The translations under genes were made by a program, and so were the position numbers. DNA of 20,000 nucleotides, taken from IMG/VR virus record IMGVR_UViG_3300033153_006255; one strand, 5' to 3'. Shown piece after piece: positions 1 to 20,000 of the stretch (positions are counted from its first letter, which is position 1; each line of letters starts with the position of its first letter). Source of the stretch: an uncultured virus (IMG/VR IMGVR_UViG_3300033153_006255). Lineage: Duplodnaviria; Heunggongvirae; Uroviricota; Caudoviricetes. The notes beneath the pieces are model-generated. The model worked only from the letters and a program-made list of their open reading frames with translations, did no database searches and was not told the DNA's origin.

Positions 1-183
1 AATATCTGATAGTTTATGCCAGTATATCCTTTTCTTAGCATTCCTGCTAACACTTAAGCCTAGGCGTCTACCTTTTACTTGTATTGCGCGATTACTGCGA
101 TTTATTAAGGAAGGAATATTTGCACCAACAGAAGCATATTGCTCCTTTAAAATACTCAGTTCTTTATCAGTCCACGGTAACAT
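1..183 (-). CDS. N-terminal part (runs off window) of a Myb/SANT-like HTH DNA-binding protein, possibly a free-standing homing endonuclease
   Basis: Not in ORF track. ATG at 183 with RBS AAAAGGAG; frame open to position 1: MLPWTDKELSILKEQYASVGANIPSLINRSNRAIQVKGRRLGLSVSRNAKKRIYWHKLSDI. W-T-x2-E-x3-L-x3-Y and RS-x2-AI-x2-K-x-RRLGL fit a Myb-like HTH pattern. Confidence 0.65.
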   Translation of the reverse strand, partial: MLPWTDKELSILKEQYASVGANIPSLINRSNRAIQVKGRRLGLSVSRNAKKRIYWHKLSDI

Positions 184-197
184 ATATCTCCTTTTTG

Positions 198-641
198 CTA
201 CGTAGCACGGACAAACCTTGTCCTGACTTGATATTCCATCTGACAGGCCATTATTGGTATGTTATCGTATTCTGCAGGTCCAAATCTACGATTTGTAACC
301 TGGCTATAGATAGCTTGAGAGCCGACTGTATAGCCAGCTTGCAAGGCATCATCTATTCTCTGTGTAATATTTTGTACACTTTGTAATCCTGTAATATAAT
401 CTGGGGAGTTATCATATGCTGTTACAATAACTCTTGATATCATTTCTTTTCTTGCTGGCATAGCTACATCAACTTCAGCAACACTATCCAGCTCTACTGA
501 AAGGCAAGGAAAATTTACAAAAGCAGTTTGTTGTGGGCCCCCATAATACATATCAGCAGAAGCTAAGGTTCCTGATAGATGAGGACTCGTTTTTAATGTA
601 TCAACAATACCGCTTACTAAACTAACATAATTTGTAGTCAT
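198..641 (-). CDS. Putative tail terminator / tail completion protein
   Basis: 147 aa; N-terminal helix, 'FPCLSV' strand, helix ending 'IDDAL', C-terminal strands as in lambda gpU/Mu gp37-like proteins; lies directly after the gpG-like gene. Confidence 0.65.
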   Translation of the reverse strand: MTTNYVSLVSGIVDTLKTSPHLSGTLASADMYYGGPQQTAFVNFPCLSVELDSVAEVDVAMPARKEMISRVIVTAYDNSPDYITGLQSVQNITQRIDDALQAGYTVGSQAIYSQVTNRRFGPAEYDNIPIMACQMEYQVRTRFVRAT

Positions 642-643
642 AT

Positions 644-1204
644 TTATACTCCAATGTCCAGCATAACCCTACCAACTCTTATACCATGCGAAGAAAAAGT
701 ATCTTTAATATAATCATTGGTTATTTTGATAGCTTTACGCTCTTCTGATTGCTGCGTGTGTCCAGTACGCCATCTGAAAAAAGGTCTACCTGGAATCTGT
801 GCACCATTATTAACAGTTAAATAGTCACCGCGAGGTCTATTGTGTATATCGTACATCGTTTTCGCATGTGATGTGACAGCAATAATCTCTAGTGTTGCCT
901 TACCCTTAAAAACATTTCCTATAAAGTAGTTATAATTTGCTTTAATATCACTTAATGGAGTTCCATCTTTACGCTTATATGTCCCGCTTTCAGGCGTGTG
1001 TAATAACTTGTGAATACCCCATCTTCTTTCTGTTTCTCTAGCGTGACCAACCCATCTCGGTCCACTCTTATCCATAGCTTCCTGCGCAGACTCCAACAAC
1101 ATCACTCCAATGCTCCTTAACCAATCATCAACCTTATTAGCTACGGCACTGTTAGCTCGCATAAGTCTGGGTAAATCACTTTTTACTAATCTTACATCAA
1201 TCAT
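644..1204 (-). CDS. Phage virion morphogenesis protein (Mu gpG / P2 gpS-like neck/tail completion)
   Basis: Basic 186-aa protein with 'IG..LLES', 'GPRW' and C-terminal 'IPGRPFF' (family motif IPARPFL); position after the connector gene. Confidence 0.75.
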   Translation of the reverse strand: MIDVRLVKSDLPRLMRANSAVANKVDDWLRSIGVMLLESAQEAMDKSGPRWVGHARETERRWGIHKLLHTPESGTYKRKDGTPLSDIKANYNYFIGNVFKGKATLEIIAVTSHAKTMYDIHNRPRGDYLTVNNGAQIPGRPFFRWRTGHTQQSEERKAIKITNDYIKDTFSSHGIRVGRVMLDIGV

Positions 1205-1661
1205 TTTTGTATGGGTCTACTGTCCATGAACGTGGGTCACCCTCACTAAATATTGGATAAAAATCTTCTGTTGATGAAAGTATACCACGACCAGATTTTC
1301 TAGATATTTTATTTCCGCTAGAATCTAATAATAAAATTATACCTTTCTGAATATCTTTTAACAAATCATATGCATAATTTTTAAATGAACTCATCCAAGC
1401 ATCATTATCTGTTGTTCTTGATTGAACATATAGCATTTGCAATACATAATACGATGCTAAGTGAGTAGAAATACTTCTAACAATTGGTGGTGTTGAAGAA
1501 AACGGTACATTATATAATTGATATAATCTAGCATCTATATAATCATCAGCTCTCGCTATGAAGTAATCTACATCAGTATCACTGGTTACGGCATCAGTAA
1601 CTTTTTTTAATAGTTTTCTAACGTCGTCATCTGCTGAACAGTACGAATATGTTCTTGCCAT
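1197..1661 (-). CDS. Head-tail connector/adaptor, Mu gp36 (DUF1320)-like
   Basis: 'YCS.DD', 'ARADDYIDARL..LYNVPF...PPIVRSI...LASYY', 'Y..AYDLLKDIQKG' match the Mu gp36-like pattern. Confidence 0.85.
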   Translation of the reverse strand: MARTYSYCSADDDVRKLLKKVTDAVTSDTDVDYFIARADDYIDARLYQLYNVPFSSTPPIVRSISTHLASYYVLQMLYVQSRTTDNDAWMSSFKNYAYDLLKDIQKGIILLLDSSGNKISRKSGRGILSSTEDFYPIFSEGDPRSWTVDPYKND

Positions 1662-1664
1662 TTT

Positions 1665-1952
1665 TTACACCTTGCGTTCTTTACCTTTATGAAGACATGT
1701 ATGCCAAACGGAAAACGTTGCATAACATCTATCAGGATGTGTCCATACATTCTTAAATGGACACACCCCGTTTTTATTACACATTCTTATTTTCTTTTTC
1801 TTTTCTCGGCCCTTCTTGCCGCCCTTACTTTCCTCGATATCTTTGCTTTTGGCATTTTCGTCTCCTATTTCTGTTGTTGGCGCCACAATAAATTGGTTAT
1901 TTGTGACTACCATATTTTCTACATTATCTCTAATGTGTTCTGGTATCTTCAT
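1665..1952 (-). CDS. Hypothetical protein with Lys-rich linker and Cys/His-rich C-terminus
   Basis: Start reassigned to ATG 1952 (ATGA overlap with the kinase stop); 95 aa MKIPEH...; KGGKKGREKKKK followed by four Cys. Confidence 0.65.
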   Translation of the reverse strand: MKIPEHIRDNVENMVVTNNQFIVAPTTEIGDENAKSKDIEESKGGKKGREKKKKIRMCNKNGVCPFKNVWTHPDRCYATFSVWHTCLHKGKERKV

Positions 1953-2977
1953 TGACGTATGCTCCATGTATATACTCCACCGTGTCCCCATGCAAAATCC
2001 CATGGTTGACAACCTAATTTTCTAAGTGCTTCTGCTATACCATGTTTCTTTTGCCAATCTGCGTATATCATCATCATGCCCCCGCCACCGGCACCAGTAA
2101 CCTTAAGTCCTTCAGCACCATGTTCAAGCGCAACATTTTCCATTGCCTCTATGACATCATTAGTAACTTTTCCAGATAATTTCTTCTTATAATCCCACTC
2201 TAACGATAATAGCTGCCCAAAATTACTTAAATCCTCTGTTAGTAAAGCTTCTTTTGCTGCTATAGCCATTCCCTTAATATGTTTTATGTACTCTACATTC
2301 CGTGTAGTCTTTTTTTCTTGGTCTTCAATCAAATCAGATGATATGTGCGTTAACCCAGTATACACCAACAACATATTATGCTGTAATTCTCTACGTACCC
2401 ATTCTCTAATACGTAATGGATTGACTATAACAGAACCATCAGTATGAAACTCCATAAAATTAAAACCGCCAAATACCGCGGCATATTGGTCTTGAGAACC
2501 ACCAGCCATAGCTAAATCTCTACGTTCTATTTCCCATGCCAAACGTGCCATATTGTAGTCGTTAAGATGTAAATCAAGCCATTCTCTAAATAGACCCAAT
2601 ATAGCTACCACTACGGTAGATGATGTACCAAGTCCAGCACCAGGAGGTGCATCAGACGATACTACAATGTCAAATCCGGATATTGCTTCAGGATGAAATC
2701 CATGTATCCTGTTAATAACAGCTTTTATTAAATCCAGATTACCATCATAAGGCATTTTCTTATCTGCCCTACCATTTACTATGATGTTATAATCATGTGA
2801 AGTTATGCTTATTTTTCCATCCGTACGTGGTATAAGCGAAGCATATACATATTTATTTATTGTAGCATTTAATACAAAGCCGCCATGTTCTCTTACAAAG
2901 CTATCTAGGTCACTTGACCCACCAGCAATACCTAATCTTAATGGCGCAACTGAGCGTATTTTGTGATTTATCATCAC
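1949..2977 (-). CDS. hddA: GHMP-family sugar kinase, D-glycero-alpha-D-manno-heptose-7-phosphate kinase-like
   Basis: 'APLRLGIAGGSSD', ATP loop 'PPGAGLGTSS', 'GGSQDQYAAVFGGFNFMEF', 'KVTGAGGGG' are the HddA/GHMP signature motifs. Start is GTG 2977 or ATG 2974. Confidence 0.88.
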   Translation of the reverse strand: MMINHKIRSVAPLRLGIAGGSSDLDSFVREHGGFVLNATINKYVYASLIPRTDGKISITSHDYNIIVNGRADKKMPYDGNLDLIKAVINRIHGFHPEAISGFDIVVSSDAPPGAGLGTSSTVVVAILGLFREWLDLHLNDYNMARLAWEIERRDLAMAGGSQDQYAAVFGGFNFMEFHTDGSVIVNPLRIREWVRRELQHNMLLVYTGLTHISSDLIEDQEKKTTRNVEYIKHIKGMAIAAKEALLTEDLSNFGQLLSLEWDYKKKLSGKVTNDVIEAMENVALEHGAEGLKVTGAGGGGMMMIYADWQKKHGIAEALRKLGCQPWDFAWGHGGVYTWSIRQ

Positions 2978-3564
2978 TTCTCCCTAAAGAGCCTACTCTT
3001 TTTAGCAAATTTTAACCCTTCGTGCGTGCCTATATCAAGATACTTTTTTTCAGAAAAGTAGTCATTGGTTTCTATACACTTTAATCTTTCGTCAAGATTA
3101 AATTCAGCAGGTCTATCTAAATATTTAAAAATCTTATTAGAAAAAATATATATACCAGCCGGTCTTATTTTCCCATCTAACTTTGATTTGGCAGTAACTA
3201 TAGTAGCTATACCCTTATGTGCTTTGCCGATTTTAGTTAAGTCTTCATCTATAAATGTATCCCCATTTATAACTGCAAATTTTCTATTAGTCTTAAAGAA
3301 TGGTTCTGCTATTCGTAATGCGCCACCTGTACCCAGAGGCGCTATTTCATCTATAAACTCCACAACTATATTATTTTCTTTACACCAGTTCCTTATTGCA
3401 TTTCTCTGGTACCCTATAGAAAGTACAACATCATGATTCTTTAACCATTTTAACAGGTAATATAACAATGGCTTACCATGTATAGGCACCATTGATTTTG
3501 GCATATACTTCGTTAATGGTAATAATCTTGTTCCCGTTCCACCACAAAGCAATAATACTCTCAT
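2974..3564 (-). CDS. hddC: NDP-sugar pyrophosphorylase / nucleotidyltransferase, heptose-1-phosphate guanylyltransferase-like
   Basis: 'LLCGGTGTRL', 'PKSMVPIHGKP', 'PLGTGGA', 'INGDT', 'YLDIGT'; short single domain without a beta-helix, coupled to the hddA-like gene. Substrate is inferred from context. Confidence 0.78.
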   Translation of the reverse strand: MRVLLLCGGTGTRLLPLTKYMPKSMVPIHGKPLLYYLLKWLKNHDVVLSIGYQRNAIRNWCKENNIVVEFIDEIAPLGTGGALRIAEPFFKTNRKFAVINGDTFIDEDLTKIGKAHKGIATIVTAKSKLDGKIRPAGIYIFSNKIFKYLDRPAEFNLDERLKCIETNDYFSEKKYLDIGTHEGLKFAKKSRLFREK

Positions 3565-3568
3565 TTCA

Positions 3569-3859
3569 TCACCCCGCCATTAAATATCTTCCCCATAGAC
3601 CAATTGCAATACCCAATATAATTACTGCTATGACTAACCTCTCAAGCGTATTTACTCTGCTCTTAAGGGTTTTAACATCACTAAGATTGCGTAATATATC
3701 ACCAAGACTCTCTTTTAGTTCATCAAATTTTTTATAATAGTCTTTAGCTCTTTCTTGAGACGCAATATCATGTGCACGCCACCTTTCATCAAATTGAGTT
3801 TTTAATATTGAAAAATCCTCTTTTAATTTGTTGTATAATTGTAGAATTTCACCATTCAT
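3569..3859 (-). CDS. Coiled-coil protein with one C-terminal TM helix; holin-like (XhlA-type architecture)
   Basis: Amphipathic helices followed by hydrophobic 'LVIAVIILGIAIGLWG'; RBS GAGGA. Confidence 0.5.
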   Translation of the reverse strand: MNGEILQLYNKLKEDFSILKTQFDERWRAHDIASQERAKDYYKKFDELKESLGDILRNLSDVKTLKSRVNTLERLVIAVIILGIAIGLWGRYLMAG

Positions 3860-3871
3860 AACATCCTCTTC

Positions 3872-4324
3872 TTATAGTAATAGTAGTGGTAACGTTAAGG
3901 CTATTATAGAGCCTCTTCCAGTCTCTTCGACTACATCATTTTTAAATAATTCACACCAAATCCCCATAAAAATAGCCATTATTATAGCCCTAAATACAAT
4001 CATATACCAATGAATACACATAACATATGGTATATATGCAAGACCTATCATAAGTCCATGCATATAAAAGTTGTCGTGTTTAAATATCCTATCCCAATAT
4101 GTGGTAAGTGCTCCGAAACACAAAAGAAAGCTTACAGCATGTATCCATAAAGGGGCAAATATATAGAATGACATAATAGTCATAGCAATCAGTGGACAAC
4201 CAAGGTCCCTTGTTTTGGTATTCTTTAATATATCATACCAGCTACCATTTTTAGCAGAACCACCTAATCTATATAGTGTGGCACTTGTAATTGTTGCTAA
4301 TAATATTGCAGTTATCATTATCAT
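3872..4324 (-). CDS. Multi-pass integral membrane protein, unknown function
   Basis: About 5-6 hydrophobic segments with polar motifs 'LYRLGG', 'RDLGCP', 'TTYWD', 'EETGRG'; RBS AGGAG; ATGA overlap upstream. Confidence 0.75.
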   Translation of the reverse strand: MIMITAILLATITSATLYRLGGSAKNGSWYDILKNTKTRDLGCPLIAMTIMSFYIFAPLWIHAVSFLLCFGALTTYWDRIFKHDNFYMHGLMIGLAYIPYVMCIHWYMIVFRAIIMAIFMGIWCELFKNDVVEETGRGSIIALTLPLLLL

Positions 4325-4608
4325 AGTTTTCTCCTGTAACAGTAAACTTCGTATTTCTCGCTAAACTTACTATATAACTCGTGCGATATTATTTTGTTAA
4401 TAGCTTTAACATCTAATTCAAAACCACTTTCTCGAAACTCTTTTCTCCACATCATTGGGGTATAGCAATCTTTTTTAATATACATAATTATTAATTCCCC
4501 AACAGGAACTATTTTTTTAATTTCAGATGGTTGTCTTAAATATATACCCTCTAAAATATACGACGTAACTATACCGCAATTAGAAATAATGGTATTCAAA
4601 AGGCTCAT
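4321..4608 (-). CDS. Hypothetical protein resembling the C-terminal half of a class I methyltransferase
   Basis: Start 4608 (GGGAG RBS) or 4620. Segments 'ILEGI', 'SEIKKIVPVG', 'W..EF', 'VYCYR' echo the C-terminal half of the 6511-7122 protein; no GxG motif I. Confidence 0.55.
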   Translation of the reverse strand: MSLLNTIISNCGIVTSYILEGIYLRQPSEIKKIVPVGELIIMYIKKDCYTPMMWRKEFRESGFELDVKAINKIISHELYSKFSEKYEVYCYRRKL

Positions 4609-4873
4609 CTGTTCTCCCATTAAATTCCCTTAAATGAAAATGGAAATGGTCTGGAATTGTTCTCATGTTAAAATCAAACGTGTGTGTTTTCATATTGAAT
4701 AGCTTTCGTGCTTTATTTAACATGTGTTCCAATTCATTTTTAATTGGTTTTCTGTGCGCTTTTAATACTACCATTGGACTATGACACGTTTTACATTCAC
4801 ATATCCAACATATATCATCTTCGTAATACCAAGTAGTTAATTTCTCCCTATCACATAACTGACATTTCCTCAT
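4580..4873 (-). CDS. HIT (histidine triad) family protein
   Basis: N-terminal CQLC, 'YYEDD', a second CxxC, 'VVLKAH' and C-terminal 'IPDHFHFHL' (H-phi-H-phi-H). Confidence 0.8.
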   Translation of the reverse strand: MRKCQLCDREKLTTWYYEDDICWICECKTCHSPMVVLKAHRKPIKNELEHMLNKARKLFNMKTHTFDFNMRTIPDHFHFHLREFNGRTDEPFEYHYF

Positions 4874-5142
4874 GCAAAGTAGTCTCCAGTATGCCTATCT
4901 TTCAACTCACCCAATTTGGATTTATTCCAGTTATGAACATTAGAATAGTAACCAACGATTCGTGTCATCTGTACCACATCTTGAGCACCAATATGCTTGA
5001 TTAGTTCTTTTGAGAGCGGTCCTTTAGTAGTATCAACCTCTACAATCCTTTCATTCTTTAACTTTATAAGAATTTTTTTTTCTTCTTGTTTCCATAACCA
5101 TCCCTTATCGACACATGCACCAATAAAGTCTTCTTTTGTCAT
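4870..5142 (-). CDS. Stand-alone NrdD-type glycyl-radical domain protein (90 aa)
   Basis: 'VQMTRIVGYYSNVHNWNKSKLGELKDR' matches the class III RNR C-terminal motif (R-[IV]-x-G-Y...WNxxKxxExxxR); the catalytic barrel and CxxC Zn site are absent. Confidence 0.8.
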   Translation of the reverse strand: MTKEDFIGACVDKGWLWKQEEKKILIKLKNERIVEVDTTKGPLSKELIKHIGAQDVVQMTRIVGYYSNVHNWNKSKLGELKDRHTGDYFA

Positions 5143-5723
5143 TTTTTACATATTCCCATACTTTTATTGTGGTCAAAATAGATTACATCTACTTGACTAA
5201 AAACCCTCTTCAAAAGTATCTTATATTCTTTCATACTATATTCACGCATGTGCCACTTAGCCGGTCCTTCGTGCTCTTTCTTGATTGGAGTAGTACCGAC
5301 AAATATGCCATCATCTTTCATCACACGCTTTATCTCTTGTAATAGCAACATGTCATCCTCTACATGCTCTATTACTTCATGACACACAACTACGTCGTAT
5401 TTTTTGTCTTCTTTTTGAATAAGCGGAAAAAACTCAACAAACCACTCCACGTTACCTTTATCGTAATACCTTTTCGCAAAATCGATTGCATCTTCTGTTT
5501 TATCAATCCCATGTACTCCCCACGCTTTCTTTGCTAGTATTGCGGAACCATAACCGCTACCACAACCGAGGTCTAGCACTAATTTATTCTCTGAAAATAG
5601 ATTAGCAAAGTCATATCTCTTAACGTGCATATTATCGTGGTCTTCTGTATTTAATGGTACTCCACGCTCACCGCGCCATTTATGCTCTGCCGCAACGCGC
5701 TGTTCTTTGGTTATTCTAATCAT
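5139..5723 (-). CDS. Class I SAM-dependent methyltransferase
   Basis: 'H..RY.FA', motif I 'VLDLGCGSGYG', 'GID', 'YDVVVCHEVIEHV', 'EIKRVMK..G'. Confidence 0.92.
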   Translation of the reverse strand: MIRITKEQRVAAEHKWRGERGVPLNTEDHDNMHVKRYDFANLFSENKLVLDLGCGSGYGSAILAKKAWGVHGIDKTEDAIDFAKRYYDKGNVEWFVEFFPLIQKEDKKYDVVVCHEVIEHVEDDMLLLQEIKRVMKDDGIFVGTTPIKKEHEGPAKWHMREYSMKEYKILLKRVFSQVDVIYFDHNKSMGICKK

Positions 5724-6514
5724 TTAGCATCCCCCATTTCATTGATAAGCCTTATTATATTATCAGCTGCTCCAAAACTATCGTATAGATAATCAGTAAT
5801 AGTTTCATCTTGCTCAAACTCATTTAATATTTCAGTATATGAATAGCAGATTTTAATCTTCTTTGTAAGCTCCCTAAAATGCTTCTCTCTTACAAATAGA
5901 TTCATATTTGTATCAAAACAAATAACTTTCTTATCCATTAATAATGCGTGTAAGGCAATGGTTGAAGCACCGGTTATTACAATCTCACATTCTCTTAAGC
6001 ACTCTACAATGTCCTGTTTTTCATTTGAGACACCTGGATGACGTTTAACACTAACAATAACATTTCTGTCTTTTAAGAAATTAGTTATCTTCGAAATAAG
6101 TATTTCACTATTCATTTCAGATTTTCCATAAGCAGGCAGTGCTATTAGCACTCTTCGCTTATGTGTTTCGAATCTTGGACAACCGGTAATAACTATCTTT
6201 TCTTTTGTCCATCCAGCCTTAATAAAATCTTCTTTCATATTCTTGCCCCAGACTGCTACCCTATCTACATAATTTCCCTTTATGTATTTCCAATTATTTA
6301 ACCCCTCTACCACAAATAAAGATTTACTTCCGAAATGGCTTATTATATTTTTGTTTATATCCTCATGGGCAGCAGCAGTAACTATTAAATCTGGCTTTTC
6401 AAATTTAGTTATGTCATCAAACTTCGTAAATAGGATTCTCTCTTCCATCTTCGGGTAGATAAATTTAAACAATCTCTCAGCCAACTCAGTAGTAATTAAA
6501 AACATGCATTTCAT
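5720..6514 (-). CDS. GT-B fold surface-carbohydrate transferase (TagF/CDP-glycerol glycerophosphotransferase or KpsS-like superfamily)
   Basis: 'VAVWG', 'ITGCPRF', 'VKRHP', 'IVITGASTIALHALLMDKKVI' parallel the TGxPR / KxHP / ITxxST..E..L..KPVI motifs. Confidence 0.65.
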   Translation of the reverse strand: MKCMFLITTELAERLFKFIYPKMEERILFTKFDDITKFEKPDLIVTAAAHEDINKNIISHFGSKSLFVVEGLNNWKYIKGNYVDRVAVWGKNMKEDFIKAGWTKEKIVITGCPRFETHKRRVLIALPAYGKSEMNSEILISKITNFLKDRNVIVSVKRHPGVSNEKQDIVECLRECEIVITGASTIALHALLMDKKVICFDTNMNLFVREKHFRELTKKIKICYSYTEILNEFEQDETITDYLYDSFGAADNIIRLINEMGDAK

Positions 6515-7122
6515 TTATCTGTCACCTTATAGCAATAAACTTTCCAGCAATATGACTTAACCAGATATGTACTATTAAACTTTTCAATCAGATTATCTTG
6601 TTTTACGAAAAACTCTCCAAATTTACTATTCCACCAAGGCCTATCTTTTAACGTAACTGCAGATATGTCATTTTCATGCCCATCACTACTTATCGTTGCA
6701 AATAAATATCCGCCAGGTTTTAAAACTCGCCTGATGTTAGATAATAATCTATCAACATCTCCTATATGTTCAAGTGTTTCAAAAGAGACCACAGCATCTA
6801 CAGAGTTGTCATCAAAAAGCATTTCCTTGCTAATGTCTCCACGCTTATGGTAGTCTTTAGCGTACGAGTTCTCTTTACACCATTTTGATATATCCTGCCC
6901 CCACGCAAGAACTCCACGCTTTCTTAACCAATAAACTAAGTTATTTCTAGCACACCCCAGGTCAATTACTACTTTATTGTCCAACTTTAATATATCAAAG
7001 AGCATATTAGCTTGGTGAGTAAAAACATCATTACCGAGACGAAAACTACTTTTTAAATATCCTGATTTTCTATTGCTATTGCTGCCTTCAAAGTAATCCC
7101 TATCAAAATATTCACTGCCCAT
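6511..7122 (-). CDS. Class I SAM-dependent methyltransferase
   Basis: 'YFDRDYF', 'VIDLGCA', 'GQDIS', 'FDDNSVDAVVSFETLEHI', 'RRVLKPGG'. Confidence 0.9.
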   Translation of the reverse strand: MGSEYFDRDYFEGSNSNRKSGYLKSSFRLGNDVFTHQANMLFDILKLDNKVVIDLGCARNNLVYWLRKRGVLAWGQDISKWCKENSYAKDYHKRGDISKEMLFDDNSVDAVVSFETLEHIGDVDRLLSNIRRVLKPGGYLFATISSDGHENDISAVTLKDRPWWNSKFGEFFVKQDNLIEKFNSTYLVKSYCWKVYCYKVTDK

Positions 7123-7134
7123 AAAATATGCTCC

Positions 7135-7782
7135 TTATTTTATACAGATATAACCTTCAAACATGAAATATTTATAAAATTTTTCTATATTACTAAACCC
7201 AGCGTTTTTTAGCATTTTAAGATTTACATCACTTCTATTCGGTCTAAGAATGCTCCTTAAGTCTTTTTCTTTATCCAAGATTTCTTTTTCTGTAAACTCG
7301 GACTTCTTAAAATCATAGTATGTAAATGTGAATATATCTTGCGTAATAGCGCTATCTGCATAAGTTTTCTCAGCTACTATAAACGCTCCACCAACGCATA
7401 GCTTATTATATACTTCGTTTATTATGTCCTGCCGTATGCCCCTGTCTAAAAATTGCAACGTAAATATTGAAAATACTAAACACGATGACTCTAAAGTTAT
7501 TCCCTTGTTCAGGTCATGCAACAAAAATGTTATATCCTTAGAATGCTCCTCTGGAAGTATGTTAGCACTATTATCTATACCAATCTTTTTTATATTAGGA
7601 TATAATTTAGATAACTCAAATAGTAGGGTGGCGGTAGAGCAACCTAAATCATACACACTGTATTTATTCACTATAAAATACTTAGACAATCTTACTAAAC
7701 TATTAAGGAGAATATCATAATTTGGTATAGATTTACTTATGTGCTCATTGAAATTATCAATAGTATTGAAATCAAATTTCAT
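7135..7782 (-). CDS. cmoA: CmoA (carboxy-SAM synthase)-like SAM-fold protein, divergent active site
   Basis: 'F..HI.KSIPNY', 'VYDLGCST', 'GIDNS', 'FTLQFL', 'GGAFIVAEK', 'DFK...F.E.EI..K...L', 'L.NAGF' follow the CmoA layout over the whole length. Confidence 0.8.
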   Translation of the reverse strand: MKFDFNTIDNFNEHISKSIPNYDILLNSLVRLSKYFIVNKYSVYDLGCSTATLLFELSKLYPNIKKIGIDNSANILPEEHSKDITFLLHDLNKGITLESSCLVFSIFTLQFLDRGIRQDIINEVYNKLCVGGAFIVAEKTYADSAITQDIFTFTYYDFKKSEFTEKEILDKEKDLRSILRPNRSDVNLKMLKNAGFSNIEKFYKYFMFEGYICIK

Positions 7783-7784
7783 TG

Positions 7785-8441
7785 CTATACAGTCTCTAAT
7801 CTTCTGTTTACTCTTCTACCAGCTTGATGTTGTAAGATTACCGGGTCGTCTACTTTTATATGAGGTATATCCCCGCCTGGAAGTGTTGTTATGTAATGAT
7901 ATTCAATCGGTAACCTAAAAACACTTATGCCATTATACCTGTCTATTGCTACTTGTAAGTGCTCCTGTTCCCATACCTCAGTAGCGTTTACCAATATTCT
8001 AGCTCTCCAATCGTGCACGATATCCAGTGTCTTTTTTTTAGCTCTAAACATACACGTTGCACTATTAAGTTGCTGTTTACCATGGTATCTTGTTGTGTTA
8101 TACCACTTATCCATATCTGTATATCCTACAGCCAAATCATATTCTCCAGGTATATTCTCAAACAGTTTGGGGTATTGCACAAATTCACCATCTACATCAA
8201 CCCACACTACATCTGTGGTGGGATAGTTTATCAACATTTTTTCAATAAACAAGGACTTCAAACCAGTATTTAGCTGCCATGCGCCCAAGCTTTCAATTTC
8301 CTCTACATGATATGGTAAATCATATTTTTTTAAACTTGGGAACAGTTTATCCAAGAACACACCCTCATAGTATTCGCCACTAGTGTAAAACGAACAAACC
8401 ACAAATTTTTTATCTTGTCTTATGTTTTCGTATATTTTCAT
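7785..8441 (-). CDS. GT-A nucleotide-diphospho-sugar transferase (GT77/GT34-like)
   Basis: Start reassigned to 8441 (ATGA overlap). 'SFYT...Y', 'W..N...K..FI', DxD motif 'VVWVDVDG', 'LNS', 'WEQ..L', 'LP.EY', 'PVILQHQA'. Confidence 0.8.
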   Translation of the reverse strand: MKIYENIRQDKKFVVCSFYTSGEYYEGVFLDKLFPSLKKYDLPYHVEEIESLGAWQLNTGLKSLFIEKMLINYPTTDVVWVDVDGEFVQYPKLFENIPGEYDLAVGYTDMDKWYNTTRYHGKQQLNSATCMFRAKKKTLDIVHDWRARILVNATEVWEQEHLQVAIDRYNGISVFRLPIEYHYITTLPGGDIPHIKVDDPVILQHQAGRRVNRRLETV

Positions 8442-9028
8442 TTTCTGAACGCCATTACGCAAACTTCAGCTCTTTGTGGATTTCTTTGTCGTTGTATGAA
8501 ATAGTTACCAACATCAATATTAAATTCTCTACCAACTCCGATTAGTTCTTCTTCGGACCATGCGGAAAGATGGTTTTCAAAATGGTTGTTGTCGCATATA
8601 ACCTTTTTATCTGTCCAATCGCCTATCGGTATACTCAACAGACAGCACTTGTTAGCCCTTTTTATGCTGTTGCGTAGTAATTCCATGCCTTTATCTTTTT
8701 CAAGGTGCTCTACTACATCCCCAAGTATTATTAAATCATAATTTCCAAGAGTTTTTATAACATCACCGGCATTTCCAATGTACACATTATCATAAAAAAG
8801 CTCAATCCACGGAAGTCTCTTTGCATACCCTTCCCACACCTCAATACCATCTATCCTAACTTCCCAATTCTCTGGATACACCCTATTGCCCGGATGTGCT
8901 TCCAATATTTCTCTGCAAAAATATCCCCACTTACCATAACCAAAGCCTATATCTAGCACCGACTTAGGTGATGTTGCGCTTATAGCTTGGACCATAGGTG
9001 TTAATGCAAAATATGATGATGTTGGCAT
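8438..9028 (-). CDS. Class I SAM-dependent methyltransferase
   Basis: 'SVLDIGFGYGKWG', 'IDGIE', 'YDLIILGDVVEHLEK', 'E.H.S.W'. Confidence 0.88.
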   Translation of the reverse strand: MPTSSYFALTPMVQAISATSPKSVLDIGFGYGKWGYFCREILEAHPGNRVYPENWEVRIDGIEVWEGYAKRLPWIELFYDNVYIGNAGDVIKTLGNYDLIILGDVVEHLEKDKGMELLRNSIKRANKCCLLSIPIGDWTDKKVICDNNHFENHLSAWSEEELIGVGREFNIDVGNYFIQRQRNPQRAEVCVMAFRK

Positions 9029-9549
9029 TATTTTTTCCTACCTATAATTTCTATTTCTAAAGGATAACTCTCTGGCTTTTCATAACCAACATACTCGAAG
9101 TTACTTTCTTTAAAAATTCTATAAAAAGATGCTATGCTAAATCCAGCTACATGTGTATTTTCTGGATAATCTTGCCCACCGTATAAATAGTTTATTACGG
9201 TACCAGATTCATAATCATACCTCTTGCAAAGTACCGCTAAGTCTGGTATCTTTAATGTCAATAAACAGCCCGGTTTTAAAATCCTATTCCATTCAGTGAG
9301 AACCCTAATAGTATTAACGTAATCCTTGCCCATCGGTATATGTTCTATAACAGACTCTGCATGTATCTCGTCTACCTCATTATCCTTCCATGGCAACTTC
9401 TTAGATAAATCGCAAACAACGTTAACTGTTTTCGTTTGTCGAATATCTACGTTTACGTATCCATCACTGTTCCAATTCGATGTACCAGCTCCAAATAATA
9501 ACTTTAATTTTCCAGAATCAACATTGCGTATTTTATCAATTAGCGTCAT
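9028..9549 (-). CDS. SAM-dependent methyltransferase (short type-11-like), paralogue of 10109-10666
   Basis: Start 9549 (ATGA overlap). 'LLFGAG', 'YVNVD', 'LPWKDNEVDEIHAESVIEH', 'EWNRILKPG...LKIPD'. Confidence 0.85.
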   Translation of the reverse strand: MTLIDKIRNVDSGKLKLLFGAGTSNWNSDGYVNVDIRQTKTVNVVCDLSKKLPWKDNEVDEIHAESVIEHIPMGKDYVNTIRVLTEWNRILKPGCLLTLKIPDLAVLCKRYDYESGTVINYLYGGQDYPENTHVAGFSIASFYRIFKESNFEYVGYEKPESYPLEIEIIGRKK

Positions 9550-10112
9550 TTTATAGCCCACCAATCGCTTGAACCACCATCTGTCTTTGTTCCTAATACC
9601 AGTTTGTTGCCCTTTTTATCCATTTCAATTTCAATATTTTTGCATTTTATAAATTTATCAACAGCATTTACAACCCCATAAGAATTTATATACGTAGGAG
9701 AATGTTTATCTAAACTCACCCAATCTTTTCTATAATCATGTCCACAGAGAACTCCGCCCACTTTAACCTTTTTATACCAAACAATACAATCTCGCAAAAC
9801 ATCTATAAATACATGGCTAGCATCTATGTAGACAAAATCTAAAGAGTTATCATCAAATGATAATGCTGCTTCTAGCGATGGCCGTAAATGCCATTTGACC
9901 CTATCATTAAACATTTGAAGTTTTATTCTAGCATCACCATGATTAGAAATGTTTTTTGCACTATAGTTATCTACTAAATGTAATGTTTTAAGCTCTTTCC
10001 AGTCGTGTAATATTTCACAAGCATGGACACCTTGGTCTACCCCAACTTCTACTCCAACTATATCCTTTCTATCATTGCTAGCTTCTTTTGCTTTCCACAT
10101 TGCTACTCTCAT
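9546..10112 (-). CDS. SAM-dependent methyltransferase (Methyltransf_24-like)
   Basis: Start 10112 (ATGA overlap). 'GVEVGVDQG', 'LVD', 'SLDFVYIDASH', 'W..KVKVGGVLCGHDY', 'GV..AV'. Confidence 0.88.
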   Translation of the reverse strand: MRVAMWKAKEASNDRKDIVGVEVGVDQGVHACEILHDWKELKTLHLVDNYSAKNISNHGDARIKLQMFNDRVKWHLRPSLEAALSFDDNSLDFVYIDASHVFIDVLRDCIVWYKKVKVGGVLCGHDYRKDWVSLDKHSPTYINSYGVVNAVDKFIKCKNIEIEMDKKGNKLVLGTKTDGGSSDWWAIK

Positions 10113-10666
10113 GCTATTGCCACAACTCCCATCTCCCATGCTTTATCAGCATCAAGTTCATGTTTATATTTATGTGCATCAACAATCTTCCATTCTTTAA
10201 ACCCAGCCGCCCTTAAACATGCGCCCATTATCCTTTTATCAAATCCAGCCTTGTGATAGTTTTCGTTATATTCGCCACCGCCATACACATAACCGATTAA
10301 ATCAATAGCAGACATATTTCCAGCAATATACTGCTTAAATACCCCCTCAAGATTAGGTACCCGTAGTTTTAGCGTACCTCCAGGCTTGAGAACTCTACGC
10401 CAGTCTTTTAGAACTTTAATAGAGTTAGTCATCCTAAAGGCAGGTGGAACGCCTATAATATTGTGGTTAATGTGTTCTAGGACACTCTCAGCAAGTATCT
10501 CACTTAGAGAGTTGTCTTCGAACGGCAGTGGCGAACCGACATCTAGCACTAAGTCTATATGTGACCACTTCCTAACATCTATATTAATAAAACCAAGGTC
10601 ATGCAAATCAATATGACCAACACCAAATGCTGCCTTACCGTTGTATTTCTTTATCAAAGAACTCAA
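10109..10666 (-). CDS. SAM-dependent methyltransferase (short type-11-like)
   Basis: 'AFGVG', 'FINID', 'LPFEDNS.SEILAESVLEH', 'WRRVLKPGG.LKLRVPN'. Start uncertain: TTG at 10666 or 10657 by comparison with the paralogue; the track's 10747 start overlaps the upstream gene by >100 nt. Confidence 0.82.
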   Translation of the reverse strand: MSSLIKKYNGKAAFGVGHIDLHDLGFINIDVRKWSHIDLVLDVGSPLPFEDNSLSEILAESVLEHINHNIIGVPPAFRMTNSIKVLKDWRRVLKPGGTLKLRVPNLEGVFKQYIAGNMSAIDLIGYVYGGGEYNENYHKAGFDKRIMGACLRAAGFKEWKIVDAHKYKHELDADKAWEMGVVAIA

Positions 10667-11660
10667 TGATTCTTTTTGCGTCTGATTCCCAGTTCCAATA
10701 TTCTCTTGCCCACTGTGCTCCATGCTTACCCTTCTCCCTTGCTTCATTTTGATGTTCTAATATATATTTTAATAAATATGCTAAATGTTCTTTATCTGGT
10801 TCAGCTTGCTTACCAGGAAGATATTCACAATCTATTTCTTTGTATTTTAACGGGTATCCCGTTCTATTGTTAAGATATTCTTTTGGGCCTCCGAAATCAG
10901 TGATGAGTAACGGCATCCCTGTCGCCATAGCTTCCAAACCTGGTAACATAAAACTATCACCATGGGTAGGACACACAAAGCAATCGCAATCAGTGTATAA
11001 ATCAGCGATTTGAGTACGACTGTACTCATCGTGTATGAATCTAACATTATTGCACCTCGATTTTTCTGGTAACTTACCCCATCCCGTTGACTTAACAATT
11101 AATTCACAATCATCTCTATCACCTAGAGTATCTTCAAACACGTATCGTAATTCATTTGTTCCTTTACGCCCTTGTGCAACACCAACAAATAAAAATCTGA
11201 ACTTGTCACTTTTCTTTCTTTCAACATATTTAAATAAATTCGTATCAACACCCTGCCCACCTACGTGTATTGGTATAGTAACACCAGCATCCCTAAAAGC
11301 CTTTTCTGTAAACTTAGATATACATATAGATGCATCAGCTACTTGATTAATATCATTTGCCGCACTCTCTGGTATAAGACTAGAATCCCAACAATTTAAC
11401 GTTACTTTAAATATGTCTCCATGTATTTTTTTAAGAAAGAACATCTGGGTTGGTAAACCCTGATTTATAACAACATCAAACTTATACACCCTATTAATAT
11501 GGTCTACCAAAAACTGTGGACATGAACCATAATGCGCCTTAGTCCATATTGCAAGATTCTGTTGGTTTCTTATAAATCCAGTTGCGTTACCTATAGTAGA
11601 AATGCCCCAGCTTTGCGTATCACCTACATCACCACACAATAGTATATTATAATTCCCCAT
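10635..11660 (-). CDS. GT4-family (GT-B) glycosyltransferase
   Basis: 'GVDTNLF', 'FRFLFVG...RKG', 'LY..CDCFV.PTHGDSFMLPGLEAMATGMP', 'A...G...A....NWE'. Confidence 0.92.
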   Translation of the reverse strand: MGNYNILLCGDVGDTQSWGISTIGNATGFIRNQQNLAIWTKAHYGSCPQFLVDHINRVYKFDVVINQGLPTQMFFLKKIHGDIFKVTLNCWDSSLIPESAANDINQVADASICISKFTEKAFRDAGVTIPIHVGGQGVDTNLFKYVERKKSDKFRFLFVGVAQGRKGTNELRYVFEDTLGDRDDCELIVKSTGWGKLPEKSRCNNVRFIHDEYSRTQIADLYTDCDCFVCPTHGDSFMLPGLEAMATGMPLLITDFGGPKEYLNNRTGYPLKYKEIDCEYLPGKQAEPDKEHLAYLLKYILEHQNEAREKGKHGAQWAREYWNWESDAKRIIEFFDKEIQR

Positions 11661-12723
11661 TTAACAGCGCCCATATCCTTTTTTGAGTATTTTCTAAGTT
11701 ATAAAATCTTGATGCCTCGATTGACTGATTGACTACCTTACTATAAAAATATTTATCCTTCATAAGGCGCGCAGCTATCTCAACCGCACCGCTAACATAA
11801 TAATCCTTAACAGACGTTTCAGGAAAACACATTCGATTTGGAAAATTAGCTATTGTGCCAACCATGGGAATCCCAAGAGCCGCACAATCCTGCGCCAATC
11901 TTCCAACAACCTTGAACGTATACAAATGTATTGCCATATAAGCATTTGATAAATACTCAATAGCATCTTTGTACGGTAATTCATCTACAAGCTCAAAGTC
12001 TTTTGCACCAACATCGTCTATTATTTTACGTAATGCGTCTTTCTTATTTGGTGTAATATAATACATCCATCCCTTAATCTCGGGAAAAAGTTTTTTCAAG
12101 CGTTTATAGACCTCTAAATTTGTGAGTAAATCCCTATTAAAACTTCCCGGATTATTAATACAGACACATATTCCGTTATGCTTCGTTCTGTCTTCTTTAA
12201 TATGCGGATAATGTAACTGTTCTGGATACATAGACCAACCAGTATACGCACACTTACTATGGTTATCAAGAGCAATTCTAAAGGTATCTACTTCATCAAT
12301 ATTTGTGCACATTATATAATCATATAACCGTAATGATTTCACGAATTTATGAAGAACATCTATTGACCAATATGCAAGTTGATGTGTTTGTATATCTGTT
12401 ACACCTATAACCGTGCCATTGAAATTAGGTTTAATGCGTGCTAATAAATCAAAATATTCTGGATATACCGGGTAAATAAAGTAATCATACTGCCTCAATA
12501 TCTGGCTTAACTGTGCATCAGGTATATCTTTTAAGTCATGATAATAATAAAAGTCTGCGCCATCTTTCTTGAACGTTAAAGGAACGCCAGTTATTCCATT
12601 TACCACCTCTGTCTGCTTTATGCCAAACTCACACTTATATGGTGATAAAAAAGCAATGTTCTTATCTTTAAACTTGTCATAGAAAAATTCTACAAAATTA
12701 CTTTGCTGTTCATGATATTCCAT
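11647..12723 (-). CDS. Divergent GT-B glycosyltransferase-like protein
   Basis: Start reassigned to 12723 (TAATG overlap, GGGGG RBS). C-terminal 'LPY....EYLSNAYMAIHL....VGRLAQDCAALGIPMVG' aligns to the GT4 donor-binding region but lacks the canonical E-x7-E. Confidence 0.7.
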   Translation of the reverse strand: MEYHEQQSNFVEFFYDKFKDKNIAFLSPYKCEFGIKQTEVVNGITGVPLTFKKDGADFYYYHDLKDIPDAQLSQILRQYDYFIYPVYPEYFDLLARIKPNFNGTVIGVTDIQTHQLAYWSIDVLHKFVKSLRLYDYIMCTNIDEVDTFRIALDNHSKCAYTGWSMYPEQLHYPHIKEDRTKHNGICVCINNPGSFNRDLLTNLEVYKRLKKLFPEIKGWMYYITPNKKDALRKIIDDVGAKDFELVDELPYKDAIEYLSNAYMAIHLYTFKVVGRLAQDCAALGIPMVGTIANFPNRMCFPETSVKDYYVSGAVEIAARLMKDKYFYSKVVNQSIEASRFYNLENTQKRIWALLNGEL

Positions 12724-15700
12724 TATTTTTCCCCCATTAATTTTGTCAATGATGTCCAATATTGCTTTGCTACATTCATCCAAGAAAAACTTTTCCTTAC
12801 TATCTCACGTTCTTTTTCTGTAACCACCCTGTAATCTCCTTTAAATATTTTGATAATATCAATTACTGTTTCTTTCTGCGTACCCTCTTTGACATATTCT
12901 ACCAAATCACCATACCAATAACGGAATAACGGTGTATCAAAACATATTGGTCTAGAACCACATAGCAATCCTTCTGCTACCGTCTTTTCAAATCCTTCTA
13001 TACGTCTCATGCCTGACGTATAAGAACATGAGTTGTACATGTACCTTAACTGCTCTACAGATAAAAACTTTTTACATACATGATAAGATTTATTCTTTAT
13101 CATTAAATTTGGACCAGTGTGGAATAGTTTCTTGTTTACATCGTCAGCAGCGGCTATAGATTCATATATACCCTCTGATTGCGGCACTACACCAGTATTT
13201 AGTATTATAAATTCATGTCGGTTGTTTGCTACATTAAAGAAATTTCTGTGATTTGTCCCCCATGGACCCCTAACAAAGTTTGTAAGTTCTGGTAACTCTT
13301 TCTGCAAGTCTAAATGCGAGTATACCATTATAGCTTTTTTAAAATATGGTAAATAATCCTGTATATTCTCCTCTGACCACTCCCCCCTACAATGAAAGTT
13401 AATAATAAAATTCTTGCAACTAATGTTTCTAAAATCAGCAAGTTTTGCTATGTCTATCACTTGTAAGTTGGCTTCAGTAGGTGAATCTATAAATTCAATA
13501 TGTGGAGGAGCATATCTTATAATGTTTTTTCTATTATCATCATTCCACATATTTTTTGAGAAGTTTTTATAATACACTTTAAATTTCTCTGGAGATGACT
13601 CAATCGCTTTTATTGCATCTATTATTTTAATACCTGTATTTTCCCACCTATACTCAGGTACCTTATTCTCACCATTATTTTTAATATTATCTGTATATAC
13701 TTTTTTCATAAACTGTATAAGTGAGTTAAAGTCTACATCAAACCATTTTGAGCTAGCTAAGTATACTGGAGATTTATCTGCTGACACTATTTTACCGGGT
13801 AGACCGATAAAGCGTTTCGATTGAGACGCAAAATCCAAATAACCGCCATAATTAGGAGCTATTACCATCATACCACTTGCCAATGAGTTCAGAATTGGCT
13901 GACAGAATCCCTCTGCATGAGATGCTGTTACAAAACAATCACACGATTTATATAAACCAGATAAATCGGGAAAATCATCATGTATAACTTCAATCTCAGG
14001 TATATTATTTCTTCCACGTACCATACTTTCGCATAATTCAGAGGGGTCTGAATTAACATGTCCTGGTTGAGATTTTAATATTAAACACACATCATCGTCG
14101 CTAGTAAATGTAGCAAGATATGCTTGTATAAGTGTTGGTACATTCTTTCTTACATCACCTAAATTACCGAGCATTAAAAACTTATATTTTTTCTTAGTTT
14201 TTAACGGATAAGGTTTAGCGTTACTATCTACTGTAATGCCATTTGGTATAACGGTTATTTTATCAGCATAAGCACCATTGCTTACAAATAAGTTCTTAAC
14301 GAAATTAGAGTTACACCAGAATGCGTCTACGTCCCTATTAATCATATCTATCCAGCTATCTTTAACTTCAGTAAGCTCCCACGGCGAATATGCTATCTTG
14401 ACACGTGCCATAGATTCCTTTACCCTTTTTACGCATTCGTCTGGCATATGATTAATTATTTCAACGTCGTTATATTTTTCTTTATCAATGAGCTGTTGTA
14501 ATTCTTCATCTATTACATATCCTACTGGTTTATCTATTCTAGGAGTAATAGATACACTATGTTTTAATCGATTTAATCCTTTTGCAAAACCAGCTGTTAC
14601 TATACTAAAACCTGTATTTTCATATATAGCACCCTGTATATTAATCTCCTGTTTGTCTCTAACAAACTTTGGGTGTGGTGTATGCACAGGTAATGAATAA
14701 CTCCTTTTTTTCAAAAGAGTGTCTATGGCTGATTCCCACATATTAAATATATTTGACCAATCAAGGGATAGGGCATACTCCCTCCCTTTTCTAGAAATAT
14801 TTTCTCTAAGTTCTGTAGAACGATATAAAATCTCCAAACCCCGAGCTAAATCACTGGTATCTACGAGAGCCCTTTCTACATTATATTGTCCAGTGATGTA
14901 TGTAGCAACTTTAGCCAACAGGCCCCTACCATCTGCAAAGTGTTCTGGAAACGTAGTATAATTAGTTCCTATACACGGTATACCACATGACATTGCCTCA
15001 ACTGTAGTTAATCCCCAACCCTCACCCTGTGCAGACGACATCTTGATATCACAACAATTATATAACCCAACAAGTTCTTGTAATGGCACACCTTTTTCTA
15101 CAGTTATATTTTGATTAATGAGTATACTTTGTTTTATATCATAACGATTTGTTATACCATTTGGTCCTAAGAGAAATTTATTTTGCTGCATTGAGTGAGT
15201 ATCATTTATATCCATATGAAGATATAAATCACAATTATCAATCTTATGCATTTTTTTAAACTTCGCAAATGCTTCTATTGCTCTTGGTATCTGCTTTCTA
15301 TCTTGATATCTGTCAAAGACCCCTACTACAAATTTCCCTTCAGTAGATGGAAGATACTTTTTACGCAATGCGCTCTTATCAGGGTATGGTCTAAATGTTT
15401 GAGTATTAATACCACGTGGTATCTTTTTTATATATACCCTGGGATTAATGTCGTGACATACTTTCAGCCCATAATCACTCATTACTACTGGTAAATCAGC
15501 TTTTTTAATTAAATCTATCCATTCAACTGGTACCGGTTCACCATCTATCGGAAACTCGTGTATAAATTTAAACTCTTTTCTATTCGGCGAGAAGTAGATA
15601 AAGTCACACATCCATATATCGCCTATTGCTAATACTATATTTGGTTTAAACTCTTCTAAAACTTGTTCAAATGGAGAGTTTTCATAATTACCAGTTGGAT

Positions 15701-15956
15701 TTTCATAATTCCCATTCCATCCAAGTGGATGACCATATGGATTTTTTGCATCGCTAGTTGTATATTGTTTCCAAGGAAATTTCCATTTTATTCTACGTTG
15801 TTTAGCTGAATTCCAAAACCATCCGAACTGTGCAACTTCATACTTTCCACTAAGGTTTAATCTATAACATATCTCTCTTGCTGCAACACCCATACCTGTA
15901 TCTATTGCTGCTGAATCGCTTACTAAGAGTATCTTTGGCTTATTCATATTCCCCAT
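12723..15956 (-). CDS. Tri-modular GT4 (GT-B) glycosyltransferase, 1077 aa
   Basis: Three donor-binding motifs: 'QGEGWGLTTVEAMSCGIP', 'HAEGFCQPILNSLASG', 'RIEGFEKTVAEGLLCG', each followed by a terminal 'W' helix. Start 15956 or 15947. Confidence 0.92.
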   Translation of the reverse strand: MGNMNKPKILLVSDSAAIDTGMGVAAREICYRLNLSGKYEVAQFGWFWNSAKQRRIKWKFPWKQYTTSDAKNPYGHPLGWNGNYENPTGNYENSPFEQVLEEFKPNIVLAIGDIWMCDFIYFSPNRKEFKFIHEFPIDGEPVPVEWIDLIKKADLPVVMSDYGLKVCHDINPRVYIKKIPRGINTQTFRPYPDKSALRKKYLPSTEGKFVVGVFDRYQDRKQIPRAIEAFAKFKKMHKIDNCDLYLHMDINDTHSMQQNKFLLGPNGITNRYDIKQSILINQNITVEKGVPLQELVGLYNCCDIKMSSAQGEGWGLTTVEAMSCGIPCIGTNYTTFPEHFADGRGLLAKVATYITGQYNVERALVDTSDLARGLEILYRSTELRENISRKGREYALSLDWSNIFNMWESAIDTLLKKRSYSLPVHTPHPKFVRDKQEINIQGAIYENTGFSIVTAGFAKGLNRLKHSVSITPRIDKPVGYVIDEELQQLIDKEKYNDVEIINHMPDECVKRVKESMARVKIAYSPWELTEVKDSWIDMINRDVDAFWCNSNFVKNLFVSNGAYADKITVIPNGITVDSNAKPYPLKTKKKYKFLMLGNLGDVRKNVPTLIQAYLATFTSDDDVCLILKSQPGHVNSDPSELCESMVRGRNNIPEIEVIHDDFPDLSGLYKSCDCFVTASHAEGFCQPILNSLASGMMVIAPNYGGYLDFASQSKRFIGLPGKIVSADKSPVYLASSKWFDVDFNSLIQFMKKVYTDNIKNNGENKVPEYRWENTGIKIIDAIKAIESSPEKFKVYYKNFSKNMWNDDNRKNIIRYAPPHIEFIDSPTEANLQVIDIAKLADFRNISCKNFIINFHCRGEWSEENIQDYLPYFKKAIMVYSHLDLQKELPELTNFVRGPWGTNHRNFFNVANNRHEFIILNTGVVPQSEGIYESIAAADDVNKKLFHTGPNLMIKNKSYHVCKKFLSVEQLRYMYNSCSYTSGMRRIEGFEKTVAEGLLCGSRPICFDTPLFRYWYGDLVEYVKEGTQKETVIDIIKIFKGDYRVVTEKEREIVRKSFSWMNVAKQYWTSLTKLMGEK

Positions 15957-16030
15957 TCCCCTATATTGTGAGCCATGAGAGGGATAGCAGGGGAACTACC
16001 CCTCTCCGCACGGGCACTATGCGTAGGCTC
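15956..16030 (-). promoter_or_regulatory. Candidate cis-regulatory structured RNA (three-way junction with loop complementary to the RBS)
   Basis: Minus-strand RNA GAGCC-UA-CGCAU-AGUGCCC-GUGCG-GAGAGGGGUAG-UUCCCCUG-CUAUCCCUCUC-AU-GGCUC. Loop UUCCCCU is complementary to AGGGGAA at 15962-15956. GC-rich within an AT-rich genome. Confidence 0.55.
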
Positions 16031-16035
16031 TGATT

Positions 16036-16473
16036 TTAATTCGACGGTCCTGGTGATAAATATCCTGCAATGGTTACTGTTATTCCACCAGCTACATTGG
16101 TTATAACATCTAAATCTTGGCCTGAAGTTACTACTAATGGACACGATTTATCAAATCCTACTGAGAGTATATCTTTTGCAGCAAAATGCACTTCTTCCAT
16201 TATTGTATTAACAGCTGAAGCATCATCTTGTAGCTTGGCACTTAATGCTCCACTAGCACTAATCACAAGTGTGGTTATATTCATTTGATTGCCTACTACT
16301 GCTTCTTTTACCTGTGTAGCTGAAGTTGCATCAAAAGATTGCATAGTTGCTTGAAAATACTCATTACTAATACCGCTAGAAGCAAGACTGTTATCTACTC
16401 TTAATCTTCCATCTTGCGTTACAAGTGCTGGATAACGATTTCCATCGCCACCTCTAATTATACTTGTACTCAT
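16036..16473 (-). CDS. Small acidic beta-rich protein, probable virion decoration/structural protein
   Basis: 145 aa, Ser/Thr/Ala/Val-rich, strand-like segments ('ITTLVISA', 'ITVTIAGY'); RBS AAGGAG. Confidence 0.6.
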   Translation of the reverse strand: MSTSIIRGGDGNRYPALVTQDGRLRVDNSLASSGISNEYFQATMQSFDATSATQVKEAVVGNQMNITTLVISASGALSAKLQDDASAVNTIMEEVHFAAKDILSVGFDKSCPLVVTSGQDLDVITNVAGGITVTIAGYLSPGPSN

Positions 16474-16485
16474 ATTGTTCTCCTT

Positions 16486-16532
16486 ATTGCGTGAGCAACC
16501 TTCGCGCCGCTGCCCCTATCCGCGAGGAGGTT
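16486..16532 (-). promoter_or_regulatory. GC-rich intergenic stem-loop(s) upstream of an RBS
   Basis: AACCU-CC-UCGCG / CGCGA-AGGUU stem (16532-16497) plus a small overlapping UUGC-UCAC-GCAA hairpin directly before AAGGAG; no U-tract. Confidence 0.35.
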
Positions 16533-16756
16533 TACTTCTTTTCTTCTTTTTTAGCAGGCTCAACCGTTGCTGGTTTAGGCGCTACTTGTTTTTGCCTATT
16601 GGCTATTTCTTGATTCAAAACTTGTAAATTGTTACGTGCTATTTCTATTTTTACGCCCTCATCGTACGCCATAGCCTTTAAGTTATTTACTGATAAATCC
16701 TTTAACGTAACTGATTCTTTTTTTACTGCTGCATCTTTTTTTACTTCGTCTGCCAT
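16532..16756 (-). CDS. Small coiled-coil protein (fibre-associated/chaperone-like)
   Basis: 74 aa; 'LKAMAYD...IARNNLQVLNQEIANRQ' heptad pattern; GGGGG RBS. Confidence 0.7.
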   Translation of the reverse strand: MADEVKKDAAVKKESVTLKDLSVNNLKAMAYDEGVKIEIARNNLQVLNQEIANRQKQVAPKPATVEPAKKEEKK

Positions 16757-16776
16757 TTTTCCCCCACGGTTTTTGG

Positions 16777-17064
16777 TTAAGCTACTATTCCATTATCTTC
16801 TGCTATTTGTGCTTCTTGGTTAGCCTTCATCTGTAAACCCCGTTTGATATCCCTTACTATGTTTCTGCGTATCTTTTCTCTTACCCATTGGGCGTTGGTA
16901 TATTTTGCTATCTGTGGTGCTACCTTTTCATCAGGATTAGGGTCTGGTTTTACCCATTCAGGGTCTGGTATTGTCTCATTATTAGGATATATTTTCAAGA
17001 ACCCCTCTAACGCTACTGCTACTTTTGCATCTGGTATTGTAAACGTTAACACTTGGTCTGCCAT
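16777..17064 (-). CDS. Hypothetical protein downstream of the fibre gene
   Basis: 95 aa, RBS AAAGGAG, Pro/Asp-rich loop 'IPDPEWVKPDPNPD'. Confidence 0.75.
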   Translation of the reverse strand: MADQVLTFTIPDAKVAVALEGFLKIYPNNETIPDPEWVKPDPNPDEKVAPQIAKYTNAQWVREKIRRNIVRDIKRGLQMKANQEAQIAEDNGIVA

Positions 17065-17085
17065 TTTTTCTCCTTTAGTTTTTAT

Positions 17086-17196
17086 TTATCTTCTTCTCCC
17101 CCTACCAATCTTCCTTGTAGTTGAACATCCGCCCCTACCTCTATTTGCCCTGCGCCCTCTACCGCTACCATTTCTTTTTGGAATTCCTCTTGCCAT
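17086..17196 (-). CDS. 36-aa Arg/Gly-rich protamine-like peptide
   Basis: Not in ORF track. MARGIPKRNGSGRGRRANRGRGGCSTTRKIGRGRRR*; strong RBS AAAAGGAGG; TGATG overlap with the upstream ORF. Confidence 0.75.
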   Translation of the reverse strand: MARGIPKRNGSGRGRRANRGRGGCSTTRKIGRGRRR

Positions 17197-17327
17197 CACT
17201 TCTTCCTCCTTTTAAGTTCTTTTGCAATATCACTACTACATCTTTCTATATTAACGCAAGTCCAACCCTTTGGTATGAAAGCTGTCTTGAACTCACAGTT
17301 ACTTCGGCTTTGTATTGTTTCTTTCAT
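17196..17327 (-). CDS. 43-aa hypothetical protein
   Basis: Not in ORF track. MKETIQSRSNCEFKTAFIPKGWTCVNIERCSSDIAKELKRRKK*; tandem AGGAGC-AGGAGC RBS; its stop overlaps the next ATG. Confidence 0.55.
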   Translation of the reverse strand: MKETIQSRSNCEFKTAFIPKGWTCVNIERCSSDIAKELKRRKK

Positions 17328-17372
17328 TATGCTCCTGCTCCTGTTTTCCCTACTTTACCATAACGTTGCTTC

Positions 17373-20000
17373 TTAGCTTGCTACACCTAACTTATTTGAA
17401 GTGTAATTAAAACAAACTCCGTGCAGTTCTGCTGTGTCTGTTAAATCATCACTTCCATCAGCTCCTAATCTTTTTAATCTACAGTGAACACAAATATCAG
17501 TCGCATCTGGAACATCTATTCCTGTAATTTCTGCAACAATCAATCCATTTGCCTGTGCTATTGCATTGGAATTAACTGTTAAAGTCTCTTGTGCTGCAGC
17601 AGTTGTATCTTCTCCGGAAGCCATCCAAAGATATTCAAGTTGCCAAACAACTGTTTCATCTGTTGCTGTTGTATTTGTAGACCATCCAATTTTTAATGTT
17701 GGAGCTACGCTTCTATCCATATCTTGAGGCACTTCAGCAAGAAAAACAATAGTATCATCTGTTCCATCAGAAAAACTCCATGCTCCTGATATTCCATGGT
17801 CTATATAATCAGCTGGTTTGGTTCCCGGAGCCTTTAATACTTCAAAAGGAAGCCATAAAGATTTTTTAACTCTCGCTGTTCCGTGTAGGTTTATCTCTCC
17901 ATCTGATTTTATTTCTGTGTAGTTTGTAGTTCCACCATCTCCCGCTTTAACTGTATTGTCAAAAGTATAAGCATCAAAATTAGTAAAGTGTATCTCATCA
18001 TTAGCGGTTACATTCTCGGAGTTGAATATCCAATCTTCGCCGTCAAAGTAGGTTGAAACATCTTTCCCTGTGCCTAAAGATAAGGGCATATCATCTGCTT
18101 TAAGATGCAAACCACCATCTGCTTGCTGAAGCCTGAAAGTATCAGTAGCAATATCAAAATCAAGATATGCATTAACAGAATTGTCTGTGTCAGCAAAATA
18201 CAACTGCGGAGCAGTATCATTCAAAATATATAATCTATCATATACACCGCCCAAACCAATTCCGAAGTTATCATTGAAATTCATCATAACCATACTAATC
18301 ATTCCGCCAAGAAGCTTATACTCAAATTCCACATTGGCAGTTGGAACAGCAGAGTTTGGTATGATTTTAACTCCACCTGTAAATTCGTGAAGTCCTGATG
18401 AAAAATATTCTAAATTAGTCCCGCCGAATTGGAGATAACTATCAGTTGCACCTGCTGCACCGAGAGCAAGTTTTTGGTCATCATTGGGCATAACAACATC
18501 ATAAGTATTTGCTCTATCAAATATCATTATAGTAGGAGAGCCTGTCACACTTGATGTTCCTGTCAATTTTAGTAATTCACTATCTCCTTCGTCAATTCCC
18601 ATAGAATATTTTGTAGAAGTTTCAGACATCCAAGATAAAACAGCATCTCCAGAGGCGTGAAGATTATTTATTGCAAATCTAAAATCATCTGCTTGGTTAC
18701 CTTCAAAAACAAATAACTCGCCATTATTCTCGCTTCTTCTATACATACTAATATCTCTTACACTTGCTCCATCTCCCCATTCAAACTCACCACTTGCTCT
18801 TAAAACAAATCTATCATATGTATCGGCATTTACACCTCCACCAAATAAAGAGTGAGATGAAGAATCACCATATAATCTAAAGAACTCTCTGCCTGGGTTT
18901 GCACCAGAACCCTCAAACTTCATAAATCCTGATATATAACCACCACCAGCATCAAACTCTGTGCCTGAGTGTTCAGTGGTTGCACCTGTTCTATCTGAGA
19001 GCTTTATTATGTTTCCTTTTTGGTTATCGGCATTATATGCAGGCGATAGGTCTAATAGTCCTGTTGTATCTGAACCGATTGTAACTGTGCCTGTTGTAGT
19101 AAGGTCACCGCCACAATACCAATTATTACCCGCATCATATATTCCCCACTTAGTTGTTCCTACTGTAAGGGCATCTATTTTAAGTGCCGTAGCGGTGTCT
19201 ACGGTCATATTGCAAGTGCCTGACATTACACCTAAGTGTGCCCAGTTAAGGTCAGTAACTGTGCCTGTTGCACCTGCGTCAAATTCAACCCTGTTAAATT
19301 GAACATTTACATCAGAATAAGTTGCATCTGCTGCATCGTGGAAATTCACTCTATTTCTTAATGCTGCACCTTTTCCCGATAAGTTTTTATTTGAGCGAAT
19401 ATTTAATAAATTATTAAAAGAGCCATATTCTTGTGCCCTGTCTGCTGTTAAACCATATATGTATAATTGGTTTGCCATAGTATAGATGTCTGTGGCTGGA
19501 TTTTGTGAGTTCCATATCAAATTATTAACCTGCTGTCTTAAATAAGTTGCTCCAAAACCCTTGCCATCATTATCTATTCCTTCGGCTGTGTCTAAGATAT
19601 GAAATGAATCCTTAACTAATGCTGTATTACCACTATCATCTAAGTCTATTTGAAAATATGTTACTTCATCTCCAAAACCAAATTTAATTTTTCTTAGGGT
19701 TGCTCCTGAACTTTCTTTCTCGCCGATAAAAAGGCTTGTTGGGCCTGTGCCTGAGCCTACGTGGTCTGTCTTAATGTATGCACTTGCCCCATCTATATCC
19801 ATTATAAATCTTCCACCATTTGAAATGTCTGAATCATTACGAATTTGAAAACCTGCTTTGTCTTCGGTTCCACTTGGCATAACAAAGAAGTTCATAACAT
19901 TATTTCCACTCTCGGGTTGTATAAATAGTCTTGAATAAATGCTGGCAACATCACCATCTATAAATGGTCTTCCTGCCTCTGTGCCTAAATAAATACCACT
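17373..20000 (-). CDS. Large acidic Gly/Thr/Asp-rich fibre/spike-like virion protein (5' end outside window)
   Basis: The frame stays open from 19895 to 20000 (SGIYLGTEAGRPF...NNVM), so the protein is at least 875 aa. Beta-turn-rich; repeated 'DD..L.LG...D...F.G' units; distinct C-terminal beta-sandwich-like domain from 'GDGGTTNY'. Confidence 0.72.
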   Translation of the reverse strand, partial: SGIYLGTEAGRPFIDGDVASIYSRLFIQPESGNNVMNFFVMPSGTEDKAGFQIRNDSDISNGGRFIMDIDGASAYIKTDHVGSGTGPTSLFIGEKESSGATLRKIKFGFGDEVTYFQIDLDDSGNTALVKDSFHILDTAEGIDNDGKGFGATYLRQQVNNLIWNSQNPATDIYTMANQLYIYGLTADRAQEYGSFNNLLNIRSNKNLSGKGAALRNRVNFHDAADATYSDVNVQFNRVEFDAGATGTVTDLNWAHLGVMSGTCNMTVDTATALKIDALTVGTTKWGIYDAGNNWYCGGDLTTTGTVTIGSDTTGLLDLSPAYNADNQKGNIIKLSDRTGATTEHSGTEFDAGGGYISGFMKFEGSGANPGREFFRLYGDSSSHSLFGGGVNADTYDRFVLRASGEFEWGDGASVRDISMYRRSENNGELFVFEGNQADDFRFAINNLHASGDAVLSWMSETSTKYSMGIDEGDSELLKLTGTSSVTGSPTIMIFDRANTYDVVMPNDDQKLALGAAGATDSYLQFGGTNLEYFSSGLHEFTGGVKIIPNSAVPTANVEFEYKLLGGMISMVMMNFNDNFGIGLGGVYDRLYILNDTAPQLYFADTDNSVNAYLDFDIATDTFRLQQADGGLHLKADDMPLSLGTGKDVSTYFDGEDWIFNSENVTANDEIHFTNFDAYTFDNTVKAGDGGTTNYTEIKSDGEINLHGTARVKKSLWLPFEVLKAPGTKPADYIDHGISGAWSFSDGTDDTIVFLAEVPQDMDRSVAPTLKIGWSTNTTATDETVVWQLEYLWMASGEDTTAAAQETLTVNSNAIAQANGLIVAEITGIDVPDATDICVHCRLKRLGADGSDDLTDTAELHGVCFNYTSNKLGVAS

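Follow-up and report, generated by a model that had tools for sequence, protein, structure and literature searches.

A covariation-supported three-way junction RNA in the leader of a glycosyltransferase operon of uncultured tailed phages

A GC-rich gap between two genes of an uncultured tailed phage codes for an RNA with a three-armed fold that is real and conserved in evolution. The gap was found in a stretch of 20,000 nucleotides (IMG/VR record IMGVR_UViG_3300033153_006255; hereafter the window), and the same fold precedes a homologous double-GT4 glycosyltransferase (GT) gene in six distinct uncultured-phage sequences (the window and loci L002, L008, L013, L014 and L015). As judged from sequence comparison, compensatory changes on the mRNA strand have preserved a rigid three-way junction some 61 nt long. 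The best reading of the element is that of a new cis-acting leader RNA, absent from Rfam, which probably tunes the amount of the downstream enzymes; more tentatively, it can be viewed as a lineage-specific translational attenuator or insulator of the glycosylation operon. This compact motif heads a large virion-associated glycosylation/methylation cluster and is a candidate for its translational control. To our knowledge, structured cis-regulatory RNAs in phage late operons have barely been catalogued, and the means by which the ratio of enzymes to structural proteins is controlled on one long phage transcript are mostly unknown.

The mRNA strand is the minus strand of the window. The leader gap of 79 nt (16035-15957) is bordered by the stop codon TAA (16038-16036) of a 145-aa gene and by the first ATG of the GT gene (15956). 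The whole element (61 nt, 15970..16030, minus strand) is closed by helix P1, whose 5′ strand GAGCC (16026..16030) pairs with the 3′ strand GGCUC (15970..15974). The P2 hairpin CGCAU-AGUGCCC-GUGCG (16007..16023) is formed by 16023-16019 with 16011-16007 and includes one U.G pair, and the P3 hairpin (15977..16006) has an 11-bp stem in which a purine-rich 5′ arm (16006-15996, GAGAGGGGUAG) pairs, with one G.U, with a pyrimidine-rich 3′ arm (15987-15977, CUAUCCCUCUC). The C-rich loop of P3, UUCCCCUG (15995-15988), is the complement of (U)AGGGGAA at 15963/15962-15956. The initial annotation had placed the gap, the three helices, the loop and its complement correctly, and RNAfold of the minus strand returns the same junction as both MFE and centroid (-33.8 kcal/mol); it is also matched by the covariance models R1 and R2. 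The proposal that the sense RNA is the folded species agrees with the lower stability of the plus strand (-25.2 kcal/mol, z -0.17). Taken by itself the window fold could be due to chance (z -1.74; among 200 dinucleotide shuffles 11 were at least as stable), so the case for its reality is made by the comparison of the six distinct sequences.

The fold, proposed from a single sequence, is borne out by its homologous leaders. These were compared in a model-fitted alignment (A9), used in place of the MAFFT alignments A3-A5, whose stems were mis-registered; it covers the six sequences, leaving aside the contigs of the ENA/Logan/NCBI homologues P0004-P0009, and as it leans toward structure, independent single-sequence folds serve as the control for bias. 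Of the 123 cells of A9, 98.4% are paired, and both sides are changed in 13 of the 21 pairs, a combination matched by none of 500 shuffles, while slid controls gave at most 4 pairs and at most 50.5% paired. RNAalifold found compensatory changes in 14 of 24 pairs. Nine of the ten pairs of the main P3 helix are changed on both sides in some sequence, and P1 has compensatory changes of C-G to U-A (L013) and of A-U to G-C (L008). Eleven cells of A9 are G-U wobbles, which would be A-C mismatches if read on the opposite strand, again indicating that the sense strand is the folded one. Folded singly, each of the five other sequences gives the three-way junction as its MFE structure, and in a context of -60/+90 nt the junction stays the MFE in all six. 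The element is 86% identical to those of L002 and L015, while identity in the GT coding sequence beside it is 71-73%. The compensatory changes show that selection acts on RNA pairing and not on DNA identity alone.

The element belongs to no class that we could name, as had been suspected at the outset. The covariance models of Rfam 15 gave no match over the whole window at the gathering score and two noise matches, both away from the element, between 15500 and 16500 at E<=10; the five other loci gave one noise match at E<=5, likewise away from it. A known RNA family was rejected, there being no match at or near the gathering score. An intrinsic (Rho-independent) terminator had already been discounted and is rejected here for want of a U-tract, the bases after the junction reading ACAAUAUAGGGG, and because a simple terminator scan did not flag it; the U-tract is absent 3′ of the element in five of the six sequences, and L008 has just UUUAAGU. 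ARAGORN found no genes in the window that would make the element tRNA- or tmRNA-like, no second site at <=3 mismatches was found for a phage-type repeated promoter around CACAAUAUAGGGGAAU, and a protein-coding or read-through extension was rejected since indels among the homologues are not multiples of three (by inspection) and since the gap stands in one frame with respect to the GT gene in the window and in another in L002. A dispersed repeat (REP/MITE-like) or repeated processing site, named in the initial annotation as what could overturn its reading, was rejected as well: model R2 finds exactly one copy each in G001 (36.6 kb), G002 (24 kb) and G003 (40 kb), all of them fragments (CheckV 21-48%), and an element present once per phage record is not dispersed.

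Its distribution is narrow. In GenBank phages blastn and tblastn gave no match. Protein queries of IMG/VR gave five contigs (one query none, two queries the same five), and DNA-pattern searches gave the contig of L002 and three matches in GC-rich non-homologous sequence, in which the rest of the fold is absent and which were judged by inspection to be chance. One JGI metagenome scan gave six loci and the GTDB genomes one, with an element identical to that of L013. One relative has been binned with a Candidatus Saccharibacteria MAG, and in the order of G007, the one MAG that carries the element, model R2 matched 1 of 151 genomes, in G007's own phage-like contig, and none of the 150 others. The element is missing at three related GT loci (L007, L009 and L016), a count made among loci other than L006 and L012, whose contigs end at or inside the GT gene. 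Being carried only by phage GT loci, it does not recur before non-homologous genes that share a pathway.

Upstream of the element lies the gene for the 145-aa protein (16036..16473, minus strand), a variable-length structural, fibre-like product whose TAA stops 5 nt before P1. The protein has no Pfam and no PHROG match, and its N-terminus MSxxxIRGGDGNRYPALV is common to a 345-aa protein in L002 and a 553-aa protein in L014 at the same position. Downstream the first gene of the glycosylation cluster (12723..15947, minus strand; alternative start ATG 15956) encodes about 1074 aa with two GT4 domains (Pfam Glycos_transf_1, 8.3e-28; PHROG 2170, 1.2e-60) and has 33 full-length homologues; the cluster beyond it includes SAM-dependent methyltransferases and glycosyltransferases (Pfam). 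The link of the fold to the start of this operon is upheld by its spacing, an ORF start lying 10-33 nt 3′ of the element in all six sequences. At the other end the element begins 5-30 nt past the upstream stop codon in the five loci that show the upstream gene, and in four of the five that gene is of the same fibre-like family. Synteny breaks just upstream, the C-terminal part of the fibre-like gene being variable (protein of 145 to 553 aa). L013 keeps the element despite a different upstream gene (61-aa coiled-coil protein). In L008 the downstream ORF has been swapped to an 86-aa ORF and the element persists; in L015 the element, still intact, has been taken over by an HNH endonuclease gene along with the Shine-Dalgarno sequence (SD) and the opening GT-like codons (MGKPKILI), a natural experiment in which a homing gene hijacked both the element and the ribosome-binding site.

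Within the element the apical loops and the P2 stem are best conserved, the P3 stem being free to covary. The P2 loop core GUGCCC is invariant in all six sequences and the P2 hairpin is the most sequence-conserved part; the P3 loop is CCCCUG-like, with CCCU kept in all six. Unpaired conserved bases are confined to these two loops, and the junction strands, of 0-5 nt, vary among the sequences.

The P3 loop has a candidate partner in the G-rich ribosome-binding region AUAGGGGAAUGGGGAAU (15948..15964, minus strand), in which GGGGAAU is tandemly duplicated (15961-15955 and 15954-15948). The initial annotation had placed there a ribosome-binding site for the first ATG, sequestered by the loop in a pseudoknot. 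The complementarity and the G-rich site stand; the likelier start codon is the second ATG, 15947, which is preferred by gene callers (P0002, 1074 aa) and better spaced from the SD. The pseudoknot fares unevenly. RNAduplex gives -12.1 kcal/mol for the window loop against the G-rich region, a value equalled by 1.7% of shuffles, and the loop pairs strongly with the downstream SD region in four of the six sequences (-12.1, -12.0, -15.3 and -10.0 kcal/mol); the pairing is weak in L015 (-7.6 kcal/mol, linker of 33 nt) and in L008 (-3.4 kcal/mol), where the SD is AAAGGA. The P2 loop pairs weakly with the SD region (-1.8 to -6.0 kcal/mol). The loop C-run and the SD G-run are both nearly invariant, and the sole P3-loop change, U to C (window versus L002, L014 and L015), faces an unchanged A, so that the pseudoknot is without covariation. 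SDs of GGGG type occur at 6 of 44 gene starts of the window phage, five of them besides the GT gene, and G-run SDs precede GT genes without an adjacent element in L016 and at the GT of L015; G-run SDs being ordinary here, part of the complementarity is to be expected for any C-rich loop. By geometric estimate the 4 nt between P1 and the G-run in L013 seem too short for the P3 loop to reach unless P1 opens. Nested folds leave the SD/AUG region just 35-53% paired and sequester the SD inconsistently among the sequences, so sequestration would depend on the loop-tail pseudoknot. Outer helices pairing the 5′ flank with the SD/AUG, present in L013 and L014 only, were treated as chance. A loop-SD pseudoknot is thus possible but unproven.

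The reading that we tentatively favour starts from the place of the element, in the intercistronic leader that separates the late structural genes of these uncultured tailed phages from their virion-associated glycosyltransferase/methyltransferase operon. The junction would block re-initiation by ribosomes terminating on the upstream structural gene. The C-rich P3 loop, possibly with the P2 loop, may serve as a built-in anti-Shine-Dalgarno, which would pair with the G-run of the ribosome-binding site as a loop-to-tail pseudoknot. Catalytic enzymes would then be made at a lower, fixed level relative to the structural proteins of the same transcript. A parallel is offered by RsaE/RoxS, sRNAs of Firmicutes whose C-rich loops, as the relevant portion of PMC6158497 describes them, pair with G-rich SDs and block initiation, each RNA carrying two C-rich loop motifs, as the element does. 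According to the same portion of that article they act in trans and are separately transcribed with their own terminator (PMC6158497), whereas the element lies within a polycistronic mRNA beside its presumed target; it shares no sequence homology with them. Should the loops prove to be an anti-SD, the element would be a cis counterpart of RsaE-type C-rich sRNAs.

Conservation of the apical loops and P2 stem beside a covarying P3 is also the pattern of phage translational operators, of which the MS2/PP7 coat and T4 RegA operators are examples. The element could accordingly be a protein-binding operator, in which the junction would fix the angle between two loops, GUGCCC of P2 and the C-rich one of P3, for binding by a putative phage or host RNA-binding protein that represses or activates translation; we hold this doubtful, though it deserves consideration. 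Survival of the element through the downstream ORF swaps of L015 (HNH) and L008 (86-aa ORF) speaks for it. The bound protein, which we name with the same reserve, could be an operon product acting on its own leader or a nearby small basic DUF5320-type protein: L002 has a small Arg/Gly-rich DUF5320 protein (Pfam 2e-7) and the window a similar 36-aa ORF, but co-occurrence of such a partner rests on three element-bearing records, and RNA-RNA pairing accounts for the C-rich loops equally well.

The ratio of enzymes to structural proteins might instead be set by differential decay or by U-tract-independent termination rather than by translation. The junction would then be a boundary at which mRNA is processed or stabilised or transcription partly terminates, marking the 3′ end of an abundant structural-gene message or shielding the 5′ end of the one for the GT, which we consider unlikely. 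Its start 5-30 nt past the upstream stop in the five visible loci and the fibre-like family upstream in four of them fit such a role, as does the presence in the same phages of strong GC-rich hairpins after the capsid gene; these share with the element a GC-rich, stable, noncoding nature and a place right after a structural-gene stop in an AT-rich genome. However, the post-capsid hairpins are single and their loops are not conserved, whereas the element is branched, has an invariant motif in each of its two loops and keeps its link to the start codon downstream, features in excess of what a stabiliser or terminator needs. The lack of a U-tract in five of six sequences, the silence of the terminator scan at the junction and the different upstream gene of L013 also count against a boundary element. 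The post-capsid hairpin is followed by a U-tract in L008 and not in G001 or L002, and another strong GC-rich hairpin lies 3′ of a 327-aa gene.

A bolder reading, to which we give little credence, makes the element a new phage RNA switch, in which the two C-rich loops of the rigid junction would clamp the ribosome-binding site with its twice-repeated GGGGAAU (as a loop-tail pseudoknot or even a C+.G-C triplex) and be released or locked by a signal (SAM/SAH, NDP-sugar, pH or a phage protein), timing virion glycosylation in phages possibly infecting Saccharibacteria (CPR).

Ligand sensing was the least supported part of the initial annotation, and a metabolite riboswitch, in which SAM, SAH or an NDP-sugar would stabilise the loop-SD pseudoknot and switch translation of the operon, is in our view very unlikely. 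Like riboswitches in general, the element is a conserved structure backed by covariation in a 5′ leader; it has conserved unpaired nucleotides, precedes genes for SAM-dependent methyltransferases and glycosyltransferases, could form an SD pseudoknot in four of six sequences and matches no known class. SAM-II and preQ1-II are likewise short leaders by the start codon with a hairpin loop complementary to the ribosome-binding site, and the genes downstream of the element use SAM. Those classes have an H-type pseudoknot core, whereas the element is a closed three-way junction with pseudoknot pairing unconserved in two of six. The tiny, variable junction strands argue against a ligand pocket in the junction, leaving no obvious one, even if a pocket within the loop-SD pseudoknot may be conceived. 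The element is moreover restricted to phage GT loci, was not found in the 150 other genomes of the MAG's order and is absent from three related operons (L007, L009 and L016). Ligand binding, if it occurred, would define a new riboswitch class.

The element also heads a long co-directional operon of sugar-modifying genes, and bacterial operons of this sugar type use antitermination (EAR, ops/RfaH, LoaP). A put/EAR-like processive antitermination RNA, whose nascent two-hairpin fold would bind RNA polymerase and allow read-through of the enzyme operon of about 11 kb, nevertheless has a very slight chance of being correct. The put RNA of HK022, as the portion of PMC9378689 concerned with it states, has about 70 nt and two stem-loops and acts in cis without a protein factor; the likeness of the element, a phage cis RNA of about 60-70 nt that opens a long transcription unit with two stem-loops, is architectural only (PMC9378689). 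The put fold is given there as having bulged stems and a triplex, with no closing helix such as P1, and as acting on RNA polymerase (PMC9378689). No sequence or covariance-model similarity to put or other Rfam antitermination RNAs was found, the terminator scan found no terminators inside the operon, and the conserved spacing of the element is to the start codon, which antitermination does not need.

Just as improbable are an excised trans-acting small RNA, whose two RsaE-like C-rich motifs would hit other G-rich SDs (GGGG SDs precede five other phage genes) but for which no own promoter or terminator was found, and a functionless recombination linker for fibre cassettes, suggested by the synteny break at the fibre-like gene but opposed by the compensatory changes, which point to selection on RNA pairing; the fixed position beside the start codon speaks against both.

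A second conserved structured leader was noticed outside the main element, before the fibre-like gene (16474..16531, minus strand). Its mean column identity over the window, L014 and L002 is 81%, and its hairpin B is compensatory, with UUGC/GCAA, UUAC/GUAA and UUAU/GUAA pairs.

A search for homologous leaders confirmed that the 61-nt three-way-junction RNA (window 16030-15970, minus strand) preceding the glycosyltransferase (GT) operon is a conserved, covarying RNA motif, found across six distinct sequences. It lies in a 79-nt gap between a 145-aa gene and the first GT gene (1074/1077 aa, double-GT4) on the minus strand, which carries every gene of the window, and the GC content of this gap is 54% vs 27-40% in nearby windows. 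The window comes from a tailed phage whose nearest record is IMG/VR G001 (36.6 kb, CheckV 21%). In the phage transcription order the large terminase, portal, protease and major head protein genes come first, followed by a large structural gene (~1100 aa), the 95-, 74- and 145-aa genes, the run of glycosyltransferase and SAM-methyltransferase genes (~15947 down to ~5139, minus strand) and further structural genes including that of the head-tail adaptor. Within 16040-20000 G001 is 15 bases longer than the window, the site being probably inside the ~1100-aa structural gene.

The helices P1, P2 and P3, the wobble pairs, the P3 loop and the purine run complementary to it are all where the initial annotation had placed them. 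The junction is both the minimum free energy (MFE) and the centroid structure of the mRNA strand (-33.8 kcal/mol; -25.2 kcal/mol for the opposite strand). As a single-sequence fold it is not statistically remarkable (z -1.74; 11 of 200 shuffles are at least as stable). The same three-helix topology is the MFE structure of each homologous sequence folded alone and is retained in all six with 60 nt of upstream and 90 nt of downstream context.

Metagenomes contain 33 full-length homologues of the GT protein (40-74% identity), and DNA from 11 GT loci was compared. In L002, the closest locus, the element is visible by eye, with an A-U pair of P3 replaced by G-C and a U.G pair of P2 by U-A; L013 and L014 keep the same loops on much more diverged stems. 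A two-sequence covariance model (window plus L002) returned the window itself (16031-15969, 93.7 bits), L002 (4043-4104, 91.2 bits), L015 (1-63, 66.6 bits), L014 (2400-2462, 58.0 bits), L013 (608-671, 22.7 bits) and L008 (2141-2202, 13.5 bits, E 0.17-0.35). The six-sequence model R2 lifts L008 to 48.5 bits (E 1.7e-7), a partly circular score as L008 is among the R2 source sequences. The contig L024 (CAZTRD010000020.1, 18.5 kb), which includes the GT operon and is binned in a Candidatus Saccharibacteria MAG, matches L013 base for base in the element and for this reason was left out of the independent count; this binning is either a lead on the host or an artefact. The element is absent from L007, L009 and L016, which have enough upstream sequence to judge, while L006 and L012 could not be scored, their contigs ending at or inside the GT gene. 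At the corresponding position L007 (2429-2500) has a sigma-70-like promoter (TTGACA, 17 nt, TATACT) and then a 9-codon upstream ORF that overlaps the GT gene at its GTG start; the means of uncoupling the enzyme operon from the structural genes thus differs among relatives.

In the model-fitted alignment standard pairs occupy 98.4% of 123 cells and 13 of 21 pairs are changed on both sides. None of 500 shuffles reached any of five measures, and sliding the 3′ partners by 1-3 columns left at most 4 both-side pairs and at most 50.5% pairing. This alignment is biased toward the model, and the independent single-sequence folds serve as the check on it; RNAalifold scored 14 of 24 pairs as compensatory. 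The alignment holds 11 G-U cells and no A-C cells except two probable misalignments, so the structured strand is the mRNA sense strand, as had been proposed from the window alone. Identity of the element to L002 and L015 is 86%, vs 71-73% over the 5′-most 900 nt of the GT gene.

No Rfam family matched, in line with the initial annotation, which had recognized no known class and, from the lack of a U-tract 3′ of the fold, had rightly set aside an intrinsic terminator. The identities of tRNA/tmRNA and repeated phage promoter were rejected, as was coding sequence, any frame being broken by indels in the homologues. A dispersed repeat was also rejected: each of three records with the element has a single copy, and none turned up in 150 further genomes from the order to which the MAG G007 belongs. 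The motif is not described in the literature searched on cis-regulatory or covarying RNA motifs of phage glycosyltransferases, on glycosyltransferases of Saccharibacteria phages or on bacteriophage capsid glycosylation and methyltransferases, nor is it named in the retrieved passages of Weinberg et al. 2017 (PMC5737381).

The element starts 5-30 nt past the upstream stop codon in the five loci that show the upstream gene, and in all six sequences it ends 10-33 nt ahead of a start codon. The upstream gene is fibre-like, of variable length (145, 345, 553 and 205 aa) with a common N-terminus, in four of the five loci where it is visible, and is a 61-aa coiled-coil gene in L013. Directly downstream lies the GT gene in four of the six; an 86-aa ORF intervenes in L008 and a 249-aa HNH endonuclease gene (Pfam HNH_2) in L015. 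The first residues of this HNH protein, MGKPKILI, copy the GT N-terminus; the homing-endonuclease gene (L015 97-846) sits within the first GT codons, with the KPKIL N-terminus duplicated, and evidently took over the element together with the ribosome-binding site and the initial codons. Thus the element, placed at operon-head start codons, travels with the translation-initiation region. The end of an HNH-like gene also lies directly upstream of the GT gene in L006.

P1 has 5-7 bp. P2 (4-6 bp) displays a loop of 7-8 nt whose core, GUGCCC, is invariant in all six. P3 (8-12 bp), rich in purines in its 5′ arm and in pyrimidines in its 3′ arm, is free to vary in stem sequence (9 of 10 main-helix pairs changed on both sides). 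Its loop keeps a C-run: UUCCCCUG in the window, UCCCCCUG in L002, L014 and L015, CCCCCU inside a longer loop in L013 and ACCCUGA in L008. The junction strands are short (0-2, 0-5 and 0-2 nt) and unconserved, which places the information in the two displayed C-rich loops and not in a junction pocket.

The P3 loop had been proposed to form a pseudoknot with the Shine-Dalgarno (SD) sequence of the GT gene. RNAduplex energies of the loop against the RNA between P1 and the start codon, each given with the percentage of shuffled downstream sequences doing as well, were -12.1 kcal/mol (1.7%) for the window, -12.0 (1.4%) for L014, -15.3 (1.2%) for L013, where four A-U pairs atop P3 have to be opened, -10.0 (8.3%) for L002, -7.6 (8.5%) for L015 and -3.4 (43%) for L008; the six sequences are related, so these values lack independence. 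Further observations also lower the weight of the energies. The U to C change in the loop has no compensation in the SD. At 6 of 44 gene starts the phage has a GGGG-type site, and a G-run lies ahead of GT genes with no adjacent element in L016 and behind the HNH insert of L015. In L013 only 4 nt separate P1 from the G-run. The predicted pairing is therefore plausible in most members, is not universal and gains no support from covariation. GGGGAAU occurs twice in the window, a duplication of the G-rich site that L002, L014 and L015 show in part.

We rate the element as a cis-regulatory leader RNA, a known kind, and tentatively favor a translational attenuator or insulator that acts constitutively. 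Re-initiation by ribosomes coming off the upstream structural gene would be blocked by the stable junction, and the C-rich loop or loops would vie with the 16S anti-SD for binding to the G-run, a cis equivalent of the C-rich motifs of RsaE/RoxS (PMC6158497). The invariant P2 loop prompts another, rather unlikely reading, that of a protein-binding operator. Somewhat less likely still is an mRNA boundary, stability or partial-termination element, suggested by the plain GC-rich hairpins also placed after the capsid gene in these phages. A true riboswitch, as in the initial annotation, finds only partial support, from the conserved, covarying leader, and is improbable with the information in apical loops and no junction pocket. 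A put-like antitermination RNA (PMC9378689) and a trans-acting sRNA or mere recombination linker are each similarly improbable.

A second conserved structured leader precedes the fibre-like gene (window 16531-16474, minus strand; L002 2940-3000; L014 ~675-729), with 81% column identity among the three sequences. From 5′ to 3′ it comprises an anti-SD-like CUCCU, hairpin A, whose loop is G-rich (GGGG), hairpin B, which carries compensatory changes (UUGC/GCAA, UUAC/GUAA, UUAU/GUAA), and the SD AAGGAG; CUCCU is paired with the SD in the MFE structures of the window and L014. A long-range contact between its G-rich loop and the complementary C-rich P3 loop of the GT leader is a speculative possibility. 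A strong GC-rich hairpin directly follows the major head protein gene (L003, a locus within G001, 9561-9589; L002 ~1540-1571; L008 ~902-935). Its position is conserved, G001 and L002 differ in it by compensatory changes, and the folding z is -3.7 to -4.6; in L008 the U-tract behind it gives it the look of a terminator or stabilizer. A similar hairpin follows a 327-aa gene (L004, about G001 33928-33954). Small Arg/Gly-rich ORFs occur at window ~17196-17086 (minus strand) and L002 1590-1736; the latter matches Pfam DUF5320 (2e-7, 32.5 bits), the 36-aa window ORF (MARGIPKRNGSGRGRR...) is similar to it by eye, and both may encode nucleic-acid-binding peptides of the virion module. The large terminase of L003 (2605-5001, 798 aa) has extra PHROG matches of a kind common among intein-bearing genes (thymidylate synthase, RNR, PhoH), and intein/LAGLIDADG Pfam domains occur in several GT homologues of 1400-1750 aa (P0010, P0011, P0022 and P0035); this phage group seems rich in mobile elements.
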